Notes under the pieces: generated by a model
The model's database searches: none
Told to the model about the DNA's origin: nothing
What the model saw: the letters and a program-made list of their open reading frames with translations, nothing else
Made by a program: the position numbers and the translations under genes
From: Bacillales bacterium UBA5348
Lineage (GTDB): Bacteria; Bacillota_I; Bacilli_A; RF39; UBA660
NCBI GenBank assembly: GCA_002411005.1
Contig: DHQC01000013.1
Coordinates: 133,093 to 197,092, forward strand
DNA: 64,000 nucleotides
Direction: 5' to 3'
Shown: positions 1 through 64,000 of the stretch, in pieces
Layout of the letters: every line of letters begins with the position of its first letter
How positions within the stretch are numbered: the stretch's first letter is position 1

Positions 1-45
1 TTATTTTACAAGCATATTTAGATAAAAATAGAAAGGGAGATTGAG

Positions 46-327
46 ATGAAAGAAAAAAATATTTTTACTGTTATTGATGATGAAGGAAAAGAAGTACAAT
101 GTGAGGTTCTATTTACGTTTGATTCGGATGAAACAGGTAAACATTATATAATTTATACTGATAATACTACTGATGAAGCAGGCAATACAAAAGTTTATGC
201 TTCGACGTTTGATCCAGAAAACGAAAAAACAGCTCTTGGAGCTATTGAAACTGATAAGGAATGGAAAATTATTGAAACAATTCTTGACAGTTTACAAGAT
301 AAGGAAGAAGAACAAAACGAGCAATAA
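46..327 (+). CDS. DUF1292 family small acidic protein (YrzB-like)
   Basis: 93 aa; the sequence pattern (FTVIDDEGKE...YIIYTD...) is typical of DUF1292 proteins found near ruvX/mltG in Firmicutes. AAGGGAG RBS 8 nt upstream of ATG 46. Confidence 0.55.
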   Translation: MKEKNIFTVIDDEGKEVQCEVLFTFDSDETGKHYIIYTDNTTDEAGNTKVYASTFDPENEKTALGAIETDKEWKIIETILDSLQDKEEEQNEQ

Positions 328-350
328 GCTCGTTTTGACATTTACCTTTT

Positions 351-671
351 ATGAAAAGATTTAGAGATTTAGCAATCTTTCTCTTTTTTTCAATAGGGCT
401 CTTCATTATTATTACGGGCTCCTTGTTTAATTATTACTTAAGTCCTGTCAGTCATGATATAATAGAAAAAGAAATTCGAATTACAGATGGAAAAGATATA
501 GAAAATATAGCTACTATGCTTTATGATGAGAACTTAATTAGAAATCCGAAAGTGTTTAAAATGTATTTAAAAATGTATGGTATTGATGAAACGAAAGTTG
601 GTACATTGAAACTTAAACAAAATATGAGTTCACGTGAGATTGCTCGTCATCTATCTGTAGACGAACAATAA
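351..671 (+). CDS. mltG: MltG/YceG-like N-terminal fragment (TM anchor plus LysM-like region only; catalytic domain absent)
   Basis: 106 aa with an N-terminal TM helix and a region resembling the MltG N-terminal LysM-like domain. The ORF stops at 671 and the next gene (methyltransferase) starts at 697, so no YceG catalytic domain is encoded. Confidence 0.45.
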   Translation: MKRFRDLAIFLFFSIGLFIIITGSLFNYYLSPVSHDIIEKEIRITDGKDIENIATMLYDENLIRNPKVFKMYLKMYGIDETKVGTLKLKQNMSSREIARHLSVDEQ

Positions 672-696
672 AGGAGATGTTTTTATAAATACTGAT

Positions 697-1299
697 ATGA
701 AGGCAATGGAAAAATATGCCGAAGAGAACAACGTTCCAATAATGGATAAGAAAGGCTTAAAATTCTTAGTTGATTATATCAAGTTTAATAATGTTAAATC
801 AATTCTTGAGGTAGGTAGTGCCATAGGTTATTCAGCTATCAATATGGCTTTAGTTAATACAAATATTACTGTTACTACTATTGAAAAGGATGAAGTTAGA
901 TATTTCGAAGCTTTAAAGAATATAAAGCGTTTTAAATTAGATAAAAGAATTAATCTTATTTTAGGAGATGCTTTAGAAATAAACTTAGAAGAAAAATATG
1001 ATCTAGTATTTATAGATGCTGCTAAAGGTCAATATATAAGATATTTTGAAAAATACTCACCTAATGTTAAAGAAGATGGGACTATTATCAGTGACAATAT
1101 TTATTTTCACGGATTGATAGAACAAAATGAAAGAATCGAGAAAAAAAACCTACGACAATTAGTTGATAGAATTAAAAGATATATTTTGTTTTTAAATGAA
1201 AACCAAGAGTTTAAGACAGAGTTTTTTAAAGTGGGGGACGGTCTTGCTGTTTCTCAAAGAAGAAAGGACAATGATGAAAACACTAGTGATGCCAAATAA
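697..1299 (+). CDS. trmR: SAM-dependent O-methyltransferase, YrrM/TrmR-like (tRNA 5-hydroxyuridine methyltransferase family)
   Basis: 200 aa with the class I SAM-MTase motif LEVGSAIGYSAI. Conserved synteny with two U32 peptidase genes downstream (B. subtilis yrrM-yrrN-yrrO). Confidence 0.7.
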   Translation: MKAMEKYAEENNVPIMDKKGLKFLVDYIKFNNVKSILEVGSAIGYSAINMALVNTNITVTTIEKDEVRYFEALKNIKRFKLDKRINLILGDALEINLEEKYDLVFIDAAKGQYIRYFEKYSPNVKEDGTIISDNIYFHGLIEQNERIEKKNLRQLVDRIKRYILFLNENQEFKTEFFKVGDGLAVSQRRKDNDENTSDAK

Positions 1300-2158
1300 T
1301 CTGTCTGATATAGATAAATATAAAGATAATGATGGATTTATAATAGGCGTTAAAGATTTAAGTTGGTTTATTCCTTTAGAACTCTCAATTGTGGAGGTTA
1401 AGGATATATCACCAAAAATAAAAGAAAAAGGAAAAGAACTATTCGTAAGTTTAAATAAAATAATATACAATCAAGATATTCCTTTATTAAAGGAATATTT
1501 ATTAATTCTTGATGATTTAGGTTTGAGTGGTATTATGTATGATGACATCGCTGTTTTTAATATAGCTAAAAATATGTCTCTAAAAACACCATTAGTTTGG
1601 TTTGGTACACATGCTTTTACAAACTATCATACTGCTAATTATTGGTATAATAAGGGAGTTAAGTATGGGGTTGTAGGTACTGAAATAACACTTGATAAAA
1701 TCAAGGAAATATCTAATAACACAGAGATGTCTTTAATGATGTATGGTTATGGTTATTTACCTATGTTTGTATCGAGCAGACCTCTAATAAGTAGTTATTT
1801 TAAACATATTGGTGGTACTAAAGAAGATAAAGTTTATCATATGTATGAAGAAGCTCGTAAGATGTCTTATCCAACATATGAGGATTCAAAAGGAACAGTT
1901 ATTTTAAGCGCAGAAATTATTAACACAATAAATGAATTGCCAATTATAAATAAAACAATCGATTACTTGATTTTAAGTAGTTTGAATATCCCTAGTGATA
2001 AATTTTTGAAAGTTTATAATAATTATATTGAAGCTATTAATAATCTTGAGGACAAAGAAAAACTTAATACTATAAGTAAAAGTGTTGCAAACAATAGTCC
2101 TGCTAAGACTGATAAAGGATTCTTATATAAAGAAACGATTTATAGGGTGAAAGAATGA
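1271..2158 (+). CDS. Peptidase U32 family protein, YrrN-like (lacks the Cys-rich U32 motif)
   Basis: In-frame ATG at 1271/1274 within ORF 1196..2158. Overlaps the trmR 3' end by 29 nt. Length and position match yrrN; the GAMC...CxQxCR signature is absent, as in YrrN-type partners. Confidence 0.6.
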   Translation: MMKTLVMPNNLSDIDKYKDNDGFIIGVKDLSWFIPLELSIVEVKDISPKIKEKGKELFVSLNKIIYNQDIPLLKEYLLILDDLGLSGIMYDDIAVFNIAKNMSLKTPLVWFGTHAFTNYHTANYWYNKGVKYGVVGTEITLDKIKEISNNTEMSLMMYGYGYLPMFVSSRPLISSYFKHIGGTKEDKVYHMYEEARKMSYPTYEDSKGTVILSAEIINTINELPIINKTIDYLILSSLNIPSDKFLKVYNNYIEAINNLEDKEKLNTISKSVANNSPAKTDKGFLYKETIYRVKE

Positions 2159-3381
2159 AACATAGTAATAAAACATTAATTAAACCAGAGTTATTAGCAC
2201 CAGCTGGTAATATTGAAAAATTAAAATATGCTATTTTATATGGGGCAGATGCTGTATATATTGGTGGTCGTAATTTTAGTCTTAGAGCTAATAATGACAA
2301 TTTCTCAATCGAGGAAATTAAAGAAGCTTGCGACTTTGCTCATAAACATAATGCCAGAGTATATGTAACTGTTAATATTGTCTTTCATAACGAAGATGTT
2401 ATAGGTTTAGAGGAATATTTAAAAACACTAGATGATTGTGGTGTTGATGCTATTATATTATCTGATCCATTAGTTATAGAAATAGCTAAGCGAATCATTC
2501 CTGAAATGGAATTACATATTAGTACTCAACAATCAACAATTAATTATGAAGCAGCAAACTATTGGAAAAGTGAAGGAGTTAAACGTGTTATTTTAGGACG
2601 TGAAGCATCTGGATCAGATATAAAGGAAATTATTGATAAGACTGGTCTAGATATAGAGATTTTCATTCACGGAGCAATGTGCAGTGGCTATAGTGGGAAA
2701 TGTTGTTTATCAAACTATTTCACTATGAGGGACTCTAATCGTGGTGGTTGTAGTCAGATATGCCGCTGGAATTTCACGTTGCAAGATGAATTAAAAAATG
2801 ATGTTGAGGCAAATGTGGGTTATGCCATTGCACCTAAAGATCTTTCTATGTTAAAATACTTAACAAACCTAATTGATATGGGTGTAAAATCTTTCAAGAT
2901 TGAAGGTAGAATGAGGTCAATATATTATGTATCGACTATCCTGCATACTTATAGAAGGGTGATTGATGAATATTGTAATAATCCAGAGTCTTACGAATAT
3001 AATAAAAATTATGAAAAAATACTTTATCGATGTGCAAATCGCGATGCTATACCCCAATATTTTGATCATAAGTCAGGCTTGGAAGAACAATACTATATGG
3101 GGAGGGCCGAAGTATCTAATCAAGATTTCTTAGGTGTTGTGTTAGGATATGATAAAATTAAGCACGAAGCTATTATAGAACAACGTAATTTCTTTAGCCC
3201 AGGTGATAAAGTAGAAATATTTGGTCCTAAAATAGATAACTATTCTTTTAAAATAGAATATATTAAAGATGATGAAGGAAACATTTTGGATGCAGCTAGA
3301 CATCCAAGACAAGTAGTAAAAATACCATTAGAAAAGAAAGTAAACAAAGATGATTTAATGAGAGTTAAAATTACCGGTTGA
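2155..3381 (+). CDS. Peptidase U32 family protein, YrrO/TrhP-like (tRNA U34 hydroxylation-associated)
   Basis: 408 aa; carries the U32 signature IHGAMCSGYSGKCCLS...NRGGCSQICRW. ATGA overlap with the upstream gene. Confidence 0.8.
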   Translation: MKHSNKTLIKPELLAPAGNIEKLKYAILYGADAVYIGGRNFSLRANNDNFSIEEIKEACDFAHKHNARVYVTVNIVFHNEDVIGLEEYLKTLDDCGVDAIILSDPLVIEIAKRIIPEMELHISTQQSTINYEAANYWKSEGVKRVILGREASGSDIKEIIDKTGLDIEIFIHGAMCSGYSGKCCLSNYFTMRDSNRGGCSQICRWNFTLQDELKNDVEANVGYAIAPKDLSMLKYLTNLIDMGVKSFKIEGRMRSIYYVSTILHTYRRVIDEYCNNPESYEYNKNYEKILYRCANRDAIPQYFDHKSGLEEQYYMGRAEVSNQDFLGVVLGYDKIKHEAIIEQRNFFSPGDKVEIFGPKIDNYSFKIEYIKDDEGNILDAARHPRQVVKIPLEKKVNKDDLMRVKITG

Positions 3382-3436
3382 CATAATCAGTAATTTGTAG
3401 TATTCTTTTTAGAAATCATTAATTGAGGTGATAAAA

Positions 3437-3913
3437 ATGACAAATGAAAAACAAAGAGAAATATACTTAACCCAGGAAGGTTTAGATAAAGTAAAAGAGG
3501 AATTGAAAACTCTAAAAATGGAAGAACGTCCAGAAATTATTAGAGCTATTAAAGAAGCTCGTGCTTTAGGAGATTTATCTGAAAATGCTGATTATCATGC
3601 GGCTCGTGAAGAACAAGCTGTATTAGAAGCACGTATTCAGGATCTTGAAGCTATGGTTGAAGGAGCAATAATAATAAGTAATGCCAAATCTAATGAAGTT
3701 AGAATTGGAGCTACTGTTACTATCCAATATACTGAGGATAATGAGACTGAAGAATATAAAATTGTTGGAAGAAAAGAAGCAAATCCATTTGAAAACAGAA
3801 TATCAAACGAATCGCCAATTGCGATAGCTGTAACAGGTCATAAAAAAGGTGATGTTGTAACAGTTGAAAGTCCAAATGGAAAGTATGATATCAAAATCAT
3901 TGATATAAAATAA
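3437..3913 (+). CDS. greA: Transcription elongation factor GreA
   Basis: N-terminus MTNEKQREIYLTQEGLDKVKEEL and a C-terminal FKBP-like domain. GAGGTGA RBS precedes ATG 3437. Confidence 0.9.
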   Translation: MTNEKQREIYLTQEGLDKVKEELKTLKMEERPEIIRAIKEARALGDLSENADYHAAREEQAVLEARIQDLEAMVEGAIIISNAKSNEVRIGATVTIQYTEDNETEEYKIVGRKEANPFENRISNESPIAIAVTGHKKGDVVTVESPNGKYDIKIIDIK

Positions 3914-3965
3914 GATTACTAATTGTAATCTTTTTCATGTTACAATAGTATAAGGAGGATTATAT

Positions 3966-5210
3966 ATGAGCAAACAAAAATTTATAGTAAAGATTGAAAA
4001 AGAAGACTGGGAAGGTGCTTTAGATAAATCGTTTCAAAAGAATGTTAAAAAAACAAAGATAGATGGTTTTAGAGAAGGTAAGGCACCACGTGATATTTAT
4101 GAAAAGAAATTAGGAAAAGAGTCATTATATATGGACGCAATTGATTTTGTATTACCTGATGCTTATTCTAAACTTTTAAAGGATAATAGCTTAGAACCAG
4201 TTGCACAACCTAATGTCGATATTAAGAATATCGATGACTCTGGCATTGAAGTTGAATTTGTAGTTATTACAAAGCCGGAAATTAAAATTAAAAAATACAA
4301 AAAATTAGGTTTAAAGAAACAACCAGTAGAAGTTACAAAAGAAGAAGTAGAAAAAGAAATCGATGAATTACAAAAACAATATGCAGAGATTGTTTTAAAA
4401 GAAGAAGCAATTGAAATAGGTGATACAGCTGTTATTGATTTTCAAGGATTTAAGGATGATGTAGCATTTGAAGGTGGAAAAGGCGAAAATTACCCACTTG
4501 AAATAGGCAGCAAAACATTTATACCAGGCTTTGAAGAACAATTAGTTGGTTTAAAAGATGGAGAAGAAAAAGATATAAAGGTTACTTTTCCTGAAGATTA
4601 TCCAAGTGAGGATCTTAAAGGTTGCGAAGTGACTTTTAAAGTTAAGATTAACGAAGTCAAAACAAAAGTTATTCCAGAATTAAATGAAGACTTTTATAAG
4701 GACTTAGGAATAGAAGGTGTATCTTCTAAGGAAACATTATATAGTCATATGGAAAAAGAAATTAGCTTACGCAAAGAAGAAGCTAATGAACAAGCTTTTG
4801 CTGAGCAAGTTCTAGAAGAAATAGCTAAAGATGTTGATGTGGAAATTCCTCATGAAATGATAGATGATGAAATTCACTTTATGTTGGAACAATTAGAACA
4901 AAATTTAAATATGCAAGGAATTCAATTAGAACAATTCATGCAAATGGCTAATACAACTCATGAAAAATTACATGAAGAATATGAAAAGCCTGCTCATAAG
5001 AGAGTTTTACAATCATTAATTTTAAATGAGGTAGCTAAATTAGAAAATATTGAAATAAGTGATGCTGAGGTAGATGCAGAAATACCTTTATTAGCACTTA
5101 AATATCAATTAAATGAAGAAGAAATAAAACAATTAAGTGGTCTTAAAGACGCTATTAAAGGCGATTTAAAGATGAGAAAAATATTTACTGTATTAAAAGA
5201 AAATAATTAA
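3966..5210 (+). CDS. tig: Trigger factor
   Basis: 414 aa. N-terminal ribosome-binding signature GFREGKAP and a central FKBP PPIase domain (FIPGFEEQLVGLKDGEEKDIKVTFPEDY). Confidence 0.85.
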   Translation: MSKQKFIVKIEKEDWEGALDKSFQKNVKKTKIDGFREGKAPRDIYEKKLGKESLYMDAIDFVLPDAYSKLLKDNSLEPVAQPNVDIKNIDDSGIEVEFVVITKPEIKIKKYKKLGLKKQPVEVTKEEVEKEIDELQKQYAEIVLKEEAIEIGDTAVIDFQGFKDDVAFEGGKGENYPLEIGSKTFIPGFEEQLVGLKDGEEKDIKVTFPEDYPSEDLKGCEVTFKVKINEVKTKVIPELNEDFYKDLGIEGVSSKETLYSHMEKEISLRKEEANEQAFAEQVLEEIAKDVDVEIPHEMIDDEIHFMLEQLEQNLNMQGIQLEQFMQMANTTHEKLHEEYEKPAHKRVLQSLILNEVAKLENIEISDAEVDAEIPLLALKYQLNEEEIKQLSGLKDAIKGDLKMRKIFTVLKENN

Positions 5211-5218
5211 TTTTTAAA

Positions 5219-5258
5219 AAAGAAGAGTCATAATCAAAGTATGTAATTATGACTCTTT
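5219..5258 (+). terminator. Rho-independent terminator after tig
   Basis: 12-bp stem AAGAGTCATAAT...ATTATGACTCTT followed by a T-rich tract. Confidence 0.6.
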
Positions 5259-5262
5259 ATTG

Positions 5263-5290
5263 TTGACAAAAAACCTTAAATCTATATAAT
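5263..5290 (+). promoter_or_regulatory. Sigma-A-type promoter for lon
   Basis: TTGACA (5263-5268), a 16-17-nt spacer, then TATAAT (5285-5290). Confidence 0.55.
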
Positions 5291-5370
5291 AAAGGGTATT
5301 AAAAAAAGAGGAAGAAAAATCTTTTATTATAAAAAATTAGAGCAATATAAATTCCTTGGGAGGTGCCTTA

Positions 5371-7701
5371 ATGGTTAAAACTAGTTTACCAGTTATCCTG
5401 CTTAGGGGCGTGGTGTTATTACCATATTCAGAAATTAGATTAGAAGTAAATAATGATATTGATAGAGAGATATTTAAATTAGCTGAAGAAAATCACAATA
5501 ATAACATTTTGATTGTGCCACTTACTAATCCTCTTGATGAATCTTTAAATATTAGTGAACTACCTAAAATAGCAGTAATTGGCAAAATTAATTTAAAAAT
5601 GGAATTACAGAATGGTCTTACAAGAGCAGTAATTACAGGTTTGAATAGAGTGTCAGTTTATAATTATTCTATTTATGATGATAATGCAAAAATTTTAAAA
5701 GCAGATATTGGCAGTACAACTCAATTTGCAATTACACCAAAGGATGAAGCGGCATTAACAAGTAAGTTGATAAAAGAATTTGAAATATTTATCGAGAACC
5801 ATCATGAAATTAGTAATGGTATTTTATCAGAAGTTATGGAAATAAAAAATATAGCTAAAGCAACTGATGTAATATCAGCATATGTACCTACAACATATGA
5901 GCGTAAAATAGAATATTTAAAAACGGTTAATCCTTATACACGTTTGTTGATGTTGCTTGAGGATATTAAAAAAGAACGACAAATTAATGAGTTAGAACAG
6001 AGAATAGATACTGAAGTTAAAAAACAATTAGACGATTCACAAAAAGAGTATATTTTACGTGAGAAATTACGTGTTATAAAAGCTGAACTTGGAGAAGTTA
6101 ATGTTAAAGATGATGATATCGAGGATATAAGGAAGAAAATTTCAGCTGGTGAATATCCTGTTAAGATTAAAGAACGACTTCATCAAGAATTAAAGAAATA
6201 TGAACTTTTATCATCTAATTCCCCTGAAATAAGTCTTGTTAGAAATTATATTGATTGGTTGCTTAATTTACCTTGGAAGAAATACACAGTTGATAATGTT
6301 AATATGGTTAAAACGAGAGTGGTTTTAGATGCCTCTCATTACGGACTTGATAAAATAAAAGACCGTATTATTGAGTTCTTAGCTGTGAGACAAATGAAGA
6401 AAGATTTGAAAGCACCAGTTATTTGTTTAGTTGGTCCTCCAGGTGTTGGTAAAACATCTCTTGCAAAAAGTATTGCAGAAAGTATGGGGAGAAAATTTGT
6501 TAAAATATCAGTTGGCGGCGTTAGTGATGAAGCTGAGATTAGAGGTCATAGACGTGCTTACGTAGGCGCTAACCCAGGACGTATCATATCTGGTATGAAA
6601 AAAGCAGGCAGCTCAAATCCAATCTTTTTAATTGACGAAATAGATAAGATGGGTAAAGATTATAAAGGAGATCCAGCTAGTGCTCTTCTAGAAGTGCTGG
6701 ATCAAGAACAAAATCACATGTTTTATGATAACTATATTGAAGAAGAATATGATTTATCACAGGTATTATTTGTATTGACAGCTAATTATTCAAATAATAT
6801 ACCAGAACCTTTGAGAGATCGCTTAGAAGTTATAGAACTAACAGGTTATACAGAATATGAAAAATTAGATATTGTTAAAAAACATATTTTGCCAAAGGAA
6901 TTAGACAATCACGGATTAACAGGCAAAGATATTGAAATAAGTGATAAGACAATTATGCATGTAATTAGCTATTATACAAAAGAAGCAGGCGTAAGAGAAA
7001 TAGAACGTTTAATTGCGACACTGTGTCGTAAAGTTGTAACTAATATAGTTAATGGAAATAAAAAGAAAAAAACATATAAAATTAATGAAGATAATTTAGA
7101 AACATATTTAGGCAAAAAGAAATATTTTTATACGGAAAATGATGAGGCAGACAAAGTTGGAGTCGCAAACGGATTAGCTTATACGCAATTTGGCGGAGAT
7201 ATTCTACCAATAGAGGTTACTTACTATAAGGGAAAAGGTAATTTGGTTTTAACTGGTTCATTAGGTGATGTTATGAAAGAATCGGCTAATATAGCATTAA
7301 GTTATTTGAAGAGTCATTACGACGAATTTGGTATCGACTACAAATTATTAGTAGAAAATGATATTCATATCCATTTACCAGAAGGTGCGATTCCTAAAGA
7401 TGGACCTAGTGCAGGGATTACATTAGTAACTGCTTTGATAAGTGTTTTTACAAATAAAACAATTGATCATAATATTGGTATGACAGGCGAAATAACATTA
7501 CATGGTCAAGTGTTACCTATAGGTGGTTTAAAAGAGAAAGCTATGGGTGCACATCGTAGTGGTTTAAAGAAAATAATTATTCCCAAAAAGAACGAACGTG
7601 ACTTGGACGAGGTACCAAAAGAAATAAAAAAAGATTTAGAGTTTATTTTTGTTAATGAATATAAAGATGTCTATAAATTGCTTAATTTTGACCAAAAATA
7701 G
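5371..7701 (+). CDS. lon: ATP-dependent Lon protease (LonA)
   Basis: Lon N-domain, AAA+ Walker A GPPGVGKTS, and S16 protease motif PKDGPSAGIT. GGGAGGTG RBS precedes ATG 5371. Confidence 0.95.
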   Translation: MVKTSLPVILLRGVVLLPYSEIRLEVNNDIDREIFKLAEENHNNNILIVPLTNPLDESLNISELPKIAVIGKINLKMELQNGLTRAVITGLNRVSVYNYSIYDDNAKILKADIGSTTQFAITPKDEAALTSKLIKEFEIFIENHHEISNGILSEVMEIKNIAKATDVISAYVPTTYERKIEYLKTVNPYTRLLMLLEDIKKERQINELEQRIDTEVKKQLDDSQKEYILREKLRVIKAELGEVNVKDDDIEDIRKKISAGEYPVKIKERLHQELKKYELLSSNSPEISLVRNYIDWLLNLPWKKYTVDNVNMVKTRVVLDASHYGLDKIKDRIIEFLAVRQMKKDLKAPVICLVGPPGVGKTSLAKSIAESMGRKFVKISVGGVSDEAEIRGHRRAYVGANPGRIISGMKKAGSSNPIFLIDEIDKMGKDYKGDPASALLEVLDQEQNHMFYDNYIEEEYDLSQVLFVLTANYSNNIPEPLRDRLEVIELTGYTEYEKLDIVKKHILPKELDNHGLTGKDIEISDKTIMHVISYYTKEAGVREIERLIATLCRKVVTNIVNGNKKKKTYKINEDNLETYLGKKKYFYTENDEADKVGVANGLAYTQFGGDILPIEVTYYKGKGNLVLTGSLGDVMKESANIALSYLKSHYDEFGIDYKLLVENDIHIHLPEGAIPKDGPSAGITLVTALISVFTNKTIDHNIGMTGEITLHGQVLPIGGLKEKAMGAHRSGLKKIIIPKKNERDLDEVPKEIKKDLEFIFVNEYKDVYKLLNFDQK

Positions 7702-7810
7702 TCAAATTAATATTGTTTTTTTATAATGGCTGTGCTATAATTTATACACAGCTGTTATAGTTGTATTGCAAGAGAAGGTTTTGAGCCTACATAACCTTTT
7801 CACAATATAT

Positions 7811-7887
7811 GGGGAATTAGCTCAGCTGGCTAGAGCACCTGCCTTGCACGCAGGGGGTCATCGGTTCGAATCCGATATTCTCCACCA
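7811..7887 (+). tRNA. tRNA-Ala (anticodon TGC)
   Basis: Cloverleaf with a G3:U70 identity pair, anticodon loop CTTGCAC, T-loop GGTTCGAATCC, and an encoded CCA. Confidence 0.9.
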
Positions 7888-7892
7888 TAATA

Positions 7893-7925
7893 AAAACAAC
7901 CCTTAGTTTATAAGGGTTTTATTTT
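7893..7925 (+). terminator. Rho-independent terminator after tRNA-Ala
   Basis: Hairpin CCCTTAgtttatAAGGG followed by TTTTATTTT. Confidence 0.6.
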
Positions 7926-8063
7926 ACCTTAATGTTTGACAGATACATTTTAGGTACATAAACGAAGAAACTTATTGGCTAAAGGTACTGGTTTATCATA
8001 ATTGTTTTGATAATATAATTTAAGTGTTATAATAAACATATTAATATATGATAGGTGATTAAA

Positions 8064-9125
8064 ATGAAAAGAACTAATTGTGTTATTAACTTAGGTAATT
8101 TAAGATATAACGTTGATCAGATAAAAAAACATACTGGCAAAAAAATAATTGCGGTTGTTAAAGCTGATGCTTATGGCCATGGGGCAATTAACGTAGTTAA
8201 GGCGCTCGAAGGCAAGGTTGAATATTTTGCTGTTGCCTGCTTTGAAGAAGCCTCAGAATTGAGAAAAAATGGGGTTTTAGGTTCTATTTTGATTTTGGGT
8301 CATACTGAATCAAATAAGTTTAATGAAGCAGCCAGCAAAAATATTACCATTACTATTCATGACCTAAGTCAATTACAAAATATATCATTAAATAAAAGAT
8401 TGAAAGTTCATTTGAAGGTTGATACTGGAATGAATCGAATAGGATTAAGTAATATAGATGATATAAACAAAGCTATTTCATTGATTGAGGATAATAGTAA
8501 TTTGTATCTAGAGGGTATATTTACACATTACGCTACAGCAGATTGTGACGAGGATTTTTATTTAGAACAACGTGCTAGATTTGAATTTGTAATAAAAAGT
8601 TTAGATTACGAGTTTGAATATATACATAGTTCAAATTCAGCAGCATCTATCAATTATGGTGATGATTTAACTAATACTGTTAGACCTGGAATTATTATGT
8701 ATGGTATTAGTCCAAATGAAATTACTGATTTTTCATTAAAACCAGTTTTAAGTTTATATAGTAATGTAATTCAACTTAAAGAGGTATTAGTCGGTCAACG
8801 TATTGGCTATGGCAATTGTTTTATCGCTAAAGAAAATATGTTGATTGCAACGGTATCTATTGGTTATGGTGATGGATGGTTACGTCGTAATTCAGTAGTA
8901 CCGGTCTACATTAATAATAATTATTATGAAATTGTTGGCAGAATTTGTATGGATATGCTGATGGTTAAAGTTGATGTTAGTGTAAAACTTGGTGATATTG
9001 TTGAATTAATAGGACCTCACATAGATACTGCTACTGTTGCATTAAAGACGGAAACTATTAGTTATGAGGTGCTCTGTGCTTTAGGAAATAGAGTAGAAAG
9101 AAATTATATTGAAGATGAAAAATAA
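8064..9125 (+). CDS. alr: Alanine racemase
   Basis: PLP-binding motif VVKADAYGHG. About 354 aa. AGGTGA RBS precedes ATG 8064. Confidence 0.9.
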   Translation: MKRTNCVINLGNLRYNVDQIKKHTGKKIIAVVKADAYGHGAINVVKALEGKVEYFAVACFEEASELRKNGVLGSILILGHTESNKFNEAASKNITITIHDLSQLQNISLNKRLKVHLKVDTGMNRIGLSNIDDINKAISLIEDNSNLYLEGIFTHYATADCDEDFYLEQRARFEFVIKSLDYEFEYIHSSNSAASINYGDDLTNTVRPGIIMYGISPNEITDFSLKPVLSLYSNVIQLKEVLVGQRIGYGNCFIAKENMLIATVSIGYGDGWLRRNSVVPVYINNNYYEIVGRICMDMLMVKVDVSVKLGDIVELIGPHIDTATVALKTETISYEVLCALGNRVERNYIEDEK

Positions 9126-9150
9126 AAAGTGGATATAACCACTTTTTTAC
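9125..9150. terminator. Bidirectional terminator between alr and the SEDS gene
   Basis: Hairpin AAGTGGatataaCCACTT flanked by A/T runs on both strands. Confidence 0.55.
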
Positions 9151-10286
9151 TTTCTGGAATTCCAATAACGAATCGTTTTATTTGATAAACTGAATAGCAT
9201 GCCTGCAATAATCATATAACTTATCAAACTAGAGCCACCATAACTTATAAATGGAAGTGTAATCCCTGTAATTGGTAATAACCCGATATTCATACCAATG
9301 CTTTGTATCTGCTGATATAAAATCATCCCAATTATTCCCGCAATTATATATTTGTATTTATTAACCTCGCTCTTAAGTCCAATATTTATAATTTTAAAAT
9401 CAAATAAAATTAATAAACCAATTAAACTAATAGCGCCTATTAAACCAAAATTGCTCGCATATATGGAGAAAATAAAATCAGTATGAGCTTCTGGAAAATA
9501 AATAGGTGTATTATTTATGCCAAATCCAAATAAGCCAGCACTACCAATTGCGGATAAGGCATTACCAAGCTGCATCCCGTCACCATTTTGCCAGTCTAGG
9601 AGACGATCTATACGATAAAAGAAATTAGTTCCAAACAAATTAATAAACATCTCACTTTTAAAGAAATATAAACCAAGAAAAATAGAACCTGTGACAAGGG
9701 CAATTCCTACTATTATGAAAAACCAACGATATCTTATACCAGATATTAATAACATAGCCATTGCTATAAATAAATAAATAATAACGATGCCAGTGTCTGG
9801 TTGAAGAAAGGTTAATATTGATGGAATTAAAACAATTACTGTAACTTTTACTAATAAATAGAACTCATCTTTTAATGAAGTTTTTTTTATACCTTCATTA
9901 AATTCATTGATTATTCTAGCTAAAATGAGAATTAAAAAGACTTTCATAAATTCGCTTGGCTGTATAGTAGCTATATTACCAATTGTGAACCAACATTTAG
10001 AATCATTTATGGGTGTTCCAATAAACAATAACAGAATAAGGCTTATAACACCTATTATATAAAGGACCCAGGCGTATTTAAGCAGATAATCTATTCCTAT
10101 ATACATGATAAAATATGCAACTCCAAAGCCTATAATATACCAAGCAATTTGTTTTAGAAAAACATTTCCAACGCTACTTGGTAATATTGTTTCAGCACTA
10201 TAAATTGTTACAATACTAATAACAAAAAAGATAATTAGTGGAATGAGAATTCCATATTCAACCTTATATTTTGAAATGTTCTTCAC
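9147..10286 (-). CDS. SEDS family peptidoglycan glycosyltransferase (FtsW/RodA/SpoVE)
   Basis: 379 aa polytopic membrane protein with the conserved C-terminal region ...GGSSLISYMIIAG... Confidence 0.85.
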   Translation of the reverse strand: MKNISKYKVEYGILIPLIIFFVISIVTIYSAETILPSSVGNVFLKQIAWYIIGFGVAYFIMYIGIDYLLKYAWVLYIIGVISLILLLFIGTPINDSKCWFTIGNIATIQPSEFMKVFLILILARIINEFNEGIKKTSLKDEFYLLVKVTVIVLIPSILTFLQPDTGIVIIYLFIAMAMLLISGIRYRWFFIIVGIALVTGSIFLGLYFFKSEMFINLFGTNFFYRIDRLLDWQNGDGMQLGNALSAIGSAGLFGFGINNTPIYFPEAHTDFIFSIYASNFGLIGAISLIGLLILFDFKIINIGLKSEVNKYKYIIAGIIGMILYQQIQSIGMNIGLLPITGITLPFISYGGSSLISYMIIAGMLFSLSNKTIRYWNSRK

Positions 10287-10391
10287 CTAATCACCTCGCA
10301 TATAAATATATTATACACCTAATAAGTTTTTTCATGTTGCAACTTTTTAATTAATGATGCATAAAATAGGTATAGATAAGGGTGTTGAGAT

Positions 10392-10712
10392 ATGAAAAAG
10401 AAATTACCAAGCATTTTTGCAAACAAGCTTGATAAAAAAATTGATAATAATGATGAAGTTTTCTACTCTGTATTAGAATATAGGAATCTTTTAGAGCATA
10501 CAGAAGAAGACCATATTGAGGATAAGAATGTTAATGATAAAATTAATGAATTATTCAATTCGGTTAATTATGTTTATAAAATGAAGGTTGCTATAACGTT
10601 AAAGGATAAAAAGGTTATAAACAAGGATATAATAGGTCAAATTGATAATAATCTTATAACAATAGATGATGAATTAATAAATATTGAGGATATTAGTGAT
10701 ATAAAGTATTAA
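10392..10712 (+). CDS. Hypothetical protein
   Basis: 106 aa acidic protein; no motif recognised. Confidence 0.35.
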   Translation: MKKKLPSIFANKLDKKIDNNDEVFYSVLEYRNLLEHTEEDHIEDKNVNDKINELFNSVNYVYKMKVAITLKDKKVINKDIIGQIDNNLITIDDELINIEDISDIKY

Positions 10713-10749
10713 TTATATAATTTCTTTTTCTTTTACTAAATGCAAAATA

Positions 10750-10780
10750 AAAAAGCATATAAATATTTATATGCTTTTTC
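10750..10780. terminator. Bidirectional terminator
   Basis: Perfect palindrome GCATATAAATATTTATATGC flanked by A and T runs. Confidence 0.55.
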
Positions 10781-10808
10781 AGTAGGAAATCTTTACTAAA
10801 ATATTAAT

Positions 10809-11252
10809 TTATATACAATCTACAAATGTATCTTCAAGACATTTTACGATGCATACACATTTTAAATCAATTGTAAAGAATGAATCGGTTGCTATAAACT
10901 CTGGGCATCTATTATGTGAATGTGATTCTAAGTCTGATTTTACTTCTTCAACTAACACTCTACAAGTTGCACAACAATCATCAACTTTTTCTACTCTAAA
11001 TGTACTTGAAAAACAAGTTGATGGTGTTATTGGTCCCTTTGTTGTTGGCATGATTAAAGGGTCGTTTCCATTAAATCCACATGTGAATAATTGAATTGGC
11101 CTAGTATTAAATTCACATTTGTTAGGACGACCTAGAGTTTTTCTGTCACACACATCTTCACAGTCATCATGGCACACAGCATTTTTTTGAAGAATACAAA
11201 TTACTTTTAGTATATCGCTGATACATTTACAATCAGTATTATTGTTACACAT
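10809..11252 (-). CDS. Cysteine-rich spore coat/exosporium protein, CotY/CotZ/ExsY-like
   Basis: 147 aa with about 18 Cys. The block STFRVEKVDDCCATCRVL matches the CotY/CotZ FRVEK..DCCAT signature. GAGAGGTGG RBS. Confidence 0.6.
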   Translation of the reverse strand: MCNNNTDCKCISDILKVICILQKNAVCHDDCEDVCDRKTLGRPNKCEFNTRPIQLFTCGFNGNDPLIMPTTKGPITPSTCFSSTFRVEKVDDCCATCRVLVEEVKSDLESHSHNRCPEFIATDSFFTIDLKCVCIVKCLEDTFVDCI

Positions 11253-11386
11253 ATATATATTCCACCTCTCTATATATTTTCATTTATAACATATTCTCAA
11301 ATAATAAAAGGGTGTGTAACTTAAACCTATATTAATTGTTTTATTTTTTAATTATTTATAGTATAATGAATAATAGGTGATGGAAA

Positions 11387-11703
11387 TGGCGTATATACAA
11401 TATTTAATTATTATTATTGTTTTACTAATAATAGCGCTTGTTATTATTAAAGCTAATGGAAAAGATTTTCATATTGAAGCTAACAAATTAGTTGAGTATT
11501 TGGGTGGCAAAGATAACATTATTAATATAGAAGTTAACATGTCTAGATTTAAAGTAATGCTTAAAGATGTATCAATTGTTAACAAAGATGCCATTCAGAA
11601 ACTAGGGGCTAAAGGAATAGTTGAGATAGATAATCAATTAAAAATCATTCTAGGATCTGATGGACAGAAGTTAAAGAAATACATAGATGATTTAAAGAAA
11701 TAG
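11387..11703 (+). CDS. Membrane-anchored PTS EIIB(Glc)-like domain protein lacking the catalytic Cys
   Basis: N-terminal TM helix followed by LGGKDNIINIEVNMSRFKVMLKDVS...GAKGIVEI...LKIILG. This aligns to the EIIB(Glc) motif N-C-I-T-R-L-R with the phospho-Cys position occupied by N. Confidence 0.5.
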
Positions 11704-11791
11704 TCGTACGATTATTTCTTTTCTTTTTATAATTCTACATATTATTCACAATTTATCAATTTTCTTCATTATTCTTTTAATTTAGTTATGT

Positions 11792-11798
11792 TTCGACA
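11792..11798 (+). promoter_or_regulatory. Candidate Spo0A box (TTCGACA = reverse complement of TGTCGAA) upstream of the histidine kinase
   Basis: Exact 7-mer 46 nt upstream of ATG 11844. The 7-mer is expected about 6 times by chance in this window, so this is weak alone. Confidence 0.25.
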
Positions 11799-11843
11799 AA
11801 GTTCTACATTCGTGTGTTTTATACTAATAACGGAGGGTGATTT

Positions 11844-13082
11844 ATGACACTGATAGAATCTTTTTTTGTAAATTCTATATTTATATTATTTCCTTTATAT
11901 TGTTATTTTTTATTTGTTACGACTGAAAATAATTTAACTAAGAGAGTAAGCGATATTTTATTTGATTTGGCTTTATTCACATCGTTGTATATCATATCTA
12001 AATTTGATATACCTTATGATCAGGTTAAAGTGATGTTTATTACAATACCATTATTAATTGCTTATCTTAAAGATAAAAAAATAACAGCTATAATTCTATC
12101 GCTTTGTATAGCTTTTGAGTATATTGTCTATTTTGATATTGCTTTGCATTTTACTTTAATAGAATTATTAATATATCCATTAGCAGTAATGCTTTTAAAA
12201 ATCAAAGAAAAGAGTGAATTTACGATCATTTCTACGTTTGTAATAATTAAGAGTATATTTAATTTTATTCAGTTAAGTGAATCTTCGATTGATTACGTTA
12301 AAATATTGGAGGGATTTTTTGTTTTTCCTTTTGCTTTCTACTTTACAACTCATATTATTTGTTATTTAATGAAAACAAGCGAGAAGACGATGAATCTTCA
12401 TATGACAATAAAAGAATTAGAACATCAAAAGCAATTAAGGGATTCTTTGTTCAAAATTTCCCACGAAATAAAAAACCCAATTGCGGTTTGCAAAGGCTAT
12501 TTAGATATGTTTGAGATAGGTAATTGTAGTCATGCTGAAAGATATATTCCTATTATTAAACAAGAGCTTGATAGAACGTTAACTCTTTTAAATGATTTTA
12601 TGATGTTAACTAAAGTGAATGTGGAACTAAAAAAGATGGATGTTTCAGTTTTATTGCAAGATACTTGCGATATGTTATATTTTATGTTAAAACAAAATAA
12701 AATTGATTTTATTTGTTCTGTAATTGATGAGGAAGTATATATATTGGGTGATTATGATCGCTTAAAGCAAGTCTTTGTGAATATAATGAAGAATGCTGTT
12801 GAGGCAATACCTAAAGATAGAAAAGGGAAAGTTAAATTCGAGGTGAAAACAACATTGAAGAAACTTGTTATAACCGTAGTTGATAATGGCATCGGAATAA
12901 AAAAGCATGAATTATCTAAAATGGGGGAACCTTTCTATACTACTAAGAAAAATGGAACAGGTTTGGGTGTAAAATTCTCTAAAGAGATAATTAAGGCTCA
13001 TGAGGGTACTATTGAATACAAATCAAAACTTAATATTGGAACGATGGTTATTATAAAATTACCACTAAAAAAATCCTTGTAA
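11844..13082 (+). CDS. Orphan sensor histidine kinase with polytopic N-terminal domain (KinB-like sporulation kinase candidate)
   Basis: About 5-6 N-terminal TM helices. H-box FKISHEIKNPIAV (the SHEIRNP type of Kin-family kinases). HATPase G-boxes DNGIGI and GTGLGV. No cognate response regulator adjacent. Confidence 0.8.
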   Translation: MTLIESFFVNSIFILFPLYCYFLFVTTENNLTKRVSDILFDLALFTSLYIISKFDIPYDQVKVMFITIPLLIAYLKDKKITAIILSLCIAFEYIVYFDIALHFTLIELLIYPLAVMLLKIKEKSEFTIISTFVIIKSIFNFIQLSESSIDYVKILEGFFVFPFAFYFTTHIICYLMKTSEKTMNLHMTIKELEHQKQLRDSLFKISHEIKNPIAVCKGYLDMFEIGNCSHAERYIPIIKQELDRTLTLLNDFMMLTKVNVELKKMDVSVLLQDTCDMLYFMLKQNKIDFICSVIDEEVYILGDYDRLKQVFVNIMKNAVEAIPKDRKGKVKFEVKTTLKKLVITVVDNGIGIKKHELSKMGEPFYTTKKNGTGLGVKFSKEIIKAHEGTIEYKSKLNIGTMVIIKLPLKKSL

Positions 13083-13100
13083 TAAGGATTTTTAATTATA

Positions 13101-13295
13101 TTAATAGTAATAATATGGATATGGGTATGGGTATGGGTAATAAGGTTGGTATTGATTATAGTATGGTCTATATGGTGGCGTTAATACAGCTCCTGTGAGT
13201 GCCCCTAAAGTAAATGGTAAGAAAAAATTGCCTCCACGTCGATAACCAAACCCTGATCTTCTGCCCGGTCTAAAAGGACGTCCTGCTCCAAACAT
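13101..13295 (-). CDS. Small Gly/Arg-rich protein with C-terminal Tyr/Pro repeats (spore-coat-like low-complexity protein)
   Basis: 64 aa from the internal Met with an AAAGGGGAGA RBS. C-terminus ...PYYNQYQPYYPYPYPYPYYYY is encoded by tandem CCATAC/GGGTAT hexamers. Confidence 0.45.
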   Translation of the reverse strand: MFGAGRPFRPGRRSGFGYRRGGNFFLPFTLGALTGAVLTPPYRPYYNQYQPYYPYPYPYPYYYY

Positions 13296-13362
13296 TTGAA
13301 TCTCCCCTTTCATTTTATTGTATGAAAAGAGTGACTAAAAGTGATTATATATCCTTATTCTG

Positions 13363-14235
13363 TTATTTTGTTAAACGATAGAAATTAAACGATGGTTTGT
13401 TAAAAAATCTTAAATTTAAATTAGATGTACCTAAGCCACCTGATATAAATAATTCAGTATCATTTATTCTATGATAAGCATCAGCATATTCTTTTGCTCC
13501 TAGTGGTTTGAAAATAGTTCCTACAAAAGGTAGTCTTATTTGCCCGTTATGTGAATGTCCTGCTAAAACTAAATCAAACTTATATTTTGATACTTTAGTT
13601 AATGTATCTGGCGTATGAAGAAGTAATATTTTATAAGAAGGTATAACTTGGGTATTTACTTCTTCCTTGCTAGTGTCTAAATATTGAGTAACACTTTTTA
13701 TATCTGGTTTTCCTTTTATTTCTGATTCGAGACCTGCTATATAGATAGTTTCATAATCTTTACTATAAATAATGTCATATGCATTATTTAAGTTTATAAA
13801 CCCGCTATCTTTAATAATAATGTCATATTCATCAAATTTTAAATCGTGATTACCACTTACAGCGTATTTCCCCATTGAGGCATTTAATTTATTTAAGATA
13901 TTTGTTACTTCTTTTTGCATAGGAGGTGTTATTTCAATATCCTTATCAATTAAGTCGCCAGTGAAAAAAATCAGATCTGGTTTTAAGGCATTAACCTCAT
14001 TAACAAAAGATGTTAATTCTTTCTTGTTAATTGTTCTACTATAATGTACATCGGTAAAATGTACCACCTTTAATCCTTCAAAACTCTTAGGTATATTTTT
14101 ATTTGAAACTTTATATTCTTTTATTGTTAATCCGCTCGTACTAATATATCTTGACCATAAAATTAAAGAAGCAAAAGCTAATAGAATGGTAAGTAAAACC
14201 CTGTATTTTTTCTTTAAATGTAATTTCTTTTTCAT
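13363..14235 (-). CDS. Calcineurin-like metallophosphoesterase (YkuE-like) with N-terminal TM/signal
   Basis: Motifs HFTDVHYS, GDLID, GNHD, and GHSHNGQ. Confidence 0.8.
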   Translation of the reverse strand: MKKKLHLKKKYRVLLTILLAFASLILWSRYISTSGLTIKEYKVSNKNIPKSFEGLKVVHFTDVHYSRTINKKELTSFVNEVNALKPDLIFFTGDLIDKDIEITPPMQKEVTNILNKLNASMGKYAVSGNHDLKFDEYDIIIKDSGFINLNNAYDIIYSKDYETIYIAGLESEIKGKPDIKSVTQYLDTSKEEVNTQVIPSYKILLLHTPDTLTKVSKYKFDLVLAGHSHNGQIRLPFVGTIFKPLGAKEYADAYHRINDTELFISGGLGTSNLNLRFFNKPSFNFYRLTK

Positions 14236-14243
14236 TTTAAACC

Positions 14244-14915
14244 TCACAATATTAACAGTATTTGAATAACAGTAAAAAAATTATGAAACGCGTGTAAAAT
14301 CATAGGCGTTAGTAGATTTTTCGTTTTAGCATAAGCATAAGCAAAGGCTATACCTAAAGCTGCATAAGGGATTATATATAACCAACTTGCTAATGATGTT
14401 GCAACACCAAGGATGTGGAATGCTCCAAATAACAATCCACTCACAATAACAAATACTTTTTTGTTTTTGAAGACATCAAAGAGTGTTTTACGAAATAATA
14501 TTTCCTCTATTATAGGTGCACAAATGACTGAGGAAATGATAATATATATAGGACTTAATTTAAGACTTTCTCTTATAGCTTGTTCGTTTTCTGGCAAAGC
14601 TAAAGGAGAGAAGGAACTAATTAGCATATTTGAAATAATCATTATGATAAGACCAATAAACCAATATTTAAATCCTATTCTTAAGTGACTTTCTCCATTC
14701 TTTTTAAAATCGTCTATATAATTTTTAAAATCTTTTCTATATATGTATATAAGTGTTATAAAAAAGATAATCTCTGTAGAAACAATATAGGCGTTAAATA
14801 AATTGTTTGGAATGGTACTTGTATTAATATTTAATATTGCAAAGGGAGTATATATCATAATAGTATAAATAAAATAATATAGTATTACGAGTGCTGATTT
14901 AGTAGTTTTCTTCAT
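14244..14915 (-). CDS. CPBP family intramembrane metalloprotease (CAAX protease/Abi)
   Basis: Polytopic. Motifs EEILFR, FGAFH, and HAFHN. GGAGG RBS before the internal ATG 14915. Confidence 0.75.
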   Translation of the reverse strand: MKKTTKSALVILYYFIYTIMIYTPFAILNINTSTIPNNLFNAYIVSTEIIFFITLIYIYRKDFKNYIDDFKKNGESHLRIGFKYWFIGLIIMIISNMLISSFSPLALPENEQAIRESLKLSPIYIIISSVICAPIIEEILFRKTLFDVFKNKKVFVIVSGLLFGAFHILGVATSLASWLYIIPYAALGIAFAYAYAKTKNLLTPMILHAFHNFFTVIQILLIL

Positions 14916-15056
14916 ATGAGCCTCCAATTATAGATATATTATAACAAATTTTCTTTGTTAGTTGTTCAAAATATATAAAAAAATAAAATAATGTGATATA
15001 ATGTATTCGACAGCAAGGGTGAGATTATCTCACTCTTTAAAATTGAGGAGAATATT

Positions 15057-15314
15057 ATGAAGAACGAGAGTGTTATAAAGAATTTAATCGAGAAACCTCT
15101 AGCAGAGATCAATATTAAATTAGATGATGTTTCCTATCTTAAGGAAGACAATATGAGTATTTTGAGAATTACTATTGATAAGAATCCTTATATCGATGTT
15201 GATGATTGTGTAGCAGCTACAAAAATCATTAATTCTATTATTGATAGAGAGAACATTATCGATGATGCTTATGTTTTAGATGTATGTTCAAAAGAAAAAG
15301 GAGGAGATAATTAA
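15057..15314 (+). CDS. rimP: Ribosome maturation factor RimP, N-terminal domain only (short form)
   Basis: 85 aa matching the RimP N-domain (...LDVCSKEKGGDN corresponds to LEVSSPGAERPL). The stop overlaps the nusA ATG (TAATG), so no C-terminal domain is encoded. Confidence 0.6.
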   Translation: MKNESVIKNLIEKPLAEINIKLDDVSYLKEDNMSILRITIDKNPYIDVDDCVAATKIINSIIDRENIIDDAYVLDVCSKEKGGDN

Positions 15315-16501
15315 TGGATGCAGGAGCTTTTATAAAGGCGGTTGACCATATAGCCGCAGAGAAAAGTATTTCACGTGAGGTTATTTTTGAAGCTATGGAA
15401 CTAGCCCTTGCAACAGCATATAAGAAAAATTTTAATGCTCTTACAAATGTCAGAGTTGATTTAAATCGTAAAACTGGTGAAATAAAGGTTTTTTCTATTT
15501 TAACAGTTGTGGAAAAAATAGAAGAAGAAGAAGAAATTAATGATGAAGTTGAAGAACAAGCTTCAGAGGAGATATTGGAAGAAGAAGTAACTACTTTGGA
15601 AGAAGAAGCAGAAACAAAACCTAAAGAAGAATTAAAAAGTATTGTAAAAATATCTTTAGAGGAAGCTAGAAAGAAAGTCCCAAATATCAAAGTTGGTGAA
15701 ACGATTGAAGAAGAAATTACACCTAAGGATTTTGGTAGGGTTGCAGCTTCAACTGCAAAACAAGTTGTTATGCAAAAGATTAGAGAAGCAGAACGTATTA
15801 GTGTAATGGATGAATTTGAAGGTAAACAAGATGAATTGGTTGTTGGTTTAGCTTCGAGAGAGGATGCCTTAAACTATTATATCGATTTGGGACGTATCCA
15901 TGGTATTTTACCTAAGAAGGAAGTAATTCCTGGTGAAACAATTATTATGGGAAACTCGTTAAAGGTTTATATTGTGAAGGTTGAAAATACACCTAAGGGG
16001 CCTAAGGTTCTTTTATCTAGGACCCATTATGGCTTTGTAAAACGTTTACTAGAACTTGAAATACCAGAATTACATGATGGCGAAGTTGTACTTTATAGTA
16101 TAGCTCGTGAAGCTGGTGTTAGAAGCAAAATAGCAGTATATTCTGAAAATAGAAAAATTGATGCTATTGGTTCATGCATTGGTGAGCATGGTGAACGTAT
16201 TGAAAGAATTTTAAAAGAACTAAAAGGTGAAAAAATTGATTTAATTCTATATGATAAGGATCCAGCGACATTTATTAAAAACGCTTTGAGCCCAGCTCGA
16301 AACATTTCAGTATATATAACTGATGAAAAACGTAAGGAAGCTATTGTTGTTGCAGATGGCGAAAATCTTTCTTTAGCAATAGGCAGAAAGGGTCAAAATG
16401 TTCGTTTAGCTACAAAACTTACCCATTATCATTTAAATATTAAAACAACTGAAGAAATGGCTAATGAAGGTATAAATATCAAAACTGAGGGGAATGAGTA
16501 A
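15314..16501 (+). CDS. nusA: Transcription termination/antitermination factor NusA
   Basis: N-terminus ...ISREVIFEAMELALATAYKKNF, S1 and KH domains, and an acidic insertion (EEEEEINDEVEE...). AAGGAGG RBS. Confidence 0.9.
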   Translation: MDAGAFIKAVDHIAAEKSISREVIFEAMELALATAYKKNFNALTNVRVDLNRKTGEIKVFSILTVVEKIEEEEEINDEVEEQASEEILEEEVTTLEEEAETKPKEELKSIVKISLEEARKKVPNIKVGETIEEEITPKDFGRVAASTAKQVVMQKIREAERISVMDEFEGKQDELVVGLASREDALNYYIDLGRIHGILPKKEVIPGETIIMGNSLKVYIVKVENTPKGPKVLLSRTHYGFVKRLLELEIPELHDGEVVLYSIAREAGVRSKIAVYSENRKIDAIGSCIGEHGERIERILKELKGEKIDLILYDKDPATFIKNALSPARNISVYITDEKRKEAIVVADGENLSLAIGRKGQNVRLATKLTHYHLNIKTTEEMANEGINIKTEGNE

Positions 16502-16505
16502 GTAG

Positions 16506-16766
16506 ATGATAAAAAAGATACCACTTAGAACCTGTGTAGTTACAAAAGAAAAATATCCTAAAAATGAATTGCTAAGAGTTGTAAAAGATAATACAGGAAA
16601 TGTATTTATTGATAAAACTGGTAAAGCTAATGGCAGAGGTGCCTATTTAAAAAAAGATATCGATGTAATAAAAAAAGCGAGAATAAGTAAACAATTAGAT
16701 CGGCATTTAGAAATTACCGTTTCAGATGCTTTATATGATGAATTGGAAACGATTGTAAATATGTAA
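16506..16766 (+). CDS. YlxR/RnpM (DUF448) RNA-binding protein
   Basis: Motif PLRTCVVTKEKYPKNELLRVV. Conserved position between nusA and infB. Confidence 0.8.
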   Translation: MIKKIPLRTCVVTKEKYPKNELLRVVKDNTGNVFIDKTGKANGRGAYLKKDIDVIKKARISKQLDRHLEITVSDALYDELETIVNM

Positions 16767-16791
16767 AAATATTATGAAAGAGGTGGAGAGT

Positions 16792-18897
16792 ATGATGAGT
16801 GTTTTAGATTATGCTAATGATATTGGAAAAGATGTCAGTATAGTGCTCAACAAATGTAAAGAATTAAACATTCCCGTAACTAAAGAGGATGATATGTTAG
16901 AAGAGGAACATATTATTGATTTAGATAATGTTTTTGCTAATGGAAATGTAGAAACTGAAATTGAAGAGGATACAATCAATGATGAAGAAATAGAAAAAAT
17001 TATATCTAAAGTAAATATCAAAGTAGATGATACTATTAAGATGCAAAAACTAAAGAAGAAAAGTGACATAACAAGTGAAGATTTTGCCAATAGAAAAAAG
17101 CAAATGTATAAACATAAAGAAAAACTTATTTCTAATAAAGCTGATCAAGACGACAAAATTATTATTTATAAGGAGAACATGTCAGTTAATGATTTAGCTC
17201 TTGCTCTTTCAATAAATGGAGTCGATTTAATAAAAAAATTAATGGCTTCGGGTGTTATGGCAGGTCTTAATGATCCTATTTCATATGATGATGCCTCTAT
17301 TTTAGTAATGGATTATGATAAAGAATTAAAAAGGGAAGAAACGCAAGATGAGATAAATTTTGAAAATCTTGAGATTGTTGATGATGAAAGCGATTTGGTT
17401 GTAAGACCTTCTGTTGTAACTATTATGGGACACGTTGATCATGGTAAAACAACCCTTTTAGATACCATTAGAAAAGCAGATGTTGTTAGTGGTGAAGCAG
17501 GTGGCATTACTCAACATATTGGAGCTTACCAAGTAACTTATAACGATAAGAAAATAACTTTTATTGATACTCCGGGACATGCAGCTTTTACAGAGATGCG
17601 TGCTAGAGGAGCTAGTATAACTGATATAGTTATTATTATAGTAGCTGCTGATGATGGTGTTATGCCTCAAACGAAAGAAGCTATTGATCATGCTAAAGCA
17701 GCAAAAGTTCCAATAATTGTAGCAATTAATAAAATTGACAAGCCAGAAGCTGATCCTGAAAAGGTAATGACTGAAATGGTTGCTAATGGACTTACGCCAG
17801 AAGAATGGGGAGGAGATACTTTATTTGTTAAAGTTTCTGCTTCAACAGGCGAAGGAATTAATGATTTGTTAGAAAATGTCCTTTTAATAGCTGAAATGGA
17901 GGAATTAAAAGCTAATCCAAACCGTTATGCTTTAGGTTCGGTAATTGAGGCTAGACTTGATAAAAGTGTAGGTCCAACTGTTACATTACTTATTCAAAAT
18001 GGGACTTTACGTTTAGGAGATTCTGTTGTTGTAGGTACAACTTATGGTAAAGTAAGAACGTTGAAGAATGATAAACATCAAGAGATTTTAGAAGCTTTAC
18101 CTTCTACACCTGTTTCTATTACGGGAATAAATGAAATTCCTACAGCTGGTGATAAATTTATGGCTTTTGAAACTGAAAAAGAAGCACGCAGTATAGCTGA
18201 AACTAGGAAACAATCCGCTAAAGATAAAGCTAATAAACCAGCTGAAGCATTAACGCTAGAAGATTTATTTTCTAAGATTCAAGAAGGTGTTAAGGAAATT
18301 AATATTGTTTTAAAAGCTGATGTAAAAGGTAGTGAAGAAGCTGTTAGAAATGCTCTAGAAGAAGTAGAGGTTGAGGGTGTTAGGCTAAATATTATAAGAA
18401 GTGGAACTGGGACAATAACTGAAAGTGATGTTATTTTAGCTAATGCGTCAAAAGCTATTGTAATTGGTTTTAATGTTAGACCTAATCATGATACTGTAGA
18501 AACAGCTAAAGAGTATGCGGTTGATATAAGATTATATACTATTATATATAAAGTTATAGAGGATTTGGAAGCAGCAATGAAAGGTATGTTAGACCCAATC
18601 TATGAAGAAAAAGTCTTAGGCCAAGCTGAAATTAGGAAGTTATTTAAATTTTCTAAAACTGGTACTATCGCTGGATGTTATGTAACTGATGGTATTATAA
18701 AAAATAATGCAAAAGCACGTATTATAAGAGAGGGAATTGTCATCTATGAAGGAAGTATTAGTAGTATTCAAAGAGAAAAGAACTCTGTTAAAGAAGTTAA
18801 ATCAGGCTATGAATGTGGACTTACAATTGAAAATTATAACGATTTGAAAGAACAAGATGTTATAGAAGCTTACGAAATTGTGGAAGTGAAAAAATAA
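16792..18897 (+). CDS. infB: Translation initiation factor IF-2
   Basis: G-domain motifs [14 protein letters not shown], and NKID. AGGTGGAG RBS precedes ATG 16792. Confidence 0.95.
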
Positions 18898-19244
18898 TGA
18901 ACACGATTAGAGTAAAGCGTATAGCTAGTAGTCTACAAAAAGAAATAAGTGATATCATAGCCAATGAAATACGTGATGAAGATTTAAAACTGGTAACAGT
19001 AACTCATATAAAATTAGCTAATGATTTAGGTTATGCTAAAGTATATGTTACAACCATTTTTGATGATAAAAAAGAAAAAATAATTGAAGATTTAAATAAG
19101 GCTTCAGGCTTTATTAAAGGTGAACTTGGTAGACGTAAATTTGAAATTAGAACAATGCCTAATTTAGAATTTGTTTATGATGAGTCATTAGAATATGCAC
19201 ACAATATTGAGAAAATAATAAAAGACTTACAAGACGAAAAATAG
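18897..19244 (+). CDS. rbfA: Ribosome-binding factor A
   Basis: 115 aa, N-terminus [26 protein letters not shown] overlap with the infB stop. Confidence 0.85.
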   Translation: MNTIRVKRIASSLQKEISDIIANEIRDEDLKLVTVTHIKLANDLGYAKVYVTTIFDDKKEKIIEDLNKASGFIKGELGRRKFEIRTMPNLEFVYDESLEYAHNIEKIIKDLQDEK

Positions 19245-19311
19245 GTGAGGATGAATCTTTACCTATTTTTCTATTATAAATATATATGATATTATAGTAG
19301 TGGTGATATAA

Positions 19312-20184
19312 ATGAACGGAATTATATTAATTGATAAGCCAACAGATATGACTAGTAGAAAAGTTGTAGATAAAATTAGCAATATTCTTAAAACCAAGCG
19401 TATTGGTCATGCTGGTACGTTAGATCCAATAGCAACTGGAGTGTTGGTGTTATGCGTAGGTAATGCAACAAAAGCAGTTGAATTATTAACTAATTTTAAT
19501 AAAGAATATATCGCTTCTGTAACACTTGGTGTTGAAACCGACACTTTGGATATCGAGGGAACTATTTTAAATGAAGTAAATAATGTAGTTGTTACGAAAA
19601 AGCAAGTGTTAGATGTTTTAAATAAATTTATTGGAAAAATTGAGCAAGAGGTGCCAAAATATAGTGCTATTAAGGTTAATGGGAGGAGACTTTATAATTA
19701 TGCTAGAGGAAACAAGCTAGTTGAACTTCCTAAGCGAAATGTTGAAATCTTTGAACTATCCTTGATAAGTGATTTGAAAAAAAGTAATGATAAAATTGAA
19801 TTTGATATTAAATGTCAGGTTTCCAAAGGAACATATATAAGAAGCCTAATTAGAGATATAGGGTTAGAATTAGGGTATCCTGCTTGTATGTCTTCTTTAA
19901 GAAGGGTTAAACAAGGAGGATTCTCAATAGACCAATGTTATTCTATCGAGGATGTTGAGAACGGATCTTATAAAATTCTTAGTATAAGAGAAACCCTAAC
20001 TAACATAGAAGAACTTATAGTGAGTAAAGAATTAGAAGTAAAAATAAGAAACGGAGCCATCATAGACAAGATGTTTGATGCTGATAGGATAAAGATTATT
20101 AACTCTTCAGGTGATTTAATAGCTATCTATAAAACGTATGAACTTGATAATTCTAAAGCAAAACCAGATAAAATGTTTATATAA
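19312..20184 (+). CDS. truB: tRNA pseudouridine(55) synthase TruB
   Basis: Catalytic motif GHAGTLDPIATGVL. Confidence 0.9.
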   Translation: MNGIILIDKPTDMTSRKVVDKISNILKTKRIGHAGTLDPIATGVLVLCVGNATKAVELLTNFNKEYIASVTLGVETDTLDIEGTILNEVNNVVVTKKQVLDVLNKFIGKIEQEVPKYSAIKVNGRRLYNYARGNKLVELPKRNVEIFELSLISDLKKSNDKIEFDIKCQVSKGTYIRSLIRDIGLELGYPACMSSLRRVKQGGFSIDQCYSIEDVENGSYKILSIRETLTNIEELIVSKELEVKIRNGAIIDKMFDADRIKIINSSGDLIAIYKTYELDNSKAKPDKMFI

Positions 20185-20199
20185 ATAGGTAAAAAGAAC

Positions 20200-20228
20200 T
20201 TGATTTATCATAGAATATAGGGTATATT
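20200..20228 (+). promoter_or_regulatory. Sigma-A-type promoter for rpsO
   Basis: TTGATT, a 17-nt spacer, then TATATT. An 85-nt leader follows before the rpsO RBS. Confidence 0.5.
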
Positions 20229-20313
20229 AGTAATGCATACCTATTCTTGGTAATTGAAAACTCCGTCGTTTACTAGGATTCAGGTTTATATTTAATGCAA
20301 GGAGGAAACTAAA

Positions 20314-20583
20314 ATGGCTTTAAAGAAAGATGAAAAGCAAAACATAATTAAGAAATTTGCTCGTGGTGAAGGTGATACTGGCTCAGTTGAAGTTCAAGTT
20401 GCAATTTTAACTCAAGAAATTCTTCAACTAACAGAACACTTGAAAGAACATAAACACGATTTCCACTCTAAAAGAGGTTTGTTAATTAAAGTTGGTAAAC
20501 GTCGTAATCTACTTAATTATCTAATTAAGAATGATGTTAAGAGATATCGTGAATTAATTAAAGAATTAAATTTAAGGAAGTAG
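20314..20583 (+). CDS. rpsO: 30S ribosomal protein S15
   Basis: 89 aa, highly conserved S15 sequence. Confidence 0.95.
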
Positions 20584-20612
20584 GCACTATTTTTTAGTGC
20601 CTTTTCTATTGA
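20581..20612 (+). terminator. rpsO terminator / pnp leader hairpin
   Basis: Hairpin GGCACTAttttTTAGTGCC followed by a T tract. Confidence 0.6.
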
Positions 20613-20625
20613 AGGGATGGTAAGA

Positions 20626-22776
20626 ATGGATAAAAAAATATTTACATTAGATTTCAGGGGAAGAAAAATTGTTGTTGAACATGGTGAACTTGCCAAACAA
20701 GCTCACGGAGCAGTTCTAGTAAGATATGGTGACACGGCTGTTTTATCAGCTACTGTTGGCTCTAAAAGTGTATCGGCAGGGGATTTCTTTCCTCTAACGG
20801 TTATTTATAATGAAAAACAATATTCAGTGGGTAAAATACCAGGAGGATTTATTAAAAGGGAAGGTAGACCAACAGAGAATGCTACTCTAACAGCTCGTTT
20901 AATAGATAGACCTATTAGACCACTATTTCCTGAAGGCTATAAAAATGAGGTTCAAATTATAAACACAGTGCTTTCAGTTGATCAAGATAATTCGCCAGAA
21001 ATGTCAGCTTTATTTGGGTCTTCATTAGCATTGTCAGTTAGTGAAATACCATTTGATGAACCAGTAGCAGGTGTTGTTGTAGGACGTGTTGATGAAGAAT
21101 TTATTATTAATCCAACCGCTGCTCAAGCTGAAGCTAGTGAGTTATCTTTAACTATTGCAGGAACAGCAACAGCTATAACTATGGTTGAAGCTGGTAGTAA
21201 AGAAGTATCTGAAGAAGTTATGTTAGAAGCAATGTTATTTGGTCATGAAGCTATAAAAGAATTAGTTGCGTTCCAAAATGAAATAATTTCAGAAATTGGT
21301 GTCGCTAAAGATGAATTTGAAATTCCGCAAACTGATGAGGAATTAACTGCTGAAGTAAACAATATTGCTAAAGATAAAATGATAGAGTGTATTAAAATAA
21401 AAGAAAAAATAGCAAGATATGAAGCTATTGATAATTTAAAAGAGGAAGTTATTGAGTCTTATCGAGAAAAATATCAAGATGATGTAGATAGAGATGATAT
21501 AGTCAAAAAGGTAAGAAATATTCTTGATGATGTTGAATGGCTAGAATTAAGACGCTTAATTGTTGATGAGAAGATAAGACCTGATGGTAGAGGAATAACT
21601 GAAATTAGACCTTTATCAGGGGAAGTTGATTTACTTGCGAGAACACATGGCTCGGCATTATTTACAAGAGGCCAAACTCAATCCTTAAGTGTTACAACTT
21701 TGGGTGCAATTGGTGAACATCAAATTTTAGATGGGCTCGGTGTTGAAGCTGATAAGAGATTTTTGCTTCATTATAACTTTCCACAATTTAGTGTTGGTGA
21801 AACCGGTCGTTATGGTTCGCCTGGTAGAAGAGAAATAGGTCATGGTGCTTTAGGAGAACGTGCTTTATTACAGGTTATACCAAGTGAGGAAGAGTTTCCA
21901 TATACTATTCGTGTAGTATCTGAAATACTTGAAAGTAACGGTTCATCTAGTCAAGCTAGTATATGTGCTGGTTGCATGTCGTTAATGGCTGCTGGTGTGC
22001 CTGTTAAGGCCCCTGTAGCAGGTATTGCTATGGGACTTGTTAGTGATGGTGAAAATTATACTGTTTTAACTGATATTCAAGGTATCGAAGATCATATGGG
22101 AGATATGGATTTTAAAGTAGCTGGTACAAGAAATGGTATTTGTGCTCTTCAAATGGATATTAAAATTAAAGGAATTAATGGAGAAATTATTAAAGAGGCT
22201 TTAGAACAAGCTCGTATTGGTAGAATGCAAATTTTAGATGTTATGGAAAATGTAATTGCAGAACCACGAAAAGAACTTAGTCCTTATGCTCCAAAGATTA
22301 AACAAATTATGATTAATCCATCTAAAATCAAAGATGTTATTGGTCGTGGTGGAGATATGATTTCTAAGATAATCGAAGATTGTGGCAATGTAAAAATTGA
22401 CATAGAAGATGATGGAAGAGTTGTTGTTTACCATACTGATTACCAAATGATCGATAAAGCAATAGCTGTTATAGAAGACATTGTAAGAGAAGTAGAAGAA
22501 GGTAAAATATATACTGCTAAAGTTGTTAAGGTTGAAGAATTTGGATGCTTTGTTCAATTGTGGCCAGGCTGTGAAGGTTTAGTTCATATATCTCAATTAG
22601 CCAATGAACATGTTAATAAAACAGAAGACGTAGTTAAGCTAGGTGATGAAATCATTGTTAAAGCTCTAGGTTATGATAAAAAAGGTCGTTTAAACCTTTC
22701 ACGCAAGGAAGTTTTCAACAAAGATAAAGAAAAAGAACCTAAAAAGGAAACTGAAGAGGTTAAGATTTCAGAATAA
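20626..22776 (+). CDS. pnp: Polyribonucleotide nucleotidyltransferase (PNPase)
   Basis: Two RNase PH domains plus KH and S1 domains. The start is ATG 20617 or 20626; the alignment begins at MDKKIF. Confidence 0.95.
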
Positions 22777-22777
22777 C

Positions 22778-22815
22778 AAGTAAAAAAGAAGATATTTAGA
22801 TATCTTCTTTTTCTA
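22778..22815. terminator. Bidirectional terminator between pnp and rnj
   Basis: Hairpin AAGAAGATATttagATATCTTCTT flanked by A and T runs. Confidence 0.6.
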
Positions 22816-24486
22816 TCTCTTTACTTCCATGAATACAGGTAAGATAATAGGCTTTCTGCCAGTTTCATCCTTTATAAATGGAGATACTTCAGCAATAATT
22901 TGTTGTTTTAAATCTGCATAATTCAATTTCTTGTTTTTAAGATTGTGTTTGATTATCTGATTAGCCATATATTCTATTCTACTAAGTAATTCACCACTTT
23001 CATTAACAAGAACAAAACCTCTAGTTGTAATATTAGTGTTCCCTAGTAATTCATTATTATTGATATCAATATTGGCAATAATAACTAGAATACCATCATC
23101 AGACATAATGCTACGATCTTTAATAACGGCACTACCTACATCGCCAATTCTATTACCATCAACATAAATATCTGATGCTTGAACAGTTCCGTTTCTTTTA
23201 ATACCGTTCTTTGTTATTGATAAAACATCACCGTTATCTAAAACGAAGATATTCTCCTTAGGTATTCCACATTCTAATGCTAAATCAGCATGTGCTTTAA
23301 GCATACGATATTCACCATGGTATGGCATAAAATATTCTGGCTGGAATAATCTTAACATTAATTTCAATTCTTGATTATTACCATGTCCTGAAGTATGAAT
23401 GCCACTTAATGATGTATTAGTAAATACTTTAACACCTTTTAAGTATAATTTATTTATTGTATTCGATATACTTGCAGCATTACCTGGAATAGGTGATGAA
23501 GAAAATACTACGACATCGCCTGGGATTAATTTGATTTGTCTGTGTGATCCATTAGCAATTCTCGATAGAGCAGCTAGTGGTTCACCTTGTGATCCAGTAC
23601 ATAATAGTGCTATTTCATTAGCTTTCATTCTGTTAGCTTCTTCTGGTGTAACAAAGATATCGGTATCTTCAATATAACCACCTGATATAGCTATTTCAAT
23701 TGATGTTTCCATACTTCTTCCAAATAAAGCAACTTTTCGGTTGTTTTTTTTGCAAGTTTCAACAATGTGTTTTAGACGATATATATTTGATGCAAAAGTT
23801 GCAATAATAATACGACCATCACATTCTTCGAAGACGTCTCCCAAAGCCTCATCAACTTTTGATTCGCTAATTGAGAAACCATCTACTAAGGCATTGGTAC
23901 TATCACTTAATAATAGTTTAACGCTCTTTTTTCCAATCTCAGCCATTTTATGAATGTTAGACATTGGTCCAATTGGTGTAAAATCAAACTTAAAGTCCCC
24001 AGTCATAACTATTGTACCGTTTGGTGTATGAATAGCTAAACCGTGAGAATCCGGTATAGAGTGAGTTGTATTAAAAAACTCTATATCGAAATATTTATAT
24101 TTAACTCTAGTTTTTTCAGTATAAATATTAATGTTTTTATATTTAATATTACGTTCTTCAATTTTCTTTTTTATAAGTGCAGTTGCTTGCTTAGGCGCAT
24201 ATATAATTGGAATATTGATTAATTGCAACAAAAAAGGAATACCACCAATATGGTCTTCATGACCATGGGTAATAAATAAGCCCTTTATTTTGTCTTGATT
24301 TTTCTTTAGAAAAGAAAAATCGGGAATGACATAATCTATTCCCATTAGTTCATCTTGTGGGAACATAACACCAGTATCAACAATGATAATCTCGTCGTTA
24401 TGCATGACGCAATACATATTCTTGCCAACTTCTCCTAATCCGCCTAAGGCAAAGACTTTTGTATCGCCATTTTCAAAAAATTTCAT
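22813..24486 (-). CDS. rnj: Ribonuclease J
   Basis: 557 aa. Metallo-beta-lactamase HxHxDH motif (THGHEDHIGG), beta-CASP domain, and the RNase J C-terminal domain. Confidence 0.9.
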   Translation of the reverse strand: MKFFENGDTKVFALGGLGEVGKNMYCVMHNDEIIIVDTGVMFPQDELMGIDYVIPDFSFLKKNQDKIKGLFITHGHEDHIGGIPFLLQLINIPIIYAPKQATALIKKKIEERNIKYKNINIYTEKTRVKYKYFDIEFFNTTHSIPDSHGLAIHTPNGTIVMTGDFKFDFTPIGPMSNIHKMAEIGKKSVKLLLSDSTNALVDGFSISESKVDEALGDVFEECDGRIIIATFASNIYRLKHIVETCKKNNRKVALFGRSMETSIEIAISGGYIEDTDIFVTPEEANRMKANEIALLCTGSQGEPLAALSRIANGSHRQIKLIPGDVVVFSSSPIPGNAASISNTINKLYLKGVKVFTNTSLSGIHTSGHGNNQELKLMLRLFQPEYFMPYHGEYRMLKAHADLALECGIPKENIFVLDNGDVLSITKNGIKRNGTVQASDIYVDGNRIGDVGSAVIKDRSIMSDDGILVIIANIDINNNELLGNTNITTRGFVLVNESGELLSRIEYMANQIIKHNLKNKKLNYADLKQQIIAEVSPFIKDETGRKPIILPVFMEVKR

Positions 24487-24667
24487 AATTCTCCTTTCGT
24501 AGTTAATATTTGAAAGATTAACTTTTTTAAGTATACATGTTTTTTGTTTGTTTGTCTAGATTATATCCTTTTATTAGGCTTAAATTTACAAAAAATAGGT
24601 AAAATGATTGGTTTCGAAACATTATTTATGTTATTTGTATTATAATAATATTTGAATGGAGTTAAAC

Positions 24668-25252
24668 ATGGTAGATATTTTAGAAAACATAATTGAAGTT
24701 ATCACAGATGTAATGAGAGTTGGAGGACCTTTAGTTGGTTTTTTCCTCATTATCTTAGAATCAATTCTGCCAATTCTACCATTAGGAGCTTTTATTGCTT
24801 TAAATAATATTGTGTTTGGTTCGTTTTGGGGTTTTATTATATCTTGGGTTGCTACTATTATCGGATGTATCATATCTTTTTATGCTTTTAGGTTAGGCTT
24901 TAGTAATATTTTATACCGTAATATTAAACTTGAAAGTAAAGTAAATAAATTTATGGTTTATATGAGGAATATTACCTTACCACAGTTAACATTACTTATT
25001 GCAATGCCATTTACCCCCGCATTTGCTGTTAATATAGCTGCAGGTCTATCAAAGATGTCCGTCGGCAAGTATTTAGCAAGTATAATTATTGGAAAAATTT
25101 CAATTGTATATTTCTGGGGATATATTGGTACTAGTTTTATTGAAAGTATTAAAGATCCTGTGATTCTTTTAGAAATTGCGGCTTTACTTGGCATAGCTTA
25201 TGTTATATCAAGATTAATTCAAAAATATTTAAATATGAATGGAGTGAAGTAA
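24668..25252 (+). CDS. TVP38/TMEM64 (DedA-like) family membrane protein
   Basis: Polytopic with DedA/TVP38 core motifs. AATGGAG RBS precedes ATG 24668. Confidence 0.7.
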   Translation: MVDILENIIEVITDVMRVGGPLVGFFLIILESILPILPLGAFIALNNIVFGSFWGFIISWVATIIGCIISFYAFRLGFSNILYRNIKLESKVNKFMVYMRNITLPQLTLLIAMPFTPAFAVNIAAGLSKMSVGKYLASIIIGKISIVYFWGYIGTSFIESIKDPVILLEIAALLGIAYVISRLIQKYLNMNGVK

Positions 25253-26370
25253 TGGAGTATATTGTAATTATTTTATTAATAGTGATTCTTATAGTCTGCG
25301 TCATATCTTTATCGAAGAATATTAATGAGGGGAATATCACCGAACGTTTAGGAAGACTTGAGACAAGTCTTACAAAAGAAGTGGGAGACTTTAAGACTGA
25401 TTTTGGGCGTACTTTGACTGAAGATTTTAACAGATTAAATGAGCGAATTGAATTTAAATTAAATGCTATTAATGAAAGAGTTAATATTAGATTAGATGAG
25501 AATTTTGAAAAAACAAATAAGACCTTTACTTCCGTTTTAGAACGTCTATCTAAAATAGATGAAGCTCAAAAAAAGATTGATTCTCTCTCAAGTGACATTG
25601 TGTCGCTGCAAGGTGTTTTAACAGATAAAAAGAGCAGAGGTATCTTTGGTGAGGTTAATCTAAAGCATATTCTAAGTAACATTTTTGGAGAAAAGAATGA
25701 TCGTATTTATCAAATTCAATATTCTTTTCAAAATTCAACTATAGTCGATGCTGTGTTATTTGCTCCTGAACCTTTAGGAACTATAGCGATTGATTCTAAA
25801 TTTCCCTTGGAACATTATCAACTGATGGTTGATAAAAACCTCTCAAGTGTAGAAAGAAAAAAAAATGAAAAAGAGTTTAAAAATGATGTTAAGAAACATA
25901 TAGATGCTATATCATCTAAATATATAATTCCTAATGTAACATCAGATCAAGCAATAATGTTTTTGCCAGCAGAAGCAATATTTGCAGAAATCAACGCATA
26001 TCATCAAGATGTAATTGATTATGCTAATAAAAAAAGAGTATGGATCACTTCTCCAACTACTTTGATGAGTACTTTAACTGTTGTTCAAATGGTTATTAGA
26101 AATATGGAAAGAGATAAATATGCTTCAATTATTCAAGAAGAATTATCTAAATTAAGTGTAGAATTTTCACTTTATCGCCGTCGATGGGACAAGCTTTCAC
26201 AACATATTCAAACAGTTAGTAAAGATGTTGAAGAAGTTCATATTACAACCAGAAAAATAAGCAAGCGTTTTGATTCAATAAACAAAGTTGATGTTGATAA
26301 ATTGCAAGTAACAGAAGAAATAGAAACCATTAATAATGGAGGTGATGAAGATGAATCGGATTTACAATAA
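25252..26370 (+). CDS. rmuC: DNA recombination protein RmuC
   Basis: N-terminal TM, coiled-coil, and the RmuC C-terminal nuclease-like region (FLPAEAIFAE). Confidence 0.8.
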   Translation: MEYIVIILLIVILIVCVISLSKNINEGNITERLGRLETSLTKEVGDFKTDFGRTLTEDFNRLNERIEFKLNAINERVNIRLDENFEKTNKTFTSVLERLSKIDEAQKKIDSLSSDIVSLQGVLTDKKSRGIFGEVNLKHILSNIFGEKNDRIYQIQYSFQNSTIVDAVLFAPEPLGTIAIDSKFPLEHYQLMVDKNLSSVERKKNEKEFKNDVKKHIDAISSKYIIPNVTSDQAIMFLPAEAIFAEINAYHQDVIDYANKKRVWITSPTTLMSTLTVVQMVIRNMERDKYASIIQEELSKLSVEFSLYRRRWDKLSQHIQTVSKDVEEVHITTRKISKRFDSINKVDVDKLQVTEEIETINNGGDEDESDLQ

Positions 26371-26677
26371 ATTAGTTAGGGATAAAATAGCTTAAAAAAT
26401 AAAAGATAATGGAGAAGAACCAATAACAAGAATTCTTGGTGATGAAGAGTATAAATTAATGCTTAATAATAAATTGGTAGAGTAAGTTCATGAATATCTT
26501 TTAAGTAGTGAACCTGAAGAACTAGCAGATATCTTAGAGGTTGTTAGAGCAATAGGTAAGGTAAATGGACTATCCTTTGAAGAACTTATAAAAATAATGG
26601 ACCAGAAAAAAGAGAAACGTGGGGGATTTGATGAGAAAATCTTTCTTATCAAAGTTAAAAATGCAAAGAGTTTATAA
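26351..26677 (+). pseudogene. MazG-like all-alpha NTP pyrophosphohydrolase pseudogene (two in-frame TAA nonsense codons)
   Basis: The frame reads MNRIYNKLVRDKIA*KIKDNGEEPITRILGDEEYKLMLNNKLVE*VHEYLLSSEPEELADILEVVRAIGKVNGLSFEELIKIMDQKKEKRGGFDEKIF. This matches the KLVRDKIPE...EELADxLEV...KKxEKRGGF family. Both stops sit where Glu (GAA) is expected. Confidence 0.6.
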
Positions 26678-26698
26678 TTTATAAACTCTTTTTTGTTT
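26665..26698 (+). terminator. Rho-independent terminator
   Basis: Hairpin AGAGTTTATAAtttATAAACTCT followed by TTTTTT. Confidence 0.55.
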
Positions 26699-26737
26699 TA
26701 AATAACTTGTTTCATCAATACAATTTAATAGGTGATA

Positions 26738-26962
26738 ATGATGACAAGGTTGTTTTTGTTCTTAGTAGGTTTTGGTTTAATGGTAATTGGTATTGTCCAT
26801 ATTATAATTTATATGAATTTTATGACTGTTGGGTATACTTTTAATGAATACGTTAATTTTATTATTAGGAGTAGTGATTTTGTTTATACAATAGTAGGTT
26901 TTATTATTGTTAATTTATGTATTTTTGTTAAGGGAGGAGAAAATAGTGAAATACGTTTATGA
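26738..26962 (+). CDS. Small two-TM membrane protein (uncertain)
   Basis: AGGTGA RBS before ATG 26738/26741. Hydrophobic 74 aa. Overlaps the start of the next gene. Confidence 0.3.
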   Translation: MMTRLFLFLVGFGLMVIGIVHIIIYMNFMTVGYTFNEYVNFIIRSSDFVYTIVGFIIVNLCIFVKGGENSEIRL

Positions 26963-27599
26963 TATTCTTTTAAATTTTAATGAGACAAGGATCTATGATT
27001 TTTTTGAGTGGCGTCCTGAAGATGATATTGAATATTTTAAAAAAGTATCGATCTTAAAGATCGATAGTGATTCTTATAGAAAAGTTGCAGTTGGAGCTAG
27101 AGTTGCTGATGAAGCCTTATTAAATAAAATATATAATACTGCCGAGATATACGATAAGAAACAAATTAGATATGTTGAATATTTAATGATATTAACTAAC
27201 GGCAGTGAAGCAGTTGGTGTTTTACTAAATAAAATGGGTCGAATACTGATGATTAGTAAATTACTCTTGGACGAGGAAGAAGAAGTTTTTGGGATATGCA
27301 ACATACAGGATGAGAAAGCACTTGATATAACAGCCAGTAATATAGAAAGTAATAATACGAATAATTATTTAACCCGTTATGAAGGTAAAAAATTATTTTT
27401 TCTTAATAAAGAGTTAGAAGGGTTATACTTTGATAAGAATTTAGTTAAGTTAAAATATTTATATTATGAATGTTTTAGACAGATAGAAAATGATATAGAG
27501 ACAATATATGACCGTATAAAAACATTTATAAATGATGAATGGAGTACAAAACATAATGAATTATATAACTTGGTAAGACTTTCATATAGCAAGAAATAG
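26948..27599 (+). CDS. Hypothetical protein
   Basis: GTG start with AGGGAGGAG RBS 7 nt upstream. About 217 aa, no motif recognised. Confidence 0.45.
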
Positions 27600-27671
27600 T
27601 TTTTTGTCACATCCTTGAAAGTATATTTTTCAAACTTTATACTAAACATATTATAGAAGGATGGTGATTTT

Positions 27672-28241
27672 TTGTATTTAGTACCGACGGTTATTGAAAA
27701 AACGAGTAGTGGTGAAAAAGCGTATGATTTATATTCACGATTATTAGAGGACCGTATTATTCTCTTATGTGGTGAGATAGATGATCATCTTGCAAATAAT
27801 ATTGTAGCTCAATTGCTTTATTTAGATAGTTTGAATAATGAAAATATTAATCTTTACATAAATTCCAATGGAGGTTCTGTGACAGCAGGCTTTGCTATCT
27901 ATGATACGATGAATTATATAAAGAGTGATGTCTCGACTATTTGTCTTGGTTTAGCAGCTTCAATGGGTGCTTTTCTGCTGTCTAGTGGTGAAAAGGGCAA
28001 AAGATTTGCACTACCTAATGCAGATGTTTTAATCCATCAACCATCAGGTGGTTCTCAAGGGCAAGCGACAGAAATGAAAATTGCAGCTGAACATATTTTA
28101 AAGGTGAAGGATAAACTAAATAATATTTTATCTAAGAATACTGGTCAAAAGTTAGAACAGATAGAAAATGATGTTGAAAGAGATTATTATATGACTTCTG
28201 ATGAAGCATTAGGCTATGGACTTATTGATAAGATATTGTAA
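27672..28241 (+). CDS. clpP: ATP-dependent Clp protease proteolytic subunit
   Basis: Aligns residue-for-residue with B. subtilis ClpP from position 1 ([11 protein letters not shown]... vs MNLIPTVIEQT...). The Ser-His-Asp catalytic triad context is present. The start codon is TTG, preceded by a GGATGGTGA RBS. Confidence 0.95.
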
Positions 28242-28326
28242 AAATCAGTTATATTAATTGATTTTTTTCTTTATAGTGGAAAAATATTATTATTTTGTGT
28301 TAGAATTAGAGCAAGGAGAATGATGT

Positions 28327-29313
28327 ATGGAAAGATTAGTATCAGGTATTAAACCAACAGGAGAACTTACACTAGGCAGTTATATTGGAGCTATTAAGCA
28401 ATATATTGAGTTGCAAAAGAAATATGAATCATATGTATTTGTAGCGGATTTACATGCTATTACAGTTCCCCAAGAAAAAGAAGAATTACGTAAAAACATT
28501 AAAGATATTGTCGCTATATATCTAGCTTGTGGCCTTGATCATAAGAAAACAACGATTTATCTTCAATCAGAGAATCCTTATCATGCTCAATTATCATGGA
28601 TTCTAGAATGTAATACTTACTTAGGAGAACTTAATAGAATGACCCAATTTAAGGATAAAAACAAAAAATCAGATAATAAAAGCTTATCGTGTGGGTTATA
28701 TACCTACCCAGTTTTGATGTCTAGTGATATTCTTTTATATGATGCTGATATTGTACCAGTTGGTGAAGATCAAAAACAACATGTAGAATTGACACGTAAT
28801 ATAGCCCAACGTTTTAACAATAAATATGGGGAAACTTTTAAGATTCCAAGACCAGTTATCCCAGCTGAAGGTGCCCGTATTAAAGATTTACAAGATCCAC
28901 TTAAAAAGATGAGCAAATCAGATGATGATCACCGTGGCTCTATTTTATTATTAGATAAAGAAGATGTTGTTCGCAAGAAAATAATGGGTGCTATTACAGA
29001 CAGCGATAATAAAATATATTTTGATGAAGAGAATAAACCAGGTATTTCCAATTTAATGACTATATATGGATCTTTGTGCAATATGAAGTTAGAAGAGGTA
29101 GAAGAAAAGTTTAAGGATAGTAATTATGGAACTTTTAAAAAAGAAGTTGCAGATGTTATTGTTGAAACACTTGAGCCTATTCAAAATAGATATAAAGATA
29201 TAATTAGTTCATTTTTAATTGATGAAGTATTAGATGAGGGCCTTGCCAAAGTAATTGAAATAGCTAGAACCAAATGCTTAGAAGTTCAAGAACGTGTTGG
29301 ATTAGGAAGATAA
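28327..29313 (+). CDS. trpS: Tryptophan--tRNA ligase
   Basis: A HIGH-type motif (TLGSYIG) and KMSKS are present. The sequence is collinear with B. subtilis TrpS. AAGGAG RBS. Confidence 0.95.
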   Translation: MERLVSGIKPTGELTLGSYIGAIKQYIELQKKYESYVFVADLHAITVPQEKEELRKNIKDIVAIYLACGLDHKKTTIYLQSENPYHAQLSWILECNTYLGELNRMTQFKDKNKKSDNKSLSCGLYTYPVLMSSDILLYDADIVPVGEDQKQHVELTRNIAQRFNNKYGETFKIPRPVIPAEGARIKDLQDPLKKMSKSDDDHRGSILLLDKEDVVRKKIMGAITDSDNKIYFDEENKPGISNLMTIYGSLCNMKLEEVEEKFKDSNYGTFKKEVADVIVETLEPIQNRYKDIISSFLIDEVLDEGLAKVIEIARTKCLEVQERVGLGR

Positions 29314-29345
29314 AAAACAAGGAAACTTGTTTTTTTATTTTGAGT
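29314..29345. terminator. Bidirectional terminator
   Basis: Hairpin AACAAGgaaaCTTGTT followed by TTTTTTTATTTT. Confidence 0.55.
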
Positions 29346-30249
29346 CAACAGAATACAAATTCTCACATCCAACATTTGTTGCTGTATCATGGAATAAAAG
29401 TTTGCTAGCTTTATATAAAGATAAAGTCATAGTCGATGTTAAACTCTCTTCTATTTCCTTGGTTATTTCACCCTTTGTGATGGCCCCAATTACTAGGTTT
29501 CCTGATTCGTATTTTAGTTTTATAATTAAACAAATATCCGCCTTTTTAATTATCACCTCGATGTTATTATCTTTAAGAATACGCTTTATAGAGAAACCAT
29601 TATATGTGGCAAAACGAAATTCGTCACCATCAACATTTAAGATAGAGAAGAAACCATTGCATTTTCCAAATAAATCAGCTTGAGCTAATATAAATGATGC
29701 ATTATAGTTCTCAAAATGATTAGTTTGAATCCATAACCATTGCTTAGGAAAACGACAACCAAAGTTCTTTTCCATATATCCAACACCGTTTATCAATTCA
29801 TTATGGTTATTATTGTTTATTGTTCCTTCAACTCTAGCTTTCATAAATATTACTTCATGATATGTTGTTAATGGTAAATGCTTAAAGAAACCCATTGTCC
29901 ATTTAGCAAGTCCATTTCGTTGTAAAAGAACTGTAGGATTGATCTTTAAATTAATGTTAAATGGATCTATAGAAATCTTTAATTGGTGAATTCCAAAGAC
30001 ATTGTCTTTTATTTTAACGGCATCTTTATTGTAATAGAAATCATCCACTTCAAATCTAAAGTAATAGGATTTATTTTTAGCACCATCCACTACTTGGATA
30101 AATGAATGAGGATCCTTTTTATATAATGTAATTCCAAAAATAAAGGAGTATGAATGGTTATTTTCATCGGTGATTCTAAGATACCAGCCTTCAAAATAAT
30201 TTTTAGTTTTGTTTGAACCAACAAATTTAAATATATTGATTTTTCTCAC
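29335..30249 (-). CDS. Hypothetical protein (possible tocopherol-cyclase-like/DUF fold)
   Basis: 304 aa soluble protein with N-terminal motif FEGWYLR; no confident family assignment. Confidence 0.4.
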   Translation of the reverse strand: MRKINIFKFVGSNKTKNYFEGWYLRITDENNHSYSFIFGITLYKKDPHSFIQVVDGAKNKSYYFRFEVDDFYYNKDAVKIKDNVFGIHQLKISIDPFNINLKINPTVLLQRNGLAKWTMGFFKHLPLTTYHEVIFMKARVEGTINNNNHNELINGVGYMEKNFGCRFPKQWLWIQTNHFENYNASFILAQADLFGKCNGFFSILNVDGDEFRFATYNGFSIKRILKDNNIEVIIKKADICLIIKLKYESGNLVIGAITKGEITKEIEESLTSTMTLSLYKASKLLFHDTATNVGCENLYSVDSK

Positions 30250-30370
30250 CTCATTTTATTATTCCCCAAATATTATAAAATATAGATAACTAAACAATGC
30301 TTTTTATAGTGTTGTAATTATTGATATATATTTTATTGATTATGCTATAATTAATAAAGAGGTGGATTGT

Positions 30371-31084
30371 ATGTTAAAGATAATCAATTTTTCTAAATCT
30401 TATGGAAACAATGGTAAAAAAGCCGTTGACAATTTAAATCTAGAAATAAAAAAGGGAGAAATATTTGGTTTCATTGGACATAATGGTGCTGGTAAAACAA
30501 CAACTATTAAAGCAATAGTAGGTATAACAGAATTTAATGAAGGTGAAATCTTGATAGATGGATTATCTATTAAAGAGAATGATATTGAATGTAAAAATAA
30601 GATAGCTTATATTCCTGACGATCCTGATATTTATTCTTCACTTACAGGAATCCAGTACTTAAACTTTATTGCCGATATTTATCAAGTAGAAGCCGAAGAA
30701 AAAGAGCGTCTTATTAAAAAATATGCTACAATGTTTGAAATTCTCCCTAATTTAGGGGATATTATTTCTACATATTCACATGGCATGAAGCAGAAGCTTG
30801 TTATTATATCAGCTTTAGTTCATAGCCCAAAACTGCTAGTTTTAGATGAACCTTTCGTAGGTTTGGATCCAAAATCAGCTTTTGCTCTTAAAAAAGTTAT
30901 GAGAGAACTATGTAATGATGGAGCATCAATTTTCTTCTCGTCACATGTTCTTGAAGTAGTTGAAAAATTATGTGATAAGGTTGCTATTATTAAGAATGGT
31001 AAGTTAATAAAATGTGGTAATGTATCTGATATTATTGGTGATGAGAATCTTGAATCTATATTTTTGGAGTTGAATGAACAATGA
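30371..31084 (+). CDS. ABC transporter ATP-binding protein
   Basis: Walker A GHNGAGKTT, signature YSHGMKQKL, and Walker B LLVLDEP. AGAGGTGGA RBS. Confidence 0.85.
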   Translation: MLKIINFSKSYGNNGKKAVDNLNLEIKKGEIFGFIGHNGAGKTTTIKAIVGITEFNEGEILIDGLSIKENDIECKNKIAYIPDDPDIYSSLTGIQYLNFIADIYQVEAEEKERLIKKYATMFEILPNLGDIISTYSHGMKQKLVIISALVHSPKLLVLDEPFVGLDPKSAFALKKVMRELCNDGASIFFSSHVLEVVEKLCDKVAIIKNGKLIKCGNVSDIIGDENLESIFLELNEQ

Positions 31085-32670
31085 GAGAATTAATATTACT
31101 ATTAAAAACACGTTTTATTAATACTTGCAATATTAATAAATTACATACTATTAAAAAGAGTAAATTGCTTTTATTTGGACTTGTAGCTATTTATATTGTT
31201 TTTTCATTATTATTTACTTTCTATATTTATGCCGAGGAAGCTGCAAAATTTTTTGATCAATATCAAATGATGTCATTTATGCTTATTATTTTCTTCTTTG
31301 TAGCATCTTTTGCAACATTCATGTTTACTATCTATAATGCTAAAAGTGCTATGTTTAATGCTGCGGATAATGATTTGCTTATTTCTATGCCTATTAAACC
31401 ATCAATTATATTAGGTTCTCGTTTGATTTATATTACTCTATGGAATCTTTTAACAGCAATATTTATAATGGTTCCCGCTTTTATGGTATATACTAATTAT
31501 GTTGATGTCTCTTTCTCATACTATATTGTAGCTTTTGTAGTATTTCTTTTCTTACCAATTATTCCAACTATTTTAGCTAGTATTATTGGTTATATAATTG
31601 CTTATTTTACTTCTAAAAGTAATGTTAAGAATTGGGTTGAAATAATAATTTCGTTTATCTTTATAGGTTTAATATATTATGGAATGGTTAAGATTGATGT
31701 AATCCTAAATTATATCGTTGTTCATATAGAAGATTTAAAAAATATCTTAAAATGGGGTTTTTACCCATTATATCTTATTAACGAAATATTTAATAATTAT
31801 AATTATTTATCATTAATTCTTTATGTATTCATAAATATTGGCTTATTTATAATATTTACTTATTTGTTAAGTACTAATTTTAAAAATATAATAGCAAGAT
31901 TGCAGGAAAACAAAACAAAGGCAAATTATGTAATGGGTCATCTAAAAACAAGATCAATTGCAATAACTCTTTATTTTAAAGAATTAAAAAGATATTTATC
32001 TTCGCCAATTTATGTATTTAATACTTCCTTTGGAGTTATCTTACTTGGCATAGCCGCTTTAGCTAGTATTTTTTACGATAAAGAGCAATTGATTAACATA
32101 TTGGGAGCTAATGGAACTAGTAGTGTTTATCCATTACTTATAACTGGATTGATCTTTATAGCATTTCTCTCTAGTACGACATCTTCTGCTATATCTATTG
32201 AAAGGAACAATTACTGGGTCTTAAAAATGTTACCAGTTTCACCTAGAGATATATTCAAAGGAAAGATATTGCTTAATTTGAGTTTAATTTTACCAGTTGC
32301 TTATATATCAATTTTAATATTTTACTTCACTTTTGGGCTAACGATAGAACAACTAATTATTGCAATTATTATTGTAACAATTTCATCTTTAGTATCTACT
32401 AAATTTGGGCTTTTAGTTAATTTGAATTTTCCTAAATTAGATGCAATAAGTGATGTTGAAATTGTTAAAAGAAGTCTCAGTGTAACGATAGCTATATTAG
32501 TTCCTATGGTTATTATTTTTGGAGTGTCTGGACTTTATTCATCGATAGAAGGACTGATGAGCTTTAAAACATTTTTAATTATAATTGTTATATTAATGAC
32601 AGGGATAAATTTTATAGAATATATTTTACTTAAAACGTGGGGCACAAAAAGATTTAAAGAAATAAATTAA
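31081..32670 (+). CDS. Large polytopic membrane protein (putative ABC-2-type permease partner)
   Basis: 529 aa with at least 12 predicted TM helices. ATGA overlap with the ATPase gene. Confidence 0.55.
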   Translation: MRELILLLKTRFINTCNINKLHTIKKSKLLLFGLVAIYIVFSLLFTFYIYAEEAAKFFDQYQMMSFMLIIFFFVASFATFMFTIYNAKSAMFNAADNDLLISMPIKPSIILGSRLIYITLWNLLTAIFIMVPAFMVYTNYVDVSFSYYIVAFVVFLFLPIIPTILASIIGYIIAYFTSKSNVKNWVEIIISFIFIGLIYYGMVKIDVILNYIVVHIEDLKNILKWGFYPLYLINEIFNNYNYLSLILYVFINIGLFIIFTYLLSTNFKNIIARLQENKTKANYVMGHLKTRSIAITLYFKELKRYLSSPIYVFNTSFGVILLGIAALASIFYDKEQLINILGANGTSSVYPLLITGLIFIAFLSSTTSSAISIERNNYWVLKMLPVSPRDIFKGKILLNLSLILPVAYISILIFYFTFGLTIEQLIIAIIIVTISSLVSTKFGLLVNLNFPKLDAISDVEIVKRSLSVTIAILVPMVIIFGVSGLYSSIEGLMSFKTFLIIIVILMTGINFIEYILLKTWGTKRFKEIN

Positions 32671-32692
32671 TTAAGAAGTAGGGGATGAAGAA

Positions 32693-33928
32693 ATGAAAAG
32701 AGCAATTGTCTTGTCAGGTGGGGGAGCAAGAGGTTCGTATCAAATAGGTGTTTGGAAAGCTTTACGAAAATTACGCATTAAATACGATATAGTTACTGGA
32801 ACTTCAGTTGGTTCTTTAAATGGAGCTTTGATGACTCAAAAAACGTATTTTAAAGGTGTTTGGTTCTGGAAGAATATTAGTTATAAACAAGTATTTAAAG
32901 ATGAAATTATAATTTCCAAGGGCAAGAAAGACAATTTTAAAAAATATGCAAAAGCTATAATAGTAGAAAATGGAATGGATGTTTCTAATTTAGAGGATAC
33001 TGTTGAAAAGGCTTTGAATGAAAAGAAATTACGTAAATCTAATATAGATTTTGGTTTAGTTACTTTTAATTTAACTAGTTTAAAACCAATCAGACTAACC
33101 AAGAAGGAAATTCCAGTGGGAAAAATGAAAGATTATTTGATTGCTTCAGCTACATGTTATCCAGCTTTTAAGAAAAAAAGCATTGATAATGAAGAATTTA
33201 TTGATGGTGGTTATTCTGATAATTTACCAATTAATCTTGCTATCAAAATGGGGGCAGAAGAAATAATTGCAGTAGATTTGAGAACTATTGGGCTTAAACG
33301 CCGTGCAAGAAATAAGAAAGTAAAAGTAACTTACATAACACCACGAAATAGTTTAGGATCATTACTTTCATTTGATAAAATTTCAGCAAGAAGAGGAATA
33401 AGACTTGGCTATAATGATACAATGAAAATTTCCGATAAATTAGATGGCAATAAATATACCTTTAAAAAAGAACATCTAAAACGTAATTTTCAGCAATATA
33501 AAGATGTATATAAAGAAATGTTAGATAGTGTTTTAAAAGGTAATGGTAAAAATGTAATTGAAAAACTATTGAAAATTACAACCTCTTCTAATGAAATTAG
33601 TGAGAAGAGGTTTAACAAAATTGTTGAATATTTAGGAAAAGTATTTAAATTAGATGATTCTAATATATATAATATTAATTCATTTAATAAAAAACTTATT
33701 TGTGAATTGGATGAAATGCTTTTGGTTGATAAAAAGTTAGTTGAGCAAAAAATTAAGGGCAACGATATAAAGAAATTAATTAATAATAAATTTGTTATTA
33801 AATATATTTACGATAAATTAATAGCTTATGATAACAAAAAAATAGCGAGGGAATTAGCCGGAATCGCTTTATTATTACCACGTGAATTTTTAGGAGCTTC
33901 ATATTTATATGTTGTAAAAAACAACTAA
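32693..33928 (+). CDS. Patatin-like phospholipase
   Basis: Oxyanion motif GGGARG and catalytic GTSVGS (GxSxG), with the Asp of the DGG dyad (FIDGGYSDN). Confidence 0.8.
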   Translation: MKRAIVLSGGGARGSYQIGVWKALRKLRIKYDIVTGTSVGSLNGALMTQKTYFKGVWFWKNISYKQVFKDEIIISKGKKDNFKKYAKAIIVENGMDVSNLEDTVEKALNEKKLRKSNIDFGLVTFNLTSLKPIRLTKKEIPVGKMKDYLIASATCYPAFKKKSIDNEEFIDGGYSDNLPINLAIKMGAEEIIAVDLRTIGLKRRARNKKVKVTYITPRNSLGSLLSFDKISARRGIRLGYNDTMKISDKLDGNKYTFKKEHLKRNFQQYKDVYKEMLDSVLKGNGKNVIEKLLKITTSSNEISEKRFNKIVEYLGKVFKLDDSNIYNINSFNKKLICELDEMLLVDKKLVEQKIKGNDIKKLINNKFVIKYIYDKLIAYDNKKIARELAGIALLLPREFLGASYLYVVKNN

Positions 33929-33960
33929 TAAAAGCAGGATAATATTCCTGCTTTTTGTAC
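33928..33960. terminator. Bidirectional terminator
   Basis: Hairpin AAGCAGGAtaatatTCCTGCTT followed by TTTT. Confidence 0.6.
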
Positions 33961-33971
33961 GCCATAAATCA

Positions 33972-34139
33972 TTACTGATAATTTCTGTTAGCTATTTCAA
34001 TGGCTTTAGTGACCATGTTGCCACAGTTACGCGAGGAGACTGCTCCCCAACCTTCATTTTGAACAATATTTGAAACACCTAATTCGTTAGCAATTTCATA
34101 TTTTAAATTTTCATTCATTATACCTTTATTCTTTTTCAT
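33972..34139 (-). CDS. Small acid-soluble spore protein, alpha/beta type
   Basis: Not in the ORF track (55 aa). Sequence MKKNKGIMNENLKYEIANELGVSNIVQNEGWGAVSSRNCGNMVTKAIEIANRNYQ contains both SASP signatures (K-x-E-I-A-x-E-x-G-V and the GxMVxKxIE block). GGGAGG RBS 9 nt upstream. Confidence 0.75.
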   Translation of the reverse strand: MKKNKGIMNENLKYEIANELGVSNIVQNEGWGAVSSRNCGNMVTKAIEIANRNYQ

Positions 34140-34176
34140 AAAATGAAACCTCCCAAAATGTTTAGGCGTACATTAT

Positions 34177-34205
34177 TATTTTGTCTAAATTTCTGCATAC
34201 TATAC
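34177..34205 (-). promoter_or_regulatory. Possible forespore (sigma-G/F-type) promoter for the SASP gene
   Basis: Minus strand reads GTATA, 17 nt, then CAAAATA about 40 nt upstream of the start. This resembles GnATR-N17/18-CATnnTA; by-eye only. Confidence 0.25.
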
Positions 34206-34314
34206 AAATTAGAAATTAAAATTTACAAATTTTAAGTAAACAAAAGGTTATTGTTATTACCTCTTTTTGTTGAAATTAATACAATATATTATATCAATGG
34301 AAAGGAGGGGTTAT

Positions 34315-34410
34315 ATGGGTGGTTCAAGTGGAGGATATTCAAAAGGAGGTTTTGATGTTGCTTTTGTATTAGTTTTGTTTATCCTGTTAGCTATTGTAAT
34401 AGCTTTTTAA
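34315..34410 (+). CDS. YjcZ-like tiny transmembrane protein (sporulation-associated family)
   Basis: 31 aa MGGSSGGYSKGGFDVAFVLVLFILLAIVIAF: a Gly-rich N-terminus plus the VLVLFILL core typical of the Bacillus YjcZ tiny TM family. GGAAAGGAGGGG RBS. Terminator immediately downstream. Confidence 0.55.
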   Translation: MGGSSGGYSKGGFDVAFVLVLFILLAIVIAF

Positions 34411-34411
34411 A

Positions 34412-34445
34412 ACAATGAGAGCCTTAGCTCTCATTTTATTTATTA
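34412..34445 (+). terminator. Rho-independent terminator
   Basis: Hairpin AATGAGAGCcttaGCTCTCATT followed by TTATTTATT. Confidence 0.55.
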
Positions 34446-34550
34446 ATGTAATGTGTTAACTTGGCATTCGAAACATATTTGATATATATAAATTGTAGGA
34501 AAATCGTGTATAATATGTGTGTAAGTATAATAAAATAAGGAGAAGTATAT

Positions 34551-35117
34551 ATGTCTAAAGATATGGAAAAAGTGTTGCGGAAAATAAATAAATTAATAAT
34601 TATATTATCAATTTTAATATGTAGTTTGTATGCCGTTATGTATTATGTTCATCATGATTATCTTATGGTTACAGCAAGCATTATAGCTATAGGGCTTCCT
34701 TTTTTAATATATTTGGTGGATGCTAAAGTGAAAAAAACATCATTGCCAATAAAGACCTTTTATTTATTATTTATTTATGCAAGCGCTGTAATAGGTGGTG
34801 TAGGTGAATTTTATAGTTTGTTTAATCCATATGATAAAATAGTTCATTTTATTTCCGGTGTTTTGATTACTTGGGTTTTTCTTGTTTTGGTTCAGCCTTA
34901 TGTAAAAAAATATACAACAAATTTAATACTCTTTACTGTTATTTGTTTTAATAGTATGATAGCTCTCCTTTGGGAAGTGGGAGAATTTACTTTTGATTTA
35001 ATTTTTAAAACTAGTGTTCAAAGAGGTTTATACGATACAATGACTGACATGATTGTAGCAGTAGTTGGAGGTTTAATCATTGCTTTGATCTATGCATTAA
35101 AAAAACACCAATTATAA
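34551..35117 (+). CDS. Polytopic membrane protein (DUF2238/YjdF-like, tentative)
   Basis: 188 aa, about 5 TM helices. An extended -10 (TGTATAAT) lies upstream. Confidence 0.45.
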   Translation: MSKDMEKVLRKINKLIIILSILICSLYAVMYYVHHDYLMVTASIIAIGLPFLIYLVDAKVKKTSLPIKTFYLLFIYASAVIGGVGEFYSLFNPYDKIVHFISGVLITWVFLVLVQPYVKKYTTNLILFTVICFNSMIALLWEVGEFTFDLIFKTSVQRGLYDTMTDMIVAVVGGLIIALIYALKKHQL

Positions 35118-35201
35118 ACGTAAGTCTATAAAAAAATAGACTTTTTTATTATTTGTTGTAATATATTTTTCATATAATGTTATATATGAGGAAGTGTATT
35201 A

Positions 35202-35948
35202 ATGGATTATTTATCATATTATCGCCAAACTGCACCTGGTATGAGTGCTTATATTATATCGGATACTAAAACATCTGATGTTAATGGAGATGGTATAAAA
35301 GATATTATATATTTAGAAGGTACAAAACCACTAGGACCTGATAGTCTTGTAGTTGATAATATTAGGGTGGTAATTCAAGATGGAAAAACAGGGAAAGGTT
35401 ATGATATTCCTTTAAAGGTTGATAAAGGATATACACCGAAACTGTTTTTAGGAAGTTTTACAAATGACAGAATCAATGAAATTTTAATTTCTATTGAGTC
35501 TGGTAACACAGGTGAGGAAGGATATTATTATATTTATTCATTTGTTAATAATAATCCTTTAAAATTATTTGATTTCGAACAATTTAATAGTAAATATAAA
35601 TATGATGTAACATATAAAGATAATTATATAATCGAAGTAAAAAGTAATGTTTTTGATAAAACCTTTTTCATAGATGTAAAAAATAAAAATCAAAGTTATT
35701 TAAATCAATTATATGATCAAGATGGTACATTGAAAAGTCAATTTAAAGGTTATGTTTCTCCTTTAGTAAATCTTCATCCAGTATCTAGTGAATCAGAATA
35801 TGGTTATGATTTATATGCAACCCAAAGAGTAGTTGGATATTATAATGCTGATACTCTAGGAATGATTATCACACCACTAAGATGGGATGGAAAGGAATTT
35901 GCAGTAGTTAATAACAATCCATATTTGATATTATTTGGTACTGAATAA
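35202..35948 (+). CDS. Hypothetical protein
   Basis: 248 aa, beta-rich. GAGGAAG RBS. Confidence 0.45.
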   Translation: MDYLSYYRQTAPGMSAYIISDTKTSDVNGDGIKDIIYLEGTKPLGPDSLVVDNIRVVIQDGKTGKGYDIPLKVDKGYTPKLFLGSFTNDRINEILISIESGNTGEEGYYYIYSFVNNNPLKLFDFEQFNSKYKYDVTYKDNYIIEVKSNVFDKTFFIDVKNKNQSYLNQLYDQDGTLKSQFKGYVSPLVNLHPVSSESEYGYDLYATQRVVGYYNADTLGMIITPLRWDGKEFAVVNNNPYLILFGTE

Positions 35949-35967
35949 TGTATATCCAACAAAAAAG

Positions 35968-35995
35968 GCCTTATAAATTAAGGCTTTTTATTTTG
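35968..35995. terminator. Terminator (convergent genes)
   Basis: Hairpin GCCTTAtaaatTAAGGC followed by TTTTTATTTT. Confidence 0.5.
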
Positions 35996-36835
35996 ATGAT
36001 ATAAAACGGTTTGAATCCATTCTGAATAAGTTATTATGTTTAAATCATTCCTTTTTTTATTGATATAGTCAATTATTTCATAATAATCTTTTTCCTTATA
36101 TATCATTAAAGTATCGTCTATTTCCTCTTCAATTTTATGGAATAGTAAAATTAATGTTAAATTATTCTCGATAGCAAAATCTATCCATGATTTTACCCAT
36201 TTTGTTTTTGTAGTAGTAAGAACATTTTTGACTTTTATGGAATAAAGATCTTTTGGATATTTAAAGTTATAACCATCCTCTACTGATCTGCCACTAATAT
36301 AATTTAATTTTTTCATGACCGAGATGGTATCACTATTATATTTTCCTTCGGGATATACTAACACATTATTTTGATTATTAAAATTATTATCTTTTAACCA
36401 AACACCACCTTGTTTTATTTCAAATTTCTGTTGTGAAATATCTGCATTAATTAAAATATTGTGATACAGTGTATGATTTAATAAATCCCAGTTTTTATCA
36501 TGTAACATGTTTAATTCGCCTATATTTAAGTACAATTGTTGATTAATAGCATTAGGAATAATTGCTATAGAACCTCTCATATCTTTCTTATTCATGTACT
36601 TAAAACCTTTAGTATATTGAGTTTTCCAGCCATCATCAAACATAATAATTATATTAGCTTTATTTTGATAAATAAATATTTCCTTTTCTTTATTTTCCTT
36701 AAATATTAGTTTTGTCTTAATTTTAAGATAATCAAAGCTATTGTTTATATTATAGAAAATATTAGGGAAAATATTTATAAGGAGCATAAGGGTAAAAATC
36801 AAACTTGTATAAAATATTAACATATTTTTTTTCAA
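35978..36835 (-). CDS. Polysaccharide deacetylase (CE4, IcaB/PgaB-like) with N-terminal TM anchor
   Basis: NodB-homology motifs MFDDGW and a His-rich region. The start is either the TTG at 36835 or the ATG at 36823. Confidence 0.7.
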   Translation of the reverse strand: MKKNMLIFYTSLIFTLMLLINIFPNIFYNINNSFDYLKIKTKLIFKENKEKEIFIYQNKANIIIMFDDGWKTQYTKGFKYMNKKDMRGSIAIIPNAINQQLYLNIGELNMLHDKNWDLLNHTLYHNILINADISQQKFEIKQGGVWLKDNNFNNQNNVLVYPEGKYNSDTISVMKKLNYISGRSVEDGYNFKYPKDLYSIKVKNVLTTTKTKWVKSWIDFAIENNLTLILLFHKIEEEIDDTLMIYKEKDYYEIIDYINKKRNDLNIITYSEWIQTVLYHQNKKP

Positions 36836-36840
36836 ATTTA

Positions 36841-38185
36841 TCAGTCCTTTTTTAAAACGTTATAATTGTGGCCACTTCTATCAACCTTATTCCATTCGTT
36901 CTTTTCGGTAAAATATGAAATAGTCCCAACTATTATAGTATATAAAATGATTATTCTATAAACAACTAAATCTAGAATTATAGTTGTAACAATCCTAATA
37001 TTATCAAGCCCTTTATATCTTACGTTGTAAAAATATGCAATAAATAGTCCGACAACATTATATGTTAAATGGACACTTATAAAGATATAAAAATATAAGG
37101 CAATATTTGATAAAGTGTTGTTCATTATATTATCAATCACAAGGATTGTAAAAACTACTATTATAAAGGAACTTAAGACACCAATAACAAGCGCATCAAC
37201 AATCATAAAAAAGGGTAGTGGTTTGGTAAGAGTGTCTTTAAATAATCTCTTTCTGAAGTTAATTAATGCTTCAATAAAGGATTTTTGCCATCTTTTTCTT
37301 TGTTTAATTAGGTCCTTAAATGTTTCTGGTCCTTCTGTATAACATATAGCCTCAGGTACATAAACTATTTTTTTATTTGTATCTTGAATATGAAATTGTA
37401 TTTTAAGAGTAAGATCCAAGTCTTCTCCGATTGTATGTGAAAACCCGCCTACATCAAGTAGTATATCTTTTCTAAAAATTCCAAAAGCTCCCGAGATAAC
37501 AAGTAACGATTCTAATTTTGCTAAAGAAGCTTTATAACAAAAACATGATTTAATATATTCAATTGCTTGTAATCTTAGTAATAGCTTTATTTTGAAGGTT
37601 GTTTTTGCCTTTTTTTGTGAAAGATTAAATGATTGTAATATTTGGATGACACCGCTAGCAGCTACGACATTTTTATCATCAAATGTTTTACTTACTAAAG
37701 ATAGAGCATCTGGTTTTAAAATACTATCAGCATCTAACGTCACAATGTATTTGTTTTTAGAATAGTTAATACCTAAATTTAAAGCATCACTTTTCCCCCC
37801 CGTTATTTTTATCTATAAGATACATATTAGGATATAACTCGGATCTGTATATACATTTCATATTATAAGAATCTAAATTGTGCCGTCTTTTTCTTTTTGT
37901 TTCTTTTAATTTTAAAATGCTTTTGAATTCCTTTAAGGTATTATCGCTCGATCCATCATTTATAAATATGCATTCAAAATTATCATATTCAATTCTTAAT
38001 AATCCTTCAATTGTATTTTTAATTATCTTTTCCTCATTATAGCAGGGAATTAGAATGGTGACAGGGCGTATTATATTTTTCTTTATATTCTTTTTTCCCC
38101 TCTTTATACTTAATAGAACATTTAAAATATGGAAAAGAGGAAAGAATATTCCGAGAAATAAAAATATTTCTAATAATAATCTCAT
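36841..38185 (-). pseudogene. Processive family-2 glycosyltransferase (IcaA/PgaC/cellulose-synthase-like), split into two ORFs by a frameshift at a G7 tract
   Basis: ORF 37787..38185 has an N-terminal TM and the PCYNEE/DGSSD motifs, ending ...KNNGGEK*. ORF 36841..37743 plus its upstream open frame reads GGKSDALNLG...TLDADS...GEDLDLT...QRKRWQKS (D,D,D,QxxRW) with 4 C-terminal TM helices. Removing one G from the coding-strand G7 run (plus-strand C7 at 37795-37801) fuses them in frame. Confidence 0.7.
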
Positions 38186-38961
38186 GGCATATTCAAATGT
38201 TTAGGTATAATTATTACGTAATCAATTACAGTTTTAACTGGAAAAATATCATTATTAGGTTGCCCAGGCCAATTACCACCAACGGCGAGATTCAAAATTA
38301 AATACATTTTTTTGTTAGGAATCCCAACTTCAGATTTATATATTAATTTGTTATTTATGTAACCTTTTATCTCTTTTTCATTCCACTCGATTTCATAAAT
38401 TGCAAAGTCATTCTCATTCTTAATATTGGTAAATTTTTTTCTTGATGATCCGTCTAAATCTTTATAATGTATTCCAGTCCATATTTCGTCTTCCCCTTTA
38501 TTACCTAAAACTTCCATCATATCAACTTCGGGAAAAAGAGAATCGTCTGCTGGCAGGAGCCAAGCGGCTGACAAAAGGCCATTTCCAACGGCAGGTCTGA
38601 TTTTAAATATAATTTTCCCGTATAGAAATTCGAATTTACCTTTGGTTGTAATCATTCCTGAAGTATAGTTATGATCTTTAAAATTTTCTTTTTTTGCAAC
38701 TAATTCTAAAAGTCCGTCAATGATACTGATATTCTTTGGATTATAATATTGTAGGTCATTATTATAGCTTTCTCCTTGTTCAACAGCATTCCAAAATCTT
38801 GTATTAAGTTTCCCATTAAAATCATCAACTAAAATATTATTATTTTCTTCTTCAATAACATTTATTTTGTAGACTTTCTGATATGGCGTTTTTGTTATTA
38901 AACAAAAAAATACGATTAGTAAAATAAAAAATGTATATTTCATGATACGTTTTTTATTCAT
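38182..38961 (-). CDS. Glycoside hydrolase family 16 (beta-glucanase/laminarinase-like) with signal/TM anchor
   Basis: Catalytic motif EVDMMEVLG (ExDxxE) and the GH16 beta-jelly-roll pattern. GAGGTGA RBS. Its stop overlaps the GT2 start (ATGA). Confidence 0.75.
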   Translation of the reverse strand: MNKKRIMKYTFFILLIVFFCLITKTPYQKVYKINVIEEENNNILVDDFNGKLNTRFWNAVEQGESYNNDLQYYNPKNISIIDGLLELVAKKENFKDHNYTSGMITTKGKFEFLYGKIIFKIRPAVGNGLLSAAWLLPADDSLFPEVDMMEVLGNKGEDEIWTGIHYKDLDGSSRKKFTNIKNENDFAIYEIEWNEKEIKGYINNKLIYKSEVGIPNKKMYLILNLAVGGNWPGQPNNDIFPVKTVIDYVIIIPKHLNMP

Positions 38962-39059
38962 TAGTTTTCACCTCATTATAATAAACGCTAATATAACTTA
39001 TGCACTTTTATTGCTTATGTTTCATTCTTTTGACTATCAAACTAATAGAGTGGAGTTAG

Positions 39060-39100
39060 ACAATCTATGCAAAATAAAAGATTTGTGAAAATCCACAAAT
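39060..39100 (-). terminator. Terminator downstream of the 39114 gene
   Basis: Hairpin GATTTGTGaaaatCCACAAATC, with TTTTATTTTG following on the minus strand. Confidence 0.45.
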
Positions 39101-39113
39101 CCTAAATACAGAT

Positions 39114-40139
39114 TTAATTTTTCTTCTTATTAGATATCTTAAGAGCTATTTCCAGTTTATCTAATAATATTTGTTCTAATACTGTTATCTTTGAGATGGT
39201 TTTATTAATTGATGCATTAATTTTTAATATATCAGATTGTTTATCAGAATTTTCTAAAGCAATTTTAATTTTCTGGGTTTCAGTATTTAAAATTTCTGCT
39301 AAAGAACTTTCAATAGATGCAATAGATTCTATAATATCAATTTCAGTTTTACGTTTTTCTTGAGATTTGCTGTGACAATTATTGCGATAACATTTTATGT
39401 CAGTTAAATAAATATAATTATATAAATCGTTTTTTGTAACAAGTAATTGGAGTAAACCATCTATATTCATTAAACTGTTTATTGTTATATCATCATCAAT
39501 ATAAATGTTTTTAATAATGTTTCCCCTACGTGAAGCTAAGGCAATAAATGAGGATCCATTTTTAGAATAGGCTATATATTTGTAATTAGAAAAACAGAGA
39601 CTAGCTGTAATTTCTACTTCTTTGATATTTGTGATGGTGGAAACACATGTATGACGACCATTTTTTGTTGTGAGATTATTTTGAACATAATCTTTTTTAT
39701 ACTCATTAGATATAGCATATATTTGTATTTCTTCTTTAATAAAATAACCCTCTTCAGTTATTGAATAAACACTATTTGTTGTGGTAATTAATATTGTTTT
39801 ATGCTCTTTGTTATAGGATAAATTTTTAATAGGATATAAATATTTATCAGGAACCATTAATTTAATAATATTGATTTCAATAAAGCTTTGATCTAAAACA
39901 TAAATATTTTTACTATCATCAACACTTGATACATAAAAAGATTCATCATGTCCATTATTAATTATTGAATTATAAGGTTTGTTAGTTTGAAAGGTTTTTT
40001 TTTCTAAAGTGATTGTGTTATAGATTGATATAGAGCAACTATAGGGTTGTACTAAATAATATATGTGATTAAGAAAAATGCTGCCTTTGTATATATTTGT
40101 TGGATCATTTAGTAAGGGAAAAGATTTGAATGTATTAAT
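39114..40139 (-). CDS. Hypothetical beta-rich protein with C-terminal helical IIESxAxxExxL...ITVLxxxL domain. The annotated ATG (39857) lacks an RBS and the frame stays open to a consensus SD 300 nt upstream, so a non-canonical ATT start is possible.
   Basis: The ORF track gives 39114..39857. The same frame is stop-free for 101 further codons up to AAAGGAGGT (minus strand, plus 40151-40158), with ATT 8 nt downstream of it (plus 40137-40139) and a TAA immediately upstream. Confidence 0.45.
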   Translation of the reverse strand: MNTFKSFPLLNDPTNIYKGSIFLNHIYYLVQPYSCSISIYNTITLEKKTFQTNKPYNSIINNGHDESFYVSSVDDSKNIYVLDQSFIEINIIKLMVPDKYLYPIKNLSYNKEHKTILITTTNSVYSITEEGYFIKEEIQIYAISNEYKKDYVQNNLTTKNGRHTCVSTITNIKEVEITASLCFSNYKYIAYSKNGSSFIALASRRGNIIKNIYIDDDITINSLMNIDGLLQLLVTKNDLYNYIYLTDIKCYRNNCHSKSQEKRKTEIDIIESIASIESSLAEILNTETQKIKIALENSDKQSDILKINASINKTISKITVLEQILLDKLEIALKISNKKKN

Positions 40140-40255
40140 GTTATATACCTCCTTTAAAATTTAATATATTATATGTTTAAAAATGTTAAAGGAACATTCC
40201 AAAAAATATATCCGCCATATAATATTTTGAAAATGAAAGAAAAGGAGGTTTTCAT

Positions 40256-40549
40256 ATGTCTGACCCAACATCTAAAATGCCCGAAAGGTATATTACTAGA
40301 GAACAGGCAATTACTGATATTATTGAATCAGTTGCTTTAGAAGAAGCTGCTTTGTCTCATATCTTAAAAGCAGAAGGAGATAAAATCCATAAGTTTTTAG
40401 AAAAAGCTAGATGCCCAGGTGATTTACTACTTATTAATAAATCGGTTCAATCTATGATTAGTGTAATCACAGTTCTACAAGCTGTTCTACATGCTAAAAT
40501 TGAACTTTTTGCTTGTGATAATAATGATTATGAGTATGAGGAATATTAA
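40256..40549 (+). CDS. Small helical protein paralogous to the C-terminal domain of the divergent 39114 gene
   Basis: 97 aa. DIIESVALEEAALSHILKAEGDKI...LLLINKSVQSMISVITVLQAVLHAKIE aligns with IIESIASIESSLAEILNTETQKI...ILKINASINKTISKITVLEQILLDKLE in the neighbour. AAAGGAGG RBS. Confidence 0.5.
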   Translation: MSDPTSKMPERYITREQAITDIIESVALEEAALSHILKAEGDKIHKFLEKARCPGDLLLINKSVQSMISVITVLQAVLHAKIELFACDNNDYEYEEY

Positions 40550-40570
40550 TAATATATAGGGGTGTTTTTA

Positions 40571-40600
40571 ATTGAAAAAGAGTCTAAATTATTAGACTCT
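40571..40600. terminator. Bidirectional terminator
   Basis: Hairpin AAGAGTCTAAattatTAGACTCTT. Confidence 0.55.
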
Positions 40601-40605
40601 TTATA

Positions 40606-41474
40606 TTATTTTTCATTTTTCATTTTATAAGTTAATCCATAACCTCCAGGTCCGATATGACTAGCAATTACAGGCCCAATTTCAGTTAATATATATTTGC
40701 CGGTTATTTTTAAATTTTCAACATTTTCTTGCAATTTAACTGCACCATCTAAATTATCAGAATGTACAATTCCAATTGCATCAATATCATTTTTATCAAT
40801 TTTCGAAAGCATTCTATCTATTAATATTGAATTCATTCTTTTTGAACCTCTAACTTTTTCAACAACTTGTACTTTACCAAATTCGTCTATATTTATTAAA
40901 GGTTTTACTCTTAATAGTTGACCTAATGAGGCCGCTGTTTTTGAAATACGTCCACCATGGATAAGATAAGTTAAATCATCTACAAAAAATTCAATGTTAT
41001 AGTAGTCTTTGTATTTGTTGATATATGTGATTATTTCTTCGTAATTTTTCCCTTCTTTTTTCATATTTAAAGCCTTTAGTGCTATAAGACCTTCAGCAAG
41101 TGATCCAGTTAAAGAATCAATAACAGCTATTTTTGAATCGGGATATTTCTTTTGTAACATGTTTTTAGCGATTACGATGTTGTTATAGCTGCTACTTAAT
41201 CCAGATGAAAGACATATACAAATAATGTCATTACCTTTTGTTAGGTCTTCTTCAAAAAGCTCTACAGCTTTAGATGTGTTGACAGCAGCTGTTCTTGGCA
41301 TTGCTCCTGTCCTCATTTTATTAAAATTTCTCTCATAGTAAGATTTTTTTCATCACCATACTCAATATCTTCACCATTAAAATAGTAATATATTGGTATT
41401 GTTTTAATTTCTGGATAGTCCTTTATATTTGGAATATCTGAGCATTTGTCTACAAAAATAGAAATATCATTCAT
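40606..41474 (-). pseudogene. degV: DegV/FakB family fatty-acid-binding protein, frameshifted near an A7 tract
   Basis: The N-terminal 53 codons (MNDISIFVDKCSDIPNIKDYPEIKTIPIYYYFNGEDIEYGDEK...) run from ATG 41474 (GGTGGAGGG RBS) to a TGA at 41313-41315. The rest (ORF 40606..41316, ...SSGLSSSYNN... DegV core) is in the -1 frame. Adding one A to the coding-strand A7 run (plus T7 at 41344-41350) restores ...DEKKSYYERNFNKMRTGAMPRTAAVN... Confidence 0.6.
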
Positions 41475-41612
41475 AAAAACCCTCCACCTAGATAATGATT
41501 TTCAAGTTTTTATTATAACATAAATAATAAATTTATCAATCTGTTATAAAAAAGCATATTTTTTGTTTAAGTTATAGAGAATTTATAGTATACTTACTAA
41601 GTAAATTGTTAT

Positions 41613-41687
41613 TGCCTCGTAGCCAAGCGGTAAGGCATTGGACTCTGAATCCAACATGCGTTAGTTCGAACCTAACCGAGGCAGCCA
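41613..41687 (+). tRNA. tRNA-Gln (anticodon CTG)
   Basis: 75 nt cloverleaf with a U1:A72 pair, anticodon loop CTCTGAA, T-loop GTTCGAACC, and an encoded CCA. Closely resembles B. subtilis tRNA-Gln apart from C34. Confidence 0.85.
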
Positions 41688-41745
41688 TTAAGTTTTTAAT
41701 TCATCTTATAATTGGATGACTTTATTATATAGAAGGGGTGAAAAT

Positions 41746-43389
41746 ATGAATTTTGAATTATTAGCAGAATTGTTATTTCCTAATATAACAAATACTCCTG
41801 ATTATTATGAAGATAAATATCCTAAACGTAATCTTAATAAGAAGGATATAGTAGTTAGATTTGCACCAAGCCCAACAGGGTTTATTCATATGGGATCTCT
41901 TTATGTTGCATCATTAAATAGATTATTAGTTAATCAAAATCATGGGATCTATTATTTAAGAATAGAGGATACTGATCATAAAAGAGAAGTAAAAGGGGGC
42001 ATCAAATTAATTCAAGAAGCTTTAGATTATTTTTCTATTAGCTTTGACGAATCACCTTCTAAAGGTGGTGAATATGGCCCTTATATTCAATCGGAAAGAA
42101 AAGTAATATATCAAACATATATAAAAGACTTAATAAAGAAAGGTTTAGCATATCCTTGCTTTTGTACGGAGGCAGAATTAGAAAGCATTAGAGAATCACA
42201 AGTATCATCAAAGTCTAAACTTGGATATTATGGGAAATGGGCAATGGATAGAAATTTGACGTTTGACGAGATACAGCAAAGAGTTAATAATGGAAAATCA
42301 TATGTAATTAGATTAAAAACACCTAAAATAATCAATGAAAAGATAGAATGTAATGACATGATAAAGGGAAATATATATTTCCCTACAAATGATATAGATG
42401 TTGTACTATTAAAATCTGATGGCCTTCCGACATATCACTTTGCACATGTTATTGATGATTATTTAATGCGTACAACTCATGTTATTAGAGGAGATGAGTG
42501 GTTATCTTCCTTGCCAATCCATTTGCAGTTATTTTCTATGCTTGGTTTTGAATTGCCAAAATACGTGCATATTTCACCTTTAACCAAGAAAGAGGGCAAT
42601 AGTATTCGTAAATTAAGCAAGAGAAAGGACCCAGAGTCTGCTATTAGTTATTATCAAGAAAAAGGAATCCCAATAGAGGCTTTAAAGATTTATTTTGCAA
42701 ATATTACTAATTCTAATTTTGAACAATGGTATAGTCAAAATCAGAGAGCCCCTCTTACCGACTTTACTTTTACTTTTAATAAAATGCCAGTAGGTGGTAC
42801 GCTTTTTGATATAAATAAACTTAAAAATATTTGCAGACAATATTTTAGTTTGGAGAGTGCCTTAGACATTTATCTTGAATCATTAGATTATTTTAAAACT
42901 TATGATAATAGTTTTTATGAAATCTTATTAAAAAATAAAGAATATGTTATAAGTATTTTAAATATAGAAAAAGATAGACCTCGACCAAGAAAAGATATAG
43001 CTTGCTATAAAGATATAAAAGATGAGAATTGGTATATGTTTGATGAATTGTTTTATTCTAATGTTTCATATTTAAACTTGAAGGATGAGACAACATATGA
43101 CTATAATATTCTTGTTTCATATTTGTCTAACTATTTTGATATTAATGACAATGAAGTAGAGTGGTATGATCGTACAAAGTCTTTAGCTGTTCATTTTGGT
43201 TATGCCCCTGATGTGAAGAGTTATAAAGAAAATCCTAATAATTATAAAGGACATATAGGGGATATATGTGAATTAATTAGGGTTGCTATAACGGGTGAAA
43301 AACAAACCCCTAGTTTATATGAAATACAACAAATTCTAGGATTTGATAGAATAAAGGCCCGAATTGATAATTTTAAAAACTTTTTTTAA
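41746..43389 (+). CDS. gltX: Glutamate--tRNA ligase (GluRS-type class I aaRS)
   Basis: Motifs RFAPSPTGFIHMGS (HIGH region), AYPCFCTEAELE (GluRS zinc-binding knuckle), and KLSKRK (KMSKS). AAGGGGTGA RBS before ATG 41746. About 547 aa. Confidence 0.85.
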   Translation: MNFELLAELLFPNITNTPDYYEDKYPKRNLNKKDIVVRFAPSPTGFIHMGSLYVASLNRLLVNQNHGIYYLRIEDTDHKREVKGGIKLIQEALDYFSISFDESPSKGGEYGPYIQSERKVIYQTYIKDLIKKGLAYPCFCTEAELESIRESQVSSKSKLGYYGKWAMDRNLTFDEIQQRVNNGKSYVIRLKTPKIINEKIECNDMIKGNIYFPTNDIDVVLLKSDGLPTYHFAHVIDDYLMRTTHVIRGDEWLSSLPIHLQLFSMLGFELPKYVHISPLTKKEGNSIRKLSKRKDPESAISYYQEKGIPIEALKIYFANITNSNFEQWYSQNQRAPLTDFTFTFNKMPVGGTLFDINKLKNICRQYFSLESALDIYLESLDYFKTYDNSFYEILLKNKEYVISILNIEKDRPRPRKDIACYKDIKDENWYMFDELFYSNVSYLNLKDETTYDYNILVSYLSNYFDINDNEVEWYDRTKSLAVHFGYAPDVKSYKENPNNYKGHIGDICELIRVAITGEKQTPSLYEIQQILGFDRIKARIDNFKNFF

Positions 43390-43456
43390 AGAAATAGTTG
43401 TTATTTTTCGAGAAAATTATTATAATCTAATTGGTCTATTAATTTAGACCATATGT

Positions 43457-43532
43457 GACCCGTTGGTGAAATGGTTAACACGCTACCCTCTCAAGGTAGT
43501 ATTTATGGGTTCGAACCCCATACGGGTTACCA
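43457..43532 (+). tRNA. tRNA-Glu (anticodon CTC)
   Basis: 76 nt. Acceptor GACCCGT/ACGGGTT, anticodon stem CTACC/GGTAG with loop CTCTCAA, T-loop TTCGAAC, and an encoded CCA. Confidence 0.85.
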
Positions 43533-43542
43533 ATGAATATTA

Positions 43543-43566
43543 AAAGCACTTTTAGTGCTTTTTTAA
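43543..43566 (+). terminator. Terminator after tRNA-Glu
   Basis: Hairpin AGCACTtttAGTGCT followed by TTTTTT. Confidence 0.55.
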
Positions 43567-43567
43567 T

Positions 43568-43596
43568 TTGACTTTGCAAAGTTCTTACTATATAAT
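43568..43596 (+). promoter_or_regulatory. Sigma-A-type promoter for the 43638 gene
   Basis: TTGACT, a 17-nt spacer, then TATAAT. Confidence 0.55.
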
Positions 43597-43637
43597 AGCA
43601 ACCCAATTAAAACGTTTTAAAAAGGCGAGGTGATCAT

Positions 43638-45107
43638 ATGAGCTTTTATCCCTTAGAAAGATTAAAAAGTGGAAAGATTGATTTTTTATTTAATCTAACA
43701 CCATCTGATAGAAAAAGAATTATTGAAGATCTGAGAAAATCAGAAGAAAGAGAAATTATTGTGGCAGAATTTTTAAGTAAGGCAATAAAACGTTTGCCCT
43801 ACTTTTGCCTTGAAGTAATATATGATATGGATAAATATTATAATGAAACCTTTGACTTATTAAAAAAATATAAAATAGCTTTTGATGATGAAAAAATTGG
43901 TAATGTAATTAACAACACCTCTTTTGGCGAAAAATATGTATATGATAACTTGGATGAAATACTATTGAAAAACGAAGAATCAAGAATAGATATGCTAATT
44001 GATTTTGCGTATAATAAATCTGAAAATAAAGATAAATGGCTTTGTAGATTGTCAAAAAACAATAATTTGCATCAACGAGCTTTATTTATGATAAGTATAT
44101 TAAAAAAGCATCCTCAGGATTTAGCAGAAATTTATGATAATATAATTGAATATTTAACTTCCGAAAATGGTTTTGGTGATATACAATTATCTTGGTTTCC
44201 GGAAAAGATTTCGTCTAAGGATTTAAGTTTAATAACATACTTAGTATCAAAAACCAAATTAGATCGAAGTTTATATTTAGAATTAAAAGAGTATTTGTTA
44301 ACTAATTATAAAGAAAATGATTTGGCTGAAATGTTTTTAAAGAATTATCTAATTTCAAACAGAAACTTTCAAATAGATTCCAGGGAATCAGGAATGATTG
44401 AATTTAAACAAGATTCAAACAGATTATTTAAAACTTCCAGAAATTATCAACTCCGAATTTTAGAACAATATAGTGAAAACATAAGCAAAGACTTGTTAGA
44501 AAAATTCAAATATTATTTACAGTTTTTTCAAAATGAAAACGTTCCAAGATATTTATTGTCAGAAATGTTTAGTAAAGGATTAGGTTCGGATATAAGAAGA
44601 TGTATAGATATTTATTACCCTAAGAGTAAGGAACAAAGTTGTGAATTTGTTGGAAGGGGTAGTACTAGTAGTTGTTTTAGAATAGGGGATTATGTTTTAA
44701 AATTGAGTACTATAAAATGGTCTTACGAGGATGTTATTTGTCCAAATTTATATTTGATAATTAAAAATGAAGAGGAAAAATTCGTTCGCGATGATAAGGG
44801 TATTGTAAGAGCAGCCCTAGAAGTTCAAAAACACTTAAAAAGAACTGCTAAAGATCTACCTTCTGAACATTTTGTCTACTTTAATAAAGAACTTAATAGA
44901 TTGGGTTATATGTATACCGATACATTAATAAATGGAATGTGTGGAGATAATTGTATGCTTTTAGACAGTTATAAGGATGCTGATTGTTTTAATCCTGAAA
45001 GTTTACCAGAAATGTTTAAAAGGGTACCATTAGTATTAATTGATAGAGATAGAGTCTATCCTAAAAACAAAATTTATATTAAGCAATTAAGCGAAGGCCA
45101 TTCTTAA
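43638..45107 (+). CDS. Hypothetical protein: N-terminal alpha-helical domain plus C-terminal atypical protein-kinase-like domain
   Basis: The C-terminal 160 aa carry a Gly-rich loop VGRGSTSSCF, beta3 Lys context YVLKL, then ...GMCGDNCML... and ...VLIDRDR..., consistent with RIO/Kdo-type minimal kinases. Strong promoter and RBS. Confidence 0.45.
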   Translation: MSFYPLERLKSGKIDFLFNLTPSDRKRIIEDLRKSEEREIIVAEFLSKAIKRLPYFCLEVIYDMDKYYNETFDLLKKYKIAFDDEKIGNVINNTSFGEKYVYDNLDEILLKNEESRIDMLIDFAYNKSENKDKWLCRLSKNNNLHQRALFMISILKKHPQDLAEIYDNIIEYLTSENGFGDIQLSWFPEKISSKDLSLITYLVSKTKLDRSLYLELKEYLLTNYKENDLAEMFLKNYLISNRNFQIDSRESGMIEFKQDSNRLFKTSRNYQLRILEQYSENISKDLLEKFKYYLQFFQNENVPRYLLSEMFSKGLGSDIRRCIDIYYPKSKEQSCEFVGRGSTSSCFRIGDYVLKLSTIKWSYEDVICPNLYLIIKNEEEKFVRDDKGIVRAALEVQKHLKRTAKDLPSEHFVYFNKELNRLGYMYTDTLINGMCGDNCMLLDSYKDADCFNPESLPEMFKRVPLVLIDRDRVYPKNKIYIKQLSEGHS

Positions 45108-45149
45108 AACAATAAACTCTAACTAATTGTAGTTAGAGTTTATTGTTTC
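45108..45149. terminator. Bidirectional terminator (18-bp perfect stem)
   Basis: Hairpin AACAATAAACTCTAACTAattgTAGTTAGAGTTTATTGTT. Confidence 0.65.
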
Positions 45150-45610
45150 TTTAAGTCTAATAAATGTTGAATTTGCCAATTTCTTTCATCTTCCATTAAT
45201 TGAGTAACATTATCTTTATCTTTATCTTTATCTTTATTTAAATGATATATAGCTGAAACTACATACATGGCTGATCCTTCTGAATGGGTAGGGACATGGC
45301 AAGTCACTAAAGCATGGCTACAGGCCCTACAAATTTGACATGCTGCTTTATCGATTGGTTCTAATTCTCTAGCAGCGGCTAGAGCAGGATATGTGAACTT
45401 TCTAGCATCCCACATTTTCATCTCACCGTTAATCCATTTTTTTAACATATTTATTGCAGTACGAGGTCTAACCTCATTGGAATATTTATCCTCAAGTAAT
45501 GGCATATATTTTTCAACGCAATCAATTGCCCAAATAGCTAAAATCTTTTGGTCTGTTGTTTTTATTATTTCGACTAATCTAGGATCGTGCCTTAATTTTC
45601 TCATATCCAT
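45140..45610 (-). CDS. Hypothetical Cys/His-cluster protein (third gene of the DNPH1-like operon)
   Basis: 156 aa. Putative metal-binding cluster CQICRACSHALVTCHVPTH. Contains a KDKDKDKD hexanucleotide repeat. 4-nt gap to the upstream gene. Confidence 0.45.
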   Translation of the reverse strand: MDMRKLRHDPRLVEIIKTTDQKILAIWAIDCVEKYMPLLEDKYSNEVRPRTAINMLKKWINGEMKMWDARKFTYPALAAARELEPIDKAACQICRACSHALVTCHVPTHSEGSAMYVVSAIYHLNKDKDKDKDNVTQLMEDERNWQIQHLLDLKKQ

Positions 45611-45614
45611 TTTA

Positions 45615-46226
45615 TTACCTATTATTATATTGATTAATAAAATTTATTAAGCTTTGGCAAATTTTCTCAATATTATCAAAATTGTTATAATCTCTATATT
45701 TTCTATTTATTTCTATTTGTATTATATCTATATCTGTGTTGGCATAAATAAATTGTGTAATTCCGCCACCTTTAAAAGGATCATTAAATTTAATGTTTTT
45801 GATACCAGTTTCGATAAAGGCTTCTCCTAATTCTTTTGTAGTAGAATAAGCTGCAGATAAATTGTTTAAAGTTCCTATTTCAACATCAAAATCACGATTG
45901 CGATCAGCTCCGTGGATATCAATTAATAACTTAATATTATTTTCAACAATATAATCACGTAACTTATTTTTAAATTCGTCTGTTTTTAAAGAGTTGGAGT
46001 CAATCTTATTATCTTTTAATTTTATATAATATGAGCAATTTACTTGTTCTGCAACGTATTTAGCAATAGCTTTTGTAAAAGGCTCTGACTTTTTAATTAT
46101 ATTCCATTTATCCTGTTGCATAGTATGAACAGCAGTAAGTATTATTGGTATGGTCCCATTTCTCATTATATATTCTTCATTAGAATCAGATAATTCGTGA
46201 TTCATTATTTCTTGTTTAAAATTCAT
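45615..46226 (-). CDS. N-formylglutamate amidohydrolase (FGase, PF05013)-like hydrolase
   Basis: Blocks IPIILTAVHTMQ, LLIDIHGA, and IQIEINRKY match the FGase-family patterns (xxPHxG, xDxHS, xElRxdly). Confidence 0.5.
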   Translation of the reverse strand: MNFKQEIMNHELSDSNEEYIMRNGTIPIILTAVHTMQQDKWNIIKKSEPFTKAIAKYVAEQVNCSYYIKLKDNKIDSNSLKTDEFKNKLRDYIVENNIKLLIDIHGADRNRDFDVEIGTLNNLSAAYSTTKELGEAFIETGIKNIKFNDPFKGGGITQFIYANTDIDIIQIEINRKYRDYNNFDNIEKICQSLINFINQYNNR

Positions 46227-46239
46227 CTTATCACCTATA

Positions 46240-46659
46240 TTAACTTAAATCGTTAGTAAATTTATTAATTATTTTCTGTGCCTCTTCTATATTGTTATAT
46301 GGATAAACACTTAAATATTTATTTCCATTTCTCATTGCAGAAATTTTATTGCCATTATTTTTGTATAGACATAATATTGGTTTGTTTAATTTTTCGGCGT
46401 AACATATTTCATAACCAACACCTAATGATGGATTTGTTACCTCTGCAACAACAAAATCAGATTCATCAATCCAACTACAATCTCTTTGGAAAATGTATTC
46501 GTCAGTTTTATTATTTTCTCCTGAAGAATTTAAATTTTTATCCCCAATATGTTCTGTTAATACGACAAAATTATTTTTTAGATATTTAATTATTTCAAAA
46601 TATTCATCAACAAAATCCCTGCCACCTCTTATTGAACCTGAAAAATATACTTTTCTCAC
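46240..46659 (-). CDS. DNPH1/Rcl-like 2'-deoxynucleoside 5'-phosphate N-hydrolase (nucleoside 2-deoxyribosyltransferase superfamily)
   Basis: VYFSGSIRGGRD...VVLTEH...FVVAEVTNPSLGVGYEICYA parallels DNPH1 IYFCGSIRGGRED...VLTEH...VVVAEVTQPSLGVGYELGRA. GTG start with GAGGTGATAA RBS. A terminator and TATAAT -10 lie just upstream. Confidence 0.65.
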   Translation of the reverse strand: MRKVYFSGSIRGGRDFVDEYFEIIKYLKNNFVVLTEHIGDKNLNSSGENNKTDEYIFQRDCSWIDESDFVVAEVTNPSLGVGYEICYAEKLNKPILCLYKNNGNKISAMRNGNKYLSVYPYNNIEEAQKIINKFTNDLS

Positions 46660-46746
46660 CTTATCACCTCATTACAATATTATAGCATAAAAAAGTACCG
46701 TTACCGGTACTTTACTCACACTGCTTTGTTTTGTATGTCAACATAA

Positions 46747-47574
46747 TTACCGTGTCTCTTTTTTTATTAATTTAGCATGTAAAACAACTTTATCATCCTC
46801 ATTATAACAAGTAGATAAAGTTAATATATTATCACTAGCATTAACAGAGGTATTGAAATTATAAGAACTTCGATTTAATAATGTACTGAGAAAGGTTTGA
46901 TATTCATTTTCACTTCTAAATTCAGTTTGAATATAATCGCTAGTAGTAGGAATGTGATAAACACTAAATACTTGCCACAATGTATTTTCATATTCGGTTG
47001 ATAATTTTACAACATAATTATTATCATTTTTAAGCCATCCACTTTTTAATATATTCTTTAATGAACCAAACATTGTTGTGTCAATTCTTCCATGTGCGTA
47101 TATAATTGTATTCTTATCTGTTCCATCTAACTTATTTCTATAATCTGAAAATACCCATCCTGCTTCATTATAACTTTTATCAAATGTATGATTTAAATAG
47201 TATTTATTATCTTTAGTTTGAACAAAGGGATAATTTATATTAGTCCCATTAACTTGTATCCATCCCATTGTATGATTATTAGTTTCTTTTAAATCAGTAA
47301 AATTAACATTTATCATATTCATTTTTATGTAATCCCAATAAGGATTAAATTTAGGAATTACTTCCACTTGTTCTATTATCTCGGTATTTTCGGTGTCACT
47401 AATTTCTTTAATAACAATTTCCTCGTGTATTTTCTCAATTTGAATTTCAGTTTCATGTGAATCAAACTTCCACTTTAGAATATTGAATAATGAAATAATA
47501 AAAAAGATAAAGCATACGATAAAAACAATTAAAATAATACTGTTTTTTAATTTATATTTTGTTTTTTTCTTCAA
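46747..47574 (-). CDS. srtB: Class B sortase
   Basis: N-terminal TM anchor, YPFVQTKDNKYYLNH, and catalytic TLSTC. Confidence 0.8.
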   Translation of the reverse strand: MKKKTKYKLKNSIILIVFIVCFIFFIISLFNILKWKFDSHETEIQIEKIHEEIVIKEISDTENTEIIEQVEVIPKFNPYWDYIKMNMINVNFTDLKETNNHTMGWIQVNGTNINYPFVQTKDNKYYLNHTFDKSYNEAGWVFSDYRNKLDGTDKNTIIYAHGRIDTTMFGSLKNILKSGWLKNDNNYVVKLSTEYENTLWQVFSVYHIPTTSDYIQTEFRSENEYQTFLSTLLNRSSYNFNTSVNASDNILTLSTCYNEDDKVVLHAKLIKKETR

Positions 47575-47711
47575 ATCATATCACGTCCATTATCATTATA
47601 CTATTTTTTTGTGAAAAATTAAAAAATATTAACTAAATGATAAAAATGTGCTATACTTGATTAAAGTAAGATAGTAAAAATAAGTTACTTACTTTGAAAG
47701 AGAGGAGAAAA

Positions 47712-49172
47712 ATGAAAGGGATTAAAATGTTTGCATGTGCACTTGTTGGATTTATGGGTTTTGGAATAATGAGTGTTAATGCATTAGAGGTAAGTGAAAC
47801 ATTTGAAAAAGTATTTCCAAATGGAGAACTTGAAACTTATTCAGTTCCATTTAAAAATATAAATGATCAATGGGTTTTTCTTGATTGGTCTTTCGCAAAT
47901 AATCCTGGTAGTAAAGAATTACCTGCCGGATATGGAGCTTCAATCAGTGATTGTGATGAAAATTGGGTTTGTACAGGGACAATTGGAGAAAGCTGCTCGA
48001 GTCCTGAAGAATGTGCAATAGCATTTAACGAATCTCATAGTGTTAAATTAGTTTTTAATGAATACGACAGGGAAATTGACAAAACAGTAAGTCAGTTAGT
48101 TAAAAAAATAGCAGACGGATCAACTTTTGAAAATATTAAATATTATAATTTAACTGATTTAAATTTAGTGAATTATTATGCTTCAATAAATGATACTGAA
48201 GACGCAATGGATTTAGATAAATCTATCAATTATACTACTGAATTGAAAAAGGATTTCAATAATAGTAATCTTACTTATACTTTTAGTGCAAGAATGGGAG
48301 ATAATTATCCACTTTATTCTTCATTAGGTGGGATATTTGTTGTATATCATAATGGTATTGCATATGGATATGTAGATCCAATTGGAATTCAAAATGCAAA
48401 TGTTATATATGTTCCAACTGATACTGTAACTACTACTGATGCATATATTGCTGCCGCAAAAGAAAGAATAAAAGGATATTTGGGTTATGATGTAGAAATT
48501 ATAGCAGGTGGTAAAAGAGTCACTTTAAAGGTATATCCTGATGATCCTGAATCTGAAAGTTACGATTTTACAAAACTTGGCGATGAAACCTTGATGGGAG
48601 ATTATTACTACAATGTAAAACTTAATGGTAATATATATCAATTTGTTATTATTAGAGATTCTAGTAAAATGCAATCTCCAGAGTATAAATCAGTAGATTT
48701 AAAATCAAATATTGCTGTATCTTCTAATAATGGAACAATTCCGCTTGATGCAAATATCAATACAACAATAATTACTAAAACAGATGATTACAAAATAAAA
48801 GTAAATTCAGATAATGTTTATGTTGTTGATATACAATTGAAGTCAGCATTGAAAACAGATTATATTGCTAAACTAGATAATGGTAAATATTTAGTTAGTA
48901 TTCCAGTACCGGAAAATCTAAACGGTAAAGAAATAATTGCTTATTATATTACAAGTACAGGTGAAAAAGAAGAGCATGTTGTAACAGTAAAAGATGGTTT
49001 TGCATCTTTTGAAACTGATCACTTTAGTACATATATATTAGCAGAAAAAGCAACTTTAACTGAAACTAATCCTCAAACATTTGACGGGGTCATAAATTAT
49101 TTTATTATTGGTATAGTAAGTTTAATTGGACTTCTAGGAACAGGATTATATTTAAGAAAAAGAAATAATTAA
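47712..49172 (+). CDS. Cell-wall-anchored surface protein with NPQT sorting signal (SrtB substrate candidate)
   Basis: Signal peptide. C-terminus ...TNPQTFDGV, a hydrophobic stretch, then LRKRNN. AGAGGAG RBS before ATG 47712. Confidence 0.7.
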   Translation: MKGIKMFACALVGFMGFGIMSVNALEVSETFEKVFPNGELETYSVPFKNINDQWVFLDWSFANNPGSKELPAGYGASISDCDENWVCTGTIGESCSSPEECAIAFNESHSVKLVFNEYDREIDKTVSQLVKKIADGSTFENIKYYNLTDLNLVNYYASINDTEDAMDLDKSINYTTELKKDFNNSNLTYTFSARMGDNYPLYSSLGGIFVVYHNGIAYGYVDPIGIQNANVIYVPTDTVTTTDAYIAAAKERIKGYLGYDVEIIAGGKRVTLKVYPDDPESESYDFTKLGDETLMGDYYYNVKLNGNIYQFVIIRDSSKMQSPEYKSVDLKSNIAVSSNNGTIPLDANINTTIITKTDDYKIKVNSDNVYVVDIQLKSALKTDYIAKLDNGKYLVSIPVPENLNGKEIIAYYITSTGEKEEHVVTVKDGFASFETDHFSTYILAEKATLTETNPQTFDGVINYFIIGIVSLIGLLGTGLYLRKRNN

Positions 49173-49525
49173 AAAAGTTATATTATGAGAATTCACAATT
49201 TGTGAGTTCTTTTTTGTTGACACCTTATTTACTATAGAATAAGTGAATATGCATTTGCTCAGATTGATATAATTGAAAAGTATGCAGTCGAAATTGTTTT
49301 AGGATTCAATGTTGTAAGACCTTATCTTGTTGGAGCTTCAGATGTTGGTGCTTTTGCTTTTGTAACTCTTGGGGACTTCTCCTTACATTGTAACCTCAAT
49401 AAAACCCCCGCTTTAACTTTAGCTGATGCCTATGCCTTATATGAAAATAATCTTGATAGAATTCGCCTATCGTAAAGATTGATACTTAATCTACTTTATT
49501 ATTTGTCTACTATATGGGGTACTTA

Positions 49526-49848
49526 TTCAAAAGGAACTAGGTTTTAAAATAAACACCATTCAAACTGATAACGGTAGTGAGTTTGTAAATAATTAAGAAG
49601 AAACAAAAGAATTAAAGAGATTATGTATTAAACATAAAAGAAAAAGACCATATTCACCTTGGCAAAATGGAAAGGTTGAAAGAAGTCATAGAATGGATAC
49701 AGAAAGATTTTATAATAAGCATGAATTTGCATCTGAAGAAGATTTAATGAAGAAAGTAAAGAGATATGAATCTAGATATAATAACATTTCAAGAAAAGTA
49801 TTAGGATTCAAATCCCTTAATGAAATAGTAGAACAATATTTAATTTAA
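49526..49848 (+). mobile_element. Transposase remnant (rve/DDE integrase C-terminal part, IS481/IS3-like) with an internal stop; no intact IS
   Basis: The frame reads ...LGFKINTIQTDNGSEFVNN*EETKELKRLCIKHKRKRPYSPWQNGKVERSHRMDTERFYNKHEF...RKVLGFKSLNEI, i.e. the TDNGSEF ... PYSPxxNGKVER block of retroviral-type integrase cores. No N-terminal half and no inverted repeats were found. Confidence 0.6.
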
Positions 49849-50037
49849 TATATCAGAGCTATTTATTTTTATAAAAAGTGTGACATATGATTGATTTCTC
49901 TAGAAAAAAATTATAAAAAAGAAATTTTTATGAAGAATTATGTCAAACTTTATGTTAAAATAAGTATGAGGATAGATAAAATTAAGTAGTACATTTAAGC
50001 AGTAAGTAGTAAAAATCTTATCGAAAGGGGAAATACT

Positions 50038-50436
50038 ATGAAAAAGTTTAAATTTTTTGCGATGATTTTAGGCCTATCATTCGGTTTAACCGCAATGGGT
50101 GTAAATGCCTGGACTTATAAACCCTTTGGGATCTTATTTGAAAACTGGGGAACCCAAACTATTAATACCGCATATGCAGACAAAGAAACAGATATAGCAC
50201 AAAAATGGGAAACTCTTGAAGTTTCAAATGGTGGAAACCCTGAAGTTGTGTTACAAGGCAAAACGCTTGGCTCTGTAAGTGATAATGGTTGGAGAGTTTA
50301 TTTATGGAATGGACAAGCATACGAATGGTCTACATACCTTTCAAAACTCGATTCAGAAGATTATAGATTGCAATTTAAAAAGAATGGTTGGACAATTGGA
50401 ATGACTAATGTCACCGGTTTTTGGTGGAAATATTAA
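50038..50436 (+). CDS. Secreted Trp-rich small protein (bacteriocin-like candidate)
   Basis: Sec signal MKKFKFFAMILGLSFGLTAMGVNA; the 108-aa mature part has 11 Trp and ends ...GFWWKY. Immediately upstream of a LanFEG-like ABC transporter. Confidence 0.45.
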   Translation: MKKFKFFAMILGLSFGLTAMGVNAWTYKPFGILFENWGTQTINTAYADKETDIAQKWETLEVSNGGNPEVVLQGKTLGSVSDNGWRVYLWNGQAYEWSTYLSKLDSEDYRLQFKKNGWTIGMTNVTGFWWKY

Positions 50437-50521
50437 TCCAAGTAACAACTAATAGAATATAAGTAGTATGAATAATAATATAAAAATTTTATCTACTCTC
50501 TATTTTTTATTAGGAGGTAAT

Positions 50522-51304
50522 ATGAAAAATAGCAAAAAAAATATTTGTCTTTTTGTAATTTCGGTAGTGGCTTCAATCATAATGGTATTTTTATCCATTA
50601 ATTCACAATATCCCGATGGTTTAGGTATGGACAGAGCACCATTTGATTATGCTTGGTTTGATGTGTATGTTTATACAAGCTCGACATTTTTAGTTGTAGC
50701 AACATTGATTCTAATATTATCATGTAAAAAAATTCATGATTTATATCATTCTGGAATGATAAAAAATATGATTCAACGAGAAACAATTAGTAATATTAAG
50801 AAAAACCTTTTGGCAAATACGTGGTTAAGTGGTCTTTTCCTTTATCCTGTATTTCTGATACTTACATATATTATTTGTTTTATTGTTTTTCCTACTAGAG
50901 GTGCAGGAATAAACATCGGTCCAGATGGACCAATGTATAATTCACTTTTAATTCTTCTTAAATCTTGTGTAATAACAATAATATATTCAATCATTGTTTT
51001 CAACGTCACATTAATAGTGTCTAAAAAAATGAAGAGTTTTGCAGTTACAACAATTTTATCTTTTATAATAATTTTGATTTATTCAGCGATTTCTCAACTA
51101 ATTTTTGTTAACATTTTTAAAACATTTTTATCGGAACAATTCGCCAAAGGATTTGATTTAATTAATGGTTTAATATTTGGGTTTGGAAGCACTATATCAA
51201 TTTTAATACATGGATTCATTTTAGTAATTATAACCACCTTAATTTTAAATAAGATTTATAAGGATACTAATGAAGTTGTTTTGAATTATGAAAATCAAAA
51301 CTAA
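50522..51304 (+). CDS. ABC-2-type permease-like membrane protein (1 of 3)
   Basis: About 6 TM helices. AGGAGGT RBS before ATG 50522. Confidence 0.5.
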   Translation: MKNSKKNICLFVISVVASIIMVFLSINSQYPDGLGMDRAPFDYAWFDVYVYTSSTFLVVATLILILSCKKIHDLYHSGMIKNMIQRETISNIKKNLLANTWLSGLFLYPVFLILTYIICFIVFPTRGAGINIGPDGPMYNSLLILLKSCVITIIYSIIVFNVTLIVSKKMKSFAVTTILSFIIILIYSAISQLIFVNIFKTFLSEQFAKGFDLINGLIFGFGSTISILIHGFILVIITTLILNKIYKDTNEVVLNYENQN

Positions 51305-51998
51305 TGAAAAAATGCTATATGATGAAATAACGAGTAATAAAATACTAACAATAACAGCAATATTTATTACTGCCGTTATATTCACAATAGCTTATACAAA
51401 TGGATTAAAAGGTTCTAATTACTTTGAATTTATAAATGAAATATTTGTTAGTGTACCTTATTGTAGTTTGATTACAATAATTTCTGGGTTACTTATAAAC
51501 TTAATCATATTTAGAAGTTTTCTAGGGAATAATTTGTTAGAACAAAGGTTTAAATCAAAAAAAGATTTATTTAATTATATATTAAAATTCTATTTAAAAA
51601 TATTGTTTATAGTTCTAGGATTTATAATCTTTGCTGTTATGATATTTTCTAATTTATTTTCCCATTTCAATTTGGTTTTTATTACTGATGGAAATATAAA
51701 CGAAAATATTATATTCATATTTATAAATTTATATTTGACTTTGATAAATATTACAATATGGTTTTTAATAAGTTATGTTATATTGAAATTAATTAATGAT
51801 AAATTAGGCATTATAATTGTTGTTTTTATAGCACTATATCAATATGTAAGTCCGACAATATTTAATATTAATATAATGTTTCCATATGTGAATACTTATA
51901 ATAATTTATGGATATTGTTGCTGACTCCAATCTTTATATTTATATTATATAAATTATCAATGATTATATATACTAAACAGAATTGGAAGATTAGATAA
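51288..51998 (+). CDS. ABC-2-type permease-like membrane protein (2 of 3)
   Basis: 236 aa, about 6 TM helices. Overlaps the neighbouring gene. Confidence 0.5.
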   Translation: MKIKTNEKMLYDEITSNKILTITAIFITAVIFTIAYTNGLKGSNYFEFINEIFVSVPYCSLITIISGLLINLIIFRSFLGNNLLEQRFKSKKDLFNYILKFYLKILFIVLGFIIFAVMIFSNLFSHFNLVFITDGNINENIIFIFINLYLTLINITIWFLISYVILKLINDKLGIIIVVFIALYQYVSPTIFNINIMFPYVNTYNNLWILLLTPIFIFILYKLSMIIYTKQNWKIR

Positions 51999-52760
51999 AT
52001 GAAATCAATGATATATAGAGATTTGTTATTGTTTGTTAAGAAAAATTATAAGATTTTAATTTTTATAATTCTATTGTTAGTATTGAAAACAATATTTAAT
52101 TATAATGATTTTATCAATGCAACAAATTCTGTTGATAATTCAGATAATTTATCGCAAAACAATGTAATCGATTTAACTCCATTTGTTTATACAGAAAACC
52201 TGTTTTTTGAAAGATCTTTGGGACTAACGTATGATATAGATGGGATTATTGAAATCATATATATGTGTTTAATTATATCGTTATACATATATGTAGCAGT
52301 TTCAGTTTATTTTTCAGATATAGCTTCAGCACCAGAACAATTGTTTTTGAGAATGAACAAAAAAAAATACGTAATGCAAAAACTTATATCTATTACAGCA
52401 ATAAGTATTTTAATAGATGTAATACTATATTTATCTCTCTTTATAACACTTTCTGCATTAAATGTAAGCTATTTTAATTTTGAATTGCTGTTTGTTAATA
52501 TATTTTATAAAATAATTCTGCAGTTTATAGTAATTGCTTTGTTTGGTTATATAAGCATATACTCATATTTTGTTGTTCTAGGATTACTATTGTCAATTTT
52601 GACATTTAAAATTAAGTATCTATATTTTTTGTTTCCAAGTGGAGTAAAGTTTGATATCTATATAGTCATAGTTTTTATAATAATTTCTATGTTTACATAT
52701 TGGATATGCCACAAGAAAATAATAAGTCTTTTCAGAAAGGAGAAAATGTATGGAATATAA
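51999..52760 (+). CDS. ABC-2-type permease-like membrane protein (3 of 3)
   Basis: 253 aa, about 6 TM helices. Abuts the previous gene. Confidence 0.5.
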   Translation: MKSMIYRDLLLFVKKNYKILIFIILLLVLKTIFNYNDFINATNSVDNSDNLSQNNVIDLTPFVYTENLFFERSLGLTYDIDGIIEIIYMCLIISLYIYVAVSVYFSDIASAPEQLFLRMNKKKYVMQKLISITAISILIDVILYLSLFITLSALNVSYFNFELLFVNIFYKIILQFIVIALFGYISIYSYFVVLGLLLSILTFKIKYLYFLFPSGVKFDIYIVIVFIIISMFTYWICHKKIISLFRKEKMYGI

Positions 52761-53388
52761 AATTGAAGTAAAAGATTTGAACTTAACTATAAATTCACAT
52801 GAAATCCTAAAAAATATTAATTTAAACATTGAATCTGGAAAAATATATGGTTTTATCGGACGAAATGGTAGTGGGAAAAGCATGCTTCTTAAATGTATAT
52901 GTGGATTACTTAAACCGAATACAGGGAGTGTTATTGTTAACAATGAAGACATTTATAAAAAAGACGTGTTTCCAAGTAGTATGAGAGCTTTTATTGACAA
53001 ACCAACATTTATAGGATCTTTAACAGGATATGAGAATTTAGAATTATTAGCTGATATACAAAATATTATAGATGATGAAAAAATTAAAGATACTCTTATA
53101 AAGTGTGATTTAGAAGATCAAATAAATAAAAAATATGGCAAATATTCACTTGGAATGAAACAAAAACTAGCGATTGCTAGTGTCTTGATGGAAAATCCAG
53201 ATATTATGATATTTGACGAACCATTTAATGGAATTGATAATAAAAGTGTTGAAATGATTAGAAAGATAATTCTAGAAGAAAAACAACAGGGAAAAACAAT
53301 TTTGATTGCAACACATATAAAAGAAGATATAGACTTATTATGTGACGTTATATATGAATTGGATTTAGGTCAAATAATCGGCAAGTAA
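52750..53388 (+). CDS. ABC transporter ATP-binding protein (LanF-like)
   Basis: Walker A GRNGSGKS, signature LGMKQKL, and Walker B MIFDEP. Confidence 0.8.
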   Translation: MEYKIEVKDLNLTINSHEILKNINLNIESGKIYGFIGRNGSGKSMLLKCICGLLKPNTGSVIVNNEDIYKKDVFPSSMRAFIDKPTFIGSLTGYENLELLADIQNIIDDEKIKDTLIKCDLEDQINKKYGKYSLGMKQKLAIASVLMENPDIMIFDEPFNGIDNKSVEMIRKIILEEKQQGKTILIATHIKEDIDLLCDVIYELDLGQIIGK

Positions 53389-53589
53389 CAATAATATAGA
53401 TATTTAATTTTAAATATGATCGTGTTTATTTGCAAAATATTTAACTTATTAGAAAATTAGTAATTACTTAAGAAAAATCATTGTCTTAATTCTTTCAGAC
53501 TGTTGGTAAAAACCAATGGTCTTTTTTTAAAAAAAACGTAAAAAATATAAAAAAATTTAACAAAATATTGCTAAATTTTTAATTTTTCT

Positions 53590-53663
53590 TGGCAGGGGCA
53601 GTAGGAGTTGAACCCACATTAACGGTTTTGGAGACCGTCATTCTACCATTGAAATATGCCCCT
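53590..53663 (-). tRNA. tRNA-Trp (anticodon CCA)
   Basis: The reverse complement gives AGGGGCATATTTCAATGGTAGAATGACGGTCTCCAAAACCGTTAATGTGGGTTCAACTCCTACTGCCCCTGCCA. Near-identical architecture to B. subtilis tRNA-Trp. Confidence 0.85.
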
Positions 53664-53747
53664 AAGTAATTTAAATAATATCATATCTAACGAATCTTTT
53701 CAATAACATTTAAAACATTTACACATATATTGTAATAGGTGATATCT

Positions 53748-54173
53748 ATGTTAGTTGCACATACAACAAAGGAATTGGATCTACTAGCTAGGCTTATGAG
53801 AGCTGAAGCAGTTGGTGAAGGTAACTTAGGAATGCTGATGGTTGGCAATGTTGGAATAAATCGTATTATTGCTGAGTGTCTTGATTTTAAAAATATAAGA
53901 ACTATCCAAGAGATGATTTATCAAACCCCAGGCGGTTTTAGCGGAAAGGATAGCCCGATGTTTTTTGGTACCTCGACAACTAAGGAAAAAGAACTAGCAA
54001 CGCGTGTTATTAGAGGCGAGGATTATTATCCGGCAACAAATGCTCTTTGGTTCTATGCCCCGGCAGGAGGAGAAGAGTGTAGAGGCTTTTGGTTCAATCA
54101 ACGTAATGCTGGAAGATATAAATCTCACTGCTTTTATGAACCAGCTCAGGGAGTATGTCCTCAGTTGTATTAA
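53748..54173 (+). CDS. cwlJ: Spore cortex-lytic enzyme CwlJ (SleB-type cell wall hydrolase domain)
   Basis: Collinear with B. subtilis CwlJ (142 aa): DLLARLMRAEAVGEG..GMLMVGNVGINRI...FKNIRTIQEMIYQ...KSHCFY. AGGTGA RBS before ATG 53748. Confidence 0.85.
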   Translation: MLVAHTTKELDLLARLMRAEAVGEGNLGMLMVGNVGINRIIAECLDFKNIRTIQEMIYQTPGGFSGKDSPMFFGTSTTKEKELATRVIRGEDYYPATNALWFYAPAGGEECRGFWFNQRNAGRYKSHCFYEPAQGVCPQLY

Positions 54174-54180
54174 AAACGCA

Positions 54181-54217
54181 AGTATTAAGATAATTAATGC
54201 TTGTTTTTTTATGTTTT
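54181..54217 (+). terminator. Terminator after cwlJ
   Basis: Hairpin GCAAGTATTAAgataaTTAATGCTTG (one mismatch) followed by T7. Confidence 0.5.
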
Positions 54218-54381
54218 TAAGTATGAAGCTTAGTTCTTTATCCATTATATTAATAGATTAGTAATTATAATTGACATTTATTAGTTATACTTTATGTCAA
54301 AAATATAAAATAGTTGTTCTTTTATGACAAAAGTCATTTTTTTTGGTAAAATAAGATTTGTAAGAATAGGAAGGTGACTTC

Positions 54382-56034
54382 GTGTTTACAATTAAAGTCG
54401 AATATAAAAGTAATGTATATTCTTATCCTAAAGGAATTACCTTGTTAGAAATAAGTAGTCAATTTAAGGATGAATATAAATACGATATTATTATTGGAAC
54501 AGTTAATAATAAATTGACTGAACTTAATGCTAAAGTGGATAGAGATTGTATAATTGATTTTTTTGATATCTCATATCTTTTGGGCAATAGAGTTTATGAA
54601 AGAGGACTTGTCTATTTATATACTAAAGCTGTTCAAGATGTGTTACAAAGTGAAGTTCTTGTTGAGCATTCTATTGATAGAGGTCTTTATACTACTTTAA
54701 CAGGTGTTTTAGAAATAACAGATGATGTAGTTAATAAAATTGATAATCGTATGAGGGAACTTGTAAATCTCAAAATTCCCTTTGAAAAGTTAAGTGTATC
54801 AAGACTTGAAGCGATTGATTATTTTGAAGCTAATAAGCGAATTGATATAGCAGAAAGTCTTAGATATATTAGTAATACTTATATTAATTTGTATAGATTG
54901 GATAATTCTTATGACTTTCTTTACGGGGAAATGCCTATTGATACCTCATATTTAAAATACTTTGAATTAACTAGGGTAGAAAACAAAGGAATAGTTTTAA
55001 GGTTTCCTAATTTATATTTAAGTTGTGATATGGCCCCTTATATACATCACAATAAGTTATTTCGTGAATTTGAAAAATATAATGATTGGTGTTCTAAGCT
55101 TAATTTAACAAACGTATCGGATTTGAATGAAGCTATATCAGCTGGACATATTACTGATTTGATATATATGTGTGAAGTAGAACAAAATGGACGTTTAATT
55201 GAAATAGCTAAAACAATCAATGATAACCCAAACTTTAAAATCATCTTAATTGCAGGGCCTTCATCATCTGGTAAAACGACTACTTCTAAAAAACTATGTT
55301 TATTTTTAAGAAGTATGGGGATAATTCCTCATTCATTATCTATTGATGATTACTTTTTAGATCGTGAGTCAACACCTTTAAAAAAAGATGGAAAACCAGA
55401 TTTTGAATCAATTGCAGCTGTAAACATTGATTTGTTTAATGAACATTTAAGAAAATTATTAAATAATGAAGAAGTTCAATTACCTAAATATAATTTTATA
55501 ACTGGTAAAAACGAATTAACTAAAAATAAATTAAAATTAGGAGAGAAGGATATTTTAGTCATAGAGGGGTTACATGCTTTAAATGATGAATTAATAAAAA
55601 CAATTGATAATAATCAAAAATACAAAATATATATTTCACCTTTGACTAATATTAGTTTAGATAATCATAATCGTATAAGTACTAGTGATAATCGCTTGTT
55701 AAGAAGAATGATAAGGGATAATAAATATAGAGGTTATACAGCAGATGTAACTCTATCTAAATGGCAAGATGTTAGAGAAGGTGAAGAGAAACATGTTTTC
55801 CCATATCAAGATGCTGCTGACATAGTTTTTAATACATCGTTGGTTTATGAGCTTGGTATCTTAAGATTATATGCAGAACCATTATTATTTTCCGTAGGTG
55901 AAGATAATAAATATTACGGTGAATCATTAAGGTTATTAAATATTCTTAGAAATATTTTACCAATTACAAGTAAAAGTGTTCCATTAGATTCAATAATTAG
56001 AGAATTTATTGGAAATAGTTATTTTAGAAATTAG
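54382..56034 (+). CDS. Uridine kinase/phosphoribulokinase-family P-loop kinase with N-terminal TGS-like domain
   Basis: 550 aa. Walker A IAGPSSSGKTTT in the C-terminal half. GTG start with AGGAAGGTGA RBS. Confidence 0.6.
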   Translation: MFTIKVEYKSNVYSYPKGITLLEISSQFKDEYKYDIIIGTVNNKLTELNAKVDRDCIIDFFDISYLLGNRVYERGLVYLYTKAVQDVLQSEVLVEHSIDRGLYTTLTGVLEITDDVVNKIDNRMRELVNLKIPFEKLSVSRLEAIDYFEANKRIDIAESLRYISNTYINLYRLDNSYDFLYGEMPIDTSYLKYFELTRVENKGIVLRFPNLYLSCDMAPYIHHNKLFREFEKYNDWCSKLNLTNVSDLNEAISAGHITDLIYMCEVEQNGRLIEIAKTINDNPNFKIILIAGPSSSGKTTTSKKLCLFLRSMGIIPHSLSIDDYFLDRESTPLKKDGKPDFESIAAVNIDLFNEHLRKLLNNEEVQLPKYNFITGKNELTKNKLKLGEKDILVIEGLHALNDELIKTIDNNQKYKIYISPLTNISLDNHNRISTSDNRLLRRMIRDNKYRGYTADVTLSKWQDVREGEEKHVFPYQDAADIVFNTSLVYELGILRLYAEPLLFSVGEDNKYYGESLRLLNILRNILPITSKSVPLDSIIREFIGNSYFRN

Positions 56035-56051
56035 AAGAGGAGAGTGAAATT

Positions 56052-57065
56052 ATGGCAATTAGAATTGCAATCAATGGTTTTGGAAGAATAGGAAGGTTAG
56101 TTACAAGGACAATGTTGGATGATCCTACATTTGAGATTGTTGCGATTAATGATTTAACAGGTTCTGAGGATTTAGCATATTTACTTAAGTATGATACTAC
56201 TCAAGGGAGATTTAAAGAAGATTCAATAAGTTTTGATGAAGAAGGAATTATTGTTGATGGTAAAAAAATAAAGGTTCTAAATGAAAAGGATCCAGCTTTA
56301 TTACCATGGGCAGATTTAAATGTTGATTTGGTATTTGAATGTACTGGTGTTTTCAATAAGAAAGAAAAGGCATCAACTCATATTACTGCTGGAGCTAAGA
56401 AAGTACTTATTTCAGCACCAGCAGGGTCAGATTTAAAAACAATCGTTTATAATGTTAACCATGATACTTTGGATGGAAGCGAAGAGGTTATTTCAGCTGC
56501 AAGCTGTACAACTAACTGTTTAGCTCCTGTCTTGAAAGTAATTGATGATGAATTTGGTATTGAAAAAGGCTTTATGACAACTGTTCATGCTTATACAAAT
56601 GATCAAGTTACATTAGATATAGCTCATAAAAAGGGAATAAAATCTAGAAGAGGTAGAGCAGCAGCTCAAAATATCATTCCTACTTCAACTGGTGCTGCCA
56701 GTGCTGTTGGTCTAGTTATACCAAGTTTGCAAGGTAGACTAGATGGTGCTTCTTTAAGAATTCCAATCCCTGCTGGATCAGTAATTGATTTAGTACTTGA
56801 ATTAAAAAGAAATACAACAGTAGAAGAAATTAACAATACCTTTAAAAACAATGTTAATGAAACAATTAAATATACAGAAGACCCAGTTGTATCAAGTGAT
56901 ATAATTGGAACATATTGTGGAGCTTTAGTTGATGGTTTATGTACTAGTATTGTAGAAGCTGATGGTAAACAGTTAATTAAAATAGTGGCATGGTATGATA
57001 ACGAAATGGGTTATAGTGCTCAAATGGTTAGAACAGCTAAACATTTAGTAGAATTAATTAAATAG
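56052..57065 (+). CDS. gap: Glyceraldehyde-3-phosphate dehydrogenase
   Basis: NAD-binding motif INGFGRIGR and the catalytic region SCTTNCLAP. Confidence 0.95.
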   Translation: MAIRIAINGFGRIGRLVTRTMLDDPTFEIVAINDLTGSEDLAYLLKYDTTQGRFKEDSISFDEEGIIVDGKKIKVLNEKDPALLPWADLNVDLVFECTGVFNKKEKASTHITAGAKKVLISAPAGSDLKTIVYNVNHDTLDGSEEVISAASCTTNCLAPVLKVIDDEFGIEKGFMTTVHAYTNDQVTLDIAHKKGIKSRRGRAAAQNIIPTSTGAASAVGLVIPSLQGRLDGASLRIPIPAGSVIDLVLELKRNTTVEEINNTFKNNVNETIKYTEDPVVSSDIIGTYCGALVDGLCTSIVEADGKQLIKIVAWYDNEMGYSAQMVRTAKHLVELIK

Positions 57066-57211
57066 CATGGTATAGAATAAAATAGTAATAGTCTAACAGC
57101 TACTACTATTTTTATATGGATTGATTCTATTGATGCAGCTGTTAAATCGCTATGGAAAATAATTTTTATACATGATATACTAGAAATGAATTAATAATCT
57201 TAGGAGGATTT

Positions 57212-58384
57212 ATGAAGACAATCGTTGATTTTAGAATGAGTGGAAAAAAAGTAATAATTAGATGTGATTTTAATGTACCTATTGAAAATGGGGTTATAAC
57301 AGATGATTCAAGAATTAGAGAAAGTGTTGAAACAATTAAGTTAGCGATTAATGCTACTGCTAAAGTAATTATTCTATCCCATTTAGGAAGAGTAAAGACA
57401 GAGGCTGATATGGCTAACAATAGTCTATTTCCTGTTAGTCAAAGACTAAGTGAATTACTAGGGGAACCTGTTAAATTTGTTCCTTATACAACCGGTGATG
57501 AAGTGGAATTTGCTGTAAACACAATGAGAAATAGTGAAGTTTTAATGTTGGAAAACACACGTTTTGAGGATATAGATGGAAACAAGGAAAGTGGTAATGA
57601 TCCTGATTTAGGTAAATACTGGGCTTCTTTAGGAGATATATTTATTAATGATGCGTTTGGTACATTACATCGCGCTCATGCTTCTAATGTAGGGATTGCG
57701 GGGTATTTACCACATGGAATAGGTTTGCTTGTTAAAAAAGAATTGGATATAATGACTGAAGCTATGGAAAATCCTAAGCATCCATTTATTGTTATTTTAG
57801 GTGGAGCTAAAGTGTCAGATAAAATAGGTGTCATTGAGAATTTAGCTACTAAAGCAGATAAGATATTTATTGGTGGAGGAATGTGTTTTACATTTCTGAA
57901 AGCTTTAGGAAATGATGTTGGTGGTTCTTTAGTTGATGATACTAAATTAGAATTATGTAAAGAAGTATATGAAAAATATAAAGATAAAATTATTTTGCCA
58001 AGAGATGTAGTTGTGGGTAGCTCTTTTACTCCTATGAGTACACTTAGACTTGCTAATGTGAATGATATTAGACCAAATGATATTGGTATGGATATGGGTG
58101 TTCAAACAATGGACAATTTAAAAAATTTATTAGTAGGTTCTGGTTTAGTTATTTGGAATGGACCAATTGGGGTTTTTGAAATAGATAAATTTAATGTTGG
58201 TACCAGAAAACTATTAGAATATTTAGGCTCAAGTCGTAAAGTTATTTTGGGTGGGGGAGATACTGCAGCAGCTGCAGCAAGATTTGGATATAAAAACAAA
58301 TTCTATCATATTTCAACTGGTGGAGGAGCTACACTTGAATTTATGGAGGGAAAAGTTTTACCTGGAATTGAAGCTATGAAATAG
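57212..58384 (+). CDS. pgk: Phosphoglycerate kinase
   Basis: 390 aa with the RCDFNVP N-terminal signature. Confidence 0.95.
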   Translation: MKTIVDFRMSGKKVIIRCDFNVPIENGVITDDSRIRESVETIKLAINATAKVIILSHLGRVKTEADMANNSLFPVSQRLSELLGEPVKFVPYTTGDEVEFAVNTMRNSEVLMLENTRFEDIDGNKESGNDPDLGKYWASLGDIFINDAFGTLHRAHASNVGIAGYLPHGIGLLVKKELDIMTEAMENPKHPFIVILGGAKVSDKIGVIENLATKADKIFIGGGMCFTFLKALGNDVGGSLVDDTKLELCKEVYEKYKDKIILPRDVVVGSSFTPMSTLRLANVNDIRPNDIGMDMGVQTMDNLKNLLVGSGLVIWNGPIGVFEIDKFNVGTRKLLEYLGSSRKVILGGGDTAAAAARFGYKNKFYHISTGGGATLEFMEGKVLPGIEAMK

Positions 58385-58404
58385 TATGATAGGATGTGCT
58401 TATT

Positions 58405-59412
58405 ATGAAAAAACAAAAAAATAATATCTTAATTGTAATTATAGCGTCACTTATCATTATGTATTTCATTTTGAAAGATGACTTTTCAAATATATCAGCA
58501 GTAATTGCAAGTGCAAATATTTGGTGGCTTATACTTGGTGCAGGAATGCTTTTTATATATTGGTTTTTCCAAACAATATGTTTATTAACTGTATCTAATG
58601 CCACCTCTGAAAAAATATCATTCAAGAATCTTTTTAAATCAACAATTGTATGTAACTTTTTTAGTGCTATAACCCCTTCAGCTACTGGAGGTCAACCCTT
58701 TCAAATATATTATTTAAATAAAAAAGGTGTTAAATTAGGTGAAGCAACTAATCTAGTTGTTGAACAAACAACACTTTATCAAATAGCTTTAGTTTTGATG
58801 GGGTTAATTGCAATAATCCTTAATTTCTTTTTTGATTTTTTTCCTTCTGATAATTTCTTGAAAAAGTTAGTTTTAATTGGGTTCCTAGTTAATATTGCTG
58901 TTATAGTTATTTTGAGTTATATTTCATTTGGTAAGAAATCAAATAAATCTATAGCTTTGAAGATAGTTAGATTTCTACATAAAATTAAAATTATTCGTAA
59001 TGAACAAAAAAGCTTAGAGAAGGTTGAAAAAGTTGTTGATAGCTTTTATGTTAGTGCAACGACCTTAAATAAAAACAAGTTTGCCTTAGTAAAAGGTGTT
59101 GTCTTTAATTTTATAGGTTTAGCCTTTCTTTACTCAGTACCTTTAATGGTGGCATATTCTTTAGGTAATTATACTGATTTAAATCTGTTAATAACCATTG
59201 TGTCAGCAGCTTATGTTATGCTCATTGGAACCTTTGTGCCAATACCTGGTGGATCAGGTGGTATTGAATATGCATTTGCAGCTTTTTTTGGTTTTTATAT
59301 CATTGGTCCAACATTAATGGCTATGCTTTTATTGTGGCGCTTTTTAACATATTATTTACCAATCTTAATTGGTGGTATAGTTATCATAAGTGAAAGAGAT
59401 GGAGGAATTTAA
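58405..59412 (+). CDS. UPF0104/MprF-flippase-like polytopic membrane protein
   Basis: About 8 TM helices. Typically partnered with glycolipid glycosyltransferases. ATG 58405 (GTG 58396 alternative). Confidence 0.6.
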   Translation: MKKQKNNILIVIIASLIIMYFILKDDFSNISAVIASANIWWLILGAGMLFIYWFFQTICLLTVSNATSEKISFKNLFKSTIVCNFFSAITPSATGGQPFQIYYLNKKGVKLGEATNLVVEQTTLYQIALVLMGLIAIILNFFFDFFPSDNFLKKLVLIGFLVNIAVIVILSYISFGKKSNKSIALKIVRFLHKIKIIRNEQKSLEKVEKVVDSFYVSATTLNKNKFALVKGVVFNFIGLAFLYSVPLMVAYSLGNYTDLNLLITIVSAAYVMLIGTFVPIPGGSGGIEYAFAAFFGFYIIGPTLMAMLLLWRFLTYYLPILIGGIVIISERDGGI

Positions 59413-60675
59413 ATGAGAGTTGGTTTATTTACTGATGTTTATCCCCCTTACATAAATGGGGTTTCAACAAGTGTTTTAATGCTTAAAAGATCATTAGAAG
59501 GTTTAGGACATGAAGTGTTTGTTATCACTGTTAATAATGAAAATTTGAAATACAAATATGAAGATGATGGTAAGATAATTAGCATTCCTGGTTTACCGAT
59601 TGGAATATATGATTATCGTATAAGTGGTATATATCCAGTTAGAATAATAAAACAAATAAAAAAATGGAAGCTGGATGTTATACATTCCCATACTGAATTT
59701 GGAGTAGGAACATTCGCACGACTAATGTCTAAGCAATTAGAAATACCTTTAGTTCATACTTATCATACGATGTATGAAGATTATATTCATTATGTTACAA
59801 AGGGATATTTTAAAGGAGTAAGCAAAAAGATTGTTGAATATTTAACTCTTTTCTATTGTGATCAAACTATATCAGAATTAGTTGTCCCTACTAAAAAAAC
59901 ATATGATTTATTTAAAGAAAAATATAAAGTTAATCGTAATATTTATATAGTACCAACAGGTATCGAAGTGGAAAAATTTTATAAAGAGAATTTTGATCCG
60001 AAAGATATTCTTGATTTAAGGAAAAAGGTTGGTCTTAAAAAGGAAGATTTTGTTCTTCTCTTTGTAGGACGTATTGCTGCTGAAAAGAATATTCCATTTT
60101 TATTAGATTCGCAAAAAATCTTAAGCAAAAAATATCCTAATATTAAGTTACTTATTATTGGTGATGGCCCTGATTTAGCAAGTCTTAAAAAAGAAGTAGA
60201 GAAGCCTGCCTATAATGATAGTGTTATCTTTGCAGGAAAGGTTCCTTTAACTGAAATAGCTAGTTATTATCAATTAGGTGATGTTTTTGTAACGGCCTCT
60301 CAAACGGAGACCCAAGGTCTTACTGTAATTGAGGCGATGTCCTCATCAATGCCAGTTGTTTGTATAGAGGATGAATCATTTATTAATACAGTTATTCCTG
60401 ACTTAAATGGATATATGTTTAAAAATAAAAGAGAATATCGTAATCAAATTATAGATTTACATAATGATGAAGATAAACTTAGACGTTTAAAGAAACAAGC
60501 TCGTTTAAATGGTAATATGCATTCGTCAAAATATTATGGTGAACGTGTAGCTGATGTATATCGTATAGCTATTGAAAACTATTCTCAAAAGAAAAATAAT
60601 TTTTGGGGTCATATTAAAAAGGTGGTGGGAAGAAGTGAAAAAAATTATAGCTCTAAATCTAAAGATGAATCTTAA
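59413..60675 (+). CDS. GT4 glycosyltransferase, alpha-monoglucosyl-diacylglycerol synthase-like (alMGS/BgsB/CpoA type)
   Basis: N-terminus MRVGLFTDVYPPYINGVSTSV...GHEVFVIT and C-terminal EX7E-type region (...QTETQGLTVIEAMS...). Confidence 0.75.
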   Translation: MRVGLFTDVYPPYINGVSTSVLMLKRSLEGLGHEVFVITVNNENLKYKYEDDGKIISIPGLPIGIYDYRISGIYPVRIIKQIKKWKLDVIHSHTEFGVGTFARLMSKQLEIPLVHTYHTMYEDYIHYVTKGYFKGVSKKIVEYLTLFYCDQTISELVVPTKKTYDLFKEKYKVNRNIYIVPTGIEVEKFYKENFDPKDILDLRKKVGLKKEDFVLLFVGRIAAEKNIPFLLDSQKILSKKYPNIKLLIIGDGPDLASLKKEVEKPAYNDSVIFAGKVPLTEIASYYQLGDVFVTASQTETQGLTVIEAMSSSMPVVCIEDESFINTVIPDLNGYMFKNKREYRNQIIDLHNDEDKLRRLKKQARLNGNMHSSKYYGERVADVYRIAIENYSQKKNNFWGHIKKVVGRSEKNYSSKSKDES

Positions 60676-61351
60676 TTATGAAGAGGCGCTTAATTATGTT
60701 GAAACATTATCAAACGAGAAGTTAGATAAACATGGAATCGTTGTCTTACCTAGTTATATTTATTTAGATATGTTTAGAAAACTTGAATATAACTTAGGAG
60801 CTCAAAATGTTTATTTTGAAGATAAGGGTGCTTATACGGGTGAAATATCACCATCACAACTTAAAACATTAGGAATATCTTATGCTTTAATTGGTCATAG
60901 TGAAAGACGTATCCACTTTAATGAGGATAATGAACTTATTAATAAGAAAATTAAGGGGAGTTTAAGAAATAACTTGAATATTATCTTATGTGTTGGTGAA
61001 ACTGAGGAAGAGAAAGATTTAAATAAAACATTCTTTGTTCTCGAGCAACAACTGATAGCAGATTTAAATAATATAGAAAACTTAAACAACATAATTATTG
61101 CTTATGAACCAGTATGGGCAATAGGAAGTGGAAAAGTACCAAAGAATGAAGAAATAGAAGAATCTATTAAATTTATTAAGAGTGTTGTTAATAGAAAATA
61201 TAATATAGAACCTAAGGTTTTATATGGTGGTAGTGTTAATAAAGAAAATATAAATACAATTTTAAAGATAAATAATGTTGATGGTGTTTTAGTAGGATCA
61301 GCTTCAGTCGACCCAAAATACTTAATATCAATGATAAAATCAGTTGAATAA
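60635..61351 (+). CDS. tpiA: Triose-phosphate isomerase
   Basis: Motifs IALNLKMN (corresponding to IAGNWKMN), IGHSERR, and YEPVWAIGSGK. GTG start with AAGGTGGTGGG RBS; overlaps the GT4 gene's 3' end by about 40 nt. Confidence 0.9.
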   Translation: MKKIIALNLKMNLNYEEALNYVETLSNEKLDKHGIVVLPSYIYLDMFRKLEYNLGAQNVYFEDKGAYTGEISPSQLKTLGISYALIGHSERRIHFNEDNELINKKIKGSLRNNLNIILCVGETEEEKDLNKTFFVLEQQLIADLNNIENLNNIIIAYEPVWAIGSGKVPKNEEIEESIKFIKSVVNRKYNIEPKVLYGGSVNKENINTILKINNVDGVLVGSASVDPKYLISMIKSVE

Positions 61352-61430
61352 TGTCTATTGAGTGTACACCTAGTAAAAAGACTGTATAATTATTGTTATC
61401 TTTTTGGTATACTAAACTTGAGGTGATGGT

Positions 61431-61766
61431 ATGACGAGAGAGGACAACCAAAAGTTGATTCTTTTCCTGGAAACATTCAAACACGAATTGCTTGCCATGG
61501 CAGAGGGCTTAAAAACAAAAGTTTTTAAGCGCAGTGAACTTGAGGACATTTTTGTTTTCAATATTGCTATGGATGAAGAAAGGAACGTCATCCAGGAAAT
61601 GGTTAGTGAGGTAGCTATAAAAGGAGATGAACTTAATACTGGGCCAAACAGTTCATTATCAGCTACCGAGGGTGACCCGGCTTCTTTAGAAAACCCTGGA
61701 AGTGGTATTGGTAAAGCTAAGGTTTATACTAGTAGTCATTTTCAGAGTGATAGAGAGGTTGCCTAG
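61431..61766 (+). CDS. Hypothetical protein
   Basis: 111 aa. The 3' half is noticeably more GC-rich than its surroundings. No motif recognised. Confidence 0.4.
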   Translation: MTREDNQKLILFLETFKHELLAMAEGLKTKVFKRSELEDIFVFNIAMDEERNVIQEMVSEVAIKGDELNTGPNSSLSATEGDPASLENPGSGIGKAKVYTSSHFQSDREVA

Positions 61767-61767
61767 A

Positions 61768-61812
61768 AAAATTAAAATAGAAAAGATGTATCGAAAATAC
61801 ATCTTTTTTATT
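61768..61812 (+). terminator. Rho-independent terminator upstream of spo0A
   Basis: Hairpin AAAAGATGTATcgaaaaTACATCTTTT followed by TTATTTT. Confidence 0.6.
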
Positions 61813-61825
61813 TTAATATGTTCAA

Positions 61826-61832
61826 TTCGACA
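61826..61832 (+). promoter_or_regulatory. Candidate Spo0A box (TTCGACA) in the spo0A upstream region
   Basis: Exact 0A-box 7-mer 59 nt upstream of the spo0A ATG. Consistent with known spo0A autoregulation, but the 7-mer alone is weak evidence. Confidence 0.3.
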
Positions 61833-61890
61833 AAATCCGCGCTTCTTGATAGATATAATAAGCCTGTAGTTTAAGGATAGGAGAAAGAAT

Positions 61891-62661
61891 ATGGAAAATA
61901 TTAGAGTATTAATGGTTGATGATAATGAAAATTTAGTAGCAATGATAAAGGAATATTTTATATCACATTTAAATATTGAAATTGTATTAGAGGCTTATGA
62001 TGGTGCAGAGGCTATGGAGATAATTGAAAAGAAGAATAACGAATATGATGTTATTATTCTGGATTTAATTATGCCTAATAGAGATGGTATCTATGTTTTA
62101 GAAGAAATGAAAAAGAAGAATATAAATAAGCCTATTATCATTTCTACTTCATATAATGCTGCAGATATGATAAGAAGAGTTTCTGAATACAATGTAAATT
62201 ATTTTATTCTCAAACCTTTTGAATTATCTGACTTAGAAAAACGAATCTTGGAATGCGTTAATAAAAAAACTCAGGATGGCAAAGTAATTAATTTACTTCA
62301 TAATAATTTACAAATATCTGTTACTAAACTCCTGCATGAATTAGGAGTACCTTCTCATATAAAAGGATATCAATACATTAGAGAAGGAATAATTATGTTA
62401 TATGAAACTCCTAGCATGATAGGTGGCATAACGAAAGAATTGTATCCAGAGATTGCAACAAAGTTTGATACTACTGTTTCGAGAGTAGAACGTGCTATTA
62501 GGCACGCTATTGAGGTTAGTTGGAATAGAGGAGACTGGAAATTGATGGAGGAAATATTTGGTCATAGTGTGGATATTGACAAGGCAAAACCTACTAATTC
62601 GGAATTTATTGTTACCATATCAGATAAGCTAAGATTAGAATTTAGGAAAGTTACAAATTGA
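61891..62661 (+). CDS. spo0A: Stage 0 sporulation protein A (Spo0A)
   Basis: Receiver domain (DDNENL...D58-type) plus the unmistakable Spo0A C-domain: SHIKGYQYIREGI, ITKELYPEIA, TTVSRVERAIRHAIEV, and PTNSEFI. Confidence 0.95.
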   Translation: MENIRVLMVDDNENLVAMIKEYFISHLNIEIVLEAYDGAEAMEIIEKKNNEYDVIILDLIMPNRDGIYVLEEMKKKNINKPIIISTSYNAADMIRRVSEYNVNYFILKPFELSDLEKRILECVNKKTQDGKVINLLHNNLQISVTKLLHELGVPSHIKGYQYIREGIIMLYETPSMIGGITKELYPEIATKFDTTVSRVERAIRHAIEVSWNRGDWKLMEEIFGHSVDIDKAKPTNSEFIVTISDKLRLEFRKVTN

Positions 62662-62690
62662 ACTACGTGAGTAGTTTTTTTATTTACAAA
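62660..62690 (+). terminator. Terminator after spo0A
   Basis: Hairpin AACTACgtgaGTAGTT followed by TTTTTTTATTT. Confidence 0.55.
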
Positions 62691-62734
62691 AGGTTGTGGT
62701 AATGTTATCATGGACATATGATAGGAGTGGTAAG

Positions 62735-64000
62735 ATGCCGAAAAATAAGAAGGGTTTTACTTTAATAGAGTTATTAGCTGTTATAACTCTATTGGCAGTT
62801 CTTCTTGCTATAACTGTTCCAAACGTTATGAATATGATCGAAAGCTCTAAAAAGAATGCTTTTAGAGATGATGTCAAAGCACTAATAAGTGTTATTAAAA
62901 CTAAACAAATAAAGAATCAAAGTTATGATGTGACAACGATAAATGTTGCAAATATGGAAACTGAATTAGATATAGCTAATGCTAACTATGAATCCATTAC
63001 AGCTTCTTTAGTTGATGATGAAGTTGTTATTTTAGTTGTAGGTAAAAATGACTGGGAAGATTTTGTAGTTTGTGGAACTCAAAGTAATATGAAAGTAGAG
63101 AAGATTAGCGAAAGTACATGCTTTGTTGACGATAGTAAAGCAAGTAAACCAGAACTTGCAACTAATATTATACCGGTGATGCATTATAATGGAAATTGGG
63201 TTAAGGCGGATAAAAACAATTTAGCAAGTGTATATCAATGGTATGATTATGATAAAAAGAATTGGGCTAATGCTGTAACTATAACAAGTGGTAAGTTAGA
63301 GACCTATAAAAAAGCTCCTTTGGGAACAGTGGTAAGAGAGACTGATATTCTTACTTATTTAGTGTGGATTCCAAGATATAAATATGTAATACCTGCAGGT
63401 ACTGGAGCAAGAAGTATAAATATTGTTTTTGAAAATAGTACGACTCCAAAATCAAATGGGACAGCTATAGGTACAAATTATAGAACCCATCCTGCTTTTA
63501 CTTTTGATCAAGAATTAAACGGGTTTTGGGTAGGTAAATTTGAGATAACGGGAACAATTGATGCTATGACTGTAAAACCAAATTTAACAGCGTTAAGAGA
63601 ACAATCTGTGTCTAGTTTTTATGCAGAAATAAGCAATATGCAAATAAGTGGAAATGCATATGGATTTAACGCTAATGAAGTAGATACTCATATGATGAAG
63701 AATGATGAATGGGGAGCTGTAGCTTATCTATCAATGAGTACATATGGATTAAATAACGAAATATACAAGAACAACAGTAGTGATTGCTATACAGGACGAA
63801 GTGGTGGCAATGTTGGTGGTAGTCAAAAAAAGATTTCCGGAGTTAATGAATACATGGATACTGGTTTCTATACATATGATGGTAAATGTGCCACAACTAC
63901 AACAATTGTTACAGGAATAGATGCTGGTTGTACAACGATAAATAATATATTAAGTGATACATCACTGTCATATAAAGCGAGCACTACAGGCAATATCTAT
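62735..64000 (+). CDS. Large protein with prepilin-type N-terminal cleavage/methylation domain (type IV pilin/pseudopilin-like); 3' end beyond the window
   Basis: MPKNKKGFTLIELLAVITLLAVLLAI is the class III signal (KGFTLIE...). Open frame of at least 422 codons to the window end. Not in the ORF track because no stop lies in the window. AGGAG RBS; TTTACA-17-TATCAT promoter-like upstream. Confidence 0.7.
   Translation, partial: MPKNKKGFTLIELLAVITLLAVLLAITVPNVMNMIESSKKNAFRDDVKALISVIKTKQIKNQSYDVTTINVANMETELDIANANYESITASLVDDEVVILVVGKNDWEDFVVCGTQSNMKVEKISESTCFVDDSKASKPELATNIIPVMHYNGNWVKADKNNLASVYQWYDYDKKNWANAVTITSGKLETYKKAPLGTVVRETDILTYLVWIPRYKYVIPAGTGARSINIVFENSTTPKSNGTAIGTNYRTHPAFTFDQELNGFWVGKFEITGTIDAMTVKPNLTALREQSVSSFYAEISNMQISGNAYGFNANEVDTHMMKNDEWGAVAYLSMSTYGLNNEIYKNNSSDCYTGRSGGNVGGSQKKISGVNEYMDTGFYTYDGKCATTTTIVTGIDAGCTTINNILSDTSLSYKASTTGNIY

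Follow-up and report, generated by a model that had tools for sequence, protein, structure and literature searches.

Within the window, i.e., the whole stretch of 64,000 nucleotides analyzed, we observed a self-contained and horizontally mobile operon of ~3.6 kb composed of five genes in the order S-M1-M2-M3-A, which encode a secreted protein (S), three membrane proteins (M1–M3), and an ATPase (A). The operon belongs to a widespread operon family of Firmicutes and, as a member of this family, most probably (with a probability of roughly 0.85) encodes an ABC-2 exporter together with a dedicated secreted partner. S is a Sec-exported, Trp-rich β-protein of the signal-peptidase-I type, and M1–M3 are three different, probably 6-TM subunits assigned to the ABC-2/type V exporter class. 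That S acts as a secreted effector, against which the pump protects the producer, is a reading to which we assign slightly less than even odds.

A mobile five-gene operon

The ORF analysis of the window revealed the five genes, all co-directional on the + strand at 50038–53388, as an earlier note on this DNA had described them. The following features were recognized:

49904..50037, + strand: conserved upstream non-coding leader, likely carrying the promoter and RBS of S
50038..50436, + strand: S, 132-aa pre-protein (ORF, signal sequence, homologs)
50038-50109, + strand: signal peptide of S, predicted cleavage after VNA
50110-50433, + strand: mature Trp-rich domain of S, 108 aa, with an invariant C-terminal TGFWWKY
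50522..51304, + strand: M1, membrane protein of 260 aa, 6 hydrophobic segments (ORF, hydropathy)
51288..51998, + strand: M2, 236-aa membrane protein with ~6 TM, 17-nt overlap with M1
51999..52760, + strand: M3, 253-aa membrane protein with ~6 TM, directly 3' of the M2 stop
52750..53388, + strand: A, 212-aa ABC ATPase comprising the NBD only, 11-nt overlap with M3
53497..53530, + strand: intrinsic-terminator-like hairpin and T-run at the operon end (11-bp stem, 4-nt loop, TTTTTTT)

Within the M1–A stretch, the ORFs overlap by 4–17 nt. M1 can also be read from an upstream ATG at 50468, which yields 278 aa; the 260-aa reading is the better one because AGGAGG lies 6 nt before the ATG at 50522. The ATG of S (50038) is preceded by GGGG. 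In the leader, the nucleotide block shared with L004, L006, L010, and L011 begins at 49904–49925, and a candidate sigma-70-like site at 49955–49982 was weak and not above chance (9/12). At the other end, the terminator-like hairpin falls within the block common to the window and L010, and the arrangement of five genes in one operon with its own terminator counts in favor of an effector role for S. Within the operon and its vicinity, leader included, a search with Rfam yielded no regulatory RNA, and PADLOC returned only generic ATPase matches on the locus.

The block 49904–53526 was found at 83–94% identity in other contigs with unrelated flanks. It is kept as a unit in four unrelated contexts, and its GC content is 0.205–0.24 vs ~0.29 in the surroundings, both of which we counted for S being an effector, as we did two conflict-gene neighbors, namely the Imm5_like gene in the window and Ntox44, which adjoins the L018 cassette. 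The IS remnant that the earlier note had placed beside the locus is real, being of the rve type with an in-frame stop at ~49510–49848. The 3.6-kb block showed no repeats at its termini, and a search for an att-like duplicate of the 3' end of tRNA-Trp gave none; a 51-aa ORF upstream of the L006 cassette, considered as a second copy of the IS remnant, was rejected as unrelated.

Very low GC readily yields hydrophobic ORFs, and the IS remnant lies 190 bp upstream, which could suggest that the ORFs, or their arrangement side by side, arose by chance in AT-rich DNA or through IS-mediated rearrangement and form no functional unit. This explanation is refuted by conservation and retains a negligible probability: comparison with three orthologous cassettes revealed purifying selection, with dN/dS well under 1 across all five genes (0.05–0.38; ~0.2 for S), a result that we also counted for S being an effector, and the gene order is kept across very divergent cassettes as well as in >600 metagenome stretches that bear the ATPase motifs of this clade.

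The ATPase and the three membrane subunits

The last gene encodes an ABC ATPase (PF00005, E 4e-30), which agrees with the short ATPase described earlier in this position. A exhibits Walker A (GRNGSGKS), signature (YSLGMKQK), and Walker B/D-loop (FDEPFNGID) motifs. Its best NCBIfam match was TIGR03740, with further matches to TIGR01188 drrA (144 bits), the PmtC and PmtA models (109 and 94 bits, respectively), and TIGR03608 (103 bits), and its closest solved relatives were the NBDs of ABCA3, ABCA1, ABCA4, and ABCA7 (E 1e-29 to 5e-34). The TIGR01188, PmtC, and ABCA matches identify this NBD as one of the ABC-2/ABCA/DrrA type; >7800 relatives were retrieved with A at E<1e-20. The earlier designation of A as LanF-like holds insofar as lantibiotic-protection and ABC-2 ATPases are the nearest, and fails insofar as the TIGR03740 score of 163.4 bits falls far under the cut-off of 309.75. 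The kinship of A to lantibiotic-protection, DrrA, Pmt, and ABCA NBDs was counted as favoring a secreted effector.

The hydropathy of M1, M2, and M3 fits 6 TM segments in each case, with a 45-aa loop separating TM1 and TM2 in M3. The proteins had been described as three 6-TM permease-like paralogs, of which the topology and the permease-like character stand; paralogy was not demonstrated, BLASTP giving no mutual match among the three and profile–profile comparisons being weak throughout (M2–M3, E 7e-4, prob 26%; M1–M2, E 0.033; M1–M3, E 0.11). No Pfam or NCBIfam match was obtained for M1–M3 at E<=1, and 10 proteins related to S/M1–M3 likewise had no family in these databases. The M1 profile reached the permeases of related two-permease operons at E 1e-5 to 1e-15, and one of these, encoded at L090:5125-5985 and reached at E 2e-8, passes in turn the ABC2_membrane_4 model of Pfam (PF12730). 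Among 116 related membrane proteins, only four matched ABC2_membrane_4, four ABC2_membrane_2, and three, weakly, DUF2705. M3 has only 6 clusters of close homologs, and the only PDB matches of its profile were three PmtD permease entries, non-significant (E ~5) and in register over ~180 residues. The M2 profile had no match in the PDB, and that of M1 reached only a SemiSWEET segment, which was judged spurious; an AlphaFold2 model of M3 from 7 sequences (pLDDT 45) was unusable. The link of M1 to ABC2_membrane_4 and the PmtD-only PDB matches of M3 were counted for the best explanation of the locus. A third permease, which the earlier note had considered unusual, turned out to be no exception, three membrane proteins being the conserved state of this ATPase clade.

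The locus resembles the LanFEG(H) transporters (NisFEG, NukFEGH, EpiFEG-H) in its short NBD with TIGR03740 as best NCBIfam match, in its probable ABC-2-type 6-TM permeases, for which LanH offers a precedent of a third membrane protein, and in the replacement of the Q-loop Gln by an acidic residue. This residue is Asp83 in A (AFIDKP) and Glu in 6/6 related ATPases (LIEKP, LIENP, LIERP), as it is Glu in the E-loop of LanF, a concept that reportedly goes back to Okuda et al. 2010; the acidic residue at this position in A also counts toward an effector. The expected action of LanFEG is the expulsion of a membrane-inserted peptide. The differences comprise the distance of the NBD from the TIGR03740 cut-off, the lack of matches between M1–M3 and the LanE/LanG models (the ABC2_membrane_4 link being indirect, via L090), the ATPase gene in last instead of first position, and a Sec-dependent partner protein of 12 kDa. 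Genes for a lantibiotic precursor or for its modification (lanA, lanB/C/M) were detected neither within 10 kb on each side nor in the other contexts. Another ABC-2/type V exporter, PmtABCD of S. aureus, exports phenol-soluble modulins and couples export with self-protection; its PmtD is similar in length to M3. Unlike the locus described here, it has two ATPases and two permeases, and its substrates are leaderless cytoplasmic peptides, whereas S is exported by Sec.

The secreted protein

The N-terminus of S has hydrophobic residues at 6–22 and then GVNA, followed after the predicted cleavage by WTYKP, and carries no lipobox Cys, which confirms the Sec signal recognized earlier on the 132-aa pre-protein. 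The mature protein (108 aa) is Trp-rich, as had been noted, with 9 instead of the 11 Trp residues first counted, 0 Cys, and a net charge of ~-2. This slightly anionic character, unlike that of most membrane-active bacteriocins, counts against S being an effector. Only 11 clusters of close homologs were found, all at least 67% identical, and S matched no Pfam or NCBIfam model. A single FG-GAP-like repeat could be aligned with residues 38–95 (hhalign prob 72%, E 3.6e-5), and in an exhaustive profile search the S profile reached FG-GAP proteins at E 3e-13 to 2e-6; at the position of the FG-GAP DxNGDGxxD loop S reads SNGGNPE, and it has no Pfam match to PF01839/PF13517. PDB searches with the S profiles yielded either nothing or non-significant Ig-like matches (fimbrial protein, E 0.13), and AlphaFold2 with a 12-sequence alignment gave a model too poor for use (pLDDT 37). 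The C-terminal 'TGxWLL/WW' strand was also considered as avidin/streptavidin-like, a reading that was dropped since neither S profile reaches an avidin chain.

A comparison with lactococcin 972 and other known bacteriocins had been proposed in the earlier note; S proved similar to none of them in Pfam, NCBIfam, or the PDB, and this absence of a match to bacteriocin families counts against an effector. Specifically, S has no match to PF09683/TIGR01653 at E<=1, and its profiles reach no Lcn972 PDB chain. In general features, lactococcin 972 is alike as a Sec-signal-bearing, unmodified, β-rich secreted protein with an aromatic C-terminus, encoded in one operon with membrane protein(s) and an ABC ATPase downstream. 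It differs in having one 7-TM protein of ~650 aa vs the three membrane proteins of 236–260 aa in the window, and A remains under the cut-off of TIGR03608 (103 vs 254.85 bits).

Related cassettes and the role of the secreted protein

Cassettes whose ATPases are 57–62% identical to A conserve the same layout in 7/10 cassette types, in which a Sec-signal protein of ~130–165 aa is followed by three membrane proteins and the ATPase; the other three lack the secreted gene or have lost S. S is homologous to the first-gene product of L012 (E 1e-8 to 1e-10) and, by profile, to those of L019, L013, L104, and L106, the S proteins being only ~20–30% identical across cassettes. The presence of S homologs in first position in 7/10 cassette types counts for an effector role. 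In L017, in L018/L105, and on a C. tetani plasmid, the ABC unit is present but the secreted gene is missing, and in L011 the secreted gene bears a nonsense codon. The earlier note had held that conservation of the ABC unit without the secreted gene would refute its toxin reading; this applies to some relatives only, and it does not decide the matter because the toxin/immunity model also expects orphan immunity modules. Orphan immunity loci exist for known bacteriocins, alongside which the S-less pump modules were counted in favor of an effector.

The S-less cassettes L018/L105 also adjoin spoVIF and der, which lends some weight to the view that the pump acts on a substrate unrelated to S, exporting or flipping a lipid, a glycolipid, or a small peptide, and that S is a co-regulated surface or signaling protein involved, e.g., in envelope remodeling during sporulation or stress. 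The lipid-transporting ABCA proteins are the best solved relatives of A, and the substrates of type V ABC exporters include teichoic acids, lipids, and polysaccharides (PMC11466899). We nevertheless hold this explanation to be quite unlikely, given that S and the pump stay together in one 3.6-kb mobile block which carries no substrate biosynthetic genes, and that their pairing persists despite the low identity among S proteins.

More distant relatives of the ATPase accompany 2–3 permeases paired with DUF6034, DUF4352, DUF5027, or DUF5028 lipoproteins (DUF6034 matches at E 1e-31 to 2e-92), which are placed ahead of the permeases, sometimes in 1–3 tandem copies; no literature was found on DUF6034, DUF5027, DUF5028, DUF2705, or DUF2712. 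Lipoproteins in the position of S favor an extracellular partner over a released toxin. S could accordingly be an extracellular accessory or ligand-capturing subunit, comparable to the LanI/SpaI lipoproteins or to PliI/CarG-type periplasmic binders, and the pump would then confer resistance to an exogenous compound that acts on the membrane or the wall. The anionic character of S and the resemblance of its core to one FG-GAP-like repeat fit such a role, as do the FG-GAP proteins reached by S, which in turn touch PliI and CarG-like models of Pfam, and some related operons (L062 and others) are preceded by genes for a response regulator and a histidine kinase, an arrangement known from resistance modules under Bce, Cpr, or LanRK control. 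S itself, however, matches neither PliI nor CarG models nor any PDB chain, has a signal-peptidase-I site with no lipobox or other anchor, and is accompanied by no sensor kinase in the window cassette. Moreover, an S-like protein often occurs together with a lipoprotein, so the two are not simple substitutes: in L048, L089, L092, and L103, a lipoprotein, two permeases, and the ATPase are joined by a small secreted protein resembling S. Altogether we regard an accessory function as a strong alternative, if somewhat less probable than an effector. The L048/L089/L092/L103 set resembles a structural gene with LanI-like lipoprotein, LanEG, and LanF, and was counted for S as an effector.

The S-position protein of L035 passes Pfam DUF2712, which we take to be the YybN family. 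The window S has no match to DUF2712, and its profile reached the DUF2712-positive L035 protein weakly (hhalign E 0.015, prob 3%; hmmsearch E ~0.01 in a set of 59 sequences), a weak link that counts against the effector. We infer that the operon is of the yybN-yybM-yybL-yybK-yybJ kind of Bacillus subtilis, which, compared by literature description, has the same order as the operon in the window, beginning with a small gene and continuing with three genes for membrane proteins and one for an ABC ATPase. The hosts differ, that of the window cassette being an uncultured low-GC 'Mollicutes'-labelled Firmicute of fermenters/digesters. The B. subtilis operon, AT-rich and considered a horizontal acquisition (PMC2978689), is repressed by Rok, as are the antimicrobial operons sdp, sunA, sbo-alb, and yyd (PMC2978689, PMC11841835), and is given as 'of unknown function' (PMC11841835), and YybJ2KL has been modelled and classed as a type V exporter (PMC11466899). 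Its layout, AT-richness, acquisition, and Rok co-repression were counted for an effector role.

If S is a secreted effector, a toxin being plausible, A2 and two of the M subunits would form a type V exporter, and the third M protein would serve specificity or immunity in the manner of LanH/NukH. S would be exported by Sec, and its aromatic C-terminal hairpin (TGFWWKY) may partition into the outer leaflet of target membranes. From the membrane of the producing cell, S would then be expelled by the pump, much as LanFEG and PmtCD remove their peptides, possibly providing self-immunity and helping release. To our knowledge, antimicrobial activity has been reported for no family member, which counts against this proposal. 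More tentatively still, and with evident doubt, S proteins might constitute a new and widespread class of ~12 kDa, Sec-dependent, unmodified, Trp-rich effectors, each consisting of one FG-GAP-like blade and an aromatic C-terminal hairpin and having a cognate three-subunit type V immunity pump, with the yybN operon as a tractable member.

Gut and fermenter Firmicutes commonly carry this operon family, as the >600 metagenome stretches with the ATPase motifs of the clade indicate, and current bacteriocin miners overlook it because no Pfam or NCBIfam model exists for four of the five proteins. If S is an antimicrobial effector, the locus defines an unrecognized bacteriocin-plus-immunity family and the yybN operon of the genetically amenable B. 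subtilis would gain a function; if S is an accessory subunit, the locus would represent a new architecture of type V ABC resistance pump with three different membrane subunits. Under both readings, it is a pointer to an uncharted operon family more than a surprise in itself.

The five-gene operon and its surroundings

Five co-directional ORFs occupy the + strand at 50038-53388, encoding a small secreted Trp-rich protein (S), three membrane proteins (M1, M2 and M3) and an ABC ATPase (A):

49187-49211, second terminator, closing the gene that precedes the operon
50038-50436, + strand, S, 132 aa
50522-51304, + strand, M1, 260 aa, with AGGAGG 6 nt 5' of the ATG at 50522
51288-51998, + strand, M2, 236 aa
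51999-52760, + strand, M3, 253 aa
52750-53388, + strand, A, 212 aa
53497-53530, operon-ending hairpin and T-run, closing the five-gene unit

The M1/M2 and M3/A gene pairs overlap, M3 starts immediately 3' of the M2 stop, and an alternative in-frame ATG for M1 at 50468 would give 278 aa. The permease genes have a lower GC content (0.205-0.24) than the remainder of the window (~0.29). The earlier note on this locus was largely correct, in that the five genes are present as an operon; its Trp count, the paralogy of the permeases, the LanF assignment and the oddity of a third permease are revised below.

Contigs from fermentation metagenomes encode an identical S protein, with the gene context unchanged. 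Close homologues (67-94% identity; only 11 clusters among 5.8 billion proteins) are always followed 3' by the same four genes, in wholly different chromosomal surroundings. Nucleotide similarity to these other contexts (83-94%) begins at 49904-49925 and ends at 53412-53526, with unrelated flanks, and dN/dS, taken from three pairwise comparisons, lay between 0.05 and 0.38 for every one of the five genes. The five genes are real and travel as one unit. In one relative (L011 6659-7054, in MAG DUQO01000047) the S gene is interrupted at codon 77 by an in-frame TAG, against Glu or Leu in its relatives, which points to a pseudogene or else to an error of assembly.

The IS remnant reported beside the locus was recovered as a decayed rve-type (DDE) transposase gene (49510-49848, +), ~190 bp 5' of S, with an in-frame stop; it reads ...IQTDNGSEFVNN*...RPYSPWQNGKVERSHR..., also given as IQTDNGSEFVNN*...PYSPWQNGKVERSHR, the asterisk marking the stop. 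Intact transposase genes, of the rve or another type, also flank the related cassettes L019 and L017. A search for terminal repeats of the cassette found none. A tRNA-Trp(CCA) gene (53590-53663, -) faces the cassette terminator with its 3' end, 70 bp away, a geometry typical of island insertion that happens to adjoin the gene of a Trp-rich protein; no att-like repeat of this 3' end was found elsewhere in the window.

Further upstream, a class B sortase gene (46747-47574, -; TIGR03064, 170 bits, above the cut-off) is divergent from the gene of a 492-aa Pfam-less surface protein (47694-49172, +), whose C-terminus (TNPQTFDG, a hydrophobic stretch, RKRNN) resembles a SrtB sorting signal of the NPQTx type. 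A 97-aa gene ~10 kb 5' of the cassette (~40256-40549; 219-512 in L001) has a precomputed Pfam match to PF26595 (A_ENA).

The secreted protein and the pump subunits

The signal sequence described for the 132-aa S was borne out by a single hydrophobic segment at residues 6-22, followed by GVNA/WTYKP, with the lipobox Cys absent. The mature protein comprises 108 aa with no Cys, a net charge of ~-2 and 9 Trp, not the 11 previously counted. S produced no match in Pfam, NCBIfam or the PDB. When its profile was searched exhaustively against 1.84 billion representatives, the hits outside its own family were limited to a 107-aa relative and to four proteins with FG-GAP repeats (E 3e-13 to 2e-6). Residues 38-95 (50149-50322) align with just one of the FG-GAP-like repeats found in large beta-propeller proteins (hhalign probability 72%, E 3.6e-5); the calcium-loop motif is degenerate in S (SNGGNPE). 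A shorter second echo within S, NGWRV/NGWTI, corresponds at the DNA level to a direct repeat (50284 and 50383). The AlphaFold2 models of S (pLDDT 37) and M3 (pLDDT 45) were unusable.

The hydropathy of M1, M2 and M3 fits six TM segments each; none matches Pfam or NCBIfam at E<=1, and M3 has only six close homologue clusters. They had been described as paralogues, for which BLASTP among the three gave no similarity and profiles from seven divergent cassettes a weak signal (M2-M3 E 7e-4, probability 26%; M1-M2 E 0.033; M1-M3 E 0.11), all three alignments falling on the same basic segment after TM2. Judged from these alignments, paralogy is possible. Against the PDB, the M3 profile found only three entries of PmtD, the PSM-exporter permease, with ~180 residues in register at a non-significant E ~5. 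The M1 profile reached permeases encoded in more distantly related operons (E 1e-5 to 1e-15), one of which passes Pfam ABC2_membrane_4.

A is an NBD-only ABC ATPase (PF00005, E 4e-30). Its description as LanF-like did not hold: the top NCBIfam hit was the lantibiotic-protection model TIGR03740, which scored 163 bits where its cut-off is 310; DrrA, GldA, CcmA and PmtC came next. Because of this shortfall, and since ABCA-family NBDs are its nearest solved relatives, we place A in the ABC-2/type V class and not in curated LanF. The Q-loop position is Asp83 in A and Glu in 6/6 aligned relatives, an acidic residue that recalls the E-loop described in LanF proteins.

Related cassettes and the wider operon family

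A has >7800 relatives at E<1e-20, and after its orthologues follows a dense clade of 208-218-aa proteins (57-62% identity). All eleven clade ATPases examined in context have three Pfam-less membrane proteins (216-316 aa) on their 5' side. The third permease, which had been called unusual, is therefore not so, since three is the conserved state of the clade and LanH-type third subunits occur in lantibiotic immunity systems. A signal-peptide protein of 132-165 aa comes first in seven of ten distinct cassette types (L012, L013, L016, L019, L104, L106 and the window's own, which is included in the count). These first proteins are homologous to S (window-L012, E 1e-8 to 1e-10; L012-L019, 5e-8; those of L013, L016, L104 and L106 recovered by profiles), with the C-terminal signature Y-x-L-x-(F)K...G......(V/I)TG-x-W(W).

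S is absent or lost in three cassette types (L017, L018/L105 and L015). In the human-gut variant L015 (3509-4570), a signal peptide and TED (thioester) adhesin domain continue in the same reading frame into the C-terminal half of M1, taking the place of S and the N-terminal half of M1 present in the sister locus L016. On a Clostridium tetani plasmid (NZ_AP026807.1; L102 953-4026), three hypothetical membrane proteins and a related ATPase (46% identity) lie directly 5' of the collagenase gene colT, with no S-like gene annotated in this cassette.

A metagenome scan with two ATPase motifs returned at least 600 stretches, of which 80 loci (ATPases 40-59% identical) were retained. They start with at least one exported protein, continue with two or three polytopic proteins and end with the ATPase; only a handful of 116 membrane proteins match any Pfam model, these being ABC-2 families or DUF2705. 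The exported proteins include DUF6034 lipoproteins of 470-540 aa, some in triplicate; DUF4352, DUF5027 or DUF5028 proteins; and small secreted proteins of ~133-153 aa, one of which passes Pfam DUF2712. The DUF6034-permease-ATPase operons are a large, unstudied operon type of gut Firmicutes, and some stand 3' of a response regulator and histidine kinase. L031, L049, L062 and other loci have one to three tandem DUF6034 lipoproteins (~500 aa; C-terminus ...VPVWxF...INAIDGSxI), two permeases and the ATPase, often with this regulator pair 5'. Small secreted protein and lipoprotein occur together in L048, L089, L092 and the Niallia taxi megaplasmid L103. The similarity of the S family to these other small secreted proteins (E ~0.01 among 59 sequences; hhalign E 0.015) is only suggestive of a link.

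Function and likeness to known systems

The cassette is conserved and mobile, and encodes a pump of the ABC-2 class together with a dedicated partner exported by Sec. It differs from LanFEG in the defining features examined: the ATPase stays below the NBD cut-off, the membrane proteins do not match the permease models and no lan genes are linked. Comparison with the lactococcin 972 locus failed likewise: S has no match to the bacteriocin model, the 7-TM protein is missing and the ATPase cut-off is not reached. The Bacillus subtilis yybN-yybM-yybL-yybK(-yybJ) operon has the same layout, a likeness at the level of architecture. It has been described as A+T-rich, acquired by horizontal transfer and under direct repression by Rok, which likewise represses the sdp, sunA, sbo-alb and yyd antimicrobial operons (PMC2978689); YybJ2KL has been modelled as a type V exporter (PMC11466899), and the operon is still "of unknown function" (PMC11841835).

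We tentatively favour, at a probability of about 0.4, S as a secreted effector that the pump would expel from the producer's own membrane in a LanFEG- or Pmt-like manner; A2 with two M subunits would form the exporter and the remaining M may serve as a specificity or immunity subunit. This is preferred because the operon opens with the structural gene, some pumps stand as "orphans" lacking S, S-like proteins and lipoproteins are encoded together in several loci, conflict genes lie in the neighbourhood, and the B. subtilis operon shares a regulator with antimicrobial operons. The conflict genes are an Imm5_like (polymorphic-toxin immunity) gene 4.5 kb 5' of the cassette (~45140-45610, -) and a Ntox44 toxin-domain gene directly after the S-less cassette of L018 (6807-7397), with a run of small ORFs. 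Against an effector, no activity is known for any family member, S is anionic and has no likeness to a known bacteriocin, and lipoproteins take its position in related operons. The last point speaks for S as an extracellular accessory of a resistance pump, a strong rival that we hold somewhat less likely than the effector; that the pump has an unrelated substrate, S being co-regulated, seems improbable. A toxin/immunity interpretation is plausible but unproven. The locus belongs, as a divergent member, to a large operon family that is still uncharted; what gives the finding its value is that it leads to this family and to a tractable counterpart in B. subtilis.
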